From positions 4,170 to 68,169 of the forward strand of contig JAOPZS010000044.1 of NCBI GenBank assembly GCA_025963965.1: a DNA stretch of 64,000 nt. The letters are read 5' to 3'. Positions 1-64,000 of the stretch are shown piece by piece (positions within the stretch are counted from its first letter, which is position 1; every line of letters starts with the position of its first letter). The translations under genes were made by a program, and so were the position numbers. Under the pieces are notes generated by a model. The model did not search any database. It had not been told where the DNA came from and saw nothing but the letters and a program-made list of their open reading frames with translations. The DNA comes from Solirubrobacterales bacterium (GTDB taxonomy: Bacteria > Actinomycetota > Thermoleophilia > Solirubrobacterales > Solirubrobacteraceae).

Positions 1-471
1 CAGCGACGGCACGAGCAGGCCGTCGCGCGCCCCGGCGGCGCCATGCGAGTGCGGCGTCCACGTACCGAAGCAGACGATGCCGACGATCAGGCTGAGCACC
101 ACGGAGATGACGGGAAAGGCCATCAGGCCGGGGTTCTCACGCAGCACGCGCCAGCTGGCGGTGAGCATCCGCACCGACCGCGAGAAGCGCGACTCGCCGC
201 TGCCGTACGGACTCACGGGGAACGGGTCGAGCTGCTGCTCTGAGGGATAGCCGCCGGCCGGCGTGGCGGGCGCCGGCTGCGCCGGCGTGCCATCAGGCGC
301 CTCGCCGGTCGTTTGCGTGGCGATCAGCCCGCGCGATTGCGCGCATTCCGGGCAGTAGGTCTCGCCGTGGGAGAGCGCCCAGCCAGAGGCGGCAAGGCCG
401 CCGGCGGTGTCGTGCTCGTCGACCTCGACGCCGCGCGCGCAGCTCCAGCAGTGAATCCGCACGTCGCTCAC
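1..471 (-). CDS. Membrane protein (DUF6159-like) with N-terminal Zn-ribbon-like CxxC..CxxC; 3'-truncated by window edge
   Basis: Not in the ORF track. Manual translation from GTG 471 gives VSDVRIHCWSC..TYCPEC, a Pro/Ala linker, then RFSRSVRMLTASWRVLRENPGLMAFPVISVVLSLIVG (TM). The frame is open to position 1. Confidence 0.6.
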   Translation of the reverse strand, partial: MSDVRIHCWSCARGVEVDEHDTAGGLAASGWALSHGETYCPECAQSRGLIATQTTGEAPDGTPAQPAPATPAGGYPSEQQLDPFPVSPYGSGESRFSRSVRMLTASWRVLRENPGLMAFPVISVVLSLIVGIVCFGTWTPHSHGAAGARDGLLVPSL

Positions 472-553
472 ATGCACTCATCGCCACGCGCGCCGAGATC
501 CTTTAGATCCCGCTCCTCGGAATGGCCGGCCGGGTCTTGCGCGGCACGCAGCG

Positions 554-1354
554 TCAGACGCCGACGGGCATGCCGAGCCAGCGCGTCACGGCCGTCCAGG
601 CCTGCCCGCGCGGGTCGACGTGGGCGCGGTGCCCGCCGGCCTCGCCGTCGATCTCGATCAGCTCGACCTCGCCGCCCGCCTCGTGCGCGCGCTGCGCGTA
701 GCCGCGGCTCAGCTCGATCGAGACGGTCGAGTCGATCACGCCGTGGACGAGCAGCACGGGCATCGCCGCCGGCACGAGCCTGATCGGATCGCCGACGTCG
801 TAGCGCCCGGGCAGCTGCTCGGGCGCGCCGCCCATCAGCTGGCGTACGGCGCCGCCGCGCCACAGCACGTAGGCACCGGCGAGGTCGCAGACGGCGGCCT
901 GGCCGATCACGCGCTTGGGGTGGATCGCCGGTTCGGCGCCGGGTGCGCCGGCCGCGAGCCGCTCGCGCGTGGCGGCCCACAGCGCCAGGTGCCCGCCGGC
1001 GGAATGGCCAAGGAAGCTGACGCTGTCGAGGTCCAGCGGCGCCTGCAGGGTGCGCAGGTGGTCGATCGCGGCGGCGACGTCCAGGAACGTCGCAGGCCAG
1101 CCGCCGCCGCCGCCGAGGCGGCGGTACTCGATGTTCCACACGGCCCAGCCGCGTCGCAGCAGATCGCCGGCGAGCCCGCGCATCACGACCTTGCCGTAGC
1201 GAGACTGCCACGAGCCGCCATGGATCGTGACCATCACCGGGTGCGGCCCGGCTCCGAGTGGCAGGTACAGGTCGGCGCGCTGCGAGCGGTCCGGTCCGTA
1301 GCGGTGAGTCTGCCCCCGCGTGAGGAAGTCGAGGATCAGGCGGGTGCGGGCCAC
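554..1354 (-). CDS. Alpha/beta hydrolase (HSL-like esterase)
   Basis: IHGGSW oxyanion motif, GHSAGG nucleophile elbow, VHGxxD..H. Confidence 0.9.
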   Translation of the reverse strand: MARTRLILDFLTRGQTHRYGPDRSQRADLYLPLGAGPHPVMVTIHGGSWQSRYGKVVMRGLAGDLLRRGWAVWNIEYRRLGGGGGWPATFLDVAAAIDHLRTLQAPLDLDSVSFLGHSAGGHLALWAATRERLAAGAPGAEPAIHPKRVIGQAAVCDLAGAYVLWRGGAVRQLMGGAPEQLPGRYDVGDPIRLVPAAMPVLLVHGVIDSTVSIELSRGYAQRAHEAGGEVELIEIDGEAGGHRAHVDPRGQAWTAVTRWLGMPVGV

Positions 1355-1401
1355 TCGGCGGCAACTGTAGATGACGCCGACCTGTGAGAATGCGCCGCGC
1401 G

Positions 1402-2547
1402 ATGGACTTCGACCTGCCGCCCGAGCATGAGCTGATCCGTCGCACGGTCCGCGACTTCGCCCGCTCGGAGATCGCGCCGGTCGCCGAGGAGCTCGACCGC
1501 ACCAAGGCCTTCCCGTACGAGATCGTGCGCAAGCTCGGCGAGCTCAACCTGATGGGGATCCCGTTCCCGCAGGAGTACGGCGGTGGCGGCGGCGACACGC
1601 TCGCCTACGCGCTGGCCGTCGAGGAGCTGACGCGCGTGGACTCCTCCGTTGCGATCACGCTGTGCGCGCACACGTCGCTCGGCACACAGCCGATCTACCT
1701 GTACGGCAGCGAGGAGCAGAAGCGCGAGTGGCTGCCGCGGCTGTGCTCAGGGGAGGTGCTCGGAGCGTTCGGCCTGACCGAGCCGGAGGCCGGCTCTGAC
1801 GCCGGCAACACCCGCACCCGCGCCCGCCTCGAGGACGGCGAATGGGTCATCGACGGCGCCAAGCAGTTCATCACCAACGCCGGCACGGAGATCTCCGGCG
1901 TGGTCTGCATCACGGCCGTGACCGCCAACGGCGACGGCCCGAAGGAGATCTCCAACCTGATCGTCGCCAACGGCACGCCGGGCTACGAGCAGGGTGAGCC
2001 GTACCGCAAGATGGGCTGGCATGCCTCGGACACGCGGCCGCTGACGTTCACCGACTGCAGGGTCCCGGAGACGAACCTGCTGGGTCCGCGCGGGGCGGGT
2101 TTCAAGCAGTTCCTGCACATCCTCGACATCGGCCGCATCGGCGTCGCGGCGATGGGCGTCGGCCTCGCGCAGGGGGCGCTCGACGAGGCGCTCTCCTACG
2201 CGCGCGAGCGGCGCGCATTCGGGCAGCCGATCTCCAAGTTCCAGGCGATCCAGAGCAAGCTCGCCGACATGGCGACCGAGATCGAGGCGGCGCGGCTGCT
2301 GGTCTACAAGGCGGCGCGCGAGAAGGACGCCGGGCGCAACTTCACGCTGACGGCCGCCCAGGCGAAGCTCAAGACGGGCCGGCTGGCGGTGCGCTGCAGC
2401 GAGGAGGCCGTGCAGATACACGGCGGTTACGGGTACATCGAGGAGTACCCGGTGTGCCGCTTCTACCGCGACGCGAAGATCCTGACGATCGGCGAGGGCA
2501 CCGACGAGGTTCAGCAGATGGTGATCGCGCGGGCGCTCGGCGCCTAG
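1402..2547 (+). CDS. Acyl-CoA dehydrogenase
   Basis: FGLTEPEAGSD, GAKQFITN, QIHGGYGY, TIGEGTDEVQ; start taken at ATG of MDFDL. Confidence 0.95.
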   Translation: MDFDLPPEHELIRRTVRDFARSEIAPVAEELDRTKAFPYEIVRKLGELNLMGIPFPQEYGGGGGDTLAYALAVEELTRVDSSVAITLCAHTSLGTQPIYLYGSEEQKREWLPRLCSGEVLGAFGLTEPEAGSDAGNTRTRARLEDGEWVIDGAKQFITNAGTEISGVVCITAVTANGDGPKEISNLIVANGTPGYEQGEPYRKMGWHASDTRPLTFTDCRVPETNLLGPRGAGFKQFLHILDIGRIGVAAMGVGLAQGALDEALSYARERRAFGQPISKFQAIQSKLADMATEIEAARLLVYKAAREKDAGRNFTLTAAQAKLKTGRLAVRCSEEAVQIHGGYGYIEEYPVCRFYRDAKILTIGEGTDEVQQMVIARALGA

Positions 2548-2620
2548 GAGGAACTGAGGGAGTGCCGCGGATTGGCGCGCCAGGGCGCGCGGTCGGGCGC
2601 ACCGCCGCCCCGCGCGGCGC

Positions 2621-3067
2621 TCAACGCGGCTCGAGCACGACGAGCGGGATCTGCCTGTCGGTGCGCTTCTGGTAGTCGGCGTAGCCGCTGTACACACCCA
2701 CGACCAGCGGCCAGAGGTGCTCGCGCTCGGCGTCGGTGGCGACGCGGGCATGAACCGGACGGCGGCTGTGGCCGATCTGCACGGTCGTGTCGGGGTTGGC
2801 CATCAGGTTGTGCAGCCACGCCGGGTTCTTCGGGTAGCCGCCCTTCGAGGCGACGAGTATCACGTTCTCGCCGTCGCGGGCGTAGACCAGTGGGCTCGTA
2901 CGGCGCGCTCCGCTGCGGGCGCCGACGTGGTCGAGCAGCAGCATCGGCGGGGCGCCGGGGAAGCGGTGCCCGACAAGTCCGCCCGTCAGCCGGTAGACGG
3001 TCGCGTGGCCGCCCATCAGACGGCGCAGCACCGGCCAGCTGCGATCGGCGAGACCTAGGTAGTCCAT
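2621..3067 (-). CDS. F420 (deazaflavin)-dependent nitroreductase family protein (Ddn-like)
   Basis: GARSGARRTSPL, VASKGGYPKNPAWLHNL, YQKRTDRQIPLVVL. Confidence 0.9.
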   Translation of the reverse strand: MDYLGLADRSWPVLRRLMGGHATVYRLTGGLVGHRFPGAPPMLLLDHVGARSGARRTSPLVYARDGENVILVASKGGYPKNPAWLHNLMANPDTTVQIGHSRRPVHARVATDAEREHLWPLVVGVYSGYADYQKRTDRQIPLVVLEPR

Positions 3068-3119
3068 CGCCGCGAGCCTAACCGATGCTCAGCGGGCGAC
3101 CGCGGCGGGACCGGCCGGC

Positions 3120-4112
3120 TCAGCGAGCGTCGGCCGAGGCGGCACGCTCGGCCTCTCGCTCGAGCAGGCTGCCGGCCGCGCTGGCCGGGTCGATCCTGCG
3201 TTCGACGACCGCCTCCAGCAGCTCTTGGAAGGTGTCGTCGCTTTCCAGATCCGCCTCCAGCCGCCTGCGCATGCGGGCCGTGGCGATCGCGAGCACCTCG
3301 TTGCGCAGGTTGCGCCGGCGGCGCTCGGCGAGCGTGCCGGCGGCGAGCAGGTGGGCGCGATGCTGATCGAGGCGCTCGACGAGCTCCTCCGTGCCCTTGC
3401 CGCGGTTGGCTTCGGTCCGCACTATCGGCACGCGCCAGCTGGCCTTGACCTGCTCGGGGGTGCGCTCGAGGTTCGCCAGCGACAGCACGCCGCGGATCTC
3501 GCGGACCATCGTGTCGGTCAGGGGGTGGTCGGCCTTGTTGATCACGATCACGTCGGGGATCTCCATCACGCCCGCCTTCAGCGCCTGGATCGAGTCGCCC
3601 GAGCCGGGCATCAGCACGAGCACGATCGTGTCGGCGTGGTCGATGATGTCGATCTCGGCCTGTCCGACCCCGACGGTCTCGACGAACACGTCCTGGCGCC
3701 CGGCGGCGTCGAGCAGCAGCGCCGCCTGCAGCGCCGCCTCGGAGAGCCCGCCGAGCGCGCCGCGATTGGCCATCGAGCGGATGAACACGCCCTGGTCGAG
3801 GAAGTGCTCGGTGAGGCGGATGCGGTCGCCGAGCAGCGCACCGTGGGTGAACGGCGAGGAGGGGTCGATCGACAGCACCCCGACGGTGCGGCCGGCCTCG
3901 CGGCGCGCCCTCGTGAGCGCCCCGATCAGCGTCGACTTGCCGACGCCGGGCGGCCCGGTGAAGCCGACGACCTCTGCCCGCCCCGTCTCGGGGTAGACCT
4001 CGCGCACGAGCTCCCAGCCCTCGGGACGGTCGTCCTCGACGAGGCTGATCGCGCGCGCCAGCGCGCGGCGGTCGCCGGCGAGGAGACGGCTTGCGAGAGT
4101 GGGCTCGGTCAT
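3120..4112 (-). CDS. meaB: Methylmalonyl-CoA mutase-associated GTPase
   Basis: GPPGVGKS, IDPSSPFTHGALLGDRIR, ETVGVGQ, NKAD. Confidence 0.92.
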   Translation of the reverse strand: MTEPTLASRLLAGDRRALARAISLVEDDRPEGWELVREVYPETGRAEVVGFTGPPGVGKSTLIGALTRARREAGRTVGVLSIDPSSPFTHGALLGDRIRLTEHFLDQGVFIRSMANRGALGGLSEAALQAALLLDAAGRQDVFVETVGVGQAEIDIIDHADTIVLVLMPGSGDSIQALKAGVMEIPDVIVINKADHPLTDTMVREIRGVLSLANLERTPEQVKASWRVPIVRTEANRGKGTEELVERLDQHRAHLLAAGTLAERRRRNLRNEVLAIATARMRRRLEADLESDDTFQELLEAVVERRIDPASAAGSLLEREAERAASADAR

Positions 4113-4173
4113 CGAGCGCGCATCATCGCAGGGGCACTCCGCGACCCGTCCGCGCAGCTACGATTCCGCCGCG

Positions 4174-4863
4174 GTGGGCCTGATCGCAGACAAGCCATCC
4201 CCGACGGGCGTCCAGGCGCCGGGCGGCGGGCCGCGCCGAGCGCCCGGGCCGCGCCGCGGCGGCCCGCTGGCGCTGCTGCGGTTCATGCGCGCGAACGGCA
4301 TGCTGCGTCCGGGCTACGCAGCGCTGCTGCTGCGCCTGGCCGTGCTGAAGCTCCGCTTCGGGAGCCGTCTGCAGACCGACGGCCTGTGCTTCGTCTGTCC
4401 CGGGGTGAAGCTCGAGATCGGTCGCGGCGCGACGCTGCGAATCGGCCGCTGGGCATGGATCGGGCACGGCTGCAAGATCCGGGTGCACGAGGGCGAGGTC
4501 TCGATCGGGGCCAAGACGGTGATCGGTCAGGAGTGCACGATCTCGGCGTTCCAGCGTGTCGCGATCGGGCGCGAGTGCATCCTCGCCGACCGCGTGATGC
4601 TGATCGACTTCGATCACGGCGTCACGGAGGTCGAGCGCCCGATCCGCCTGCAGGGCATCTACAAGCGCGACGTCGAGATCGGCCACAACGTGTGGATCGG
4701 ATACGGCGCGTGCATCCTGCGTGGTGTCAGCCTCGGCGAGAACTCGATAGTTGGCACGAGCGCGGTGCTGACGCGCTCGTTCCCGCCGAACTCGGTGCTG
4801 GCGGGCGTCCCGGCGCGCGTGATCCGGACGCGTGAGGCGCCTGACACGCTGCGCTGGGAGTGA
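4174..4863 (+). CDS. Hexapeptide-repeat acyl/acetyltransferase (Rv3034c-like)
   Basis: Left-handed beta-helix repeats, LIDFDHG..PIRLQGIYKRDVEIG, GVPARVIR; start chosen at GTG after a TACGAT -10-like box. Confidence 0.85.
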   Translation: MGLIADKPSPTGVQAPGGGPRRAPGPRRGGPLALLRFMRANGMLRPGYAALLLRLAVLKLRFGSRLQTDGLCFVCPGVKLEIGRGATLRIGRWAWIGHGCKIRVHEGEVSIGAKTVIGQECTISAFQRVAIGRECILADRVMLIDFDHGVTEVERPIRLQGIYKRDVEIGHNVWIGYGACILRGVSLGENSIVGTSAVLTRSFPPNSVLAGVPARVIRTREAPDTLRWE

Positions 4864-4864
4864 G

Positions 4865-6292
4865 CTAGAGCGGCTCGAGGAAGGCGCCCGGATCGGCGTC
4901 GACGGCGAGGTTCCCGAGCGCGACGGCGTCCGCGCCGGCGCCCGCCGCGAGCGCGTCGCGCAGCCCCCTGCCGTGCGCGTCGATTCTCTCGAGCGCATAT
5001 GGCACGGCCATCCCCCTCGTGACCATGAAGGCCCAGTCGCTCGCCTGCAGCGCCATCAGCTCGCGGATCGCGGCGAGCCCGGCCCGATCGCCGGCGGCGA
5101 GCACGTCGAGCTCGGCGGCGCGCGCGGCGAAGGCGTGGGCGCCGACCTGAGGGCCGGACCACGTCGACAGGTCCCCCCCGGCGCCCCACGTGCTCGCAGG
5201 CCAGTCGAGGCCGGCGGGAGCGGCCGCAGGCTGGAAGCGCTCGAGGGCGTCGTCGAGGCGCATCAGCTCGAGGCCCTGCTCGCCGCACTCGCGCACGACG
5301 GCCTCGAGCCAGGCGATCCCCTCATACCACCAGTGACCGAGCAGCTCGGTGTCCAGGGCGCAGACGGCCAGGCCGCCGCCCGGCGCGCCGTCGCCGTCGC
5401 GCTCAAGGCGCTCGCGGGTGCGGGCGACGAAGTCGGCGGCGTGCTTCCCGGCAAGGGCCAGCGCGGCAGCGTGGTCGTAGGGCTCGCCGTCGTTGCTCCA
5501 TGGTGTGTGGTGGTGGACGGTGTGGTGGTGGTAGTCGCGGTATGCCCCGGCGGCCGGGTAGCCGCTGTCGCTCCACACGAGCGACATCGTCTCGCGGTCG
5601 ACCGGCACGAGCACGAGACCCGACTCGCCGAGCAGCGGCCGCAGTTGCCCGGCGCTGCCGAGGCCGAGCCGCCCGGTCAGCTCGATGCACACGGCGCGCA
5701 CGCCGGCCTCGCGCAGGACCGGCTCGAGACCCTGCTCGAAGGCGCACTCGGGCAGCCAGAAGCCGCCGCGCCAGGCCGCGCCGAAGCGCCGCTGGTGCGA
5801 GCGAACTCCAGAGCGGACCTGCTCGCGCACGCCGGCTCCGGTCGCCAGCAGCGGCAGGATCGCGTGGGTCGCCGCCGAGGTCCAGGCGGCGTGCGGGGCG
5901 AACGCGGCGAGCAGGTCACCGCCGCGGCGGCGCAGGCTCGCGTGGGCCCGCTCGTAGTCGCCCGAGGCGCGCTCGACCTCGGCGGCGAGCCGCTCGTGCC
6001 CGCCGGCGCGCAGCCCGGCGGCGTCCTTGGCGTGGGTCTCTCGGCGCACGTCCTCGACGAACCGGTAGAAGCGCTCGGCCAGCCCGGGGACCTCCAGCTG
6101 GTCACACAGCACGGGCGTCAGCGACAGCGTCAGCGGCGCACCGGCGTCGAGCACGTCGAGCAGCGGCAGGTAGCTGCCGGCGAACGCCTCCCACAGCCAC
6201 TCCTCGCCGAAGGGCCACGTCCCGAAGCCCTCCACGTAGGGCATGTGCGTGTGCAGCACGATCGCCAGGGCGCCTGGCCCCCGGCGGCTCAC
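4865..6292 (-). CDS. GH57/DUF1957 1,4-alpha-glucan branching enzyme (Rv3031-like)
   Basis: LHTHMPYV, GEEWLWEA, GFWLPEC, DTELLGHWWYEG, QASDWAF; GTG start overlaps upstream stop (GTGA). Confidence 0.9.
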   Translation of the reverse strand: MSRRGPGALAIVLHTHMPYVEGFGTWPFGEEWLWEAFAGSYLPLLDVLDAGAPLTLSLTPVLCDQLEVPGLAERFYRFVEDVRRETHAKDAAGLRAGGHERLAAEVERASGDYERAHASLRRRGGDLLAAFAPHAAWTSAATHAILPLLATGAGVREQVRSGVRSHQRRFGAAWRGGFWLPECAFEQGLEPVLREAGVRAVCIELTGRLGLGSAGQLRPLLGESGLVLVPVDRETMSLVWSDSGYPAAGAYRDYHHHTVHHHTPWSNDGEPYDHAAALALAGKHAADFVARTRERLERDGDGAPGGGLAVCALDTELLGHWWYEGIAWLEAVVRECGEQGLELMRLDDALERFQPAAAPAGLDWPASTWGAGGDLSTWSGPQVGAHAFAARAAELDVLAAGDRAGLAAIRELMALQASDWAFMVTRGMAVPYALERIDAHGRGLRDALAAGAGADAVALGNLAVDADPGAFLEPL

Positions 6293-7065
6293 TGACGGCA
6301 CACGGCGAGCAGGTCCAGCGCGCGGCCGATGTCGGCCTCGGCGGCTCGGCGCAGCGCGAAGTCGCCGGTGCCGATCGCCGGCGTGAACCAGTCGTAGAAG
6401 CGCCGGGTCAGGCCGAGCGCCGCGTGCACGCGGTCCCAGCCGGCGCGCAGCGCGAGCTCGTGGGCGCGCAGCTTGCCGGCGTGGAACAGGCCGTAGATCT
6501 CGACGCGACCGAAGTGCGCTCGGCACAGCTCGGCGAACTCCTCGGGGAGGTACTCGTGGACATGCCACGGGTTGTCCGAGCGGGCGGCTCCCTTCGGCGC
6601 GAGCGTCAGCACATTGGGCGTCGAGAGGAACACGGTCCCGTCGCCGTCGAGCATCGAGGCGAAGTGCTCGAGCGTCGCTCCGGGCTGCTGCAGGTGCTCG
6701 ATCGTCTGCAGGAACACGACGGCGTCGGCCGGGGCGGTGAACTCTTCGACGAGCCCGCGCTCGAAGCGCACGGCCGGGTAGCGCAGGCGAGCGTGCTCGA
6801 AGGCATCGGGGTTCGCCTCGACGCCGATCACCGAGGCGGCGCTGCGGGCGAGCACGTCGGATCCGTAGCCCTCGCCGCTGGCCATGTCGATGACGCGCTG
6901 GCCCCGCACGCGCTGTGCGATCCACTCGTAGACGACGAGATGGCGCTGGTACCAGTAGTTCTCGGCGGGCACGTCGGGCAGCGTGCGCTCGCCCGTCAGC
7001 GCCAGCGGCGGCACGCCGTCGGGCTGGTCGCGCTGCAGGTACAGGGTTGGCTCGCTTGTGCTCAA
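6289..7065 (-). CDS. Class I SAM-dependent methyltransferase (Rv3030-like)
   Basis: LTGERTLPDVPAENYWYQRHLVVYEW, DMASGEGYG, LQTIEH, STPN..NPWHVHE; TTG start uncertain. Confidence 0.88.
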   Translation of the reverse strand: MSTSEPTLYLQRDQPDGVPPLALTGERTLPDVPAENYWYQRHLVVYEWIAQRVRGQRVIDMASGEGYGSDVLARSAASVIGVEANPDAFEHARLRYPAVRFERGLVEEFTAPADAVVFLQTIEHLQQPGATLEHFASMLDGDGTVFLSTPNVLTLAPKGAARSDNPWHVHEYLPEEFAELCRAHFGRVEIYGLFHAGKLRAHELALRAGWDRVHAALGLTRRFYDWFTPAIGTGDFALRRAAEADIGRALDLLAVCRQ

Positions 7066-7140
7066 CAGGTGCGAATGGTCGGGATGGCATGCCCGCGGGA
7101 CGGGGGCGGGCCGAGGCGCGCGAGTATATGGTGCGGCCTC

Positions 7141-8052
7141 GTGCCGCCCTCCCTCAGCGCCGAGCAGATCCGCGACGCCAACACCCGCTATCACGACGTC
7201 GCGGCGGGCCATTACGACTCGAAGTGGGGCATCGGCTTCGGCGAGGTCGGGCGCGCGCAGGTGCTGGCGAAGGTGCGCAAGGCGCTCGGCCGGGAGCCCA
7301 CCCGGTGGGGGCGCTCGCTCGAGATCGGCTCGGGGACGGGGTACTTCACGCTGAACCTGATGGGCGCCGGTCTGATCGGCGAGGCGACATGCACGGACAT
7401 CTCGCCGGGGATGCTGCGGACGCTCGCCGCGAACGCCGAGCAGCTCGGGCTCGAGGTGCGAACGGAGCTCGCCGACGCCGAGCGCCTGCCGTTCGAGGAC
7501 GAGTGTTTCGACCTCGTGCTGGGCCATGCGGTGCTGCACCACATCCCCGACCTGCCGCGGGCGTTCAGGGAATTCGAGCGTGTCCTGGCCCCGGGTGGAA
7601 CGGTCATGTTCGCCGGCGAGCCGTCCCGTTACGGCGACCGGCTCGCGCGGGTTCCCAAGCGCGTGGCGAGCGCGATCGCGCCGGCCTGGCGAGTTGCGAT
7701 GCGAGCCGGAGCCGCCCGGCCGAGCGGTGAGTGCGATCCCGACGAGTCGCTCGAGCGGGTCGTCGACGTTCACGCGTTCGCTCCCGGCGAGCTGGCCGGC
7801 GCGGCGCGCGCGGCGGGCCTTCGCGAGGTCGAGGTCAGCGGTGAGGAGCTGCTTGCAAACTGGTTCGGATGGACGAACCGGACGCTCGAGGCCTCGGCAG
7901 AGCCGGAGCAGGTGCCGTGGATGTGGCGCCAGTACGCCTACCGCGGCTATCTGCTGCTCCAGAAGCTCGACCTCCGTCTGCTCGAGCGGCGCCTGCCGGC
8001 GGCGGTCTTCTACAACCTGATGATCGCCGCCCGCAAGCCCGGCCCGGGCTGA
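7141..8052 (+). CDS. Class I SAM-dependent methyltransferase (Rv3038c-like)
   Basis: YHDVAAGHYDSKWGI, LEIGSGTGYF, GHAVLHHIPD, FAGEP, VVDVHAF. Confidence 0.88.
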   Translation: MPPSLSAEQIRDANTRYHDVAAGHYDSKWGIGFGEVGRAQVLAKVRKALGREPTRWGRSLEIGSGTGYFTLNLMGAGLIGEATCTDISPGMLRTLAANAEQLGLEVRTELADAERLPFEDECFDLVLGHAVLHHIPDLPRAFREFERVLAPGGTVMFAGEPSRYGDRLARVPKRVASAIAPAWRVAMRAGAARPSGECDPDESLERVVDVHAFAPGELAGAARAAGLREVEVSGEELLANWFGWTNRTLEASAEPEQVPWMWRQYAYRGYLLLQKLDLRLLERRLPAAVFYNLMIAARKPGPG

Positions 8053-8107
8053 TCGCGCCCCCGGCCCGCCGAGCAGCCGGCGAATCGGCGGTCCTAGACT
8101 CAGGCGC

Positions 8108-8731
8108 ATGCAGGTCCCCGTTCGTGATTTTCCGCTGTTCCCGCTGGGCATCGTCGCGCTGCCGACGGAGAGCGTGCCGCTGCACATCTTCGAGGCCCGC
8201 TACCGCCGGATGATCGAGCACTGCCTCGCAGAGGGGCAGGAGTTCGGGATCCTGTGGCTGTCCGACGAGGAGCTCAAGCAGACGGGCTGCGCATGCGAGG
8301 TCGAGCAGGTGCTCGAGCGCCTGGAGGACGGGCGCCTGAACATCCTCTCGCGTGGGACGCGCCCGTTCGTGCTGCTCGAGCGACAGGACGAGCTGCCCTA
8401 CCCGGCCGGTGAGGTCCTCTTCAGCGAGGACGACGAGGAGGAGCCCGACGAGCAGGCGGCGAGCTCGGCGCGGGAGCGCTACGCAGAGCTGGTCATGCAG
8501 GCGACCGACAAGGAGCTGGGCGAGGCGGAGCTCGCGGCGATGGACTCCTACCGGATGGCAGCGACCGTGGAGTTCGAGCCGGAGGCAAAGCAGGAGCTGC
8601 TCGAGCTGCGCTCGGAGAACGCTCGCCTGCGCCTGCTCGGAACGCTGCTGGAGACGGCGTTGGAGCGCCTGGAGCTGCTCGAGCGCGCGCAGGTGCGCGC
8701 GCAGTCCAACGGCAAGGTCAGGTTCGGCTAG
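8108..8731 (+). CDS. LON peptidase N-terminal (substrate-binding) domain protein
   Basis: FPLFPL..PLHIFEARYRRMI..KQELLE; no AAA+ or protease domain. Confidence 0.88.
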   Translation: MQVPVRDFPLFPLGIVALPTESVPLHIFEARYRRMIEHCLAEGQEFGILWLSDEELKQTGCACEVEQVLERLEDGRLNILSRGTRPFVLLERQDELPYPAGEVLFSEDDEEEPDEQAASSARERYAELVMQATDKELGEAELAAMDSYRMAATVEFEPEAKQELLELRSENARLRLLGTLLETALERLELLERAQVRAQSNGKVRFG

Positions 8732-8732
8732 C

Positions 8733-9149
8733 TCATTCCGGCAGGTGGCACACCTGCTGGGAGGCCTGCAGCACGAACAGCTCGAGTTCGCGCAGCACCT
8801 TCGGCTGTCCGACGGAGTTGTCGGCGAAGCTGACGGTGCCCTTGGCGTCGCGCAGGTGGTAGCGCAGCACAGAGTTCGGCGCAGCCGCCAGGGACAGGTG
8901 CTCGGCGGCGGGCTTTTCGAGGTCTTCGGTGATCGCGCGCGCCTTCACGATCTGCGAATCGCTGAGCTTGCCTGCGAGCTTGCCGTTGCAGCGCACGCCG
9001 CCTTCTTCGTTGACGAGCAGAGTCAGGTTCGCGTGAGGCCCGGAGCCGCTGCGGGTCACGATGAACAGGTCCGGTGCCTTGATCCCGCTGCAGCCGGCGA
9101 TCACGACGGCGAGCGGCAATGCCGCGGCAAGGCGCCGCCCGGCGTTCAC
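8733..9149 (-). CDS. Hypothetical lipoprotein
   Basis: VNAGRRLAAALPLAVVIAGC lipobox; GTG overlaps the ggt stop. Confidence 0.7.
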   Translation of the reverse strand: MNAGRRLAAALPLAVVIAGCSGIKAPDLFIVTRSGSGPHANLTLLVNEEGGVRCNGKLAGKLSDSQIVKARAITEDLEKPAAEHLSLAAAPNSVLRYHLRDAKGTVSFADNSVGQPKVLRELELFVLQASQQVCHLPE

Positions 9150-10618
9150 GCAAGCTCCGCCGCGCCACCTCGGCGCGGGTCCCCTGCGCCGGTGAGGACC
9201 CCGTCGCGCCTGAGCGCCGCCTGCACGCCGCCGAAGAACAGGTTGAGCGCGGAGAAGCTGACCGTCGGCAGCTCCCCTCCCAGCGCGGTCAGGTCGATGC
9301 CGGGCTCGGCGTAGACGGTGCCGTCCTCGAGGTGCACGCGAGGCGCCCGAACGGCCTCGTCGACTCCGAGGCCGTGATCGACGACGCCGATGATCGTCTG
9401 CAGCAGCGCGGAGCGGATGCGGTTGGAGCCGGCGCTGCCGAGCACCAGCTCGACCTCCCCGTCGCGCAGCGCGATCGAGGGGGCCATCATGCTGGGCATG
9501 CGCCGTCCGGGCGGGTGCAGGTGGAAGCCGAGCGGGTTCAGGTCCTGCTCGCCCATCACGTTGTTGAGGTGGATGCCGGTGCCGGGCACGACGACGCCGG
9601 AGCCCTCGCCGTTGGTCGCGGTCGTGCTGCACGCCATTCCGGACTCGTCGATCACGGCGATGTGGGTGGTCGAGCCGAGGCGGCTCGAGAGGAAGCCCTC
9701 CAGGAAGCGCTCCTCGGCGAGCCCGTCCAGGAACTCGGCGCCGCGCTCTGACTGCGCGGCGGCCATCGCGCCGATGATCCCCTGCAGCGACGGCGGCGGC
9801 GGTTCGCGGTCGAGCAGGCCGAGGCTGTAGGCGAGCAGGATGCCGCCGGCCGAGGGCGGCGGGTTGGTGAGGATCTCGCGGTCGCGGTAGCCGATCCGCA
9901 CGGGGTCCCGCGCCACGGCCTGATAGCCGACGAGGTCGCTCGGCGAGAGCGACCCGCCGCGCTCGGCGAGCCAGTCGCAGACGGCGGTGGCGGTCTCGCC
10001 GCGGTAGAACGGCTCGGCGCCGTCGCGGCCGAAGCGCTCGAGCGCGTCGGCGAGGTCCGGGTTCCGCATCGTCTCGCCCTCGCGCAGCACCGCGCCGTGC
10101 GGGGCCCACAGAGCGGCACACTCGGGAGTCGAGACGAGCAGATCGGAGAGGATCTCTGCGACGTAGGCCTGCGCCGCGTTGAGCGGGACGCCGTCGCGGG
10201 CCATGCGAGCGGCCGGCTCGGCGAGTCGCGAGAGCGGGACGGTCCCCCAGCGCGCGGCGGCCGCGCAGATCCCGGCGGGGGTCCCGTAGACCCCGCACGA
10301 GGCCGGGCCGATGTGGAAGACCTGCGCGGCATCGCCGAAGGACACGTCGACGGCGAGCAGGTCCGCCTCGCTCCCGTCGCCGCGGCGGGTCGGCGCCTGA
10401 ACGAAGAAGTCGAGCAGCACAGGGGCCTGGCCGGCGCCGGCGACGAGCATGTAGCCGCCGGCTCCCAGGCCGGTCAGCAGCGCCTCTGTCACGAACGACG
10501 TCAGCATCGCCGCGATCGCCGCGTCGACCGCATTGCCGCCTTCGCGCAGCACCTGGGCTCCGGCACGCGCCGTCAGGGGGTGCCCGGCGGCGACGACACC
10601 TCTGCTCGGTCCGCTCAT
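9146..10618 (-). CDS. Gamma-glutamyltransferase family protein
   Basis: GGNAVDAAIA, GLGAGG, autocleavage GSTTHIAVID, LNNVMGE, SMMAP, GDPRRGG. Confidence 0.9.
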   Translation of the reverse strand: MSGPSRGVVAAGHPLTARAGAQVLREGGNAVDAAIAAMLTSFVTEALLTGLGAGGYMLVAGAGQAPVLLDFFVQAPTRRGDGSEADLLAVDVSFGDAAQVFHIGPASCGVYGTPAGICAAAARWGTVPLSRLAEPAARMARDGVPLNAAQAYVAEILSDLLVSTPECAALWAPHGAVLREGETMRNPDLADALERFGRDGAEPFYRGETATAVCDWLAERGGSLSPSDLVGYQAVARDPVRIGYRDREILTNPPPSAGGILLAYSLGLLDREPPPPSLQGIIGAMAAAQSERGAEFLDGLAEERFLEGFLSSRLGSTTHIAVIDESGMACSTTATNGEGSGVVVPGTGIHLNNVMGEQDLNPLGFHLHPPGRRMPSMMAPSIALRDGEVELVLGSAGSNRIRSALLQTIIGVVDHGLGVDEAVRAPRVHLEDGTVYAEPGIDLTALGGELPTVSFSALNLFFGGVQAALRRDGVLTGAGDPRRGGAAELA

Positions 10619-11322
10619 CTCGACCGCCGGCAGCGCAGCTGAAGGAAGTAGGGCTTCCGCGCCGCGTTCGACAGCGGCATCGGAGCGGTCGCCGCCGCGA
10701 CATCGTCCAGGCGTGGCTCTCCCAACCGCTCGATCGCGAAACCAGCCTCCGCGAGGGCGTCCGTGTACGCGCTGAGGGGGCGGTGCGCGTCCTCGAAGAC
10801 CATCGGCACGCCGCCGCGTTCGATCTTCTCGGAGACGCGATGCTCGCGGAAGTAATCGGCCATCGCCGCATCGGGCCGATTCAGCGGATGCAGGATCGCG
10901 ACACAGAGGCGCCCGCCGGGCGTAAGCACCCGCGCCGTCTCGCGAACCGCCGTCCCGACGTCGTCCACGGTGATGAGTGACATGAACGCCACGGCGAGGT
11001 CGAACCTCCCGTCCGCAAAGGGCATGGACGTCGCCGACTCGCACACCACCGTCTCGTAGCCGCCGGCTTCGCGCGCTAGCTCAACGAGGGTCGGGGAGGA
11101 GTCCAGTCCCGTGACGCGGTGGCCGAGCCGCGACAGCTCACGCCCGACGCGCCCCTCCCCGCACCCGACGTCGAGGGTTCTCCCCCGAGCGTCGGGGAGC
11201 ATGCGCCGGAACGCGGGCCAGTTCAGAGCCTCGAAGAACTGGTCGTGCTCGGGGGTCCGCGCCCATGCCGCCCATTCAGCCGCTTTCGCCTCCCACGCAT
11301 CGCTCAAGCTCAAAGCATCCAC
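10615..11322 (-). CDS. Class I SAM-dependent methyltransferase
   Basis: LDVGCGEGR, GLDSS, FDLAVAFMSL. Confidence 0.85.
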   Translation of the reverse strand: MDALSLSDAWEAKAAEWAAWARTPEHDQFFEALNWPAFRRMLPDARGRTLDVGCGEGRVGRELSRLGHRVTGLDSSPTLVELAREAGGYETVVCESATSMPFADGRFDLAVAFMSLITVDDVGTAVRETARVLTPGGRLCVAILHPLNRPDAAMADYFREHRVSEKIERGGVPMVFEDAHRPLSAYTDALAEAGFAIERLGEPRLDDVAAATAPMPLSNAARKPYFLQLRCRRSR

Positions 11323-11405
11323 GCGCTGATTATCGGCAAGTCCGCACGCGCGGCACGTGAAGGGTGCGAGGACACCGCCCCCGCGCCGGGTCTATGTCCG
11401 CCAGA

Positions 11406-12830
11406 TCAGAGGTTCGGGATGAACTCGGGTACTTCTAGCTCGTCGAGTGAGCCGCGGCTGCGTCCTGGCGCCGTCGGTGCAGTGCCACGTTGCGCACGCA
11501 CCTCGCCGCTGGCGGGCTCGCGGAAGCGACTGGCGCTCTTGCGCCGGCCCTCGTCGCCGTAGCCGGTGGCGACGACCGTCACCCACACCTGGTCGTCGAG
11601 CTTCTCGTCGACCATCGCGCCGAAGATGATGTTGGCGTCCGGGTGTGCGGCCTCGGAGACCGACTTGGCGGCCTCGTTGACCTCCCAGAGCGAGAGGTTG
11701 TTGCCGCCGGTGATCGACAGCAGGATCGAGCGGGCGCCCTCCATCGAGGTTTCCAGCAGCGGCGAGGAGACGGCCTGCATCGCGGCCTCCGTGGCGCGGT
11801 TCTCGCCGACGCCCATGCCGATCCCGAGCAGGGCGCTCCCGGCTTCCTTCATGATCGTGCGCACGTCGGCGAAGTCGAGGTTGATCAGGCCGGGCAGCGT
11901 GACGAGGTCCGAGACCCCCTGCACTCCCTGGCGCAGCACGTCGTCGGCGACGCGGAACGCGTCGACCATCGAGGTCTGCTTGTCGAGGACGGCCAGCAGG
12001 CGGTCGTTGGGGACGACGATCAGAGTGTCGACCTCCTGGGCGAGCGCTTCGACTCCCCGCTCTCCCTGCTCGCTGCGACGGGTGCCCTCGAAGCCGAAGG
12101 GCTTGGTGACGATGCCGACGGTCAGCGCGCCGACTTCGCGGGCGATGCGCGCCACCACCGGCGCCGCGCCGGTCCCGGTGCCGCCGCCGGAACCGGCGGC
12201 GATGAAGATCATGTCGGACCCCTTCAGCAGCGCCTTCATGCGGTCGTAGTCCTCCATCGCCGCCTGGCGGCCGACGTCGGAGTCAGACCCCGAGCCCAGT
12301 CCGCGCGTGAGTTCCGCGCCGATGTGCAGGGTGATGTCGGCGGTCGACTGCTGCAGCGACTGCACGTCGGTGTTGACGGCGATGAACTCGATGCCCTCGA
12401 CCTCGGCCTCGACCATGCGGTTGACTGCGTTGACGCCGCCGCCGCCGACACCGACGACGCGGATGATCGGCTGGCCGGGGGCTGTGGCGGCGGGCGTGTA
12501 GGTCGATTCGCGCTGGTATTCCGGCGGCGCGTTGCGTGACGCCGGGCGGTCCATCACGTTCTCCGGGATCTCCGAGGAGAAGGCGTGACGCAGGCGCTCC
12601 TGCGGCGTCGGGATCTGCGGGGCCTCGGCGGGCGCCTCGGGCGTGGCGCTCAGCGCGGGGTGCGGCAGACCGGTCTTGCGGGGATGAGCGGGGGCGGGAG
12701 GCTCCTCGCGGGGCGGGGCGGAACGCTTCGGGGAAGCGGGCGCGGCCTCGGCGTCGTCGCCTTCTTCGGTCTTGCGAAACAGGGCCGCCAGTGGCCCTTC
12801 GCGCATGCTGGCACGCCTAGGATTGGCCAT
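11406..12830 (-). CDS. ftsZ: FtsZ with ~120-aa N-terminal extension
   Basis: VGVGGGGVNAVNRM, NTD, GGGTGTG tubulin signature, T7 loop GLINLDFADV, C-terminal LEVPEFI; AGGAGG SD 9 nt before ATG 12830. Confidence 0.95.
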   Translation of the reverse strand: MANPRRASMREGPLAALFRKTEEGDDAEAAPASPKRSAPPREEPPAPAHPRKTGLPHPALSATPEAPAEAPQIPTPQERLRHAFSSEIPENVMDRPASRNAPPEYQRESTYTPAATAPGQPIIRVVGVGGGGVNAVNRMVEAEVEGIEFIAVNTDVQSLQQSTADITLHIGAELTRGLGSGSDSDVGRQAAMEDYDRMKALLKGSDMIFIAAGSGGGTGTGAAPVVARIAREVGALTVGIVTKPFGFEGTRRSEQGERGVEALAQEVDTLIVVPNDRLLAVLDKQTSMVDAFRVADDVLRQGVQGVSDLVTLPGLINLDFADVRTIMKEAGSALLGIGMGVGENRATEAAMQAVSSPLLETSMEGARSILLSITGGNNLSLWEVNEAAKSVSEAAHPDANIIFGAMVDEKLDDQVWVTVVATGYGDEGRRKSASRFREPASGEVRAQRGTAPTAPGRSRGSLDELEVPEFIPNL

Positions 12831-13584
12831 GGGTGAGAACCTCCTGGGCGAGTTGCCGGTAGGACTGGGCCGCCACGCCGTCCGGCTCGTACTTCAGCAC
12901 CGACATCCCCTTCACGGGGGCCTCGGCGAAACGAACCGTCTTGCGGATGCGCGAGGCGAACACTCGGTCCCCGAAGTTTTCTTCGAGGATCTCGATCGCC
13001 TCCTTCGCGTGGATCGTGCGTGAATCCACCAGTGTCGGCAGGATACCCTCGATGTCGACACCGGGATTCAGGTTCTCCCGGATCATCGCGAGCGTGTTCT
13101 GCAGCTGGATCAATCCGCGCATCGACAGATACTCGCATTGCACGGGGACGATCACCTTGTCGGCAGCCGTCAGCGCGTTGATCGTCAGCAGCCCGAGGCT
13201 CGGGGGCGTGTCTATGCAGATGAAGTCGTAGTCCTCGAGGATCGGTTCGAAGGCCTTCTGCAGGGAGCGCTCGCGACCGATCATCGTCGACATCGCGATC
13301 TCCGCTCCGGCCAGGTCGATCGACGCGCAGGCGACATCGATCTCGCGGCGCTTGATCACCTCGCGGAGGGAGACCTTGTGGACGAGCACGTCGTACATCG
13401 ATTTCTCGAGCGTGTCCGGATCGATCCCCTGCGACATCGTCAGGTTCCCCTGGGGGTCCATGTCGACGCACAGCACGCGGTGGCCCTCCTCGGCGAATGC
13501 GGCCGCGAGGTTCAGCGTTGTCGTCGTCTTGGCCACGCCGCCCTTCTGATTGGCGAATGCGATGACCTTGGCCTTTCCTTCCAC
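12817..13584 (-). CDS. parA: ParA/Soj-family ATPase
   Basis: Deviant Walker A NQKGGVAKTTT, DMDPQGN, IDTPPSLG, VQCEYLS, TVRFAEAP; its stop overlaps the ftsZ start. Confidence 0.92.
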   Translation of the reverse strand: MEGKAKVIAFANQKGGVAKTTTTLNLAAAFAEEGHRVLCVDMDPQGNLTMSQGIDPDTLEKSMYDVLVHKVSLREVIKRREIDVACASIDLAGAEIAMSTMIGRERSLQKAFEPILEDYDFICIDTPPSLGLLTINALTAADKVIVPVQCEYLSMRGLIQLQNTLAMIRENLNPGVDIEGILPTLVDSRTIHAKEAIEILEENFGDRVFASRIRKTVRFAEAPVKGMSVLKYEPDGVAAQSYRQLAQEVLTHGQS

Positions 13585-13673
13585 GGTGGCTCCGATGCTC
13601 GTTTGCTGGAAAGCCTTCCGGTGGGTATTCGCATGGTCACGGTGGATTCCTGCATGGGAACTACGATCCCGGG

Positions 13674-14804
13674 ATGGCCCGGGGCAACAGCTCAGCCGCG
13701 CGCACGCTCCGGTCCCGGCTGACCGGCAGGCGCGTCATCGTCACGCTCGGCGCCGGCGGCGTCGGCAAGACCACCACCTCGGCGGCGCTGGCGCTGGCCC
13801 TGGCGATGCGTGGCGGCAAGGTCGCAGTCGTGACGATCGACCCGGCGCGGCGGCTGGCGACCGCGCTCGGCCTGGAGAATCTGTCCGGCGAGCCGCATCG
13901 CATCGACGCGGTGGCGCTCGAGCACGCGGGCGTCGAGCTGCGGGGGGAGCTGTGGGCGATGATGCTCGACACGAAGGCGACGTTCGATGCGGTCGTCGAG
14001 CGTCTCGCGCCGGACGAGGCGTCCCGCGAGGAGATCCTCGCCAATCCGGTCTACCGCGAGCTCTCCACGGCGGTCGCCGGCTCCAACGAGCTGAGCGCGG
14101 TGGCGAAGCTCTACGAGCTGCACGCCGAGCACGAGTTCGACGTGATCGTGCTCGACACGCCACCGTCGCGCAACGCCCTGGACTTCCTCGAAGCACCCGG
14201 GCGCCTGCTGGGGTTCCTGGAAGGCCGTGCGCTGCAGGTGTTCCTGGCTCCGGGGGGGCTGACGGCGAAGCTGTTCGGGCGCGGCACGGCGCTGGTGTTC
14301 GCGATCTTCGCGCGCGTGACGGGCGTCGACATGCTCGGCGAGCTGTCGCGCTTCTTCCGATCTCTCGGCGGCATCCTCGACGGCTTCGGCGAGCGCACGC
14401 GGGTCGTTCAGCAGCTTCTGCGCTCGGAGCAGACCGGTTTTCTGATCGTCACCTCACCGGAGCCCGAGCCGGTGCGCGAGGCGCGCTTCCTGGCCGAGCG
14501 GCTGCGCGAGACGGGGCTCGGAGAGCCGGAGCTGATCGTCAACCGTGTGCACCTCGACGGGCTCGGCGGGCGCTCTCCGGAGGAGCTCGCCGAACGGCTG
14601 ACGGACGACCTCGGCGCCGACCTCGCCAGGCGGGTCGCGTCGAACCTCGCCGACTTCGACGTGCTCGTGCGCCGGGACGAGGGGACCGTGCGCGAGCTGG
14701 AGGCACTGCTCGGCGGCCGCGAGCCGACGCTCGTCGGCCACCTAGATGAAGAGGTCCAGGATCTCCTCGGCCTCGCGCGCATCGCCGAACAGCTCGGCGT
14801 CTGA
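13674..14804 (+). CDS. ArsA/Get3-family ATPase (Rv3680-like)
   Basis: GAGGVGKTT, TIDPARRLA, DTPPSRNALDFL. Confidence 0.88.
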   Translation: MARGNSSAARTLRSRLTGRRVIVTLGAGGVGKTTTSAALALALAMRGGKVAVVTIDPARRLATALGLENLSGEPHRIDAVALEHAGVELRGELWAMMLDTKATFDAVVERLAPDEASREEILANPVYRELSTAVAGSNELSAVAKLYELHAEHEFDVIVLDTPPSRNALDFLEAPGRLLGFLEGRALQVFLAPGGLTAKLFGRGTALVFAIFARVTGVDMLGELSRFFRSLGGILDGFGERTRVVQQLLRSEQTGFLIVTSPEPEPVREARFLAERLRETGLGEPELIVNRVHLDGLGGRSPEELAERLTDDLGADLARRVASNLADFDVLVRRDEGTVRELEALLGGREPTLVGHLDEEVQDLLGLARIAEQLGV

Positions 14805-16178
14805 GGAGCCGGCCGCGGCGGCGCGGCCGCGGGAGTCTGAGATCCGCAGCGGAACGGTGCCCGGAACGGCCGGCTCGAAGCGATCGGGCGGCTCGGGATC
14901 GTCGGCGATCGCCGCGTCGTGAGCGTCCTCCTCGGCGACGACCGGCTCGGCCAGCAGCAGTTCGTCGGCGAGGCCGACCAGATCCGCGTCGAGGTGACCG
15001 CAGATCACGTCGCGCAGCAGCGCGCGCAGGTGGTCGGCGAGGTCGCCGGCCAGCGCGGCGGCGCCGGCGCGGGTCGTCGCGGCCCCGGCGAGCACGGCGC
15101 GCTCGAGCGCGATCGCCTGCACGGTGCGCTCGGTCAGGACGAGGCGGCGCTCGGGTGTCGCGCAGAGCGCGGCCAGGCGCCCGGCGAGCATCCCGCTGGA
15201 GGGCCCCTCGGGCTCGAGCAGCGCGCGCAGGGCCAGCAGGTTGTCGCTGAGAGCCTCGAACGGATCGTTGCGCTCGCAGCCCATCTCGAAGCGGCGCAGT
15301 GCCCATGCCAGCTCGTTGCCGTGGGGGGCGCGCCTCGACACGAGGTTGCAGAACGCGCGCAGCTCGTCCTCGTGTTCGGTTGTGACGACGAGCATCCCGT
15401 GCGGGCGCCCGCCGCCACCGAGCGGCAGCGGCGTCCACGCCCCGCCGCCGATCCGCGCCCAGGCGAGCGCGCCGAGCGTGACGCGCCCGTCGCCGAACAG
15501 GCGCAGGGCGCGGAGCAGGTCCCGAAGCACCTCGCGCCCACGCGGCAGCGCATCGGCCGGATCCTCGTCCTCGGTTGCGAGCACCACGACCAGGTGCTCG
15601 AGCCCGTCCTCGCCGGCGCCACGCGCCTCGGGCGGGAGCCCTTCGAGCGCGTCGGGCCTGGCGATCGTCAGGCCGGCGGTCAGCGGCAGCTCAGGTGAGG
15701 TGATCGTCACTCCGCAGAGACGCGCGACGATCGTCACCTCGGCAGTGGCGGTGAGAGCGGTGCTCTGAAGCCGCTCGAGCGCGGCGCGCACGCGCTCGTC
15801 GTGCAGCTGGAAGTCGGACTGCTCAGCGAACACATCACCGAGCAGCGAGCCGATCGCGGCGCGCACCTGCGCTTTGGGGGTTAGGCGCGTGACGTCCTCT
15901 CCGACCGCGATCAGGTAGCGCTCGAGCCCCTCGAAGGCGGTGAGCTGCAGCGAGGCCGGGGCGTACTCGGGCAGGTCTTCGAGCTCTGGGCGCCGGTCGG
16001 CGACGAACTCGGCTGTGAGCGGTCGGTAGCAGTACAGGGAGGGCCCGCGCGCGCCGCGGGACGGCTGCTGTTCGAGCTCGAACGGGATCTCGGCGCCGGC
16101 CTCGAGCTCGCCGGTGAGCAACGCAGCGGCGGCCTGTAGGTAATCGGTCAGCGCGGACTGCAGTTGGACGGAGCGCAT
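14742..16178 (-). CDS. Hypothetical protein with degenerate ApeA-like HEPN-type C-terminal region
   Basis: 478-aa ORF; WALRRF..EALSDNLLALRALLE..RLAAL..R pattern; no RxxxxH. Confidence 0.6.
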   Translation of the reverse strand: MRSVQLQSALTDYLQAAAALLTGELEAGAEIPFELEQQPSRGARGPSLYCYRPLTAEFVADRRPELEDLPEYAPASLQLTAFEGLERYLIAVGEDVTRLTPKAQVRAAIGSLLGDVFAEQSDFQLHDERVRAALERLQSTALTATAEVTIVARLCGVTITSPELPLTAGLTIARPDALEGLPPEARGAGEDGLEHLVVVLATEDEDPADALPRGREVLRDLLRALRLFGDGRVTLGALAWARIGGGAWTPLPLGGGGRPHGMLVVTTEHEDELRAFCNLVSRRAPHGNELAWALRRFEMGCERNDPFEALSDNLLALRALLEPEGPSSGMLAGRLAALCATPERRLVLTERTVQAIALERAVLAGAATTRAGAAALAGDLADHLRALLRDVICGHLDADLVGLADELLLAEPVVAEEDAHDAAIADDPEPPDRFEPAVPGTVPLRISDSRGRAAAAGSSDAELFGDAREAEEILDLFI

Positions 16179-16275
16179 GATGCGCTGACTTCTCCTCGGG
16201 GCCAGGCGCTCCTGCCGGCGCAGGGCAGCTTGCAGCCGCCCGGCTGTCCAGCGTCCTACTGTGGCGGGACGGCGC

Positions 16276-16641
16276 TCAGGCGACGGCTAGCTGGCCGTCG
16301 GCGAGCGCCTCTTGGGCGCGCTCGGCGCAGCTGACGCCGAGCCAGTCTTCGCCGTAGGAGCGCATGTCGTCGATGATCGGCAGCAATGCGCGGCCCTTCT
16401 CGGTCAGCGCGTACTCGACCCGCGGCGGCACCTCGGGGAAGGTGTGTCGCTCGACGATGCCCTCCTCCTCGAGCGCCCGCAGGCGCAGTGACAGCGTGCG
16501 CGGGCTGATGCCGGCAAGCGAGCGTTCCAGCTCGCAGAAGCGGGAGTGGCCCTCCGACAGATCGCGCACCAGCAGCAGCGTCCACTTGCTGCACACGATC
16601 TCAGCTGTGAGGCACACCGGGCATGTTTCATCTACGGCCAT
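16276..16641 (-). CDS. HxlR-family winged-helix regulator
   Basis: CPV..KWTLLLVRDL..RFCELERSL.GISPRTLS..PPRVEYALT. Confidence 0.9.
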   Translation of the reverse strand: MAVDETCPVCLTAEIVCSKWTLLLVRDLSEGHSRFCELERSLAGISPRTLSLRLRALEEEGIVERHTFPEVPPRVEYALTEKGRALLPIIDDMRSYGEDWLGVSCAERAQEALADGQLAVA

Positions 16642-16705
16642 CTGGCCTTTTACTTTACCAAATGAAGTAAGGGGCCACTCGGCCGCAGAGCTTGGCCGCG
16701 GGGGC

Positions 16706-17884
16706 CTAGACGCCGAGCGGCGAGCTGGGGGCGGAGACGCCTTCGCGCTGCGTCTCGGCGGAGGCGACATCCTCCATCGTCGTACCGCGCCTGCCGTCGG
16801 ACTGCATCAACAGCTTGAAGTCGTGAGGGCTCGAGGCGACGAGCATGGCGTCCTCGAACGTGACGCGGCCGGCCTTTACGTGGCCGAACAGCGCCTGGTC
16901 GAAGGTCTGCATGCCGTAGTAGGCGCCGCTGGTGATGACCTCGACGAGTTTCCCGGTCTGATCGGGGTCGAGGATCATGTCGCGGACACGGCCCGTCATA
17001 CGGAGGATCTCGCAGACCGCCACGCGGCCGCCGTCGGCGCCCGGGACGAGCCGCTGGGAGATGACTCCCTTGACCGTGCCGGCGATCATCGAGCGCGCCT
17101 GCTGGTGCTGATGGGGCGGGAAGAAGTCGAGCATCCGGTTGATCGACTCGGTCGCGTCGACCGTGTGGATCGTGGAGAGCACGAGGTGGCCCGTCTCAGC
17201 GGCCGAGAGGGCCGTCTGGACGGTCTCCTCATCGCGCATCTCGCCAACCAGGATCACGTCCGGGTCCTGGCGCAGGACGCGGCGCAGGGCGCGCTTGAAG
17301 GAAGCGGTGTCCATGCCGACTTCGCGCTGGTTGATGGCGGAGCGTTTGTCGGTGTGCACGAACTCGATCGGATCCTCGATCGTCACGATGTGCTTGCTCA
17401 TCGTGTTGTTCATGTGGTCGATCATCGCCGCGAGCGTCGTCGACTTCCCAGATCCGGTCGTGCCGGTCAGCAGCACGATCCCGCGCTCCTCCTCGGCCAG
17501 CTCGCGCACGACATCCGGGAGCGACAGCTCCTCGATCGTGCTGATCTTGTGGGGGATCGCACGGCAGACGAGCGAGATCGTCCCGCGCTGCATGAAGGCG
17601 TTGACGCGGTAGCGGGCGACTCCCTCTATTTCATAGGAGAAGTCGACCTCGTGGTCCTGGTCGAATTCTTCGAGCTTGTGCTCGTCGGGCAGGAGGTCGC
17701 GTAGCGCCTGCTCGGTGTCCGCTGCCACCAGCGGCTCGACGCCGGCGTCGAGCGTCAGGTCACCCTGGACGCGGAACAGTGGAGAGGAGCCGACCTTCAG
17801 GTGGAGATCGGAGCCCTCTTTCTCGACGAGCTCCCGCAGGGCGGACTTGACTTCGAACATGTACCGCGCATCGGCATCCCCCAT
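16706..17884 (-). CDS. pilT: PilT/PilU-family type IV pilus retraction ATPase
   Basis: SDLHL, GTTGSGKSTT, TIEDPIE, RQDPDVILVGEMRD, ETGHLVLSTIH, GMQTFDQAL. Confidence 0.88.
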   Translation of the reverse strand: MGDADARYMFEVKSALRELVEKEGSDLHLKVGSSPLFRVQGDLTLDAGVEPLVAADTEQALRDLLPDEHKLEEFDQDHEVDFSYEIEGVARYRVNAFMQRGTISLVCRAIPHKISTIEELSLPDVVRELAEEERGIVLLTGTTGSGKSTTLAAMIDHMNNTMSKHIVTIEDPIEFVHTDKRSAINQREVGMDTASFKRALRRVLRQDPDVILVGEMRDEETVQTALSAAETGHLVLSTIHTVDATESINRMLDFFPPHQHQQARSMIAGTVKGVISQRLVPGADGGRVAVCEILRMTGRVRDMILDPDQTGKLVEVITSGAYYGMQTFDQALFGHVKAGRVTFEDAMLVASSPHDFKLLMQSDGRRGTTMEDVASAETQREGVSAPSSPLGV

Positions 17885-17946
17885 TCAGGCCTTGAGCGAC
17901 GACCGCCCCACTGGACGCGGACGCAGTCAGTGGGACCGCCGTCAGG

Positions 17947-19050
17947 TCAGGCGACGTCGCGGAGCTTCTGCGCCTCGGCGAGCGACTGCAGCTTCTTCAG
18001 TGACTGGTTCTCGATCTGACGGATGCGCTCGCGGGTCACGTTGAACGTGCGGCCGACCTCGTCGAGCGTGCGGGGATGCTCGCCGCCGAGGCCGTAGCGC
18101 AGCTCGAGCACTCGCCGTTCGCGGTAGGAGAGGTTCTCGAGCGCCTCGCGCAGCGCCTCCTTGGTGAGGATCTCGGCGGCGCGCTCGTAGGGGGACTCGG
18201 CGCGCTCGTCGGCAATGAACTGGCCGAACTCGGACTCCTCCTCGTCGCCGACGGGCTTCTCGAGCGAGACGGGGGCCTGGGCTGAGCGCTTGATCGAGTC
18301 GACCTCCTCCGGGTCGATGCCGGTGACCTCGGCGATCTCGTCGGCGGTGGGCTCACGGCCCAGCTCGGTGACGAGCTTGCGCTCGGCCCGGCCGATCTTG
18401 TTGAGCTTCTCGACGACGTGTACGGGGATGCGGATCGTGCGCGCCTTGTCGGCCAGGGCGCGGGCGATCGCCTGGCGGATCCACCAGGTCGCGTAGGTCG
18501 AGAACTTGAAGCCCTTGCGGTAGTCGAACTTCTCCGCGGCACGGACCAGGCCGAGCGTTCCCTCCTGGATCAGGTCGAGGAACGGCAGCCCCTGGTTGCG
18601 GTAGTTCTTTGCGATCGAGACGACCAGTCGCAGGTTCGACTCGACCATCTTCTGCTTGGCGTCGAGGTCGCCGCGCTCGAAGCGCTTGGCGAGGACGACC
18701 TCCTCCTGAGCGGTGAGCAGACGCACCTTGCCGATGTCCTTGAGGAACAGCTGCAGCGAGTCCGTCGTCATGTCCGGCTTCAGGTCGAGAGCCGTTTTGG
18801 CTTTGCGCCTGCCTCGTTTGTCCGGCGCGCGCTCGACGTTCGCCGCCGCCGCCGTTGCGGGATCGATGTCCTCGACGAGCTCGATCTCTGACTTCTCGAG
18901 GAACCCGTGGAGCTCCTCGACGTCCGACTCGTCCAGGTCGAGCTCGGACATCGCCTTCGTGATCTCCGTATAGGAGAGAACTCCCACCTGCTGCCCCTTG
19001 GCGAGCAGACCCTTGACCTCATCCAGCTCCTGCAGCTCGACTACTGACAT
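17947..19050 (-). CDS. rpoD: RpoD/SigA-family sigma-70 factor
   Basis: Region 1.1-like N-terminus, [41 protein letters not shown]. Confidence 0.92.
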
Positions 19051-19327
19051 TCGTGATTCCGTTTCTTCCGTCGATCGACACCCAGAGGCGGCTCTTGGAC
19101 CCTGGGACCATGGCTGATGTCCTGCTCCGTCGGACACTTACGGCCGCAGCCCCGCCGACGTTACAGCCCTATCGGCTCACCGGGCTCCCATGCTAACGCG
19201 TCATGGCGAGAACGGACCGGTTGTCGATCGGCTTGCACCGCACTTTCCGTGCAGGCGCGGTCGCCCCTGCACGGACCCTCCGCGCGCCGTGCTGCGTGCG
19301 GCAGGCTGCCCGGCGCGGCCTTAAGCA

Positions 19328-19981
19328 ATGATGTGCCCCGTGAGCGGACCAGCGGAGAGCAACGGCCGCGCCGAGACTCCAGAGGACGGCGCCGGAGTGC
19401 TCGCGAACCTGCCCCGCACGCGCCCCCAGCGCGCGACCGCGCGCCGGGCAGCAGCACGCAGCCACGACGCACGCGAGACGCCACAGGGCAACGGCGGCTC
19501 CGGGGGGCGCAGCGCGGGCGCCGCCGGGCGCAAGAAGGCGCGTGGCGCGGCGAAACCGGCGGGCCGAGCCACCGCCAAGCCGGCCAAAAACAAAGCCGCC
19601 AAGCCGGTCAAAACCAAAGCCGCCAGGCCGGCCCGAGCCACCAAGCCGGCCAAAGCGGCCCGGCCGGCCAAAGCCGTGAAGCCGGCCACAGCGTCCAAAC
19701 CGGCGAAAGCTGCGACGGCCGCCAAGGCGAAGCCCGCCAAAGCTCCGACCGCGCGACGCTCTCGCACAGCGTCACCGAAGCGGCCGTTGAAGGCCGTCGA
19801 GGAGGCGATCCCGCGGCAGGGCTTCGAGTCACCGGACGATCGCGCGACCGGCGCCGTGCAGCCGCCGGGCGGCACCGAGTTCGTCGGCACTGCCGCAGAG
19901 ATCGTCAGCGAGCTGGCCAAGGCCGGCATCTCCGGGGGCGAGCGCCTGCTGCGCGACGTCCTCTCGCGCCTCGGCCGCTGA
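19328..19981 (+). CDS. Histone H1-like Lys/Ala/Pro-rich protein
   Basis: Repeated AKPA/ARPA units, basic, short helical C-terminus; start may be GTG 19340. Confidence 0.65.
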   Translation: MMCPVSGPAESNGRAETPEDGAGVLANLPRTRPQRATARRAAARSHDARETPQGNGGSGGRSAGAAGRKKARGAAKPAGRATAKPAKNKAAKPVKTKAARPARATKPAKAARPAKAVKPATASKPAKAATAAKAKPAKAPTARRSRTASPKRPLKAVEEAIPRQGFESPDDRATGAVQPPGGTEFVGTAAEIVSELAKAGISGGERLLRDVLSRLGR

Positions 19982-19999
19982 GATCCGCGAGGAGATATG

Positions 20000-20005
20000 T
20001 ATACT
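20000..20005 (+). promoter_or_regulatory. -10 element (TATACT) for the riboswitch-rlpA transcript
   Basis: TATACT 7 nt before the riboswitch P1. Confidence 0.6.
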
Positions 20006-20012
20006 GCCGCGC

Positions 20013-20159
20013 ACGCCGAGCTGCCCTGACTCAGGTCTAGGCAGACGGGGGACCCACTGCGGGCCTGAAGTCAGGTCCGCTGGGGCGAATCGGCCCAGCT
20101 GGGCCGTAGCGCCGCGACTCACGTCGATGCGCGAGCCCGTCAGCTCACCCCGTAGGCGT
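20013..20159 (+). ncRNA. c-di-AMP riboswitch (ydaO/yuaA family)
   Basis: ACGCCGAG..ACGGGGGACCCA..TGGGGCGAATC..GTAG..CGAGCCCGTCAGCTCACCCCGTAGGCGT matches the family consensus; sits directly 5' of a cell-wall enzyme. Confidence 0.85.
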
Positions 20160-20168
20160 CGACAGCGA

Positions 20169-20687
20169 ATGCGTATCGGATTGAAGACAGCCACGGTCGT
20201 GCTCACTCTCGCCACGGGCCTCTGCGCCCTCGGCACGGGAGTCGCAGCCACGTTCGCCTCGACCGGCGGCGCGAGCGCACCGAGCAGCTCGACGCCCGCG
20301 CCGGCCACCTCCACGACCGCACGGGTCCGCCCGTCCGGCGTCGCGACCTGGTTCGGCCCCGGCTTCTATGGCAAAAAGACGGCCTGCGGACAGACGCTGA
20401 CGCCCAGCGTGATCGGCGTCGCAAACCGCACGCTGCCATGCGGAACGCTGGTCAAGGTGGCCTACCAGAACCGCACGGTGACGCTCCCCGTTCTGGACCG
20501 TGGCCCGTACAGCCACATCGCCGACTGGGACCTGACCGCCGGTGCCGCGCGCGCCCTGGGCGTCGCCGACACGGTGCGAATCAAGACGCGCGTCGTCGGC
20601 AGAGCCGCAAACTCTCCGACGCTCGGCCTTCCCGCAACGCCTCCCCCCGCAGAAGCCCTCTCGGGCGGCGCCGTCGCCGCCGGCTGA
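20169..20687 (+). CDS. rlpA: RlpA-family (DPBB) lytic transglycosylase, secreted
   Basis: Signal peptide, ATWFG..TACG..ANRTLPCGT..DRGPY..DLTAGAARALG. Confidence 0.85.
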   Translation: MRIGLKTATVVLTLATGLCALGTGVAATFASTGGASAPSSSTPAPATSTTARVRPSGVATWFGPGFYGKKTACGQTLTPSVIGVANRTLPCGTLVKVAYQNRTVTLPVLDRGPYSHIADWDLTAGAARALGVADTVRIKTRVVGRAANSPTLGLPATPPPAEALSGGAVAAG

Positions 20688-20694
20688 GCAGCGC

Positions 20695-21954
20695 TCAGAG
20701 CTTCTCGTCCGCCCCCCCCGCCGCTCGAGCCGAGCGTGCGTCCCACCGCGCCGCGTACAGCCCGATGTCTGCGTGCGCCGCCAGCGCCGCGGCCTGCGTG
20801 CCGTCCTCGGGGCAGACGGCCGTGCCGCTCGAGACCGACACGGCCGATCCGCGGCGCGCAGCCGCCGCGGCGACCGCCTGCTCCAGGCGCGCGGCGAGTG
20901 CGTGGGCGCCGATCCGGTCGGAGCGCGGGACGAGCATCCAGTAGCGACCCTCGCGCTCTCTCGTCAACGCCCCCCCGCCCGCCGCACGCAGCTCCGCGTC
21001 CAGCGCCGCCTCGGCCTCCGCCTCGACCGGCCCGGCCGGATCGGTGCCGGCGAGCTCCAGCAGCACGACCGCGAACGGAAGCCCGTCGCGCTCGAAGCGC
21101 TCGAGCTGCTCCCCGATCGAGTGGATCCACGCTGCCGGACCCTGCTCGTGGCGCGCGTCGCGGATCGCGATCTCGCCGCGGTCGAACGGGCTGGGTGGCG
21201 CTGGAGGCCGTTGCGGGTGCACGGTCCGGGCCTCCGGCGAGCGGCGCTCACGGGCCGATCCTGCGGGCATCGAGCTCTCCGGTTGCTGCCGGCGGCGCGC
21301 AGCCGGCTCGAGCGCCGGCTCGCCGACCGGGCCGCGCTCGGGCTCGGGCTCGGGATCGGCGGGTGCATTCACGGTGCGATCGTCGACGATCACGATGCGA
21401 CTCTCCGGCGCGGATCGGGGTCCGGGCGGGCGTTCGGGAAACCTCGTCGGACGTGCCACGTGCGCCGTGCGCGCGCGTTCAGCCGCGGCGGCGCCGAGCG
21501 CAGCGCACACGTGGGCGAGACGGTCGGAGGCGCCACTTAGAAGTCGCTCGCGGGAGCGCTCCTCACGCACGCCGGCGAGCTCGTCGAGCAGGCTCTCCCA
21601 GAGCACGCCCCGCAGCACCTCGACGGCTTCGACGGCGCCCGCCGGCTCCCGCGCGCCCGACAGCGCTGCGGGCCGCTCGGAGTAAGCGGTCCCCCGCTCC
21701 GGCGCCTCGGCGCCGAGCAGGCGCTGGAGCTCGGCTTCGGAGCGGACCGCCCGCAGCACCTGACGGCACAGGCCGGGACCCTGCCTTGCGAGCTCCTCGA
21801 GTGAGATCCGCCCGAGTGCGGCGAGCGGGCGTGCCAGCACCAGCTCGGCGGCCCACCTGCGCGCCAGCTCCTCGGCGTGCTCCTCGAGCCGCTCCAGCGG
21901 CGCCTCGTCGACCGGACGGGCCCGCGGTGGGCGTCGGGCTTCCTCGTCGGCCAT
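20695..21954 (-). CDS. Degenerate GGDEF-fold protein with RsbRD_N-like N-terminus
   Basis: PFAVVLLEL, REREGRYWMLVP in place of RxGGDEF, VSSGTAVCPEDG..AHADIGLYAAR. Confidence 0.7.
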   Translation of the reverse strand: MADEEARRPPRARPVDEAPLERLEEHAEELARRWAAELVLARPLAALGRISLEELARQGPGLCRQVLRAVRSEAELQRLLGAEAPERGTAYSERPAALSGAREPAGAVEAVEVLRGVLWESLLDELAGVREERSRERLLSGASDRLAHVCAALGAAAAERARTAHVARPTRFPERPPGPRSAPESRIVIVDDRTVNAPADPEPEPERGPVGEPALEPAARRRQQPESSMPAGSARERRSPEARTVHPQRPPAPPSPFDRGEIAIRDARHEQGPAAWIHSIGEQLERFERDGLPFAVVLLELAGTDPAGPVEAEAEAALDAELRAAGGGALTREREGRYWMLVPRSDRIGAHALAARLEQAVAAAAARRGSAVSVSSGTAVCPEDGTQAAALAAHADIGLYAARWDARSARAAGGADEKL

Positions 21955-22044
21955 GCACGTTGAATAGCAGCAAGCGGGGACGCGATCGACCCGAACGTGC
22001 CTGCCGGGATAGCCTGCTGTCCCGGTGCCCGGCGCGGAGTCCAG

Positions 22045-22731
22045 ATGACGGCATTGTGGATCGTGCTCGCGGCGCTCGCCGCGCTCGCCGTCGCCCTGGC
22101 GGCGTCGATGCTGCTTCGCGCGCGCGGCGGCGCGCGCGGCCGCGCGCGCGCCTCGATCGAGCGCCTCACCAACGACACGTCCGTCGACCGCGAGTCCGGC
22201 GCGGTGCGATCGGTTCAGCGCGCCGACCTGCTGATCGAGCGCGACGCCCTCGAAGAGATCTGGACGCCGGTGCAGCTCGAGCGCCTGGCGCGCACGTACT
22301 GGCGCTTCCTCACCCGTGTCACGCTCGGCCTCATAAGGGTCCACTACAGCGAGCGCGGGCGCTCGGTCGTGCTGCTGACCGAGCCGCTGCGGCTGTTGAC
22401 GTTCGAGCCGCCCGAGTACGAGATGGACGCCGCCCGCGGTCTTGTCCGCTGGCGTATCGAGCGTGGCCTGCTGGTCTCGCGCCGCGGCCGCGACGGCGCC
22501 GGCTACCTGCAGATCGAGGTCTCCCGCAAGCCGGATGATCGCTCCGAGCGCCAGGTCCTGCACGTCGAGGTAGCTGTCGTGAACTTCTATCCCTCGATCG
22601 CCTCCGGTTTGGGCCTGCGCCTGTACGACGCGACTCAGTCACGGATCCACGTAATCGTCACCTACGGCTTTTTGCGCTCGCTCGCTCGGCTCGACCTCGC
22701 CGAGTCTCGCGTCGGGCGCTTCCTGACGTAG
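22045..22731 (+). CDS. Hypothetical membrane-anchored protein
   Basis: N-terminal TM helix and globular C-terminal region; typical codon usage. Confidence 0.65.
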   Translation: MTALWIVLAALAALAVALAASMLLRARGGARGRARASIERLTNDTSVDRESGAVRSVQRADLLIERDALEEIWTPVQLERLARTYWRFLTRVTLGLIRVHYSERGRSVVLLTEPLRLLTFEPPEYEMDAARGLVRWRIERGLLVSRRGRDGAGYLQIEVSRKPDDRSERQVLHVEVAVVNFYPSIASGLGLRLYDATQSRIHVIVTYGFLRSLARLDLAESRVGRFLT

Positions 22732-22737
22732 TAGCGC

Positions 22738-23292
22738 TCAGCGCGGGCCGAGCGCGTCGGTGGCGCCCGGCAGCCGCACGACGGGCTCCTGAGTCTCGAG
22801 CCCGACGGTCGCGATCAGCCGGGCGAGACCCATGTAGTTGGCGATCACCAGCAGCAGCTCGACGACGCCGCGGTCGCCGAGGCGCTCACGCATCGCCGTC
22901 ACAGCCTCCTCCCCTGCGGATCCGTCGAGGAGCACTTCACGCGTGAAGGACAGGACCGCGCGCTGCTCGGGCGCGATCGAGTCCGACTGCTCAGAGCCGG
23001 CGCGGATCGCCGCGACCAGCTCGGGGGCGGCGCCGAAGGATTCCGCGATCGGCACGTGCTGGGTCCACTCGTACTCCGAGTCAGACAGGTGAGCGACCTG
23101 CAGGATCGACAGCTCCCGCAGCAACGGGTCGAGCTGCAGGCTTCGCAGCAGCGCGTTGCTGTAGGCCAGCCATGGCTCGAAGGCGCTGTCTGCGTGGCCG
23201 ACGATCCCCAGCAGCGCCAGCGGCGTGCTGGCGATGATCCTGCCGATCTGCTCGGGGGCGTCGGCCGGATCGCGCAGAGGGAGGCGGGGCAT
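22738..23292 (-). CDS. Carboxymuconolactone decarboxylase (AhpD-like) family protein
   Basis: LRELSILQVAHL..SEYEWTQH, VELLLVIANY. Confidence 0.85.
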   Translation of the reverse strand: MPRLPLRDPADAPEQIGRIIASTPLALLGIVGHADSAFEPWLAYSNALLRSLQLDPLLRELSILQVAHLSDSEYEWTQHVPIAESFGAAPELVAAIRAGSEQSDSIAPEQRAVLSFTREVLLDGSAGEEAVTAMRERLGDRGVVELLLVIANYMGLARLIATVGLETQEPVVRLPGATDALGPR

Positions 23293-23328
23293 CGCGCGGA
23301 TGCTACCCCGAGGCGCCCGGCGGGGAGC

Positions 23329-24513
23329 TCAGATCGCGGCTCCCCGGTACGGGCCCGGCTTGGGCCGCACGCGCCCACCGGGGAAGGCGAGCCGCAGGAT
23401 CGTGCGGTGGACGGTGCCGAGCTGGCGATGAAACGGCCCGGTGTTGTAGGGCAGGTCATAGCGCTCGCAGACGTCGCGCACCTGCGGGGCGATCTCGGCG
23501 TAGCGGCTGGAGGGCATGTCCGGGAACAGGTGGTGCTCGACCTGGAAGCTGAGGTTGCCCGAGAGGAAGTGGAACAGCGGTCCTCCGTCGATGTTGGCGG
23601 CGCCAAGCAGCTGGCGGACGTACCAGCCCCCGCGCGTCTCATCGGCGACCTCGTCCTCGCTGAACGTGTACGTCTGGTCGGGGAAATGCCCGCAGAAGAT
23701 GATCGAGTAGGCCCACAGGTTGCGGACGATGTTCGCCGTGAAGTTCGCCGTCACCGTCGACTTGAAGCTGCGGCGGGCCTCGCGCCGGCCGGAGAGGACG
23801 CCGTTCAGCCCCGCCGAGAGCGCCGGGAAAGCGAGGTAGTCCTTGACGATCTGCCGGCGTGCCTTCAGGCCGATCGCCTTCAGCTCCTCGAGCGCCTGCG
23901 CCTTCGGCTTCTCACCGGCCCGGATCGCGTCGAAGTTGAGGTCGTGCATCGCCACGCCCCACTCGAAGAACCCCATCAGCAGCAGGTTGTAGAGCGGCTG
24001 AAGCAGGTAGACCGGGTGCCATTTCTGGTGCGGGTCGATGCGCATGATCTCGTAGCCGAGGTCGCGATCCTTGCCGCGGATGTTCGTGAAGGTGTGGTGC
24101 TCGTAGTTGTGTGAGTGCCGCCAGGCGTCGGCGGGCGAGGCCGTGTCCCAGTCCCAGTTGCGCGAGTTGATGTCGGGATCGTTCATCCAGTCCCATTGCC
24201 CGTGCATCACGTTGTGACCGATCTCCATGTTCTCGAGGATCTTGGCCAGCGACAGCGCCGCGGTCCCGGCCAGCCACGCCGGGCGGCGCCGGGAGAGCAG
24301 AAGCGTCACGCGCGCCGCGAGCACGAGCTGCCGGTGCAGGCGGATCGTGGAGCGGATGTAGCGCGCGTCGCGCTCGCCGAGATCGGCGTAGACCTGATCG
24401 TGGATCGCGTCGAACTCGCGCCCGAGCGCGTCGATCTGCTCACGCGTCAGGCGCGCGAGCGGGCTCGGAGGCTCCTCAATGGTGGACGGGCGATCGGTGA
24501 GCGTTGCTGACAT
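23329..24513 (-). CDS. Acyl-CoA desaturase (DesA3-like)
   Basis: His boxes HNVMH, HNYEHH, QVEHH. Confidence 0.93.
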   Translation of the reverse strand: MSATLTDRPSTIEEPPSPLARLTREQIDALGREFDAIHDQVYADLGERDARYIRSTIRLHRQLVLAARVTLLLSRRRPAWLAGTAALSLAKILENMEIGHNVMHGQWDWMNDPDINSRNWDWDTASPADAWRHSHNYEHHTFTNIRGKDRDLGYEIMRIDPHQKWHPVYLLQPLYNLLLMGFFEWGVAMHDLNFDAIRAGEKPKAQALEELKAIGLKARRQIVKDYLAFPALSAGLNGVLSGRREARRSFKSTVTANFTANIVRNLWAYSIIFCGHFPDQTYTFSEDEVADETRGGWYVRQLLGAANIDGGPLFHFLSGNLSFQVEHHLFPDMPSSRYAEIAPQVRDVCERYDLPYNTGPFHRQLGTVHRTILRLAFPGGRVRPKPGPYRGAAI

Positions 24514-24528
24514 GCCTCGGTTCCTTTC

Positions 24529-25629
24529 TCAGAGGTCGATCTCGACGGCGCCCTCGGGCGCATTCACACAGGTTCTGACGAGTTCCCCGGCCTGGCCGAG
24601 CACCTCTCCGGTCCGGAGGTCTCGCACGCGGCCGGAGCGCAGCCGCCCGACGCAGCTGTGGCAGATGCCCATCCGGCAGCCGAAGGGAAGCGTCGCGCCG
24701 GCCTGCTCGCCGGCTAGGAGGATCGGCTGGGCACCGTCGCTGCGCGCCTCCACGCCGCTGGAGCAGAACCGGATTGCGCCACCGCTGCCGCGCCCGCCGG
24801 CCCCGATCAGCTCATCCGGCTGGAAGTGCTCGTGGTGCAGGCGCGAGGTGTCGCCGTCGCGCTCGTAGTGCTCTTTGAGCGCGGCCAGCAGCCCCGCGGG
24901 CCCGCAGATGAACGTCTCGCGCTCGCGCCAGTCCGGGCAGATCCGATCGAGCTCGGCGGCGCGCAGGCGGCCCTCCGCCGAGCTGTGGCGCTCGTGCAGC
25001 CGGTACCCCGGCGCCCGCCGGTCGAGCTCGCGAAGCTCCTGCCCGAAGATCGCCGTGGCCGGCTCGCGCGCACAGTGGATGTGCACGATGTCACGCAGCG
25101 TCCCTGCGCGCTCGAGGCTGCGCAGCATCGCGACGATCGGCGTCACGCCGCTGCCCGCGCTGATGAACAGAAGCCTCTCGGGGACCGGGTCGGGCAGCAC
25201 GAACGTCCCTTCGACGCCGCCCAGGCGGACGATCGTCCCGGGACGCAGCCGCCCGCAGAGAAACGGGGAGACGACACCGCTGTGGAGCAGCTTCGGGGTG
25301 ATCGTGATGCAGCCGTCGGGGCGCCCGGGGTCGGAGGTCAGCGAGTAGGCACGCCAGTGGTGCTTGCCGTCGACCTCGATGCCGAGCCGGATGTACTGCC
25401 CGGCGCGGTGACCGGGCCACTCCCAGCCGGGCTTGATCAGGACCGTCACGGCATCGTCGGTCTCGCGCTTGATCCGCTCGACCCGTCCGCGCAGCTCGCG
25501 CGTGGACCACAGCGGGTTGATCATCTCCAGGTAATCGTCCGGGAGCAGCGGCGAGGTGAAGGACCGCGCCAGCGCCAGCGCGCGGCGTCCGAGCGCCGGG
25601 ACCTGCGGGGTGGCGCCGCGCTCAGCCAT
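24529..25629 (-). CDS. Ferredoxin reductase partner of the desaturase (Rv3230c-like)
   Basis: RAYSL FAD motif, AGSGVTP, C-terminal 2Fe-2S CRMGICHSC..C. Confidence 0.92.
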   Translation of the reverse strand: MAERGATPQVPALGRRALALARSFTSPLLPDDYLEMINPLWSTRELRGRVERIKRETDDAVTVLIKPGWEWPGHRAGQYIRLGIEVDGKHHWRAYSLTSDPGRPDGCITITPKLLHSGVVSPFLCGRLRPGTIVRLGGVEGTFVLPDPVPERLLFISAGSGVTPIVAMLRSLERAGTLRDIVHIHCAREPATAIFGQELRELDRRAPGYRLHERHSSAEGRLRAAELDRICPDWRERETFICGPAGLLAALKEHYERDGDTSRLHHEHFQPDELIGAGGRGSGGAIRFCSSGVEARSDGAQPILLAGEQAGATLPFGCRMGICHSCVGRLRSGRVRDLRTGEVLGQAGELVRTCVNAPEGAVEIDL

Positions 25630-25687
25630 GCTTCACGCGCTCGCTGTGTGGGTTGTCGATGCTGCGATCCATTAGCCCTGGTTCCAT

Positions 25688-25722
25688 GTTACCTGGTTTG
25701 AGGTCACATCAAACATGGTAAC
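25688..25722. promoter_or_regulatory. Imperfect inverted repeat, putative operator between the desaturase operon and the MerR regulator
   Basis: GTTACCTGGTTTGA-N7-TCAAACATGGTAAC; 12/14 complementary; AT-rich. Confidence 0.6.
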
Positions 25723-25734
25723 CTTGTTAGGAGG

Positions 25735-26502
25735 ATGTCAAGTGTGAGCGTGGACACGCACGAGCCCGCCGAGTCGGCCCCGCACGACCTCACGATCGAG
25801 CAGCTCGCCGGCGAGGTCGGGATGTCGGTGCGCAACATCCGCAACCACCATTCACGCGGGCTGCTCGCGCCCCCCGAGGTGCGAGCCCGGGTCGGCTACT
25901 ACAGCGCCGAGCACGTCGCGCGCCTGCGCCTGATCCAGGACCTGCAGGCGGACGGCTTCAACCTCGCCTCGATCGAACGCCTGCTGAGTGGCTCGGATGG
26001 GCTCGCCGGACGGCTGCTCGGGCTGCGGGCGGCCGTCACGGCGCCCTTCGAGCCCGAGACCCCGGAGGTCGTGACGGGGACCGAACTGCAGGAGCGATTC
26101 GGCGAGGCGAGCCCGAAGGACCTCGAGCGGGTGCGCCGGCTACGCGTGCTCGTGCCGCTGGGCGAGGACCGCTTCGAAGTCACGAGCCCGGCGCTGCTCG
26201 CCGCAGCCGAGCAGGTGATGGCACTCGGCATCCCGCTGCGCACGACGCTCGAGCTGATCGAGCGCGTCGGCAGGGACTGCGACTCGGTCGCGCGCAGCTT
26301 CACGAAGCTGTTCCTGCGCGAGCTGTGGGAGCCGTTCGAGAAGGCCGGTCAGCCGGAGGAGCGCTGGGACGAGCTGATCCAGTCGGTCGACTCGCTGCGC
26401 CCGCTCGCCTCCGAGGCTCTGCTGGCGATGTTCAAGCTGCGCATGACAGGTCAGCTCGAGCAGGCCTTCGGCAAGGTCATCGAGCACCAGGCCAGGCGCT
26501 AG
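25735..26502 (+). CDS. MerR-family transcriptional regulator
   Basis: LTIEQLA..GMSVRNIR..GLL.PP..RVGYY..RLRLI; AGGAGG just upstream. Confidence 0.9.
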   Translation: MSSVSVDTHEPAESAPHDLTIEQLAGEVGMSVRNIRNHHSRGLLAPPEVRARVGYYSAEHVARLRLIQDLQADGFNLASIERLLSGSDGLAGRLLGLRAAVTAPFEPETPEVVTGTELQERFGEASPKDLERVRRLRVLVPLGEDRFEVTSPALLAAAEQVMALGIPLRTTLELIERVGRDCDSVARSFTKLFLRELWEPFEKAGQPEERWDELIQSVDSLRPLASEALLAMFKLRMTGQLEQAFGKVIEHQARR

Positions 26503-26527
26503 ATCCTCGCCTGTCAGACGGGAGCGA

Positions 26528-27529
26528 CTAGAACCGCTCGCCGCCGACAGCGCGCAGCTTCGAGCGGTCGTGCGTCGCGCGGATCCGGCGGATCGTGCCA
26601 GAGCGGGTACGGGTGACGAGCGATTCGGTCGTGGCACCGCCGGCACTGGGGTAGCGCACACCCTGCAGCACGTCGCCGTCGGTGATCCCCGTGGCCGAGA
26701 AGAACACGTCCTCGCCGGCGACGAGATCGTCGCGGTCGAGCACCTTCTCCAGGTCATAGCCCGCCTCGAGCGCCGCGTCTCGCTCCACGTCATCGCGCGG
26801 CCACAGCCGCCCCAGCAGCTGGCCGCCGACGCACTTCACGGCCGCCGCCGAGATCACGCCCTCAGGCGTGCCGCCGATCCCCCACAAAAGGTCGACGGGT
26901 GAGCGCTCGGTGACCGCGAGCAGCGCGGCGGAGACGTCGCCGTGCGGGATCAGCCGCACCCTGGCGCCGGCCGCGCGGATCGCCGCGATCCCCTGCTCGT
27001 GGCGGGGACGGTCGAGCACGACGACCATCACGTCGCTGAGCGGGCACCTCCTGCGCTCGGCGATCAGCTTCACGGTCTCGCCGAGCGGGCGGTCGAGGTC
27101 GAGCAGGTCGGCGATCTCCGGAGCACCGGCGAGCTTTTCCATGTACACGCAGGGCCCCGGGTCGAACATCGTTCCGCGCGCCGACAGCGCGATCACGGCA
27201 AGCGCGCTCGGCATCCCGTTCGCCGCCAGCGTCGTGCCCTCCAGCGGGTCGACGGCGATGTCGACCTCCGGAGGTGAGCCGTCGCCGATCTGCTCGCCGT
27301 TGTAGAGCATCGGCGCCTCGTCCTTCTCCCCCTCGCCGATCACGACGACGCCGTCCATCTGCACGGACTGCAGCATGTAGCGCATGCCGTCCACGGCGGC
27401 CTGGTCGGCCTCCTCCTTGTCGCCGCTGCCGACGAGCGGCGCGGCGGCGAGCGCGGCCGCCTCGGTGACCCTGACCAGCTCCAGAGCGAGGTTGCGGTCG
27501 GGCAACGACGGGTGCGGGTCGGCGTTCAC
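26528..27529 (-). CDS. glpX: Class II fructose-1,6-bisphosphatase
   Basis: VVIGEGEKDEAPML, DPLEGT, YMEK, DRPRH, GGTPEG. Confidence 0.95.
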   Translation of the reverse strand: MNADPHPSLPDRNLALELVRVTEAAALAAAPLVGSGDKEEADQAAVDGMRYMLQSVQMDGVVVIGEGEKDEAPMLYNGEQIGDGSPPEVDIAVDPLEGTTLAANGMPSALAVIALSARGTMFDPGPCVYMEKLAGAPEIADLLDLDRPLGETVKLIAERRRCPLSDVMVVVLDRPRHEQGIAAIRAAGARVRLIPHGDVSAALLAVTERSPVDLLWGIGGTPEGVISAAAVKCVGGQLLGRLWPRDDVERDAALEAGYDLEKVLDRDDLVAGEDVFFSATGITDGDVLQGVRYPSAGGATTESLVTRTRSGTIRRIRATHDRSKLRAVGGERF

Positions 27530-27574
27530 GGTCCCGAGAACCTATAGGAGCCGTGATCGCACTACGATCGTGGC

Positions 27575-29218
27575 GTGAGTGACCCCGACCTCACCCTCCA
27601 GGCCCGCCTTCCGCCGGCGGTCGGGCCTGCGATCGGTCGGGTGCTGGAGGCCGCGCGTGAGCAGCACGTCGCCGATCGGCTCCGCGAAGCCGACCCGACG
27701 CTGTGGGGCGCAGAGGGCACGCCGGAGGTCGCGAACCGCCTCGGCTGGCTGACGATCGCCGAACGCACGCTCGGCGAGCTGCTGGAAATCGAACGCTTCG
27801 CCGACGGCGTCCGCCACGACGGACTGCGCGACATCGTGCTGCTCGGCATGGGCGGATCGTCGCTTGCGCCCGAGGTGTTCAGACGCGCCTTCGCGTCGGC
27901 CGGCGCCGGATCGAAGCTCTACGTCCTGGACTCGACCGACGCCGGCGCGATCGAAGCGGTGGGCGCCGCCGTCGAGATCGCCAGCACGCTGTTCATCGTC
28001 TCCTCGAAGTCCGGCGGCACGATCGAGCCGCTCTCGCTCTACGCCCACTTCTCCTCGCTCAACGGCAACGGCTCCAACTTCGCAGCGATCACCGACCCGG
28101 GCTCCGGCCTCGCCGAGCTCGCGACGAAGCAGGGCTTCCGGCAGATCTTCTTCGGAGATCCGAACATCGGCGGGCGCTACAGCGCGCTGTCGGCGTTCGG
28201 CATCGTCCCGGCCACCCTGATCGGGGTCGACACCGCGGCGCTTCTGCGCCGGGCACCGAGCGCCTGGCAGGCTGCGGTGGACGATCCCGCCGCTGCGGAG
28301 CTGCCTGCTGCGGTGTGGCTCGGTGCGGCGCTGGCCGCCCTCGCCGGGGAGGGTCGCGACAAGCTGACGTTCGTGATCGGTCCCTCGCTGCCTGGGCTCG
28401 GGCTGTGGCTGGAGCAGCTCGTCGCCGAGTCGACCGGCAAGCACGGCAAGGGGATCCTGCCGGTCGCCGACGAGCCGCTCGGCGAGCCGGGCGAGTACGG
28501 CGCGGACCGCGTGTTCCTGCACCTGCCCGACCCGGCCGCCCCGGACGCCGAGCACGCGGCTCGGCTCGCGGCCCTGGCCGAGGCTGGGCACCCCGTGATC
28601 ACGGTGCCGACGAGCGGCCCGGAGGACCTCGGCCGCATCTTCCTGCTCGCCGAGCTCGCCGTCGCCGTGGCCGGCTGGGGCCTTCAGATCAATCCCTTCG
28701 ACCAGCCCAACGTGCAGCAGGCCAAGGACGCCACGAACCGCGTCCTCGAAGGCTACGAGCAGAGCGGCGCGCTGCCCGCGATCCCGACGGCCGACGACCC
28801 GCAGCTGCGCGAGCTGCTGCTCGGCGCAGCGCCGCCGAGCTACGTCGCCCTGATGGCCTACCTGCAGCCGAGCGAGGCGTTCGACGCGGCTGCCGCCGAG
28901 CTGCGCCGGGAGATCCGCGCGGCGACGAAAGCGACGACGACGTTCGGCTACGGGCCGCGGTTCCTGCACTCGACCGGCCAGTTCCACAAGGGCGGACCGA
29001 AAACCGGTCGTTTCCTGCAGCTGCTCCACGACGGGGCGGTGGACGTGGCGATCCCGGGCCGGCCGTACGGCTTCAGGACGCTCAAGGAAGCGCAGGCGAT
29101 CGGAGACGATCAGACGCTGCGCGAGCTCGGGCTGCCGGCCGAGCGCGTGCGGCTCGAAGGCGAGGACCCAGTGGGCGCGCTCCGCGCCCTCACCGCGAGG
29201 ATCAGGGAGTGGACATGA
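27575..29218 (+). CDS. pgi: Glucose-6-phosphate isomerase (type found in Tal-PGI fusions)
   Basis: GMGGSSL, SKSGGTIE, GGRYSALS, EQLVAESTGK, NPFDQPNVQ, GPRFLHSTGQFHKGG. Confidence 0.9.
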   Translation: MSDPDLTLQARLPPAVGPAIGRVLEAAREQHVADRLREADPTLWGAEGTPEVANRLGWLTIAERTLGELLEIERFADGVRHDGLRDIVLLGMGGSSLAPEVFRRAFASAGAGSKLYVLDSTDAGAIEAVGAAVEIASTLFIVSSKSGGTIEPLSLYAHFSSLNGNGSNFAAITDPGSGLAELATKQGFRQIFFGDPNIGGRYSALSAFGIVPATLIGVDTAALLRRAPSAWQAAVDDPAAAELPAAVWLGAALAALAGEGRDKLTFVIGPSLPGLGLWLEQLVAESTGKHGKGILPVADEPLGEPGEYGADRVFLHLPDPAAPDAEHAARLAALAEAGHPVITVPTSGPEDLGRIFLLAELAVAVAGWGLQINPFDQPNVQQAKDATNRVLEGYEQSGALPAIPTADDPQLRELLLGAAPPSYVALMAYLQPSEAFDAAAAELRREIRAATKATTTFGYGPRFLHSTGQFHKGGPKTGRFLQLLHDGAVDVAIPGRPYGFRTLKEAQAIGDDQTLRELGLPAERVRLEGEDPVGALRALTARIREWT

Positions 29219-30198
29219 CGCAGATCGGCTTCGTCGGGCTCGGCAAGATGGGCGGCAACATGGTGCACCGCATCAGGCGCGACTCCGAGCACGACGTAGT
29301 CGCGTTCGACTTCGACGAGAAGGCCGTCAGGCAGGCCGTCAAGAACGGCGCCTCCGGGGCCGCCTCGCTGCGCGAGCTCGTCAAGCAGCTCGAGCCGCCG
29401 CGGATGGTCTGGATCATGGTCCCGGCCGGCGCGCCGACGCAGGAGACGGTCGACAAGCTCGCCAGGCTGCTCGACCGTGGCGACACGATCATCGACGGCG
29501 GCAACTCCAAGTGGACCGATGACAAGCGCCGCGCCGCAGAGCTGAAAAAAGCCGGCATCGACTACGTCGATGTGGGCACCTCCGGCGGCGTCTGGGGCTT
29601 GGAGGTCGGCTACTGCATGATGGTCGGCGGGGCGCCCAAAGCCGTCAAACGGCTGGCGCCGATCCTCGACGTGCTCGCCCCCGAGACGACCGAGCAGAGC
29701 AGGGCCGCGATCGGCCCGCGCGGCTGGATGCGGTTCGGTCCCGCAGGCGCCGGGCACTACGTGAAGATGGTCCACAACGGCGTCGAGTACGGCCTGATGC
29801 AGGCCTACGCCGAGGGCTTCGACATCTTCGACAAGTCCGAGTACGAGCTCGACAACGCGAAGATCGCCCACCTGTGGGGCCAGGGCTCTGTCGTGCGCTC
29901 GTGGCTCTGCGAACTGGCCGCGCGGGCCTTCGAGGCCGACGGCAACGAGCTGCAGGCGATCGAGGGGTACACCGAGGACTCCGGCGAGGGGCGCTGGACG
30001 ATCGAGGACGCGACGGCGCACGACGTGCCGACACCCGTGATCACGGCGTCGCTCTACGCGCGCCTGCGCTCCCGCGGCAACGGCGACTTCGCCGACCGCG
30101 TGCTGGCGGCCCTGCGCAACCAGTTCGGCGGACACGCCGTCAAGAGCGCCCCGAGCGCCGCCAAAGGCGCCTCCGGCCGCGGCTCGGGAGCAGCCTGA
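29215..30198 (+). CDS. gnd: 6-phosphogluconate dehydrogenase (decarboxylating, short type)
   Basis: GLGKMG, DGGNS, GTSGG, GHYVKMVHNGVEYG, LRNQFGGH. Confidence 0.95.
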   Translation: MTQIGFVGLGKMGGNMVHRIRRDSEHDVVAFDFDEKAVRQAVKNGASGAASLRELVKQLEPPRMVWIMVPAGAPTQETVDKLARLLDRGDTIIDGGNSKWTDDKRRAAELKKAGIDYVDVGTSGGVWGLEVGYCMMVGGAPKAVKRLAPILDVLAPETTEQSRAAIGPRGWMRFGPAGAGHYVKMVHNGVEYGLMQAYAEGFDIFDKSEYELDNAKIAHLWGQGSVVRSWLCELAARAFEADGNELQAIEGYTEDSGEGRWTIEDATAHDVPTPVITASLYARLRSRGNGDFADRVLAALRNQFGGHAVKSAPSAAKGASGRGSGAA

Positions 30199-30199
30199 G

Positions 30200-31750
30200 A
30201 TGGCGGTCGCCGCAGGCCGTCCCACCGAGCAGGAGGTGCCCGAGAACCCGCTGACCGTAGGGCTCGAGCGGCTGCCGGTCGCGCCCACGACGCTGGTCAT
30301 CTTCGGCGCCACCGGCGACCTCGCGCGGCGCAAACTGCTGCCGGCGCTCTACAACCTCGCCCACGAGGGCGCCCTGCCTGAGCGCTTCTTCCTGGTCGGC
30401 GTCTCGCGCAAAGAGAAGGAGGACGAGGATTACCGCGGGGAGTGCGAGGAGGCGATCAGGCGCTTCTCGCGCAGAGCGCCGGACGAGGCCGTGCTCAAGG
30501 GGCTGCTCGACAACGTCAGGTACGTGCCCGGGACCTTCGACGAAGACTCGGTCTACACCCAGCTGGGTGAGGTGCTCGACGGCTTCGAAAAGGAGGCGGG
30601 CGAGCCGCTCAACCGTGCCTTCTACCTCTCGACCGCCCCGTCCTTCTTCCACGTGATCGTCGAGAAGCTCGGCCAGTCCAACCTGGCCAGCCACGAGACG
30701 GCCGACGTGCGTCTGATCATCGAGAAGCCGTTCGGCACGACCCTCGAGGAGGCCCGCGAGCTGAACCGCCGGGTCCTGGCGATCTTCGAGGAGACCCAGG
30801 TGTTCCGGATCGATCACTACCTCGGCAAGGAGACCGTTCAGAACCTGATGGCGTTCCGCTTCGCGAACGGCATGTTCGAGCCGCTGTGGAACCGCAACTA
30901 CATCGACTACGTGCAGATCACCGCCGCCGAGGATCTCGGCATCGGCACGCGCGCCGACTACTACGACCAGGCGGGGGCGCTGCGCGACCTGATCCAGAAC
31001 CACATGCTGCAGCTGCTGTGCCACGTGGCGATGGAGCCGCCGGTCAACTTCGCCGCCGAAGAGGTGCGAAACGAGAAGGTCAAGGTGCTGCAAGCGATCC
31101 CCGAGCCGACCGCCGCGGAGATCCCGAAGATGGCCGTGCGCGCGCAGTACACAGCCGGGCACGCCGGCGGCGAGGATGTTCCCGGCTACCTCGAGGAGCC
31201 CGGCGTGCCCCCCGGCTCGAACACCGAGACCTACGCGGCGCTGCGCCTGGAGGTCGACAACTGGCGCTGGGCGGGCGTGCCGTTCTACCTGCGCACCGGC
31301 AAGCGCCTGGCACGCAAGGTGACCGAGATCGCCGTCACGCTCAAGCCCGTCCCGCACCTTGCCTTCAGCGAAGGCGGATCGCTCGGCGTGCAGCCCAACC
31401 AGCTCGTGCTGACGCTCCAGCCGAACGAGGGCGTGTCGCTGCAGCTCGGCGCCAAGATCCCTGGCACGCGCATGAAGATCCGCCCGGTCAACATGGAGTT
31501 CCTCTACGGGACCGCCTTCCTGTCGCAGTCGCCCGAGGCCTACGAGCGTCTGATCACCGATGCGATGCGCGGCGACGCCACGCTGTTCACCAGGAACGAC
31601 GAGGTCGAGGCGCAGTGGCGCATCTGCGATCCGATCGTCACGGCGTGGGAGAGCACGCCCGGCCCGCTGCCGACCTACGAAGCGGGCTCGCAGGGCCCCG
31701 AGGAGGCCAACAGCCTGCTGCGCCCCGGCGATCGCTGGCGCGCGATCTGA
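30200..31750 (+). CDS. zwf: Glucose-6-phosphate 1-dehydrogenase
   Basis: GATGDLARRK, EKPFG, RIDHYLGKETVQN, RTGK. Confidence 0.97.
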   Translation: MAVAAGRPTEQEVPENPLTVGLERLPVAPTTLVIFGATGDLARRKLLPALYNLAHEGALPERFFLVGVSRKEKEDEDYRGECEEAIRRFSRRAPDEAVLKGLLDNVRYVPGTFDEDSVYTQLGEVLDGFEKEAGEPLNRAFYLSTAPSFFHVIVEKLGQSNLASHETADVRLIIEKPFGTTLEEARELNRRVLAIFEETQVFRIDHYLGKETVQNLMAFRFANGMFEPLWNRNYIDYVQITAAEDLGIGTRADYYDQAGALRDLIQNHMLQLLCHVAMEPPVNFAAEEVRNEKVKVLQAIPEPTAAEIPKMAVRAQYTAGHAGGEDVPGYLEEPGVPPGSNTETYAALRLEVDNWRWAGVPFYLRTGKRLARKVTEIAVTLKPVPHLAFSEGGSLGVQPNQLVLTLQPNEGVSLQLGAKIPGTRMKIRPVNMEFLYGTAFLSQSPEAYERLITDAMRGDATLFTRNDEVEAQWRICDPIVTAWESTPGPLPTYEAGSQGPEEANSLLRPGDRWRAI

Positions 31751-32811
31751 TGGGCCGCACCGACAAGGTGTGGAGCGCCCAGGGCACGACGCCGGACGCG
31801 ATCGAAGCGGCGCTTCGCCAGCTCCTGATCGAAGCCCACGCCGAGCGCGAGGACTTCGTGCCGGCGCGCGTGCTGAACATGATCGCGTTCGTCGACCGTG
31901 AATGGACCGGCGAGATCGCCAACCGCCTGCGCGGCGTCGGGCGTTACCACGCATCGCGCCTGGTCGTGCTCGCCTACGAGCCGAGACGCACGCGCCTGGA
32001 CGCGCGCGTGATCCTGGCGGCCGACGAGCATCCCGCGCCCGGCGAGCCTGTGCTGCTGCGCGAGACCGTCGTCGTCGAACTGGGCGACCGCCATCTCGAT
32101 GACCTGGTGACGATCGCCGACCCGCTCGTCGTCACCGACCTGCCGACGCTCCTGTGGTCCCCGCACGGCCACCACGAGATCGTGGCGGATCTGATTCCGC
32201 TCGCCCAGGCCGTGCTCGTCGACTCCGTCGAGGGGCCCGACGTCAGCGAAGCGCTCGACTGGGCCTGCACCCTCAGCGACCGCGCATACGTCGTCGATCT
32301 CGCCTGGTTGCGCTCGACGCCGTGGCGCGAGCGCGTCGCGGCGATGTTCGATCCCCCCTGGCTGCGGCGCGAGCTCGGCATGCTGTCCTCGGTGACCGTG
32401 CGCCATCACCCCGCCTCGACGGTCGCAGCCGGGCTGTACGTCGGCTGGCTGTCCTCGCGGCTGGACTGGAAGCCGGCCCGGCTGGTCACCCATGACGGGG
32501 CGCTGATCGGAACGGCGCACGCTTCTCGCCAAGACGTCGAGCTGCGCCTGCAGGTGGCCCCGGAGCTGCCCGTGCCGGGCCTCGAGGGGCTGACGATCGA
32601 GACGGCCGCCGGGCACATGCTGCGCCTGGACCGCGGCCCGGGGGGACTGCGCGCGCGCTTCGCCGGGCGGCGGGAGCCCGACCGCGTGTGGACGATCCCC
32701 GGAGCCTCGCGCGGCGAGACGGGCGTGCTCGGCGAGGGCATCCGCCAGGCGCTGCTGCGCGACCCGACCTACCTGCCCGCGCTGCGCCACGCGCGCACGA
32801 TGCTGACGTGA
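31750..32811 (+). CDS. opcA: G6PD assembly protein OpcA
   Basis: Coupled to zwf; HASR, DLPTLLW, DLAWLRSTPWRE. Confidence 0.88.
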   Translation: MGRTDKVWSAQGTTPDAIEAALRQLLIEAHAEREDFVPARVLNMIAFVDREWTGEIANRLRGVGRYHASRLVVLAYEPRRTRLDARVILAADEHPAPGEPVLLRETVVVELGDRHLDDLVTIADPLVVTDLPTLLWSPHGHHEIVADLIPLAQAVLVDSVEGPDVSEALDWACTLSDRAYVVDLAWLRSTPWRERVAAMFDPPWLRRELGMLSSVTVRHHPASTVAAGLYVGWLSSRLDWKPARLVTHDGALIGTAHASRQDVELRLQVAPELPVPGLEGLTIETAAGHMLRLDRGPGGLRARFAGRREPDRVWTIPGASRGETGVLGEGIRQALLRDPTYLPALRHARTMLT

Positions 32812-33527
32812 CGCGCCTGACGACCTGCCCGGACGACGAGACCGTCGCCCGCCGCGCAGCCGAGCACGTCACGCGCTCGCTCGCTCGCTCGCGCGAGCAG
32901 CGCGGCGCGGCGCACCTGGCCCTGAGCGGCGGCACGACGCCGGGGCGGACCTACGAGCTGCTCGGCGCCGACGCGGAGGCGCTCGAGGGCGTCGAGCTGT
33001 GGTTCGCCGACGAGCGGTGCGTGCCACCCGATGACGAGCAGAGCAACTACCTGCTCGCCAGGCGCACGCTGATCGACCCGGCCGGGATCGACGCGGCGCG
33101 GGTGCACCGGATGGCCGGTGAGCTGGGCCCCGAGCGCGGCGCCGGCGCCTACGCGGAGGAGCTGCTCGCCCACCTCGGCGGCGACGGGCTGCTTCCCGTG
33201 TTCGACCTGATCGTGCTCGGCATCGGCCCCGACGGTCACATCGCTTCGCTGTTTCCCGGCGCGGCCACGCTCGACGCCGGCGAGCAGGCGATCTGCCTCG
33301 GTGTCTCTGACTCGCCGAAGCCCCCGCCCGAGCGGATCACGCTGAGCCTGGCTGTGCTGCGAGCCGCACGTGAGTGCCTGCTGCTCGCCACCGGAGCCGG
33401 CAAGGCGGACGCCGTCAACGCGATGCTTGGCGAGCCGACGCGTCACGTGCCGGCGAGTCTGCTCGCCAGGGAGCGGCTGACCGTGATCGTCGACGACGAC
33501 GCCGCCCCCGACGGCCCGCCGCGATGA
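32808..33527 (+). CDS. pgl: 6-phosphogluconolactonase
   Basis: LSGGTTP, DERCV, LGIGPDGHIASLFP, SPKPPPERITL. Confidence 0.95.
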   Translation: MTRLTTCPDDETVARRAAEHVTRSLARSREQRGAAHLALSGGTTPGRTYELLGADAEALEGVELWFADERCVPPDDEQSNYLLARRTLIDPAGIDAARVHRMAGELGPERGAGAYAEELLAHLGGDGLLPVFDLIVLGIGPDGHIASLFPGAATLDAGEQAICLGVSDSPKPPPERITLSLAVLRAARECLLLATGAGKADAVNAMLGEPTRHVPASLLARERLTVIVDDDAAPDGPPR

Positions 33528-34102
33528 CGGGCGCGGCCGCCCAGGCCGTGCTCGTACGCCACACCGAGACGGAGTGGACGCTGAGCGGCCAGCACACAGG
33601 GCGCACCGACGTGCCGCTGACCGAGCACGGACGTGAGGCCGCACGAGGCCTGGCGGAGCGGCTGGCCGGTTGTGGCTTCGCGCTGGTGCTCGTCAGCCCG
33701 GCACGGCGCGCTCTCGAAACGTGCGAGCTGTGCGGGCTGGCCGACGATGCCCAGGTACGGGATGACCTGCGGGAGTGGGACTACGGCGAGTACGAGGGCC
33801 TTACCAGCGCCGAGATCGAGCTGCGCCGGCCGGGCTGGAGCCTGTGGCGCGACGGTTGCCCCGGAGGCGAGGACGCCGCCGCCGTCGGCGCCCGGGCCGA
33901 TCATGTGATCGCCGAGCTGGCGGGCGCCGCCGGGGCGGTCGCGATCTTCTCGCATGGGCACATGCTGCGCGTGCTGGGCGCCCGCTGGGTGGAGCTGGCA
34001 CCCGAGGCCGGAGCGCGGCTCGGGCTCGCGCCCGGCTCGGTCTCGCGGCTGGGCGCCGAGCACGGCACGCCGATCATCGCGAGCTGGAACGCAGGCGGCT
34101 GA
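33524..34102 (+). CDS. Histidine phosphatase family protein
   Basis: VRHTETEW, GRTDVPLT, EWDYG, SHGH. Confidence 0.88.
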   Translation: MTGAAAQAVLVRHTETEWTLSGQHTGRTDVPLTEHGREAARGLAERLAGCGFALVLVSPARRALETCELCGLADDAQVRDDLREWDYGEYEGLTSAEIELRRPGWSLWRDGCPGGEDAAAVGARADHVIAELAGAAGAVAIFSHGHMLRVLGARWVELAPEAGARLGLAPGSVSRLGAEHGTPIIASWNAGG

Positions 34103-34119
34103 GCGGCTGCGTGCGGCAC

Positions 34120-34140
34120 GCGGTGCGCGGTGCGCGGTGC
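34120..34140. repeat. Intergenic tandem heptamer (GCGGTGC)x3
   Basis: Three exact copies. Confidence 0.5.
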
Positions 34141-34211
34141 GCGCCCTACCGGAGGTGCTCGTCGTGCACCGATCCTCGAGCAGCGGCTAGAGTGAGCCGG
34201 CAAGCCTGCTG

Positions 34212-35342
34212 ATGGCAGTCCGCGCGGCCCCGACCGATCCTCTCGCTCCCGACGCCGAGCAGCTCCTCGCGGCGATGGACTCCTCGCGCGAGCGGACGCT
34301 GGCGCTGGTCGCGCCCCTGAGCGACGAGCAGCTCGAGCGGGTTCACTCTCCGATCATGAGCCCGCTCGTCTGGGACCTCGCCCACATCGCCGCATATGAG
34401 GATCTCTGGATCGGCCACCGCCTCGGCGGGCTCAGGCTGATGCGCCCCGAGCTGGCGGCGCTCTACGACGCGTTCGAGACCCCGCGCGCGGTGCGCGGCG
34501 ATCTCGAGCTGCTCGACGCCCCTGCCGCGCGCGCGTACCTCGTGGAGGTCCGTGCCCAGGCGTTCGAAGTGATCGCCCGGACCGGCATCGGCGACGGCCT
34601 GATCGCGGAGATGGTGCTGCGCCATGAGCTGCAGCACACCGAGACGATGCGCCAGACGATGGCGATCGGCGGCCTGCTCGCCGCGGGCGATCGTCCGGCA
34701 GCGCTGCCGGGCTCATCAGGGTGGCTGGCGGTTCCGGCTGGGCGTGTCCAGATCGGCGCTCCCGACGAGGGCTTCGCCTATGACAACGAGCGCCCCCGCC
34801 ATGAGGTCGAGCTCGGTGCCTTCGTGATCGCGCGTCTGCCGGTCAGCAACGCCAGCTGGATGCACTTCAGCGAGGGCGGCGGCTATGAAAGGCGCGAGTG
34901 GTGGTCCGCCGAGGGGTGGGCGTGGAAGGAGGAGTACGACATCAGCCACCATCCGGCCGTGGCGACGGGTGATCCGGAGGCTCCCGTCTGCCACGTCAGC
35001 TGGTTCGAGGCCGACGCCTTCGCCCGCGCGCATGATGCGCGACTCCCCACCGAGCAGGAGTGGGAGCGGGCGGCGACCTCGGAGCAGCCGGCGCAGCAGC
35101 TTCTCGGAGTCGGCTCCGTCTGGGAGTGGACGAGCTCCCACTTCCTTCCGTATCCGGGTTTCCGCGCGCACCCCTACAAGGAGTACTCCGAGGTGTTCTT
35201 CGGCGAGGGCTACCGCGTGCTGCGAGGCGGCTCGTGGGCGACGCACGAGCGTGTCGCCACGCCGAGCTTCCGCAACTGGGACCTTCCGGAGCGCCGGCAG
35301 ATCTTCGCCGGGGTGCGGCTCGCCCGCCGGGAGCAGGCCTGA
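34212..35342 (+). CDS. egtB: Ergothioneine sulfoxide synthase EgtB
   Basis: SPLVWDLAH, HELQHTE iron motif, FGE-sulfatase domain, YKEYS, FRNWD..RRQIFAG; adjacent to egtD. Confidence 0.9.
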   Translation: MAVRAAPTDPLAPDAEQLLAAMDSSRERTLALVAPLSDEQLERVHSPIMSPLVWDLAHIAAYEDLWIGHRLGGLRLMRPELAALYDAFETPRAVRGDLELLDAPAARAYLVEVRAQAFEVIARTGIGDGLIAEMVLRHELQHTETMRQTMAIGGLLAAGDRPAALPGSSGWLAVPAGRVQIGAPDEGFAYDNERPRHEVELGAFVIARLPVSNASWMHFSEGGGYERREWWSAEGWAWKEEYDISHHPAVATGDPEAPVCHVSWFEADAFARAHDARLPTEQEWERAATSEQPAQQLLGVGSVWEWTSSHFLPYPGFRAHPYKEYSEVFFGEGYRVLRGGSWATHERVATPSFRNWDLPERRQIFAGVRLARREQA

Positions 35343-36352
35343 TGGCTGCCTCTCCCCCGCGCCCACAGGTGGCCGGCCCGGCGATCCGGATCGATTCCCA
35401 CCTCGACGGCGGCCAGGAGCGCTCGCTGGCCGACGACGTGCTCGACGGGCTGACACGTCCGTTCAAGGAGCTGCCTCCGAAGCATTTCTACGACGCCCGC
35501 GGCGCCGAGCTGTTCGATCGCATCTGCGAGCTGCCCGAGTACTACCCGACGCGCGCCGAGCGGGCGATCCTCGAGCACTGCTCGCCGGCGCTCGCCGAGA
35601 TCACCGGCGCAGCGGAGCTTGTCGAGCTCGGCTCCGGCACCGCGGCCAAGACGCGTGTCCTGCTCGACGCGCTGGATGCGGCGGGCACGCTGCGCCGCTA
35701 CGTGCCGTTCGACGTGACCGAGACGATGGTGCGCGAGTCCGCCAGAGAGCTGACCAGCGAGTACCCCGGGCTGCGCGTGCACGGCGTGATCGGCGACTTC
35801 GAGCGCCATCTCGACCGTGTGCCGGCGGCCGAGGGGCCGCGGATCGTCGCCTTCCTCGGAGGCACGATCGGGAACTTCCCGCCGGGCAGCCGCAGGCGCT
35901 TCCTGCGGCAGATCGCGCGCCTGCTGGGAGCAGAGGACTTCCTGCTGATGGGCACCGACCTCGTCAAGGACCCGCGCGTGCTGGAGGCGGCCTACGACGA
36001 CTCACAGGGCGTCACGGCGGAGTTCAACCGCAACGTGCTGCACGTGCTGAATCGCGAGCTCGACGCGGACTTCGACCCCGAGGACTTCGATCATGTCGCG
36101 CTGTTCGACCGCGAGCACGAGTGGATCGAGATGCGCCTGCGTGCCCGCCGCGAGCTGACCGGCACGGTTCGCGACCTCGGCCTCGACGTGCATTTCGATG
36201 CAGGCGAGGAGCTGCGTACGGAGATCTCGGCGAAGTTCACACCCGAGCGGCTCGACGGAGATCTCGCCGCGGCGGGGCTCGAGGTCGCGCACTGGATGAC
36301 CGATCCCGAGGACCTGTTCGCGCTGACCCTCTCACGGCGCACAGACCTGTAG
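35342..36352 (+). CDS. egtD: L-histidine N-alpha-methyltransferase EgtD
   Basis: LPPKHFYD..LPEYYPTR, ELGSG, FLGGTIGN, AYDD..GVTAEFN, RTEISAKF. Confidence 0.95.
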   Translation: MAASPPRPQVAGPAIRIDSHLDGGQERSLADDVLDGLTRPFKELPPKHFYDARGAELFDRICELPEYYPTRAERAILEHCSPALAEITGAAELVELGSGTAAKTRVLLDALDAAGTLRRYVPFDVTETMVRESARELTSEYPGLRVHGVIGDFERHLDRVPAAEGPRIVAFLGGTIGNFPPGSRRRFLRQIARLLGAEDFLLMGTDLVKDPRVLEAAYDDSQGVTAEFNRNVLHVLNRELDADFDPEDFDHVALFDREHEWIEMRLRARRELTGTVRDLGLDVHFDAGEELRTEISAKFTPERLDGDLAAAGLEVAHWMTDPEDLFALTLSRRTDL

Positions 36353-36364
36353 GCTCCCGGCGCG

Positions 36365-37126
36365 ATGGAGATCGAGGGCGCGGCAGCGATCGTCGTGGGC
36401 GGGGCATCGGGCCTCGGCGAGGCGACCGTGCGCGCCCTCGCAGCCCGCGGCGCGACAGTCACGATCGCCGATGTCAACGCCGAGAAGGGGCAGGCGCTCG
36501 GCGCCGAGCTGGGGTCGGACTTCGTTGCCTGTGACGTGCGCGAGGAGAGCCAGGTGGAGGCGGCGGTGGGGCGAGCCGCGGCGACTGAGGGCGGCCTGCG
36601 CATCGCGGTCTGCTGCGCCGGCACCGGCTGGGCCCAGAAGGTCGCCGGCTCCAAGGGCCCGCACCCGCTGCTGCCGTTCGAGACGATCATCTCGATCAAC
36701 CTGATCGGGACGTTCAACGTGCTGCGATACGCGGCCGCCGCGATGATCCCCGCCGACCCGGGCGAGGACGGCGAACGCGGCGTCTGCGTGAACACCGCAT
36801 CGATCGCGGCGTTCGACGGCCAGATCGGCCAGATCGCCTACTCGGCTTCGAAGGGCGGCGTCGTCGGGATGACGCTGCCCGCCGCACGCGACCTGGCGCA
36901 GTACGGGATCCGCGTCAACACGATCGCACCGGGACTGTTCGACACGCCGCTGCTGGCCGCGCTGCCCGAGGAGGCCCGCGTCAAGCTCGGAGCCGGCGTG
37001 CCGTTCCCGCCGCGCCTGGGCAAGCCCGCCGAGTACGCACAGCTCGTCTGTCAGATCGTCGAGAACAGGATGCTCAACGGCGAGACGATCCGGCTCGACG
37101 GCGCGTTGCGGATGCCCCCGCGCTGA
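36365..37126 (+). CDS. SDR, HSD10-like 3-hydroxyacyl-CoA dehydrogenase
   Basis: [35 protein letters not shown]. Confidence 0.92.
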
Positions 37127-37135
37127 GCGGCGCGT

Positions 37136-38170
37136 TCAGACACCGCGGTCATACCCCCACAGCGCGCCGAGGTCGCGTCCGAGCAGCTCGCTCGCGGCTG
37201 AGACCTCGCCGGCGAAGCGCTCGTGAAGCTCCGCCATCAGGCGCCCGTCGGGGGGCGGCGGCGCGGTGTCCACGACCGCCCGGCGCATCGCGCGCAGCGC
37301 CCCCCGGCGCACGCGGGCGGGGGTCAATGCCCTGACGACCGAGCCGGCGGCCCGCGAAGCAGGGCCGCGACCCATCGAGACGGCGTCGATCAGCCCCTCG
37401 GCACGGTGCGAGCGCACCCGCACGGTCGGGTTCGCCTCGCTGCGCGCGATCTCGACCGACTCCTCGACGCCGAGGAACCTGAGCACGTCGCGGACGACGC
37501 CGTCGTTGTCGCGGCGGAAGTCCTCGTAGATCCCCGTCAGCACGGCATCGCGCCCGAACAGCTCGTGGTATGCCCGCAGCTGCTCGGCGTAGCGGACGTG
37601 GCGCGTGTAGAGCAGCGCACCGGGCCACGGGCACCCGGCCGGGATGCTCCGCCCCTCCGCGCGCTCGGGCTCGAGCGCCAGCGCCTTGGCGAGATCCCGC
37701 TCGGTCTCGAAGCCGACCTGCAGGAGTTGCAGGTGGAACGAGCGGATGAAGCTGGCCGGCTCGCGCAGGAAGGCGATGATCTGCGCGTCCGGGCGCAGCG
37801 CCGCGATTCGCGCGGCCGCCTCGGGGGTTCGCAGGTAGGCGGTCGAGATCTCCCCGACGCGCTGCCCCGGGAGAGCCTCGTCGAACAGTGCCAGGTAGGC
37901 GTCCAGCGTCCGCGGGCGCCGCAGCTCCCGCCCTCCCGTCGTTTGGGTGCGCTCCGCCTCTCCGCGCGCGAGGAACTGTGTCTCGCGCAGCACCGGCAGG
38001 AACAGCTGCGGATGTCCCGCGAGCATCGCGTGCAGAGCTGTCGTGCCGCACTTGGCGTGCCCGACGACGAAGAAGTCCGGGACGGTTCGGGCCGAGCGCC
38101 CAGCGTCGCGGAGCTCCTCGAGCAGCGCCTGCTCGCCGCCGGCGCCCGCTCCCGGCGAAGGTGCGCTCAC
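37136..38170 (-). CDS. PAPS-dependent sulfotransferase
   Basis: PDFFVVGHAKCGTT 5'-PSB, LREP..RS 3'-PB, YEDF. Confidence 0.88.
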   Translation of the reverse strand: MSAPSPGAGAGGEQALLEELRDAGRSARTVPDFFVVGHAKCGTTALHAMLAGHPQLFLPVLRETQFLARGEAERTQTTGGRELRRPRTLDAYLALFDEALPGQRVGEISTAYLRTPEAAARIAALRPDAQIIAFLREPASFIRSFHLQLLQVGFETERDLAKALALEPERAEGRSIPAGCPWPGALLYTRHVRYAEQLRAYHELFGRDAVLTGIYEDFRRDNDGVVRDVLRFLGVEESVEIARSEANPTVRVRSHRAEGLIDAVSMGRGPASRAAGSVVRALTPARVRRGALRAMRRAVVDTAPPPPDGRLMAELHERFAGEVSAASELLGRDLGALWGYDRGV

Positions 38171-39027
38171 ACCGTCTCCGCCGCGCCGGGCTCGCGCGAG
38201 GCGGTGCGGGGCGTGCTCGGGGGCTGCGGGGCGCGACCGGTGGCCTTCCGGATCCTCCTGAGGACTTTCTGCGACAGCGTCAGCGGCGGCGGCCAGCTGG
38301 CGGGCCGCCGGCGCTCGTTGATGCGGGCGGCCAGCCCCTCGGGGTCAGGATGGTCTCCGTGGATCACGCGAACGCGGTCGACCACGGTCGCCGGGTAGCC
38401 CAGGCGAAAGTTGTACTCGGGACTCAGCACGAAGAGCCTGAGACCGTGCTCCCACGCACAGCGCCGGAAGGCGGGCTGGTCGGCGCGCCTGCTGCGGCTC
38501 GCCTTCCCGGCCCCCGGGAACGGCTCGTTCTCAAGCCATGACGCGTAGGTCTCCTGCCAGCTGGCCATGAAGTCCGCCATGCGCTCGCTCGCGTGCCACG
38601 CGAGCACGCCCGTGTTGAACTCGTGGAACGCCTTCGGGACGAGGGGATCCTCGAGGCCGCGGTAGGCCGGGGCGAACGCGACCGCCATGTCGTAGTGCTC
38701 GAGCAGCGCGAGCACGTGGACGATCTCGTCGACGACGTAGGTGTCGCTGTCCAGGTACAGGGTGCGTTCGAACGGCGAGCGCCGCATGTTCGCGATCTTG
38801 TCGACGTAGGGATTGCCCGAGGGCTCGAAGCGCCTGACCGTCAGGCCCTCGGCGCCCGCCCCCTCGCCGTCTGCAAACACGACGTGCGGCACCGCGTTGT
38901 GCCTCAACGACGAGCGCGCCGATCGCACCGCCTCGGCGACGTAGAACTCACCCGTGCCCGAGTAGACGACGCCTTCGCGAGCGGTGGGCGGCGCAGGCGT
39001 CTGCGGATTGCCGGGTTGCTCTGCCAT
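38167..39027 (-). CDS. GT-A fold glycosyltransferase (nucleotide-diphospho-sugar transferase-like)
   Basis: SPFERTLYLDSD (DxD), FNTGV, DQPAFR, PEYN. Confidence 0.78.
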   Translation of the reverse strand: MAEQPGNPQTPAPPTAREGVVYSGTGEFYVAEAVRSARSSLRHNAVPHVVFADGEGAGAEGLTVRRFEPSGNPYVDKIANMRRSPFERTLYLDSDTYVVDEIVHVLALLEHYDMAVAFAPAYRGLEDPLVPKAFHEFNTGVLAWHASERMADFMASWQETYASWLENEPFPGAGKASRSRRADQPAFRRCAWEHGLRLFVLSPEYNFRLGYPATVVDRVRVIHGDHPDPEGLAARINERRRPASWPPPLTLSQKVLRRIRKATGRAPQPPSTPRTASREPGAAETV

Positions 39028-39536
39028 CAGCTCTCCGCGTTGAGCGACGCTGAGAGCTGCGGGCTGCATGCCAGCGTCTGCAGCACGACGCAGTAGCGCT
39101 CGGTCAGCTTCAGAAGCGTCTCGAGCTGCTCCTCGCCGGCGTCGCTCTGGAGGTCGAACGCGAGGCGGATCGCCGAGAAGCCGACGGGTGCGTCACGGTC
39201 GACCGCCAGGGTGCCGCGAAAGTCGAGATCGCCCTCGGCCCGGACCGTGCCCGCGGAGAGCTCGATGCCGAGTGACGTGGCGACGGCCCGCACCGTCACC
39301 CCGGCGCAGGCGACGAGTGCCTCGAGCAGCATGTCGCCGGAGCACAGCAGCGTTCCATCGCCGCCGCTGGCCTCGTGCAGCCCCGCCTCGGCGAGCGCAC
39401 GGCCGGCATGAACGGAGCAGCTCACGCCTTCGCCGAGCGTGCCCGCGGCTCGCAGTGTCACCAGGCCGGCGGCCGGATCCTCCTTGTAACGCTCCTTCAG
39501 CGGCAACTGCCGCGCCCGCAGCTCGTCTCTGTTCAT
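39027..39536 (-). CDS. OsmC-family protein
   Basis: CSGDMLLEALVACAG, GDLDFRG, ERYCVV. Confidence 0.88.
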   Translation of the reverse strand: MNRDELRARQLPLKERYKEDPAAGLVTLRAAGTLGEGVSCSVHAGRALAEAGLHEASGGDGTLLCSGDMLLEALVACAGVTVRAVATSLGIELSAGTVRAEGDLDFRGTLAVDRDAPVGFSAIRLAFDLQSDAGEEQLETLLKLTERYCVVLQTLACSPQLSASLNAES

Positions 39537-39543
39537 CGCGTCC

Positions 39544-40740
39544 CTAGTTGAGCCGCTCCACGAGCATCGCCATCCCCATGCCGCCGGCGACGCACATCGA
39601 CTCGATGCCGTACGTGCCGTCGCGCGCGTCGAGGCCGTTGATCAGCGTCGTCATGATCCGCGCGCCGGTCATCCCAAAGGGGTGCCCGAGGGCGATCGCG
39701 CCGCCGAACGGGTTCAGCTTCTCGGCGTCGATGCCGAGGTCTTCGCGGCACGGCACGATCTGCGCGGCGAAGGCCTCGTTGATCTCGACGACGTCGATGT
39801 CCTCCATCTTCATGCCGGTCTGCTTGAGCAGCATCTCGATCGCCGGAATCGGGCCGAGACCCATGATCTCCGGGCGGATCGCTGCGACGGTCGAGGCGAG
39901 GATCCGCACTTTCGGCTTCAGCCCAAGCTGCTCTGCGCGCTCGGGCGTCGTGATCAGCAGCGCCGCCGCGCCGTCGTTCAGCGGGCAGGCGTTGCCGGCT
40001 GTCACGGTGCCGTCGGGCCTGAACACGGGCGGCAGCGCCGAGAGCTTCTCAGCGGTCGTCCCGGCGCGCGGCCCGTCGTCCTTGGTGACGAACTGCTCGG
40101 GCACCTCGACGTCGTTGCCCTCCTTGTCCTTGACCGTGTGGGCGGGCGCGGTGACGCCGACGATCTCCTTGTCGAAGTGGCCGGACTCCTGGGCCGCAAC
40201 GGCGCGCTGCTGGGAGATCGCCGCCCACTCATCCTGCGCCTCGCGGCTGACCTTGCACCGGTCGGCGACGTTCTCGGCTGTCAGGCCCATCGGGATGTAG
40301 ACGTTGTACATCGAGTTCTCGGACCCGTCGAGCTCGGGATGGAACTGGAAGTCGGCGCCTTTGCCCGCCCTCGAGACGGCCTCGACGCCGGCCGCCACGT
40401 AGGTGTCGCCCTCACCGGCCTTGATCGCGTGGAAGGCCATGCGCGTGGTCTGCAGGGAGGAGGCGCAGAAGCGGTTGACGGTCGTGCCGGGGACGTGGTG
40501 ATCGATGCCCGACAGCAGCGTGGCGTTGCGGCCGATGTTGTAGCCGGACTCGCCCTCGGCGAAGCCACAGCCCATCATCACGTCGACGATCGAGCCGCCG
40601 GTCTCCAGCGACGGGTTGCGCTCGAGCAGCGCTTTGAGCGGAACCGCGGCGAGGTCGTCGGCGCGGACTGATTTCAGAGACCCCTTGACAGCCCTACCGA
40701 TGGGCGTGCGGACGGCATCGACGATCACTGCTTCGGGCAT
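39544..40740 (-). CDS. Acetyl-CoA C-acyltransferase (thiolase)
   Basis: NRFCASS, NEAFA, GHPFG, CVAGGMG. Confidence 0.95.
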   Translation of the reverse strand: MPEAVIVDAVRTPIGRAVKGSLKSVRADDLAAVPLKALLERNPSLETGGSIVDVMMGCGFAEGESGYNIGRNATLLSGIDHHVPGTTVNRFCASSLQTTRMAFHAIKAGEGDTYVAAGVEAVSRAGKGADFQFHPELDGSENSMYNVYIPMGLTAENVADRCKVSREAQDEWAAISQQRAVAAQESGHFDKEIVGVTAPAHTVKDKEGNDVEVPEQFVTKDDGPRAGTTAEKLSALPPVFRPDGTVTAGNACPLNDGAAALLITTPERAEQLGLKPKVRILASTVAAIRPEIMGLGPIPAIEMLLKQTGMKMEDIDVVEINEAFAAQIVPCREDLGIDAEKLNPFGGAIALGHPFGMTGARIMTTLINGLDARDGTYGIESMCVAGGMGMAMLVERLN

Positions 40741-40967
40741 CTGAGAATCTCTCTCCTTGGTAGGTGGACGCGCCTGCGATCACGAGCTTCTAGGCGCGAA
40801 GCCAGATCCTAGAAGATCTACCCCCTAAACCGCGCGCCGCCAAGTTGCGACCAGCATGCGTAACTGACGCCCGTAGACCAAGCGCAGCAAGGACGCAGGG
40901 AGCGAGATGTGCCCCTGCACGTGAGCGGCCGAGGACGCACATGCGCGCCGCGTCTGCGCGCGTCAGA

Positions 40968-41609
40968 TCAGAGGTCGAGGCGGGAGACTCCGAGCTCGTC
41001 GAATCCGACGTGATGGGCGAGCTCGTGGCGAACTGTGCGCGTCACCTGGTCGCGGAGCGTGTCGGCGTCATGGCCGAAGTCGCGTCGCAGCGTGTCGCGG
41101 AAGATCACTATGCGGTCGTGGGCGTCCTGGCGGGTGGCGCCGTCACCCTGGTAGAGCCCGTACGCGCCGGCCCGCCGGCCTCCGTCGGAGATCACCACGG
41201 CGACGTGGGCGAGCGCGTTGCGCAGCAGGTCGGGCAGATCGTCGAGGGCGTCCCGGACGAGCTCCTCGAAGTCCTGGTCGTCGAGCGGGTCGAGATCGAT
41301 GAAGTCGTTTTCGTCCGGGTCGACCGCGAGCCCTTCGCGCGCCAGGCGCTCGGAGTGGCGGACGATGTCTTCGAACTCGCTCTCGGACTCCGGATCGCGC
41401 CAGCCGGCCAACCGCACGGCGACGAACGCGACGCTGCCCATCAGCAGGGCCGCCACGATCACTCCCAGTGCCACGTCCTCGAGGGCGCGCACCGCTCCAA
41501 TCGAGCTGAAGCCCTGGCCGACGACCAGCACGACGAGGCCGAGAGACATCGCGACGAGCGCCGCGAAGCCGACGCGGCGAGCGTGGCTCCCCCCCGCTCC
41601 CCGGCGCAA
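40968..41609 (-). CDS. Zincin-like metallopeptidase with N-terminal TM segments
   Basis: YGLYQG..DRIVIFR..HELAHH; start uncertain (41549-41660). Confidence 0.8.
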   Translation of the reverse strand: MRRGAGGSHARRVGFAALVAMSLGLVVLVVGQGFSSIGAVRALEDVALGVIVAALLMGSVAFVAVRLAGWRDPESESEFEDIVRHSERLAREGLAVDPDENDFIDLDPLDDQDFEELVRDALDDLPDLLRNALAHVAVVISDGGRRAGAYGLYQGDGATRQDAHDRIVIFRDTLRRDFGHDADTLRDQVTRTVRHELAHHVGFDELGVSRLDL

Positions 41610-41723
41610 CGTCAGAGTCCCACGGTGCTGGTCACGAGCCCCACAGCCGCATGATGCCAAAGCCGGAGCCTCATGCCCGCCGCCTGCCGTCTCAGCGGCC
41701 CGTGGGCGCCGTCAGGCCCGGCC

Positions 41724-42869
41724 TCATTTGAGCGTGCGCGCGATCACCACGCGCTGGATCTCGTTGGTGCCCTCGTAGATCTGGGTGATCTTCGCGTCGC
41801 GCATCATCCGCTCGACCGGGTACTCCTTGACGTAGCCGTAGCCCCCCAGCACCTGCACGGCCTCGATCGTCACGGCCATCGCGGTGTCCGAGCAGAAGAC
41901 CTTCGCCATCGAGGAGTACTTGGCCCGCTGCGGATGGCCCTGGTCGGCCATCGCGCACGCCTTGTAGAGCAGCTCCCGCGCGGCCGCCGTGCTGATTTCC
42001 ATGTCGGCGAGCTTGAACTGGATCCCCTGGAACTCGTTGATCGGCTGGCCGAACTGCTCGCGTTCGGCGGCGTAGGCGACGGCGTAGTCGGTGGCACCCT
42101 GGGCGATGCCGACAGCCTGCGCGGCGGCGCCGAGGCGCGTGCGCTCGAGTGTGCCGAGCGCGACCGACAGGCCCTTCCCGACCTGCCCGATCACGTTCTC
42201 CTGCGGGACACGGACGTCCTCGAAGATCGGCTGGCCGGTCGGCGAGGCGCGGATCCCGAGCTTGTGCTCGAGCTTGCCGACGCTGAACCCCGGACGGTCG
42301 GCCTCGACGACGAACGCCGTCAGCCGGCGCGTCTCGCGGTCCGTCACGGCGAACGTGATGTAGAAGTCGGCGACGCCGAGGTTGCTGATCCAGTTCTTGG
42401 TGCCGTTGATCACCCATTCCTCGCCATCGAGCACCGCCGTCGTTTTCATCCCGGCCGGGTCGGACCCGGCCTCGGGCTCCGACAGCGCGAACGCCGGCGA
42501 GCGCTCACCGCTCGCGCATCCGGGCAGGAAGCGCTCCTTGAGCTGATCTGAGCCGAACAGCTGGATCGGCAGCGTCCCCAGCTCCTGCACCATCAGGATC
42601 AGGGCGCAGGAGGCGTCGACCTTGGCGATCTCCTCGACCGCCATGTTCAGCATAAGCGTGCCGGTGCCCGTGCCGCCGTACTCGACTCCAAACGGCAACC
42701 CGAGGATGTCCTGCTCGGCGAGCAGTCGGCGCACGTCCCACGGGTATTCGGCCTTCTCGTCTATCTCGGCCGACCGCGGGGCGATCTTCTCGCGGGCGAT
42801 CTGCCCGATCGTCGCGCAGAGATCCAGATGCTCCTGGGGAATCGTGTAGACGTCGCCGACGGCCTCCAT
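41724..42869 (-). CDS. Acyl-CoA dehydrogenase
   Basis: FALSEPEAGSD, GTKNWISN, LGGYGY, IYEGTNEIQ. Confidence 0.95.
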   Translation of the reverse strand: MEAVGDVYTIPQEHLDLCATIGQIAREKIAPRSAEIDEKAEYPWDVRRLLAEQDILGLPFGVEYGGTGTGTLMLNMAVEEIAKVDASCALILMVQELGTLPIQLFGSDQLKERFLPGCASGERSPAFALSEPEAGSDPAGMKTTAVLDGEEWVINGTKNWISNLGVADFYITFAVTDRETRRLTAFVVEADRPGFSVGKLEHKLGIRASPTGQPIFEDVRVPQENVIGQVGKGLSVALGTLERTRLGAAAQAVGIAQGATDYAVAYAAEREQFGQPINEFQGIQFKLADMEISTAAARELLYKACAMADQGHPQRAKYSSMAKVFCSDTAMAVTIEAVQVLGGYGYVKEYPVERMMRDAKITQIYEGTNEIQRVVIARTLK

Positions 42870-42983
42870 CGAACGGATCCTAGTGGTGGGGCGTGGTGAG
42901 CGGCCCCGTCCAGCGGGAGGCCCCATGCCTGGACGGCGCTGGACATCCGGTTTCGCCGCGCCCCCGACGGGTAATCAACTGTC

Positions 42984-43217
42984 GTGCCCCTTGGAACATC
43001 CATATTCCTGATCGCCGTCGGCGCGATCCTCCGCTATGCGGTTACCGCCAGCGTGTCGGGGATCTCGATCACGACTGTCGGGCTGATCCTGATCATCGTC
43101 GGGGTCATCGGGCTCGTGCTGTCGATCATCTACATGTTCGCCTGGGCGCCCCGTCGGGGTGTGGGTGGTGAGCGTGTGGTCGAACGCGACGCCTACCGCG
43201 AGCCGCCCGTCTACTAG
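42984..43217 (+). CDS. Small membrane protein (DUF6458-like)
   Basis: LGTSIFLIAVGAILRYAV..VGLILI; two TM helices. Confidence 0.75.
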   Translation: MPLGTSIFLIAVGAILRYAVTASVSGISITTVGLILIIVGVIGLVLSIIYMFAWAPRRGVGGERVVERDAYREPPVY

Positions 43218-43301
43218 TCCCCGCGGGGACGGGTTGGTCGGCCCCACCGGGACCCGCGCTCGACGCGGCCCGGCGCGACGCAGCGCCGCTAGGCTCAGGT
43301 G

Positions 43302-43658
43302 ATGAGTGACGCCGCGAGCTCGCAGGTACTGGCGATCGACGGCGCACGGCTGGCCGAGTGGATGCAGAGCGACCCCGCGCTGCAGGTGATCGATGTCCGT
43401 GAGCCCTACGAGCGCGAGGCCGGCCACATCGAGGCAACGCGCCACGTCGAGCTCACACAGCTGACCGCGCAGGCGCCGAGCATCGACCGGGCTCACCCGG
43501 TCGTCTTCTACTGCCGCGTCGGCGCGCGCTCGCGGATGGCCGCCGAAGCGTTCCGCGCGAGCGGCTACGAGGCATACTCACTGGATGGGGGCCTGGTGCG
43601 CTGGGCCGAGCAGGGCCGGGCGCTCTCGCCGGAGGGCGGGACCGTGGCCGACCACTAG
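43302..43658 (+). CDS. Rhodanese-like protein
   Basis: IDVRE..GHI..CRVGARS..LDGGL..W. Confidence 0.88.
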   Translation: MSDAASSQVLAIDGARLAEWMQSDPALQVIDVREPYEREAGHIEATRHVELTQLTAQAPSIDRAHPVVFYCRVGARSRMAAEAFRASGYEAYSLDGGLVRWAEQGRALSPEGGTVADH

Positions 43659-43672
43659 AGAGGAGTTCGTTG

Positions 43673-44116
43673 ATGGAGGCTTCTACCGACTTTCCGAACG
43701 TGAGCAGCGGCAACGGCTGGGCCGCCGGGAACCTCGACGACCTCGGCGAGGGCCCTGGTTTCCGCAAGGTCCGCAAGGGCCTCGGCGTGACCGCTTTCGG
43801 CGTCAACGCGATCGTCCTGCCGCCGGGCGTCGAAACGGGTGCCCACTACCACGACGAGCAGGAGGAGCTGTACTTCGTCCACCGCGGCGCGATCGAGATC
43901 GAGTTCGGCGACGGCACCGTGCAGACGCTCACCGAGGGTGGCATCGCCCGCGTCGACGCGGCGACCTCGCGCAAGATCCGCAACAGCGGCTCGGTCGAGG
44001 CGATCTACCTCATCGCCGGCGGCAAGGATGGCTACGTCGGGCGCGACGGCCGCGTGCCCGAGGGCGAGGAGCAGCGCGTCCGCGCGATCCACGACCTCGG
44101 CGGCGGCCAGGGATAG
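43673..44116 (+). CDS. Cupin domain protein
   Basis: HYHDEQEELYFVHRG. Confidence 0.82.
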   Translation: MEASTDFPNVSSGNGWAAGNLDDLGEGPGFRKVRKGLGVTAFGVNAIVLPPGVETGAHYHDEQEELYFVHRGAIEIEFGDGTVQTLTEGGIARVDAATSRKIRNSGSVEAIYLIAGGKDGYVGRDGRVPEGEEQRVRAIHDLGGGQG

Positions 44117-44124
44117 CCGGGCGG

Positions 44125-44553
44125 ATGGCCGAGGGCGAGCGCTCCCCCCGGACGCTGCACATCCGCGGGCGGCTCGAGCTGCCACTCGCAGAGATCACGC
44201 TGCGTGCGAGCCGCTCGTCGGGCCCCGGCGGCCAGCACGCGAACGTCACCGCCTCGCGCGTGGAAGCGGTGTTCGACGTGCGTGGCTCGGCCACGCTGAG
44301 CGACTCCCAGCGCGAGCGGCTGATAGCCCGGGCGGGGCCGCGCATCGCAGCCGTCGCCCAGGACGCCCGCTCACAGGCCCGCAACCGCGAGCTCGCCCTG
44401 GAGCGGCTCGCCCAGCGTATCTCCGAGGCGCTCGCCGTGCCGCGGCAGCGACGCGCCACGAAACCGACGTCGGCCTCGCGCGAGCGCAGGCTCGCGACCA
44501 AGCGAGAGGCCTCGCAGCGCAAGCTCGCGCGGCGCCCGCCCGACGCCGACTAG
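44125..44553 (+). CDS. arfB: Alternative ribosome rescue peptidyl-tRNA hydrolase
   Basis: SSGPGGQHAN, RSQARNR, basic C-terminal tail RRATKPT. Confidence 0.92.
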   Translation: MAEGERSPRTLHIRGRLELPLAEITLRASRSSGPGGQHANVTASRVEAVFDVRGSATLSDSQRERLIARAGPRIAAVAQDARSQARNRELALERLAQRISEALAVPRQRRATKPTSASRERRLATKREASQRKLARRPPDAD

Positions 44554-44572
44554 GAGGATCCAGCGAGACGCT

Positions 44573-44971
44573 TCACGCCTCGTCCGACAGTCCGACGGCT
44601 TTGAGGGCCTGCTGCCTGTTGTTGTAATAGTCGAGGCGCACGATCTTCGCGTCGCGGAACTCGAAGACCATCGCGTCGTGGCGTTCGAGCTCTACGCCGC
44701 TTCCGTGCCCGGTCGTCGTCTGGAGAACGCACGCGACGACGCGCTCGCCTGCGTCCAAGAACTCCTCGGGCTCCATCGCGTACGCCGACCACGCCGAGGC
44801 CCAATCCTCAAGCCAGCGTCCGAACCCGGCGTGCCCGCGGTAGTCCCCCGCGTCCAGGATGTCGTGGTCGTAGACAACAACATCCTCATGCAACCTGTCC
44901 CAGGCCGGTTCGCCCGTCGTTGCGAAATGCTCCAGCGCCGTCTGTACGCTCTCCACGTTCTCCTGCGACAT
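44573..44971 (-). CDS. SnoaL/NTF2-like protein
   Basis: MSQENVE..YRGHAG..DAGERVV..ALKAVG. Confidence 0.85.
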   Translation of the reverse strand: MSQENVESVQTALEHFATTGEPAWDRLHEDVVVYDHDILDAGDYRGHAGFGRWLEDWASAWSAYAMEPEEFLDAGERVVACVLQTTTGHGSGVELERHDAMVFEFRDAKIVRLDYYNNRQQALKAVGLSDEA

Positions 44972-44978
44972 CGCCCGA

Positions 44979-46595
44979 CTAGTTGAGCAGCTCGCGGACG
45001 TAGCGCTGGTGCAGGCGGCCCAGCGCCGTCTTTTCGGGATAGAAGCCGATCACGTTCCAGAGCTTCCCCGAGGCGGGGGCCCAGGCGATGATCAGATATG
45101 CGCCGAGCACCAGCGCGGTGTTCCGCAACCGCCGCGACGGCGACAGCGCCGCCAGCGGCAGCACCCACAGGACGTACCACGGGAGCACCCAGCTGAGCGT
45201 CACCAGCAGGGCCACGCCGGCCCATCCGCTGGCGGTGATCGTGCGGGCCGCGGCGCCTTCGCCCGCCCGTCTCACCTCGCCCGGATCGGCCGCTCCTGCG
45301 CTCTCCGGGGCCGCGCCCGCGCGCAGCCGGCGGGGACCCCAGGCGAACCAGCAGCAGGCCAGCACGGACACCGCCAGCGCGACCGTCAGCAGTTTGTGCA
45401 GGGTTTCGGTCTCCCCTCCCGCGCCGACCACGAGCCCGATCAGGTTGGGCACGCTCAAGCTCGTGACGAGGCGGCTCTGGGTGCTGAGATCGGGGATGTG
45501 CAGCCCAAATGCGAGGAGGCTCGCCGCGCCGACCGCGACTGCGGCGAGCAGCATCCCCGTGAGCACCTGCGCGAGCGCGCGGCGGTGACGAAGCAGACCG
45601 GCGAGCACCACCGGGATCAGCACGCCTCCGGAGGCCTTCAGCCCGGCCGCCACGACGAACGCGGCGCCCGCGCCGAGCAGATCGGGCGAGACCGGTGCGA
45701 ACCACGGACCGCTCCGCTGCTCACGGTGGCGCTCCTGCTCTCGCGCCCGCAGCAGCAGGTAGAAGCCGAGCATGATGAAGAACAGCATCAGGAAGTCGTT
45801 GTGGTCGCCGCCCAGACCCCATACGAGCACGATCGGGTTCAGCCCGATCAGCGCGAGCGCCGTCACCTGATCGCGACCGAGCAGTCGCGCGCACTTCCAT
45901 ACCAGCAGCAGGGTGCCCAGGCTCGTCGCCGCCAGCACGATCTTCAGGGCCCAGAAGGACCCCGCGACACCAAGCGGCACGACGGCGAACGTCAGCATCG
46001 TGAACAGGGGCCCGTAGGGGCTGAGTAGCTGGTGCCAGTTGCTGAGCGCGTAGCTCGGGTCGTCGTGTGGCTCGAGGATCGGAATCGTCGTGTACGGGTT
46101 CAGGTGGTGCACCGCCTCCATGCGCCCGTAGTTGATGTAGTTGAAGACGTCTGTCAGGGCGAGCGGCGGCGAGAGGATGAAGACCACGTGGACGGCAAGC
46201 ACGGTGGCGATGACCCAGCGCGCCGGCACGGCCCTGCTGCGGCGCAGCACGAGCAGGTAGCACAGGTACATCACGACGACCGCGATGCTGAAGATGATCT
46301 TCAGCGTCGTGCTGTTGCCCGTCAGCCCAGGCCAAAGGCCACCGAGCGGACCGGCCATCCAACGCGGGTAGAAGTTGTTGTGCGTCGTCGGGGAGAGCAG
46401 GCTCGGCCGATTGGCCGCCATCACGACGAGGAACAGGCTGAGTGCGACGATCGCCGTCAGCGCGACCGCGACAGCGCGCTGACCGCTTACGGCGTCGGCG
46501 TCGGCCCGTCCCTTCGGACGCAGCCATCTGACGAGCCCGTCGCGGAGGCCGGCGGGACGCTCGCGCAGCGGGAGGGTGGTCGCTTCACCGGTCAT
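44979..46595 (-). CDS. GT-C polyprenol-phosphomannose-dependent glycosyltransferase (MptB/GT87-like)
   Basis: Multi-TM; DVFNY, SPYGPLF, LNP..GGDHND, LPWY. Confidence 0.8.
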   Translation of the reverse strand: MTGEATTLPLRERPAGLRDGLVRWLRPKGRADADAVSGQRAVAVALTAIVALSLFLVVMAANRPSLLSPTTHNNFYPRWMAGPLGGLWPGLTGNSTTLKIIFSIAVVVMYLCYLLVLRRSRAVPARWVIATVLAVHVVFILSPPLALTDVFNYINYGRMEAVHHLNPYTTIPILEPHDDPSYALSNWHQLLSPYGPLFTMLTFAVVPLGVAGSFWALKIVLAATSLGTLLLVWKCARLLGRDQVTALALIGLNPIVLVWGLGGDHNDFLMLFFIMLGFYLLLRAREQERHREQRSGPWFAPVSPDLLGAGAAFVVAAGLKASGGVLIPVVLAGLLRHRRALAQVLTGMLLAAVAVGAASLLAFGLHIPDLSTQSRLVTSLSVPNLIGLVVGAGGETETLHKLLTVALAVSVLACCWFAWGPRRLRAGAAPESAGAADPGEVRRAGEGAAARTITASGWAGVALLVTLSWVLPWYVLWVLPLAALSPSRRLRNTALVLGAYLIIAWAPASGKLWNVIGFYPEKTALGRLHQRYVRELLN

Positions 46596-46673
46596 GCAGG
46601 CTTGAACCGGCGATTAAACAGCACGGCGCCCGCGAGGGGCGCGATGGGCGGTCCGGTGAGGCCCTGAACGCAG

Positions 46674-46695
46674 AGGGCCCGCCGAAGCGGGCCCT
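46674..46695 (-). terminator. Hairpin terminator after the cold-shock gene
   Basis: AGGGCCCGC-TTCG-GCGGGCCCT on the minus strand; 9-bp stem with UUCG tetraloop. Confidence 0.75.
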
Positions 46696-46720
46696 GAGCA
46701 GCGTTCCGCTCCGGTCGCGA

Positions 46721-46924
46721 TCAGATGGCCGAGACGTTGACGGCCTTGGGGCCCTTGTCGCCCTGCTCCGGGTCGTAGGAGACCTTTGCGCCCTCCTGCA
46801 GCGAGCGGTAACCCTCGCCGTTGATGCCGGTGTGATGGACGAAGAGGTCCTTGTCGCCGTCGTCAGGGGTGATGAAACCGAACCCCTTGTCGTCGCTGAA
46901 CCACTTTACGGTGCCGGTAGGCAT
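46721..46924 (-). CDS. cspA: Cold-shock protein
   Basis: GTVKWF..KGFGFI..LFVHH; GGAGGAG SD. Confidence 0.95.
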
Positions 46925-47040
46925 GGTGTGAACTCCTCCACGGTGTGTGCTCCTGCTACGCGGAGGATGCTGCTCAGAGCTTCGACCTGCGTGCGATTGC
47001 ACTACTTTCACCGGGCCGTTGCCCGGCCATACGAGACGAA
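46925..47040 (-). promoter_or_regulatory. Long structured 5' UTR of cspA
   Basis: TACTTT -10-like box near 47039-47044; GCCGGGCAACGGCCCGG hairpin; ~105-nt leader. Confidence 0.5.
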
Positions 47041-47153
47041 AGTAGCACGTCGCCGCCGGGTCGTGTTGTCGAGATGTTTCCGCCGCGTCGGCACCGCCGG
47101 GGCTCCGCCTCGGGGACGCCCGCCGCCGCTCGTGGCACGGCTAGTGTTCCAGC

Positions 47154-47972
47154 ATGGCCGACGCCCCTCAGAGCGAGCCTCCGCCGGGCGAGGGCACAGA
47201 CATCCGTCTGCAACGGCTGCTGCCCGCCGGGGAGGACCTCACGCCCGAGCAGCTCGTCGAGCAGCTCGGTTTGTGGGAGCGGCGCTCCCCGCCGCCGCCA
47301 CGTCCGCGCGTGATGCTCAACATGATCTCCACGGTCGACGGCCGCGCGACCATCGGGGGGCGCTCCGGGACGATCAGCGACGCGGCCGACCGCGCGCTGT
47401 TCCATGCCCTGCGCAGCCCGGCCGACGCGGTGCTGGTGGGCGCCGGGACGGTGCGCACGGAGCGCTACGGAAGGATCATCCGCGACGAGGCGCGCCGTCG
47501 GGAGCGCGTGCGGCGCGGCCTCGCGCCCGAGCCGATCGCCTGCGTCGTCTCCGGACGCCTCGCGCTCGGCGAGGACATCCCGCTGCTGCAGTGCCCCGGC
47601 GCGAGAGTGGTCGTGCTGACGGCCTCGGCGGCCAGCCTGCCCGCGACCGCGGCGGAGGTGGACTACATCCGCTCGGCAGGCCCGCAACTCGACCTTGCCA
47701 CAGCGCTGGCCGAGCTGGCCGAGCGCTTCGGCGTCGCAAGCGTGCTCTGCGAGGGCGGTCCTCACCTCGCGCGCCAACTGCTCGGCGCGGGCCTGCTGGA
47801 CGAGCTGTTCCTGTCGGTCGCGCCGCTGCTCGCCGGGGGCGAGCCGAGCGGCGGCGAGGCGCTCCGGATCCTCGCCGGCGGCGAGCTCGATGAGCCGGCT
47901 CAGCTCGAGCTGCTGGGGACGCTGCGGAGCGGCTCGACGCTGTTCCTGCGCTACGGCCTCTCCGCTCGCTGA
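47154..47972 (+). CDS. RibD C-terminal/DHFR-like reductase (Rv2671-like)
   Basis: NMISTVDG, VGAGTVR.E.Y, CEGGP, LDEL. Confidence 0.87.
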   Translation: MADAPQSEPPPGEGTDIRLQRLLPAGEDLTPEQLVEQLGLWERRSPPPPRPRVMLNMISTVDGRATIGGRSGTISDAADRALFHALRSPADAVLVGAGTVRTERYGRIIRDEARRRERVRRGLAPEPIACVVSGRLALGEDIPLLQCPGARVVVLTASAASLPATAAEVDYIRSAGPQLDLATALAELAERFGVASVLCEGGPHLARQLLGAGLLDELFLSVAPLLAGGEPSGGEALRILAGGELDEPAQLELLGTLRSGSTLFLRYGLSAR

Positions 47973-49057
47973 GGCGCCTCCGGGTGGGGCTGGCGCGGGG
48001 CGCCCTGGGAAGTGCCTGGCCCGTCCTCGGGGGCAAGAGGCGAGGAGCCCTCCAGCGTCATGCCGCCTGGCGACGCCGGGTCCTCGCCCGGGGCCACGTC
48101 GGCCCGTGCCCGCGTCTCGCGGGAGACGATCGAGAGCAGCTCCGAGGCGAGATGACGACCCTGGCTCGCGACACGCGGCGTCGCCGCGATGCGCACCACG
48201 ACCTCGCTGCCGTCGAGCTCCTCGAGCGTGATCCGAGGCGAGTCGCGCAACGGCGTCTGCAGCGACTTCTCGAGGATCTCCTGCAGGTCCCCGGGGGTCA
48301 TGCCCGCCCGCAGCCGGGCTCGCAGGTTGACCGCCTCCGGCTCGCGAAGCGGCATGATCGCAACGCTCAGGACGACGCTGTTGGGAACCAGGATCGAGTC
48401 TTCGCCCGTCGCGAACGTCGTGTAGAGCAGCCCCAGCGAGGAGACGATCCCCTCGACCTGCCCGGCCAGCCCGCCACCCTGCAGGCGCACGCGCTCGCCC
48501 ACGCGGAACGGGCGCGCGCTCAGCAGCACGGTCCCTGCGATCAGGTTGCCGAGCGTCTGCTGCGCGGCGAGACCGAAGACCACGGCGGTGAAGGCGCCGC
48601 CCAGCGCCAGCGTTTTGGCCTGGATCCCTGCCACCTGCAGCGCCACGATCAGCGCGAGCACGACGGTCCCGAGCCGGATCAGGAACCCGACAGTGCCGGC
48701 CGTCGCCGGGTCCAGACGCCGGAACAGCGCCGGGCCGAGCCCACGCCCGACGTCGCGGGCGATCGCCCATCCGAGGATCACGAGCAGGATCACGGTGATC
48801 ACCGTGAGGGGCGTTTCCAGCGCCGCTTCGAGTTCCTTGTGGGCCGGGACGTGCCCCCGGCGAGGGATCGTCTTGCCGAACAATTTGACGCGGTTGTCGT
48901 AGATGAACACGATCACCGCGAACAGCGGCAGCAGCACCAGCACCTCCAGGCGTGCCCGCTTGACGACTTTCGGGCTGATCTGGCGGATCAGCCCGACCTC
49001 CTTCCAGGCCTGGCTGCGCGTCTCGAACATCTTGGGAGGGGTTCTCGGAATCGGCAT
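47951..49057 (-). CDS. MscS-family mechanosensitive channel
   Basis: GLAAQQTLGNLIAG, PFRVGE, VPNS. Confidence 0.88.
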   Translation of the reverse strand: MPIPRTPPKMFETRSQAWKEVGLIRQISPKVVKRARLEVLVLLPLFAVIVFIYDNRVKLFGKTIPRRGHVPAHKELEAALETPLTVITVILLVILGWAIARDVGRGLGPALFRRLDPATAGTVGFLIRLGTVVLALIVALQVAGIQAKTLALGGAFTAVVFGLAAQQTLGNLIAGTVLLSARPFRVGERVRLQGGGLAGQVEGIVSSLGLLYTTFATGEDSILVPNSVVLSVAIMPLREPEAVNLRARLRAGMTPGDLQEILEKSLQTPLRDSPRITLEELDGSEVVVRIAATPRVASQGRHLASELLSIVSRETRARADVAPGEDPASPGGMTLEGSSPLAPEDGPGTSQGAPRQPHPEAPQRAERP

Positions 49058-49128
49058 AGGCCCACATCATTGCGAGATACGCGGAGAGGTTCCGCTGCTG
49101 CGCCTCGGCGACCACTACCCTTCCCCCG

Positions 49129-49389
49129 ATGAACCAGAACCTTCGCCGCCTCGTCGTACCTGCAGTGATCCTCGGGATCCTGCTGATCGTCGTGGCCGTC
49201 ATCTACTTCGTCGAGCCCCAGCACTCGCTGCCCTCGTTCTTCCCGGGACACAGCTCGGCCAGCGACCCGGAAGCCGGCCATCACCACACCAAACACGGCA
49301 TCGCCGCGCTGGTGGTCGCGCTGGCCTGCTTCGCGTTCGCCTGGTTTCAGACGGGCCCGAAAACCCGCACCGACTCACCGGCGCTCTGA
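49129..49389 (+). CDS. Small two-TM membrane protein
   Basis: Two hydrophobic helices flanking SLPSFFPGH..HHHTKHG. Confidence 0.7.
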   Translation: MNQNLRRLVVPAVILGILLIVVAVIYFVEPQHSLPSFFPGHSSASDPEAGHHHTKHGIAALVVALACFAFAWFQTGPKTRTDSPAL

Positions 49390-49402
49390 ACCTCGCCCCG
49401 GC

Positions 49403-50302
49403 TCAGCCGCCGAGGGCGAAGACGAGCGTGCTGATCAAGCCGATCAGCACGCAGTAGACCCCGAACGGGGTGAGCCGGTTCGTCTTGAAGAAGCGGAGCA
49501 GGAACTTGACGGCGAAGAACGTCGTCACCGCTGCGCAGAGCGCCGCGACGAGCGCCGGCCCGCGGACGCCGTTGCCGGCCGACCCGAGCAGTTCGGGCAG
49601 CTTCAGCGCAGCGGCCGCGAAGATCACCGGAGTGGCGAGCAGGAAGCCGAAGCGGGCGGCGTCCTCGTTGGACAGGCCGACGATCAGTCCGCCGCCCATC
49701 GTGAAGCCCGAGCGAGAGATGCCCGGTATCAGCGCGGCCGCCTGTGAGGTCCCTACCGCGATCGCTTGCCGCCACGTGAGGTTGGCCAGGCGCCCGTCGA
49801 CGTCACCCTCGTAGTCGCCCGGGCGCGGGGGCCGGCGGCGAAGACGCTCGAACGTGAGCAGAGCGATGCCGTTGACGATCAAGAACGCCGCGGCGAGCTG
49901 CGGCGAGGCGAACAGTTTCCGCAGCGGCTCCTGAAGCAGGAGCCCGATGACGCCGACCGGGATCGTGGCCGCAACCAGCAGCCAGCCGAGGCGGGCGTAC
50001 TTGTCATCCGCGCGGATCTCACGCTGCTTGAGCGAGCGTCCCAGGCCGCCGACGATCTGCACCCAGTCGCGCAGGAAGAACAGCAGCAGCACGATCGCCG
50101 TCGCCAGATGGGTCGCTATCAGGAAGGTCAGGAAGAACTTGTCGTTCTGGTTGATGTGCCAGCCGGCGAGGCGAGGAAGGATCACGCCGTGTCCGAGGCT
50201 GGACACCGGGAACGGCTCCGCAATCCCCTGTGTGAGCCCGAGGATCACCGCCTGGAAGTAGCTGATCGGGTTGGCGGTGGCGAGCGGCAGGGTGTGGATC
50301 AT
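49403..50302 (-). CDS. uppP: Undecaprenyl-diphosphate phosphatase (BacA)
   Basis: QGIAEPFPVSSLGH, PGISRSG, FLLATP. Confidence 0.92.
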   Translation of the reverse strand: MIHTLPLATANPISYFQAVILGLTQGIAEPFPVSSLGHGVILPRLAGWHINQNDKFFLTFLIATHLATAIVLLLFFLRDWVQIVGGLGRSLKQREIRADDKYARLGWLLVAATIPVGVIGLLLQEPLRKLFASPQLAAAFLIVNGIALLTFERLRRRPPRPGDYEGDVDGRLANLTWRQAIAVGTSQAAALIPGISRSGFTMGGGLIVGLSNEDAARFGFLLATPVIFAAAALKLPELLGSAGNGVRGPALVAALCAAVTTFFAVKFLLRFFKTNRLTPFGVYCVLIGLISTLVFALGG

Positions 50303-50425
50303 GGCGTGGCAGCTTAGCGACCCGGCCCTCACGCGAATCCATCGTCGTGTTCACGGCCGCTTCACACGATCATTCCTGCTGTGTCACGTAACCCCTGCGT
50401 TTGCAGGGAATTCTCATGTGAGGGC

Positions 50426-50653
50426 TCAGGCGGCCAGCTCGCGGGCGCCGCGGGCCGGATGCGCCCGCTCGGCGCCTGCCTGCGGTTCCCCGTGCGGCAC
50501 CGCCAGCGCGACCGGCGCCGCGAGATCCGCCTCGTGCTCGGTCATCCGGTCTCGGGAAAGCTCTGAATCGCCGATCTTGGCCGTGAAGCACAGGCCCGCG
50601 ACGAGCACGAGGGCTGTGCCCCACACGGCTGGGATGATCAGCAGAAGAAGCAT
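50426..50653 (-). CDS. Small hypothetical membrane protein
   Basis: N-terminal TM ending in LC..AKIGD; GGAGAG upstream. Confidence 0.45.
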   Translation of the reverse strand: MLLLLIIPAVWGTALVLVAGLCFTAKIGDSELSRDRMTEHEADLAAPVALAVPHGEPQAGAERAHPARGARELAA

Positions 50654-50904
50654 CGGCTCTCCGGGGTCTCGAGGAATTGGCTATTCCTCATCAAACATAT
50701 CAGCTTTATGTTCAGAGTTGGGCAGGGTTGCGATTGCCGAAGGCGCCCCTACCATTTGCGGACCCACCCCTTCCAAGCAGGCCCCGCCCGTGCGCAACGA
50801 TCGCGGCGGCAAGGGGTTACGTGAGAGGGAGCCCGCGCTGCCGGCGATGCCCCGCGGAGCGGGTGGATCTGCAAACGAGCGAAGAGGACGGACGGACAGC
50901 CAGG

Positions 50905-51984
50905 ATGAGCGCCAGCAGGATCAGCACGACGATCGGCACCGGCCGGACCCGCGCAATCGGGCGGCTTGCCACGGCGGCGGCCGCTCTGGCGTGCCTCGCC
51001 CTGCCCTCCGCTGCTCTCGCCGCCGGCGAACCGACGGCGCATTTCTCCACGGGAGGCGTGTCCCACGTCTCCGGGACCACCGCACAGCTCCAGGGCGCCG
51101 TCAACACCGAAGGCCTCGCCACCAGCTACTTCTTCGAATACGGCCCGACCACGACCTACGGGTCGAAGAGCAAAGAAGTCGCCGTGCCGATCCCGGCTCC
51201 GCTGAAAGTCGTCAAGGTCGGCCAGACCGTCACGGGCATTTTGCCCGGCTACCACTACCGGATCGTCGGCCGGTACACGGCCCATGACGGAAAAGTGCTC
51301 GGACCGGTTCCCGGGGCCGACAGGAGCTTCACCGGCGGCAAGACCAGCAAGCTCAAGTTCGTCGTCGCGAAAGGCCGCGAAGAACAGATCTCGACGACGT
51401 ATGGCAGCCTGCTGTCACTGGGCGGCAGCCTCACGGGGCTCGGCAATGCCGGCAAACCGCTCTCGCTGCAGGCGACCCCGTTCCCCTTCACGGCGCCGTT
51501 CACGACGCTCAGCGGCACCGTCCTCTCCACCCGCACCGGGAGCTTCACCTTCAACGTCGCAAAGATCACCCAGAACACCGAGTTCAGGTTCGTGGCGCTC
51601 GCGCCGCGCCCGGTCTACAGCCCGGTCGTGCTCGTGCACGTCGTCCCGCGGATCACCGTGCACGTCCGCGCTGCCGGCCGCACCGGCGTCTACCGCATCT
51701 ACGGGACGGTCGCGCCCTCGCGCCCTGGAGCCCCCGTCGTCGTGCAGCAACTGCTGCCCCAGAAGGCTCAGAGCAAACGCAGCGGGCCGCGCCCGCATTC
51801 GGTCGGAGGCACGTCGCTGAAGCGAGCGACCGGGACGCTGTCGCGCTACAGCGTCATCGTCAACCTCAGCGGGACCTTCCGCTACCGCGTGTTCGTGCGG
51901 CTGCCGAAGGGGGCGCTGGAATCGGGTAACAGCGCGAACGTGCTGATCCGCGCGCCGAAGGCGACAGCCAAGCACCACGGCTAG
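50905..51984 (+). CDS. Secreted beta-rich (FN3/Ig-like) protein
   Basis: Signal peptide (ALA-A), TSYFFEYGPTTTYG..YHYRIV. Confidence 0.72.
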   Translation: MSASRISTTIGTGRTRAIGRLATAAAALACLALPSAALAAGEPTAHFSTGGVSHVSGTTAQLQGAVNTEGLATSYFFEYGPTTTYGSKSKEVAVPIPAPLKVVKVGQTVTGILPGYHYRIVGRYTAHDGKVLGPVPGADRSFTGGKTSKLKFVVAKGREEQISTTYGSLLSLGGSLTGLGNAGKPLSLQATPFPFTAPFTTLSGTVLSTRTGSFTFNVAKITQNTEFRFVALAPRPVYSPVVLVHVVPRITVHVRAAGRTGVYRIYGTVAPSRPGAPVVVQQLLPQKAQSKRSGPRPHSVGGTSLKRATGTLSRYSVIVNLSGTFRYRVFVRLPKGALESGNSANVLIRAPKATAKHHG

Positions 51985-52020
51985 GGCTGCGGTGCGCCCA
52001 CGGGCGCGAACCGCGCGGCG

Positions 52021-54024
52021 CTAGACGATTCCGTGCTCCCGGAGCAGCGCCATCACGCGCTCGACCTCCTGCTCGACAGTTTCGCCGTCGCTGCCGAGCT
52101 TCAGATCCGGGTCGCTGGGAGCCTCATACGGTGCGCCGACGCCGGTCATGCCGGACAGCTCACCGGCACGGGCGCGGGCATAGAGGCCCTTCGGGTCGCG
52201 CTGCTCGCACAGCTCGAGCGGAGCGTCGACGAAGACCTCGAAGAAGCTCAGCTCGTCGGTCGCGTGCAGCGCCGCCGCGTTGCGGCGATCCGCGGCGTAC
52301 GGGCTGACAAGGCTCACCAGCGCCACGGTGCCAGCCTCGGCCAGCAGCCTCGCGACGTGAGCGGTCCGCCGCACGTTCTCCGCGCGGGCGCCTTCGTCGA
52401 AGCCGAGGTCGCCGTTGAGTCCGTGGCGCAGGTTGTCTCCGTCGAGCAGGAACGCCGGACGACCCATCTGCAGCAGCCGCTCCTCGACAGCCGCCGCGAT
52501 CGTCGACTTGCCCGCGCCGGGCAGGCCCGTGAACCACAGCGTCGCGCCGCCGTGCCCGAGCGCCTCGCGGCGACGCTCGCGGGTCACACGCGAGCCCTGC
52601 CAGCGGACGTTGGGGCTGCGCTCGCTGCCCGAGCGGGCGACCGCCGCCTCCTCCACCTCCGTGTCGAGGATCACACCGGCGGCGACCGTGTCGTTGCTCG
52701 CCTCGTCGATCATGATCAGGCTGCCCGTCACACGGTTGCGGCGGTAGGAGTCGAACACCAGCGGCGAGCTCAGCTCGAGGTGCACGCGCGCGAGGTCGTT
52801 GAGCGCCAGCGTCTGCACGTTCTCGTCGCGGCGCAGGGTCTCGACGTCGATCCGGTAGCGAACCTCGACCTTGCCGACCATCGCCGTGCGTGTCGTGTGC
52901 TTGACGAGATAGCGCCGCCCGGCCTGCAGCGGCTGCTCGGACATCCAGCAGACGAGCGCCTCGAAGCGGTTGGCGACCGTCGGCTGGTTGTGCGTGCGGA
53001 CGATCGTCGAGCCGCGCCCGACATCGATGTCGTCACTCAGCCGTAGCGCCACCGACATCGGCGGGAAGGCCTCCTCGACGGGACCGTCGAACGAGTCGAT
53101 CCCGGCGATCGTCGAGCGCTGGCCGCCGGGAAGAACCACGACCTCGTCTCCGGGGCGCATGATGCCGCCGGCGACCTGGCCGGCGTAGGCGCGGTAGTCG
53201 ACGACGCTCGTCGCCGGCGGGCGGATCACCCACTGCACGGGGAAGCGCACGTCGATCAGGTTGCGATCGGAGGCGATGTGAACGTGCTCGAGGTGGTAGA
53301 GCAGCGGCGGGCCCTGGTACCACGGCATCGTCGCGGAGCGCTCGACGACGTTGTCGCCGAGCAGCGCCGAGATCGGGATGAACGTCACGTCGGGCAGCTC
53401 GAGGCGCGCCGCGAAGGCGTCGAACTCCTCGACGATCTCGTCGAACACCTCCTCCTGGAAGTCGACGAGGTCCATCTTGTTGACGCAAACGACGACGTGC
53501 GGGATGCCGAGCAGCGAGCTGATGAAGGCGTGGCGCTTGGACTGCGCAAGGACACCCTTGCGCGCGTCGACCAGCACGATCGCCAGGTCGGCCGTCGATG
53601 CGCCGGTCACCATGTTCCGGGTGTACTGCTCGTGCCCCGGCGTGTCGGCGATGATGAATCGCCGCTGGGCCGTCGCGAAGTACCGGTAGGCGACGTCGAT
53701 CGTGATGCCCTGCTCGCGCTCGGCCCGCAGCCCGTCGGTCAACAGCGACAGGTCGAGGAAGCTCTCGCCCTTGCGCTGGCTGGCCTGCTCGACGTGGGCG
53801 AGCTGGTCCGCGAGCACCTGCTTGCTGTCGTAGAGCAGGCGCCCGATGAGGGTGCTCTTGCCGTCGTCGACCGACCCCGCGGTGGCAAAGCGCAGCAGGT
53901 CCGCCGGGCGGTCGGCGAGGCGCCGGAACACCTCCGCGGCGTTCTCCGCCTCGACCGTGGCGGCGGCCGTCTGCGCTGCGCTGCCCCCGTTCGTCGCCGG
54001 CGAGGACGACTCCCCGGCGCTCAT
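52021..54024 (-). CDS. cysNC: Bifunctional sulfate adenylyltransferase subunit 1 / APS kinase
   Basis: GSVDDGKS, EREQGITID, DTPGH, NKMD; C-terminal WFTGLPGAGKST, LDGDNLR, RDPKGLY. Confidence 0.95.
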   Translation of the reverse strand: MSAGESSSPATNGGSAAQTAAATVEAENAAEVFRRLADRPADLLRFATAGSVDDGKSTLIGRLLYDSKQVLADQLAHVEQASQRKGESFLDLSLLTDGLRAEREQGITIDVAYRYFATAQRRFIIADTPGHEQYTRNMVTGASTADLAIVLVDARKGVLAQSKRHAFISSLLGIPHVVVCVNKMDLVDFQEEVFDEIVEEFDAFAARLELPDVTFIPISALLGDNVVERSATMPWYQGPPLLYHLEHVHIASDRNLIDVRFPVQWVIRPPATSVVDYRAYAGQVAGGIMRPGDEVVVLPGGQRSTIAGIDSFDGPVEEAFPPMSVALRLSDDIDVGRGSTIVRTHNQPTVANRFEALVCWMSEQPLQAGRRYLVKHTTRTAMVGKVEVRYRIDVETLRRDENVQTLALNDLARVHLELSSPLVFDSYRRNRVTGSLIMIDEASNDTVAAGVILDTEVEEAAVARSGSERSPNVRWQGSRVTRERRREALGHGGATLWFTGLPGAGKSTIAAAVEERLLQMGRPAFLLDGDNLRHGLNGDLGFDEGARAENVRRTAHVARLLAEAGTVALVSLVSPYAADRRNAAALHATDELSFFEVFVDAPLELCEQRDPKGLYARARAGELSGMTGVGAPYEAPSDPDLKLGSDGETVEQEVERVMALLREHGIV

Positions 54025-54935
54025 CAGAAGTACCCCTGCCGCTTTCGATCCTCCATCGCCGCCTCGGTGACGCGATCGTCGGCGCGGGTCTCGCCGCGCT
54101 CGGTCACGTCCGTCGCGGCGATCTCGGCTACGACCTCCGAGAGCGTGGCGGCGTCGGACTCGACCGCCCCGGTGCAGCTCATGTCACCGACGGTGCGGTA
54201 GCGGACGCGCGCGGCGAACGGCACCTCGCCGTCCATCATCTCCACAAACGGGCTCACCGCATAGAGCATGCCGTCGCGCGAGAACACCTCGCGCTCGTGG
54301 GCGAAATAGATAGAGGGCACCTCCAGCTCCTCCTCGGCGATGTACTGCCACACGTCAAGCTCGGTCCAATTCGAGATCGGAAAGACGCGAGCGTGCTCTC
54401 CCTTTTGGATCCGGCCATTGTAAAGGCTCCACACCTCGGGCCTCTGTTTCTGGGGCTCCCATTGACCGAAACGATCGCGGAAGGACAGGATCCGCTCCTT
54501 CGCCCGCGCTCGCTCCTCGTCGCGGCGAGCGCCGCCGAACGCGGCGTCGAAGCCATGCTCGGCGATCGCATCGAGCAGCGTGATCGTCTGCAGCCCGTTG
54601 CGGGAGGCGCGCGGGCCGGTCTGCTCGACCGCACGGCCCGTCCGGATCGACTCCTCGACAGAGGCCACGACCAGGCGCTCCCCGAGTTCCGCGACGCGGC
54701 GGTCGCGGAACTCGATCGCCTCGGGGAAGTTGTGGCCGGTGTCGACGTGCATCACCGGGAACGGGAACGGGCCCGGCCGGAACGCCTTCTCGGCGAGTCG
54801 CAGCAGCACGATCGAGTCCTTGCCTCCGCTGAACAGCAGCACCGGGCGCTCGAATTCGGCGACGGTCTCACGCATCACGTGCACGGCCTCGGACTCCAGC
54901 GTGCGCAGATGCGAGAGGTGATAGGTGGCGGGCAT
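54024..54935 (-). CDS. cysD: Sulfate adenylyltransferase subunit 2
   Basis: FSGGKDS, GGARRDEERARAKER, RYRTVGD, MEDRK..GYF. Confidence 0.96.
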   Translation of the reverse strand: MPATYHLSHLRTLESEAVHVMRETVAEFERPVLLFSGGKDSIVLLRLAEKAFRPGPFPFPVMHVDTGHNFPEAIEFRDRRVAELGERLVVASVEESIRTGRAVEQTGPRASRNGLQTITLLDAIAEHGFDAAFGGARRDEERARAKERILSFRDRFGQWEPQKQRPEVWSLYNGRIQKGEHARVFPISNWTELDVWQYIAEEELEVPSIYFAHEREVFSRDGMLYAVSPFVEMMDGEVPFAARVRYRTVGDMSCTGAVESDAATLSEVVAEIAATDVTERGETRADDRVTEAAMEDRKRQGYF

Positions 54936-55125
54936 CCTTGCTTGTCTTGGTTCGGGTAAGGGTGCTTGCCGTCGCTCTCAAGCCCGACCAGCGGACGGGC
55001 GTCCGCCGAGGTTAGGGCGTACAGCGTGACATTGCAAGACCGCCGCGGGCATCCTCACAAGCCTGCGACATCGCTGTGCGACGCGCCGGCCGAGGGGCCC
55101 GCAGGGCGGCCGGCCCGGCGCCGGC

Positions 55126-56175
55126 TCAGCCGAGCCGGTCGTAGCCCCACAGCGACACGAGGTCGCGGTCGAGGTACTCGCTGACCGCTTCGACCTCCGG
55201 CTTGAAGCGCCGGCGCAGACCCGCCATGAACTCGGCGTCCGGCTTGGCTCGCGGGCGGTAGATCAGCTTGCGCCAGCTCGATCCGAGCCGCTCACGCGCC
55301 GCGGCGGGGATCGCGGCATCCAGCGCCCGCACACCCCGCCCGACCGTCGCGGGATTGCGTCGCCCTTCCTGCATCGAGGTCGTCAGGTGGTGCAGCCGCT
55401 GCAGGCGCACGTCCTTCAGCGCCGGCGTGTCGATGGTCTCGATCGGAAGGCTGTCGTCGATCTCCAGGAAGCGCATGACCTCACGCACGATCGCCTCGTT
55501 CTCGCGCCGGTACTCCTCGTAGATCAGCACCAGCACCTGCTCGCGCGGGAAGCTCGCGTAGACGTGCGAGAGCTGCTCTGCGTAGCGGACCTGGTCGGAG
55601 TACAGCAGCCACGACTTGCGGTTGCAGCCGGGCGGGAAGCGTTCGCCGCGGCGGCGCGCCGGCTCGAGTTCCATCGCCTTCTGGAAGTCCTTCTCCGTCT
55701 CGATCCGGTTGTGCAGCGCCTGCCCGTGGTAGGAGCGCAGGAAGTCCGCGGGCTCGCGCAGCAGCGCGATGATCTTCGCCTCCGGGTTCAGCTCGGCGAT
55801 CGCCGCCGGCGCCTCGGCGTAGCGCAGGTACTGCGGCGAGGCCTCGCCGGCGCGCTGGTCGGGCCCGGCGTCCTCGAACAGGGCCAGGTACTGCTCGAGC
55901 GTCGCAGGCCGTTTGCGCGTGTTCCCCTCCCGCGAGCGCGTCGTCCGCTCTGCGATGAAGAACCGGGGCTCCTTCTCGGCCGGCATGAAGATCTGCGGGT
56001 GCCCCAGTAGCATCTTGTACAGCGCCGTCGTCCCGCACTTCTCGTGCCCGACGATCAGGAAGTCCGGTAGGCGCCTGCCCGACTCGCGGGCCTCTCTCGC
56101 CTCGCGCGGGTCGATCATCGCGGATGGCGCGGCGCCGCCACCGTCGGGCGTCGATCCCTCGACCGTGCGGGCCAT
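55126..56175 (-). CDS. PAPS-dependent sulfotransferase
   Basis: PDFLIVGHEKCGTT, KEPRFF, GEASP.Y, LREP..RS. Confidence 0.88.
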   Translation of the reverse strand: MARTVEGSTPDGGGAAPSAMIDPREAREARESGRRLPDFLIVGHEKCGTTALYKMLLGHPQIFMPAEKEPRFFIAERTTRSREGNTRKRPATLEQYLALFEDAGPDQRAGEASPQYLRYAEAPAAIAELNPEAKIIALLREPADFLRSYHGQALHNRIETEKDFQKAMELEPARRRGERFPPGCNRKSWLLYSDQVRYAEQLSHVYASFPREQVLVLIYEEYRRENEAIVREVMRFLEIDDSLPIETIDTPALKDVRLQRLHHLTTSMQEGRRNPATVGRGVRALDAAIPAAARERLGSSWRKLIYRPRAKPDAEFMAGLRRRFKPEVEAVSEYLDRDLVSLWGYDRLG

Positions 56176-56197
56176 GGTCCGATTATACCTGCGCGTC

Positions 56198-57745
56198 TCA
56201 GCCTCGATCGCGCCCGGCGGCGCGCCTCGGCGCGGCCCTCGGGCGCAACTGCCGGCGCCGCAGGTCGACCGCCTCGAAGCTGCCGTCGGAGGCGTAGGTG
56301 TGAGTCGCCCGGCCGCCGACGTCGCCGGGCTCGATGCGCCCGATCTCGTGCTCGGCGTAGCGCTCGACCGTGAGCTCGTCGATCTGGCGGAATGAGATCG
56401 CCCCGCCGTAGCGGAGGCTCGAGTCCTGTGCCGGGCGCACGAGCCGATCCCCCCAGCGCTGGACGGCGCCGGCGGGGCGCCCGGCGCGCACATCGGAGAC
56501 GACCGGGTTGCCCGCATGCGCCTCCCACGGTCCCCTCAGCTCCGTCGCGCTGAACAGGTGCAGCTCGTCGAGCAGCGTGGCGCCGGGCGCGGCGACGTTG
56601 ACGAACAGCCACAGCCGCCCATCGTGCTCGAGCAGCGTGGCGTCCGAGGCCGCGATCCCCTCGAGCAGCACCGCCTCCCGACGCCACTCGCGCGGAAAGC
56701 AGACGGCGCGATAGAGCTCGACGCGTTGCTGGGAGGAGGTCTCCGGGATCATGAAGACCTCCCCGGCGTGGGCGAAGAGGAATGGATAGGAGAGGTGGTA
56801 GGCCGCCTCGAGCACCGGCTCCGGCGGCCCGGCCGTGGCGCCGTCGGCGCGCAGCTCGACGTGGGAGATGACCGCGCGCCAGCTGTCCGGCCGAATCTCC
56901 TCGCAGAACAGGTGGTGGCGTCCGTCGCGCTCGAAGAGGAACGGGTCGGCGTAGGCGTGCCCCGGCTGCCACCTCACGATCGCGTGCGCTGCCGGCCAGC
57001 CCGCTGCGGGGTCCTCCCCGCGCTCGCGCACGAGCACCTGCCATGGTCGCGCGAACAGCGCCCGCGCGCCGAGGATCCGCAGCCACCGCCACGGCGAGCG
57101 CGCGAGCAGCTCGGCGGTCGAAGGGGCGCGAGCGGCGGGCGCTTCCTGCGGCGCCGGCTCCCCGTCCCCGGCGGCGGCGGCACGGGCGACCATCGACGCG
57201 ACCTTCCACAGCGCCCGGTCGCGGCTGAGCGTCGTCGAGTACGGCCTCGCCGCGGAGACCGTGCGCGCGAGCAGGCGCGTCCCGCTCCCGCCGCGCAGCA
57301 CCGCCTCGGTCTCAACCAACGGGGCCCCGTCGCGAAGGACGGCGCGCCGGAAGGCATCCTCGGCCGGCTCGCGGCGGCCGCCGTGGCGAAGGTACAGGAT
57401 CTCCGGCTCGCTGTCGGGCCCAGTGCTCTCCGCCAGCCATACGAGGAGCTCGGTCTCGCCCGCATCCGCCCGGGACGGCTCGGTGGTGCGCGCCTGACCC
57501 GGCGCGAGGGCATCCGGGCCCAGCCTGAACAGGCGCCGCTCCAGCATGCCGTGGACCCTGCGAGCGACGCCGCGCCGAGTGCTTCCTGCGAGCCTCACGG
57601 CGACGACCTCCAGGCGCGGCGAGGCGCTGAGGGCCTCGAGCGCGCGCAGCTGCCATGCGGGCGTGCCGGGGCCGTCGAGCACCACGGCGATCCGGCGGCG
57701 TGCGGGTGGCGTGCTCGGCATCCGGCTGGTCGGTGATGGTCGCAT
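56198..57745 (-). CDS. Protein with a C-terminal five-bladed propeller (GH43-like / GINT1 N-terminal-like) domain
   Basis: YADPFLF, HLSYPFLF..MIPET, GNPV..RPAG, RPAQD...YG, HTY. Confidence 0.72.
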   Translation of the reverse strand: MRPSPTSRMPSTPPARRRIAVVLDGPGTPAWQLRALEALSASPRLEVVAVRLAGSTRRGVARRVHGMLERRLFRLGPDALAPGQARTTEPSRADAGETELLVWLAESTGPDSEPEILYLRHGGRREPAEDAFRRAVLRDGAPLVETEAVLRGGSGTRLLARTVSAARPYSTTLSRDRALWKVASMVARAAAAGDGEPAPQEAPAARAPSTAELLARSPWRWLRILGARALFARPWQVLVRERGEDPAAGWPAAHAIVRWQPGHAYADPFLFERDGRHHLFCEEIRPDSWRAVISHVELRADGATAGPPEPVLEAAYHLSYPFLFAHAGEVFMIPETSSQQRVELYRAVCFPREWRREAVLLEGIAASDATLLEHDGRLWLFVNVAAPGATLLDELHLFSATELRGPWEAHAGNPVVSDVRAGRPAGAVQRWGDRLVRPAQDSSLRYGGAISFRQIDELTVERYAEHEIGRIEPGDVGGRATHTYASDGSFEAVDLRRRQLRPRAAPRRAAGRDRG

Positions 57746-57780
57746 ATCGCCGGGCGGCCGCGTCCGCTACTTTTCCGGCA

Positions 57781-60051
57781 ATGGACACCGACCCCCGCGC
57801 GCTGATGCTGGGGCTCGGTTGGTTCCCGCAGACGGTCGGCGGGCTCGACCGTTACTACCGCGCGCTGTTCGAGCAGCTCCCCGGGGCTCGCGGCGTCGTG
57901 ATCGGACCGGCCGAGGACGCGCCGGCCGCGATCGAGGCGGTGGCCGGGCACACCGCGCCGCTTGCCCGCCGGATGTGGGCGTTCTGGCGCGCGGCGCGCC
58001 GCGCGGCCGAGCAGACCGACGTCGTCGACGCGCACTTCGCCCTCTATGCGGCCGGGCCGCTGCTGCTCGGTGCGCTGCGTGGCCGGCCCACCGTGTTCCA
58101 CTTCCAGGGCCCGTGGGCGCAGGAGAACGTGACGGCCCGCGACGGCTCGCGCTGGCGCTTCGCGGTGCGCAAGGCGCTCGAGCGGCGCGTCCTGAAGGCC
58201 GCCGACGCCCATCTCGTGCTCTCCGGGGCGTTCCGGCGGGTGCTCGTCGAGCAGTACGGCATCGCCCCGTGGGGCGTTCACGTGTGGGCGCCGGGCGTGG
58301 CGCTGGACGTGTTCACGCCCGGTGACCGTTCCGCCGCGAGGACTCGCCTCGGGATCGAGCAGGACGGCTTCGTCGCCGTCTGCGTGCGGCGCCTCGTGCC
58401 GCGCATGGGCATCGACGGGCTGCTCGACGCTTGGGCGGAGATCGAGCGCGATCTGCCACCGGGATCGGTGCTGCTCGTCGTCGGCGACGGGCCGCTCGCA
58501 GGGGAGCTCGGCGAGCGCGCCGCGCTGCCTCCCCTGCAGCACAGCGTTCGGATGCTCGGCCGCGTCTCGGACGAGGAGCTGATCGAGGTCTACCGCGCCG
58601 CCGATGTCGCGGTCGTGCCGACCCTCGCCGTCGAGGGGTTCGGCCTGGTCGTGCTCGAGGCTGCAGCCTGCGGGACGCCGAGCGTCGTGACCGACGTCGA
58701 CGGGCTTCGCGACGCCGCCGCGCCGCTGGACCCGTCGCTGATCGTGCCCCCGGCCGACGCTGCGGCGCTCGGGGTCCGGCTGCGCTCGGCGGCCCGTGGC
58801 GCTCTGCCGCCGCGCGCGGCCACACGCGAGTTCGCCGCGCGCTACGGCTGGCCGCAGCTCGCCGCCAGACACCTCGAGCTGTACCGCCGCCTCGCGGCCG
58901 GCGAGCGCGATCGCCGGCTGCGCGTCGTCTACGTCGATCACGTCGCGCGCCTCTCGGGCGGGGAGATCGCGATCCTGCGCCTGCTCCCCCACCTGGAGGG
59001 AGTCAACGCGCACGTGATCCTCGGCGAGGAGGGGCTGCTCGCCGAGCGCCTGCAACAGGCCGGCGTCTCCGTCGAGGTGCTGGCGCTGAACGCCTCGACC
59101 CGCGACCTGCGGCGCGACGCGGTGCGGCTGGCGGGCAGCGCTCCCGCCGCGACGCTGCAGACGCTTGCCTACTCGGCCCGCCTGGCGCGGCGGCTGCGGG
59201 CGCTGCGCCCTGACCTCGTGCACACCAACTCGCTGAAGTCCGGGATCTACGGCGGCATCGCCGCCCGAGCAGCCGGCGTGCCGCTGGTGTGGCACCTGCG
59301 CGACCGCATTGCCGAGGACTATCTGCCGCGAGCAGGCGTGCGCCTGATGCGAGCTGCGATCGCGGGCCTCGCAGATGGCGTCATTGCCAACTCCGACTCG
59401 ACCCTCCAGACCCTCCCCGCACGTGCTCGCGAGCGCGGCCTCGTGATCCCGGACTCGGTCGAGGTCCCGCCGCGGCGCGAGCGCGCCGGCCCCGCCACGG
59501 TGACGTTCGGGATGCTCGGCCGGATCGCGCCGTGGAAGGGTCAGGACCTGTTCCTGCGCGCCTTCGCCGCGGCCTTCCCGGCCGGCCCGGAGCGTGCGGT
59601 CCTCGTCGGCGAGCCGATGTTCGGCGAGCACGACTACGAGCGCGGGCTGCACGCGCTGGTCGCGCAGCTCGGCCTGGAAGGGCGGGTCGAGTTCCGCGGC
59701 TTCCGCGAGGACGTCTGGAGCGAGCTCGCCTCCCTCGACGTGCTCGTGCACGCCTCGGTGATCCCCGAGCCGTTCGGCCAGGTGGTGATCGAGGGCATGG
59801 CTGCCGGGCTGGCGGTCCTCGCCCCCGACGAGGGTGGGCCCGCCGACTTGATCGTGGACGGCCGCACCGGCCGTCTGTTCCGCAGCCGCGACGCCGGCTC
59901 GCTGACCGCGGCGATGACGGCGCTGCGCAGCGACCCGGCCGAGCGCAGCCGCCTGGGCGAGGCCGCGAGGGGGGCCGCCGCGGGGTATCACCCGCGTGTG
60001 CTCGGGGCGCGCCTGGAACGCGCCTACGAGGACGTCCTGGCCCGCCGCTGA
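57781..60051 (+). CDS. Tandem double GT4 glycosyltransferase
   Basis: Two GT-B modules: RRLVPRMG..EGFGLVVLEA and GRIAPWKG..EPFGQVVIEG. Confidence 0.9.
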   Translation: MDTDPRALMLGLGWFPQTVGGLDRYYRALFEQLPGARGVVIGPAEDAPAAIEAVAGHTAPLARRMWAFWRAARRAAEQTDVVDAHFALYAAGPLLLGALRGRPTVFHFQGPWAQENVTARDGSRWRFAVRKALERRVLKAADAHLVLSGAFRRVLVEQYGIAPWGVHVWAPGVALDVFTPGDRSAARTRLGIEQDGFVAVCVRRLVPRMGIDGLLDAWAEIERDLPPGSVLLVVGDGPLAGELGERAALPPLQHSVRMLGRVSDEELIEVYRAADVAVVPTLAVEGFGLVVLEAAACGTPSVVTDVDGLRDAAAPLDPSLIVPPADAAALGVRLRSAARGALPPRAATREFAARYGWPQLAARHLELYRRLAAGERDRRLRVVYVDHVARLSGGEIAILRLLPHLEGVNAHVILGEEGLLAERLQQAGVSVEVLALNASTRDLRRDAVRLAGSAPAATLQTLAYSARLARRLRALRPDLVHTNSLKSGIYGGIAARAAGVPLVWHLRDRIAEDYLPRAGVRLMRAAIAGLADGVIANSDSTLQTLPARARERGLVIPDSVEVPPRRERAGPATVTFGMLGRIAPWKGQDLFLRAFAAAFPAGPERAVLVGEPMFGEHDYERGLHALVAQLGLEGRVEFRGFREDVWSELASLDVLVHASVIPEPFGQVVIEGMAAGLAVLAPDEGGPADLIVDGRTGRLFRSRDAGSLTAAMTALRSDPAERSRLGEAARGAAAGYHPRVLGARLERAYEDVLARR

Positions 60052-60125
60052 ACGCTCAAGCATCAGCGTGGTCCGGCCGATAGGGGGCGAGGCGTCAGTT
60101 GCCCCCTCTCTTCAGGAGTCCATGC

Positions 60126-61604
60126 ATGCACGTGCCGGTCCAGCTTCGCCGTCCTCTGAACGCAGTCGCCCTGCTCAGCGCCGCGGCCCTCGCCGCCGGC
60201 CCGCTCGGGCCGGTCGCCGCCGGTGCCGCGCCGAACCCGGCGCGGGCAGAACAGCGCGCGGTGCGGGCCGAAGAACGCGCCGCGCGACGGGCTCAGCGCC
60301 ACCAGGAATCGGAAGCTCGCCATGCGGCCCGCGCCGAACAGCGCGAAGCGAGGCGGAACGCCCGCCACGGCGGCGGCGCCGCCGAAACGGCCGCACCGAA
60401 CACCGAAACGTCCCCCTCGACCACGACCGATCGCGGCTGCAGCGTCAGCGTCGCCGTCAGCTCGCCGCGCGTCCTTTCAGGTGAGACGGTCACCGTGACA
60501 GGGACCGTCACCTGCCCGACCTCGGCCGCCGCCGCCGCGCAGCACGTCGCCATCTACGAACGCCATGGCGGCAGTGGAGCCGCCGCCGCGAGCCTGGCCG
60601 AGACGGCCCTGCCGGCAGCCGACGGCTCATTCACGATCACCTCCGCGCCGCTGCAGGTGAACACCGTCTTCCAGGCGCGCGTGGGCCGTCACCGCGCCCG
60701 CGCTGCGGTCAAGGTCACTCCGGCGATCACGCTCAGCGTGCAGGCACCTGCCTCCGTGGCCTCGACACCCGCCGCCTCCGCGCACGCCAAGCGCGCCAAG
60801 TCGACGTTCACGGGCACCGTCACGCCTGCCGCACCGGGAGCACTGGTGGCGCTGCAGGTGTCGTATGCCACGACAGGCGAGCACTGGCGATCGGTCGCAT
60901 GGACGCACGCCGGCGCCGACGGGACCTACACGATCGTCCACGCGCTGAAGACGCCCGGCACGAGCAGCGTCCGCGCGATCGTCCACGCCGGACGGCACAA
61001 CGCTCTCGCCGTCTCCGAAGCACTCGCCTTTGAAACCCCCCAGCCGCAGAACCCTCAGCTGACCATCGCGAGCTCCTCCGACCCGCTGCTGTCGGGAGAA
61101 ACCGTGACGATCAGCGGCGTGGCGGCGGGCGCCGCAAACGCTCCCGTCAAGCTGCTCGCCCGCACCACCGGCGGTGCCTTCACGGTGATCGCCGAAGGCG
61201 CCACCGACGAAGCCGGGAGGTACTCGTTCGCGCAGTCGCCGCTGCAGAACACGGTCTACCGCGTGACCGACGCGACGGCCGGCTCCACGTCGCTGTTCGA
61301 GGGCGTGGCCTTCGCCCTCACCCCCACCCCCGCTGCGGCGACGGCTACGGCCGGCCAGCCGCTGATGCTGTCGGGAACCGCGACCGGGGCCCCGGCAGGC
61401 CAGGCCGTCTACCTCGAACAGCGCTCCCACTCCGGGATCGGCTTCCACGCGATCGCGACCGGGACCGTCGACGCCACGGCCGCATACGAGATCTCCCACG
61501 CCTTCGCGAAGGCCGGCGAATACGTGCTGCGACTCCACGTCCCGGGCAGCACCACGCATCTGGCGAGCACGAGCGCGCCCTTCACGCTCTCCGTCGCGGC
61601 CTAG
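60126..61604 (+). CDS. Secreted multi-Ig-like domain protein
   Basis: Signal peptide, charged helix, four beta-sandwich-like repeats (SGETVTVTG / SGETVTISG). Confidence 0.72.
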   Translation: MHVPVQLRRPLNAVALLSAAALAAGPLGPVAAGAAPNPARAEQRAVRAEERAARRAQRHQESEARHAARAEQREARRNARHGGGAAETAAPNTETSPSTTTDRGCSVSVAVSSPRVLSGETVTVTGTVTCPTSAAAAAQHVAIYERHGGSGAAAASLAETALPAADGSFTITSAPLQVNTVFQARVGRHRARAAVKVTPAITLSVQAPASVASTPAASAHAKRAKSTFTGTVTPAAPGALVALQVSYATTGEHWRSVAWTHAGADGTYTIVHALKTPGTSSVRAIVHAGRHNALAVSEALAFETPQPQNPQLTIASSSDPLLSGETVTISGVAAGAANAPVKLLARTTGGAFTVIAEGATDEAGRYSFAQSPLQNTVYRVTDATAGSTSLFEGVAFALTPTPAAATATAGQPLMLSGTATGAPAGQAVYLEQRSHSGIGFHAIATGTVDATAAYEISHAFAKAGEYVLRLHVPGSTTHLASTSAPFTLSVAA

Positions 61605-62329
61605 GCGGGTCGCGCCAGCCAGTTCACGACGGTGCGCTCGGCCGCGAAAGCGTCGCGAGCGAGCGGCCCCTCTCCGGTCACCGCGAAGACCTCGTAGCCG
61701 AGCTCGGCGAACAGCTCCCAGATCGCCGCGGAGCTGGTGCCGTACAGGCCCGCGGCTGCGGCGACGTGCTCGAAGATCACGACGGGGCGGGCTTGGGCGA
61801 GCACACCGCGTCCGCCTTCCAGGACTCCCAGCTCGGCTCCCTCGACGTCGATCTTGAGAACCGTCGGGCCGAGCTCGCCGACCTCTGCGTCGAGCGTCGA
61901 GACGTCGACGTCGATGAACTCAGGGTCACCCCGCTCGTCGCTGATCTCAGGACTGCGCCGCAGCCCGCTCCAGCCCTCCAGCCTGCGGAAGTGGCAGAAC
62001 TCGGCGACGCCCGGCTCGGCACCGATCGCCATCTGCCTGCAGTCGACGCCGGGGAACGCCCGCGCCAGCTCGGCGGCGACGCCCGGGATCGGCTCGAACG
62101 CGACGTGCCGGGCGGCGGGAGCGACCCGCACCGCCTCGCGCAGCACCTGGCCGAGGTTGGCGCCGACGTCGACGTAGGCCCCATCGCCGCGCAGCGCGCT
62201 CGCCAGCACGGCGCGGATCGCGATCTCCTCACGCAGCGCCTGCCTCGCGCCGGGATAGAAGGCCGCCAGCAGCTCTGGCCGCTGCAGCCGTCTGGAGACC
62301 GAGGCGACGGCGCGTCTGATCGGCGGCAT
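61601..62329 (-). CDS. FkbM-family methyltransferase
   Basis: VDVGANLG, AFEP, LKIDVEGAE. Confidence 0.9.
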   Translation of the reverse strand: MPPIRRAVASVSRRLQRPELLAAFYPGARQALREEIAIRAVLASALRGDGAYVDVGANLGQVLREAVRVAPAARHVAFEPIPGVAAELARAFPGVDCRQMAIGAEPGVAEFCHFRRLEGWSGLRRSPEISDERGDPEFIDVDVSTLDAEVGELGPTVLKIDVEGAELGVLEGGRGVLAQARPVVIFEHVAAAAGLYGTSSAAIWELFAELGYEVFAVTGEGPLARDAFAAERTVVNWLARPA

Positions 62330-62376
62330 CGCGGGATCCTCTCAGACGGGCGGGGGCTCTGAACTATCATCGGCCG

Positions 62377-63615
62377 ATGGCCGGGCTAGGCGTACGCGAG
62401 GTGCTGCTCGTGACGCCGCGCTGGACACGCGACGGAGGCGTCGCCACGCACGTGATCGCGAGCGCCGCCGCGCTGGCCGCCGACGGCGTGAAGGTGAGCG
62501 TGCTGTGCGCCCGGGTGGATTCCGAGGAGCGTGTGCCCGGCGTCGAGGTCCTCCTCAGCCCGTCGCTGTTCGAGCAGGACGCCACACCCTCCGCGCGGAT
62601 GGGAGCGGCGCTCGACGGTGAGCCGGACGTCGTGCACCTCCACCAGGTCGACGATCCCGTGCTGGTGCGCTCGCTGCGCCGCCGTGCACCGGTCCTCCTC
62701 AGCGTTCACGGCTACACCGCCTGCACGTCCGGGGTCCACTACTTCCGGCCCGGGCAGGAGTGCATGCGCGCCCACGGGGTCGGGTGCTGGGCGAGCCTGA
62801 CGCTGCGGAACTGCGCGCACACGAGCAACCCGGGGCGCCTGCCGCGAAGCTACCGGCAGGCCGCCGGCGGCCTGGAAGCACTCCGCTCGTGCGACCTCGC
62901 GATCGCATACTCGAGCGCGATCGACCGGCACCTGGCGATCAACGGGATCGAGCACCGCGCGACCGTGCCGCTGTTCACGACGATGCGCCCGGCCCACGGC
63001 GGTGGGCACTCCGAGCGGCGCCGCGTCCTGTTCGCGGGCCGCGTCGTCGCGCCGAAGGGCATCGCCGTGCTGATCCGCGCTGCCCGCGACGTCGACGCCG
63101 AGTTCGTGATCTGCGGCGATGGCTGGCGGCTGGAGGAGATGCGCGAGCTCGCGGCACGCACCGGCGTCGCGGGCCGGGTGCGGTTCACCGGCTGGCTCGG
63201 CTCCGAAGAGCTCGCGCGAGAGATCGCCGAATCCTCGCTCGTCGCGATGCCTTCGATCTGGCCGGAGCCGTTCGGCCTCGGAGGGATCGAGGCGTTCGAG
63301 GCAGGACGGCCGGTTGTCGCGAGCCTCACAGGCGGGATCGGAGACTGGCTGCAGGACGCCGTCAACGGCCTGGCAGTGAAGCCGGGGGACGCAGCCGGCC
63401 TCGCCCGCGCCCTGAACGAGCTGCTCGCAGATCCGGCGCGTCAGCAGGCGATGGGCGCGGCCGGACGCGAGATGGCCGCGGAGCGGTTCTCGGCGGAGCG
63501 CCACGTCCAGGCGCTGCGCGAGGCCTACCGGCGCGCGCGATCGTCATGGACGGCGGAGACCAGCGCAGCCGGTTCGCCCGCCGGCGGTACACCCGCCGTC
63601 GGCTCTGCGCCCTGA
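62377..63615 (+). CDS. GT4 glycosyltransferase
   Basis: FAGRVVAPKG, PSIWPEPFGLGGIEA. Confidence 0.9.
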   Translation: MAGLGVREVLLVTPRWTRDGGVATHVIASAAALAADGVKVSVLCARVDSEERVPGVEVLLSPSLFEQDATPSARMGAALDGEPDVVHLHQVDDPVLVRSLRRRAPVLLSVHGYTACTSGVHYFRPGQECMRAHGVGCWASLTLRNCAHTSNPGRLPRSYRQAAGGLEALRSCDLAIAYSSAIDRHLAINGIEHRATVPLFTTMRPAHGGGHSERRRVLFAGRVVAPKGIAVLIRAARDVDAEFVICGDGWRLEEMRELAARTGVAGRVRFTGWLGSEELAREIAESSLVAMPSIWPEPFGLGGIEAFEAGRPVVASLTGGIGDWLQDAVNGLAVKPGDAAGLARALNELLADPARQQAMGAAGREMAAERFSAERHVQALREAYRRARSSWTAETSAAGSPAGGTPAVGSAP

Positions 63616-63650
63616 TAGCCCGCTGCCTGCTTGCAGCTACGATGCCGGGC

Positions 63651-64000
63651 GTGGCGGCCGAGCCTCCCGACGACGGGCGACGGCCCACCCTGCTCTGTCT
63701 CTCGCCGTCGTTCTACCCCGACACGACGCCGACCGCGATCCGCGCCGGGAAGCTCCTCGCACGGCTGAGCCGCGACTGGGACGTCACCGTGCTCAGCGAG
63801 AGCGCCGGACCGCACTCCGCCGGGCCGGTCCGCGTCGAGACCGTCCCGAGCCGCAGGCCCCGGCGGCTGCTCTCGACGCTGCGGCGCCTGCGTCTCGACA
63901 AGCTCCTCGAGCTGCTCGTGTGGCCGGACGAGTCGATCTTCTGGGTTCGCCCCGCGATCCGCGCCGGGCGACGCCTGATCTCCGCGCGCCGGCCCGAGGC
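63651..64000 (+). CDS. Probable GT4 glycosyltransferase, N-terminal part (runs off the window)
   Basis: Manual translation: PTLLCLSPSFYP..AIRAGKL..WDVTVLS..WPDESIFWV..RRPE; GTG 7 nt after TACGAT. Confidence 0.65.
   Translation, partial: MAAEPPDDGRRPTLLCLSPSFYPDTTPTAIRAGKLLARLSRDWDVTVLSESAGPHSAGPVRVETVPSRRPRRLLSTLRRLRLDKLLELLVWPDESIFWVRPAIRAGRRLISARRPE

Follow-up and report, generated by a model that had tools for sequence, protein, structure and literature searches.

A parA-ftsZ2 gene pair of Thermoleophilia encodes an FtsZ paralogue with a candidate ParA-partner peptide

We found that the stretch of DNA analysed here, from a soil actinobacterium of the Solirubrobacterales (64,000 nucleotides, hereafter the window), carries an orphan parA gene overlapping the gene for a second FtsZ paralogue (FtsZ2), and the layout and distribution of the two genes indicate that they are a two-gene, translationally coupled module ancestral to Thermoleophilia. 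FtsZ2 begins with a short conserved peptide, and we lean toward the reading that this is a ParA-partner (ATPase-activating) peptide, so that a nucleoid-bound ParA would have FtsZ2 polymers as its direct cargo. As read from the genes, the pair suggests an ATPase that holds and places FtsZ directly. More tentatively, and as a fuller account that we hold possible without favoring it, FtsZ2 would be both activator and cargo of the nucleoid-bound ParA, a type-Ib-like partner peptide and its linker having moved onto an FtsZ paralogue in the Thermoleophilia ancestor, and the pair would set the division site without Min. ParA binding, ATPase activation, nucleoid binding and the division-site role are all steps that we infer.

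The parA-ftsZ2 locus and its conservation

All features of the locus lie on the minus strand. The parA gene (12817..13584) encodes an orphan ParA/Soj-type ATPase of 255 aa with the deviant Walker A motif KGGVAKT, and ftsZ2 (11406..12830) encodes the FtsZ paralogue of 474 aa. Inspection of the coupling region (12817..12845) revealed that the genes overlap by 14 nt, with the parA stop codon TAG (12817-12819) falling within ftsZ2, and that an SD sequence, AGGAGG (12840-12845), lies 9 nt 5' of the ftsZ2 ATG (12828-12830). Overlaps of 4-17 nt between the two genes recur elsewhere in Thermoleophilia. A scan of positions 10400-14000 for promoters and terminators found none. The neighboring genes encode a methyltransferase, a gamma-glutamyltranspeptidase, a Lon-N domain protein, a BagB-like ATPase, an unknown protein, HxlR and PilT, and none is an fts, mur, sepF or parB gene; ggt lies 3' of ftsZ2 in 35 loci from several families. 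Thus, an earlier note on this DNA was right about the overlap, about the AGGAGG supplied by parA and about the lack of an adjacent division, mur or parB gene.

The FtsZ2 protein scored 411 bits against the TIGR00065 equivalog model (cut-off 295), with its core at residues 119-434 (11529..12476), a region also matched by PF00091 and PF12327, covering the GTPase core and C-terminal domain, and modelled by AF2 with pLDDT >90. The GTP-binding motif GGGTGTG (G215-G221) and the T7 motif N-x-D-x-x-D (N317, D319 and D322) are invariant among 23 aligned orthologues. Judged by these motifs, FtsZ2 is a full, GTPase-competent FtsZ paralogue, as the earlier description of a catalytically intact FtsZ had it. 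The core is preceded by the roughly 120 extra residues and Pro/Ala/Glu linker described earlier, and AF2 predicts that residues 1-118 are disordered save for a tiny helix at 15-18. They comprise the candidate ParA-partner peptide (residues 1-21; 12768..12830) and the linker (residues 22-118; 12477..12767; pLDDT mostly <50), which by alignment is hypervariable in both length and sequence, at about 25-150 aa across the class. The linker holds a second short motif of the type P-x-E-R-L-R-x-A-F-S-x-E-I-P (residues 73-95; 12546..12614), conserved only within the window's order and including a predicted helix at residues 76-85 (pLDDT ~69). The C-terminal peptide D-E-L-E-V-P-E-F-I-P-N-L (residues 463-474; 11409..11444) reads as an FtsZ CTP-type anchor-binding tail; it aligns with the tail of the canonical FtsZ and is kept in most families, but no tail was recognisable in the alignment of FtsZ2 from one family (f7).

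Since a canonical ftsZ (FtsZ1) exists on another contig, in the dcw cluster murC-murB-ftsQ-ftsZ, the window ftsZ is a paralogue beside the housekeeping gene, hence the name FtsZ2. The earlier note had advised looking for just such a second ftsZ, and its presence means that the minimal two-gene Z-ring system proposed there would not act on the sole FtsZ of the cell, as FtsZ1 lacks the N-terminal peptide. FtsZ2 and FtsZ1 are 55% identical, and in a quick FtsZ tree, which leaves the origin of FtsZ2 unplaced, FtsZ2 formed its own clade, separate from FtsZ1 and from other actinobacterial FtsZ proteins. The genome also encodes SepF; searches of it for FtsA, MinC and MinD found none.

We found parA directly 5' of ftsZ2 in all loci of the window's order that have sufficient flanking sequence (28/28), and this gene order also occurs in every other Thermoleophilia family examined; every Thermoleophilia genome examined has the pair, the overlap and the N-terminal peptide. 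In the window, the peptide consists of a basic pair, RAS, M, R and then G-P-L-A-A-L-F-R-K-T, in a class-wide consensus of [KR]RAS[ML]RxGxLxxLF[RK]xT. A DNA pattern for S-M-R-E-G-P-L-x-x-L-F gave a single match in each of 158 genomes out of 301 (reversed control, 0), and families without the exact pattern have variant peptides behind the same ParA (one-residue variants in genomes that seemingly lack it). The peptide, of roughly 18 residues, is near-invariant at the protein level while third codon positions vary, which indicates that it is under purifying selection; the adjoining linker is hypervariable. Since parA precedes ftsZ2 in 28/28 loci and in the other families, and the peptide is near-invariant with varying third positions, the arrangement is far beyond chance. 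Thus the survey that had been suggested earlier found both the synteny and residues 1-21 conserved class-wide. The pair was not found outside Thermoleophilia among sampled Actinomycetota, and literature searches found no prior description of a parA-ftsZ2 module. In one complete genome the whole pair is duplicated. No lineage was seen to keep one part after losing the other, so that co-occurrence is inseparable from common descent.

ParA and the likeness of the FtsZ2 peptide to ParA partners

The window ParA matches the Pfam families AAA_31 (best, 205 bits) and CbiA. Residues K14, G15, G16, K19, T20, D41, D43 and D125, which make up the deviant Walker A motif and the Walker A' and B aspartates, are invariant in orthologues. 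R189 and K215 do not vary within the clade, and either R or K stands at position 218; we take positions 189 and 218 to be the non-specific DNA-binding residues R189 and R218 of Soj, and by this correspondence the basic residues noted earlier at the Soj positions are retained. ParA conservation is unusually high (83-98% identity where FtsZ2 has 60-85%). In the ParA tree, the FtsZ2-linked proteins form their own clade (support 100/99), while in sister clades the slot behind parA is taken by ParB, an RHH-like protein or a zinc-ribbon protein; outside the class, the closest relatives are orphan actinobacterial ParAs (47-52% identity). The FtsZ2-linked clade is not nested within the RHH-linked clade, which leaves a simple domain swap hypothetical.

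We considered and rejected several other assignments. ParA is not MinD (56 bits against a cut-off of 213), and its C-terminus is a polar tail without an amphipathic helix; nor is it MipZ, as only profile positions 2-137 of 262 are covered (52 bits). It is not a ParABS member: all ParB matches fall elsewhere, on contigs C25 and C40, and the sole ParB adjoining a ParA belongs to a separate chromosomal parAB pair. The locus is not a type Ib partition locus, as the gene 3' of parA is ftsZ2 and no RHH protein is found there.

Behind related orphan ParAs of other actinobacteria, a small RHH-like protein fills the same slot, and this protein begins with the peptide RRASLPGADELFRxT. When we compared the profile of FtsZ2 N-termini with a profile of RHH-partner N-termini (17 loci in 10 families), hhalign aligned them end to end with a score of 19.2 (probability 65%); column-shuffle nulls had means of 8.0 and 8.4, and 0/300 and 3/300 shuffles reached 19.2. 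At the level of profiles, then, the FtsZ2 peptide resembles the N-terminus of the RHH-like protein, itself a putative ParA partner. Furthermore, a two-block pattern common to both peptide families, picked post hoc, occurred once in the six-frame translation of the genome (5.5 million residues), at the start of FtsZ2, and six-frame profile and pattern searches found no RHH-partner peptide elsewhere in the genome. Local HMM searches, with the RHH profile against the six-frame genome or with the FtsZ2 profile against the genome to which RHH partners had been added, gave half-motif matches at background level and no link between the families; the matches are halved because an indel of 1-2 residues splits them. 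In a generic BLOSUM62 alignment of the RHH consensus with 67,969 candidate N-termini, FtsZ2 ranked 36th, 111th or 912th according to the gap penalty, a result that is suggestive only.

The earlier note had read the peptide as a ParB-like LGRGLxAL element, making FtsZ a fusion with a ParA activator. The ParB-type motif (L-G-[RK]-G-L-x-A-L) did not survive comparison: against ParB N-termini, hhalign gave 8.8 (probability 0.5%), about the shuffle mean of roughly 8. The broader idea of an activator fused to FtsZ gains from the likeness to RHH-partner N-termini and loses its link to ParB. We also predicted the complex of two ParA chains, ATP, Mg and FtsZ2 residues 1-40 from our own alignments; both runs, made without controls, gave 0.00, and we treat them as neutral on binding. 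The points that we counted against the ParA-partner reading were the chance-level ParB likeness, the local HMM nulls, the modest pairwise ranks, the merely putative action of the RHH-partner peptide on its own ParA, the non-nested ParA clades, a co-occurrence inseparable from common descent and a possible amphipathic helix.

A proposed role for FtsZ2 as ParA cargo, and the alternatives

We propose that ATP-bound ParA dimers would sit on the nucleoid and that the N-terminal peptide of FtsZ2 would be the element that binds ParA and activates its ATPase. FtsZ2 polymers, from which the peptide would project in many flexibly tethered copies, would then act as a multivalent cargo, and local stimulation of ATP hydrolysis could drive a diffusion ratchet that moves or centers the FtsZ2 assembly on the nucleoid (cf. 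ParB-parS, carboxysomes and PomXY clusters). FtsZ2 may thereby mark or seed a site at which FtsZ1 and SepF would build the ring.

Several observations argue for the peptide as a ParA partner. The ftsZ2 gene sits in the overlapping partner slot 3' of parA; pair and peptide are conserved, with the peptide selected against a hypervariable linker; the pair duplicates as a unit; the peptide profile resembles RHH-partner N-termini, and the two-block pattern is unique in the genome; the ParA motifs are intact, R189 and K215 are invariant, and ParA conservation is unusual; and there is no rival partner or system, given that the sole parA-adjacent ParB is chromosomal and that MinC and MinD were not found. 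The N-terminus of FtsZ2 also fits the features of ATPase-activating partners of ParA/MinD proteins that act through an N-terminal peptide, namely an adjacent gene and a short, basic, conserved N-terminal peptide followed by a disordered linker (PMC7993993), and its layout of peptide, linker and self-assembling domain is that of PomX.

Most of this evidence for ParA binding would serve equally if nucleoid-bound ParA-ATP captured FtsZ2 by its peptide to inhibitory effect, as in MipZ-type or nucleoid-occlusion control, such that FtsZ2 assembly over DNA was blocked and rings formed only in DNA-free zones. MipZ, a ParA-like protein, inhibits FtsZ directly and is a precedent, and searches of the genome turned up neither a Min system nor another known inhibitor. 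We nevertheless consider this unlikely, since an inhibitor would be expected to target the housekeeping FtsZ1, which lacks the peptide, and the multivalent tethered-peptide layout looks like that of cargos.

We think it quite unlikely that the peptide is instead a membrane-targeting amphipathic helix by which FtsZ2 tethers itself, with ParA merely co-expressed or acting elsewhere. An amphipathic turn is possible for the L-x-x-L-F-[RK] core (muH 0.43-0.66), AF2 places a short helix at residues 15-18, the genome has no detected FtsA, and the extended second FtsZ of Atribacterota is a precedent (PMC7736352). However, the helix would span only about 4-10 residues, its best 11-mer has a net charge of 0, with an acidic stretch after it, and FtsZ2 already has an anchor-binding tail in a genome that encodes SepF. 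Moreover, a membrane helix leaves unexplained the invariant basic/RAS block, the strict coupling to ParA and the likeness to the N-terminus of a DNA-binding protein.

Less probable again is that FtsZ2 is a ParA-guided cytomotive filament with another task, such as segregation of the chromosome or a large complex, or remodelling of cell shape or envelope. Its separate clade, the ggt gene behind it in 35 loci (a hint of an envelope link) and the lack of a recognisable tail in family f7 fit such a task, but FtsZ2 is 55% identical to FtsZ1 and far over the equivalog cut-off, and most families keep the divisome-type tail. Finally, although ParA binding is only a candidate property of the peptide and the lineage-specific linker motif suggests further partners, it is highly improbable that the peptide binds a non-ParA partner (SepF, FtsZ1, or a protease adaptor as a degron) and that adjacency serves co-expression alone, given that the two genes are translationally coupled throughout the class, that ftsZ2 lies where a partner gene would be expected and that the peptide resembles the N-terminus of another putative ParA partner.

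How Actinobacteria without Min or Noc choose their division site is a long-standing question, and the cargos and partners of orphan ParAs are mostly unknown. The module offers a concrete, testable case: a ParA, a peptide of 20 residues and an FtsZ paralogue, all three of them conserved throughout a class that is abundant in soil and includes cultivated members. Should the peptide activate ParA, it would follow that a ParA can have a cytoskeletal polymer as its cargo and that partner peptides can pass between unrelated domains (DNA binder, zinc ribbon, FtsZ), retargeting a positioning ATPase.

Comparison with known systems

Like MipZ of Caulobacter, the window ParA is proposed to be a ParA-like ATPase acting directly on FtsZ to place the ring. 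In contrast, MipZ inhibits an ordinary FtsZ and owes its gradient to ParB, and the window ParA matches half of the MipZ Pfam model. As in ParABS, a short N-terminal peptide is carried by the protein encoded behind ParA, and the hydrophobic end x-A-L-[LIF] of ParB/Spo0J is superficially similar, but FtsZ2 lacks a ParB domain, its profile resembles ParB N-termini no more than chance would give and the genome has a separate parAB.

Dual FtsZ proteins occur in Atribacterota RT761, with a conventional FtsZ and a second, N-terminally extended FtsZ encoded away from its usual partner gene (PMC7736352). Unlike in the window, the extension there is interpreted as a membrane helix, and coupling to a ParA is not reported; nine type strains with such a second FtsZ are mentioned, without analysis, in the same paper (PMC7736352).

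The pairs of an orphan actinobacterial ParA (ParA2/PldP/Rv1708 type) with an RHH-like protein share gene order and overlap with parA-ftsZ2, and we group with them the type Ib pairs ParF-ParG of TP228 and ParA-ParB of pCXC100. Like FtsZ2, the RHH-like partner has a short, conserved, basic N-terminal peptide, ending in E-L-F-R-x-T, and then a disordered linker. Its C-terminal domain, unlike that of FtsZ2, is a predicted ribbon-helix-helix DNA binder (a Foldseek search of its model against the PDB gave nothing significant, with RHH proteins in the top ranks, 3NO7 first and NikR, at E above 1), and the two ParA clades are distinct.

PomXYZ of Myxococcus xanthus has a DNA-bound ParA/MinD ATPase, as proposed for the window, there with positive positioning of the Z-ring, and PomX is both the activator and part of the cargo (PMC7993993). 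PomX consists of a conserved, basic N-terminal peptide, a disordered Ala/Pro-rich region and a self-assembling domain, and its peptide, of 22 residues, suffices to activate PomZ (PMC7993993). The two systems differ in that the window ParA belongs to its own actinobacterial clade and the function of its module, known from genes, is putative, and in that the peptide and linker sit here on the FtsZ paralogue itself, in an operon without a separate adaptor gene; if the proposed role is true, ParA would here position FtsZ without an adaptor, in the first system of this kind.

The parA-ftsZ2 locus and the housekeeping ftsZ

Both genes lie on the minus strand, parA (12817-13584; 255 aa) being followed by ftsZ (11406-12830; 474 aa). 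The parA stop codon (TAG, 12817-12819) falls 14 nt within ftsZ, whose ATG (12828-12830) is preceded 9 nt upstream by AGGAGG (12840-12845). The ORF list and the sequence bear out the arrangement described in the earlier note. Against a cut-off of 295 bits, the window FtsZ reached 411 on the FtsZ equivalog model; its core spans residues 119-434. In profile searches, the window ParA matched AAA_31/CbiA and was under the cut-off of all named ParA, MinD and RepA equivalogs. The neighboring genes encode a methyltransferase, a gamma-glutamyltranspeptidase, a Lon-N domain protein, a divergent BagB-like ATPase, a protein of unknown function, HxlR and PilT; as claimed, no fts, mur, sepF or parB gene is among them. 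We note that ggt lies directly 3' of ftsZ2 in 35 loci from several families of the class (within L014-L050), and that in the window (9146-11322) a class I SAM methyltransferase gene (10615-11322) is inserted between the two. The gene for the BagB-like (ArsA/Get3-fold) ATPase (13674-14804), divergent to parA, is kept among genus-level relatives, not class-wide.

The idea that this is the sole FtsZ of the organism did not hold. A check for a canonical ftsZ in the genome assembly (89.7% complete) found another ftsZ on contig C13, which scored above the window FtsZ (436 bits). Since the C13 gene lies directly 3' of murC, murB and ftsQ and its product has no N-terminal extension, we refer to that protein as FtsZ1 and to the window protein as FtsZ2. 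Over the core, FtsZ1 and FtsZ2 share 55% identity, and each terminates in a C-terminal peptide of the D-x-x-V-P-x-F type. The genome has one SepF gene; profile searches found no FtsA and no MinD above cut-off, and MinC was likewise not found. A chromosomal parA-parB pair on contig C25 adjoins rsmG/jag/yidC-like genes, and its ParB has an N-terminus of the G-[ML]-G-R-G-L-S-A-I-L type. A third, divergent ParA-like ATPase on contig C5 (L010:6370-8009) has an N-terminal extension of ~130 residues and stands far apart in the ParA tree; the protein encoded beside it combines FHA and zinc-ribbon (DUF1451) domains. Contig C40 encodes, next to an SSB-like gene, a 545-aa protein (L012:1393-3030) whose N-terminal domain is ParB-like; it possibly belongs to a mobile element.

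Conservation and ancestry of FtsZ2

Nearly every genome among 40 relatives (six families and 13 genera of the order) has two FtsZ genes, and ParA is encoded directly 5' of FtsZ2 in each of the 28 loci whose flanks were long enough; identity among relatives is 83-98% for ParA and 60-85% for FtsZ2. Of 301 genomes from the class, 158 had a single match each to a degenerate DNA pattern for S-M-R-E-G-P-L-x-x-L-F (reversed control, 0 matches); among the matches listed, third codon positions varied freely. Families f8, f10 and f11 lack the exact pattern; there too, a second ftsZ lies behind parA, encoding variant peptides (P-S-M-R-D-G-L-S-E-L-F-R-R-T, S-S-[IM]-K-D-S-G-L-S-x-L-F and A-S-M-K-E-G-A-L-S-N-L-F), and the apparent exceptions within pattern-positive families are one-residue variants. 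An overlap of 4-17 nt between parA and ftsZ2 recurs throughout the class loci. Thus, synteny and peptide, the latter exact or as a variant, are conserved in all class genomes examined. The peptide was present in 634 database proteins; those listed were nearly all FtsZ, with the source name 'Solirubrobacteraceae bacterium'.

Among 300 genomes sampled from the phylum, all Thermoleophilia have two FtsZ genes, and outside the class two FtsZ occur essentially only in three families, as tandem copies without ParA. One copy per tandem pair is very divergent (L061-L070; genomes G373, G414, G452, G509, G549). One complete, single-contig Thermoleophilia genome (G322) carries two whole parA-ftsZ2 pairs ~0.7 Mb apart (L048, L049). 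Extra FtsZ2 copies in two metagenome-assembled genomes are likewise accompanied by ParA and may be contamination.

In an alignment of 23 orthologues, residues M1, S8, L14, L17 and F18 of FtsZ2 are invariant and R6, M9, G12 and T21 nearly so. The linker that follows the peptide has no alignable columns and varies from 25 to ~150 residues before the core. AlphaFold2, given this alignment, predicted the core confidently (pLDDT >90) and the N-terminal 118 residues as disordered, with two tiny helices (15-18 and 76-85). The second coincides with a linker motif (residues 73-95; 12546-12614) conserved only in the window's order; FtsZ2 of family f9 has a different one (E-E-T-V-E-H-V-x-D-F). The C-terminal peptide is retained in most families and is unrecognisable in f7.

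In a quick tree, FtsZ2 formed one clade (SH-aLRT 93) and FtsZ1 mixed with other actinomycetotal FtsZ. FtsZ2 may have arisen by an old duplication with accelerated change or by transfer, which this outgroup-free tree does not separate. In the literature searched, we found no report of a second FtsZ or of a ParA-FtsZ pair in Thermoleophilia or any of its genera; nine type strains that have an FtsZ with an N-terminal extension beside a typical one are mentioned without analysis (Katayama et al.; PMC7736352), and two FtsZ copies are listed in other phyla only (Pende et al.).

ParA and candidate relatives of the FtsZ2 peptide

The ParA clade has an invariant deviant Walker A motif, Walker A' and B aspartates, R189 and K215, with R or K at position 218; in Soj, R189 and R218 are needed for non-specific DNA binding. 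According to a published study, this function falls to two arginines on the surface of Soj and to the equivalent residues of other ParA-like ATPases. Among solved structures, the nearest is a ParA-like protein of Mycobacterium smegmatis (4PFS, 204 bits; deposited under 'cobyrinic acid a,c-diamide synthase'); Soj of Thermus and of Helicobacter scored lower (170 and 154 bits, respectively). Identity falls abruptly to <=52% for the best matches outside the class. We built a maximum-likelihood tree from 66 ParAs and labelled each by the next gene downstream; it has four well-supported groups, linked to ParB (100/99), to RHH proteins or ScpA (orphan ParA2/PldP/Rv1708 type; 98/98), to zinc-ribbon proteins (100/100) and to FtsZ2 (100/99; all 21 Thermoleophilia rows), the last two weakly joined (89/45). 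None of 24 sampled Thermoleophilia genomes has a second ParA at the RHH- or zinc-ribbon-linked score level. The zinc-ribbon-like proteins, encoded behind orphan ParAs of other Actinomycetota (L087, L089, L093, L096, L100, L105, L113), are small, with E-C-S-x-C ... C-P-x-C and an N-terminal [GK]-[KR]-x-A-L-[FY]-S motif, and could represent one more ParA partner family not yet described.

Across many other Actinomycetota, the gene behind the closest ParA relative is small and usually overlaps it; this gene is annotated hypothetical in Streptomyces and has at least 8,000 relatives in the database. Its product, the RHH-like partner, begins M-x-[RK]-R-A-S-L-P-G-A-[DE]-E-L-F-R-x-T and continues with a disordered linker and a conserved ~60-residue C-terminal domain, predicted by AlphaFold2 as strand-helix-helix (pLDDT >90). 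The top-ranked PDB neighbors of this domain, none significant, are ribbon-helix-helix proteins, including the type Ib ParB of pCXC100.

We compared the FtsZ2 peptide with these partners. The RHH-type peptide was first seen in the unpublished genome G331 (L071), but the peptide set and the trees were made from other genomes, and no conclusion depends on G331, G375, G413 or G442. The two families align end to end (hhalign 19.2, probability 65%, E 6e-5); column-shuffled controls averaged 8.0 and 8.4 and attained 19.2 in 0/300 and 3/300 trials. Local HMM searches between them gave half-motifs at background level only, and generic pairwise alignment ranked the FtsZ2 N-terminus 36th to 912th among 67,969 candidate N-termini. 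A common two-block pattern, chosen post hoc ([KR]-x-S-[MLI], 4-8 residues, L-F-[RK]-x-T), matched exactly once in the six-frame genome (5.5 million residues), at the FtsZ2 start, and 0-2 times in shuffled genomes. The score against zinc-ribbon partners was 11.7. Against ParB N-termini it was 8.8, which is chance level, and thus the proposed likeness of the FtsZ2 peptide to that of ParB fails statistically and was rejected. The hhalign likeness instead supports, from sequence, a relationship to another ParA-partner peptide (roughly P = 0.003-0.01). That the partner's C-terminal domain was swapped, RHH for FtsZ, with the N-terminal peptide retained, is an attractive hypothesis.

A candidate positioning system

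We considered that the peptide might be a membrane helix, as proposed for the N-terminal extension of the second FtsZ of Atribacterota (PMC7736352). This is less likely: the stretch that could form a helix is very short and carries no net charge, acidic residues follow it, and FtsZ2 retains its own C-terminal anchor tail. We favor, by analogy, a model in which ParA positions FtsZ2 via the peptide: ParA-ATP dimers would sit on the nucleoid and contact FtsZ2 polymers studded with the peptide, and these polymers would be positioned through locally stimulated ATP hydrolysis. ParA may either promote the ring, as in PomXYZ, or restrain it over DNA, as with MipZ; the sequence does not separate the two. 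Diverse activators of ParA/MinD ATPases (ParB, MinE, ParG, PomX) use a short basic N-terminal extension, as McdB and TlpT probably do (PMC7993993). Our preference for ParA-dependent positioning comes from this activator class and from a three-part logic shared with PomX, which consists of an N-terminal peptide, a disordered region rich in Ala and Pro, and a domain that forms filaments (PMC7993993); in FtsZ2, FtsZ itself would be the polymerising domain.
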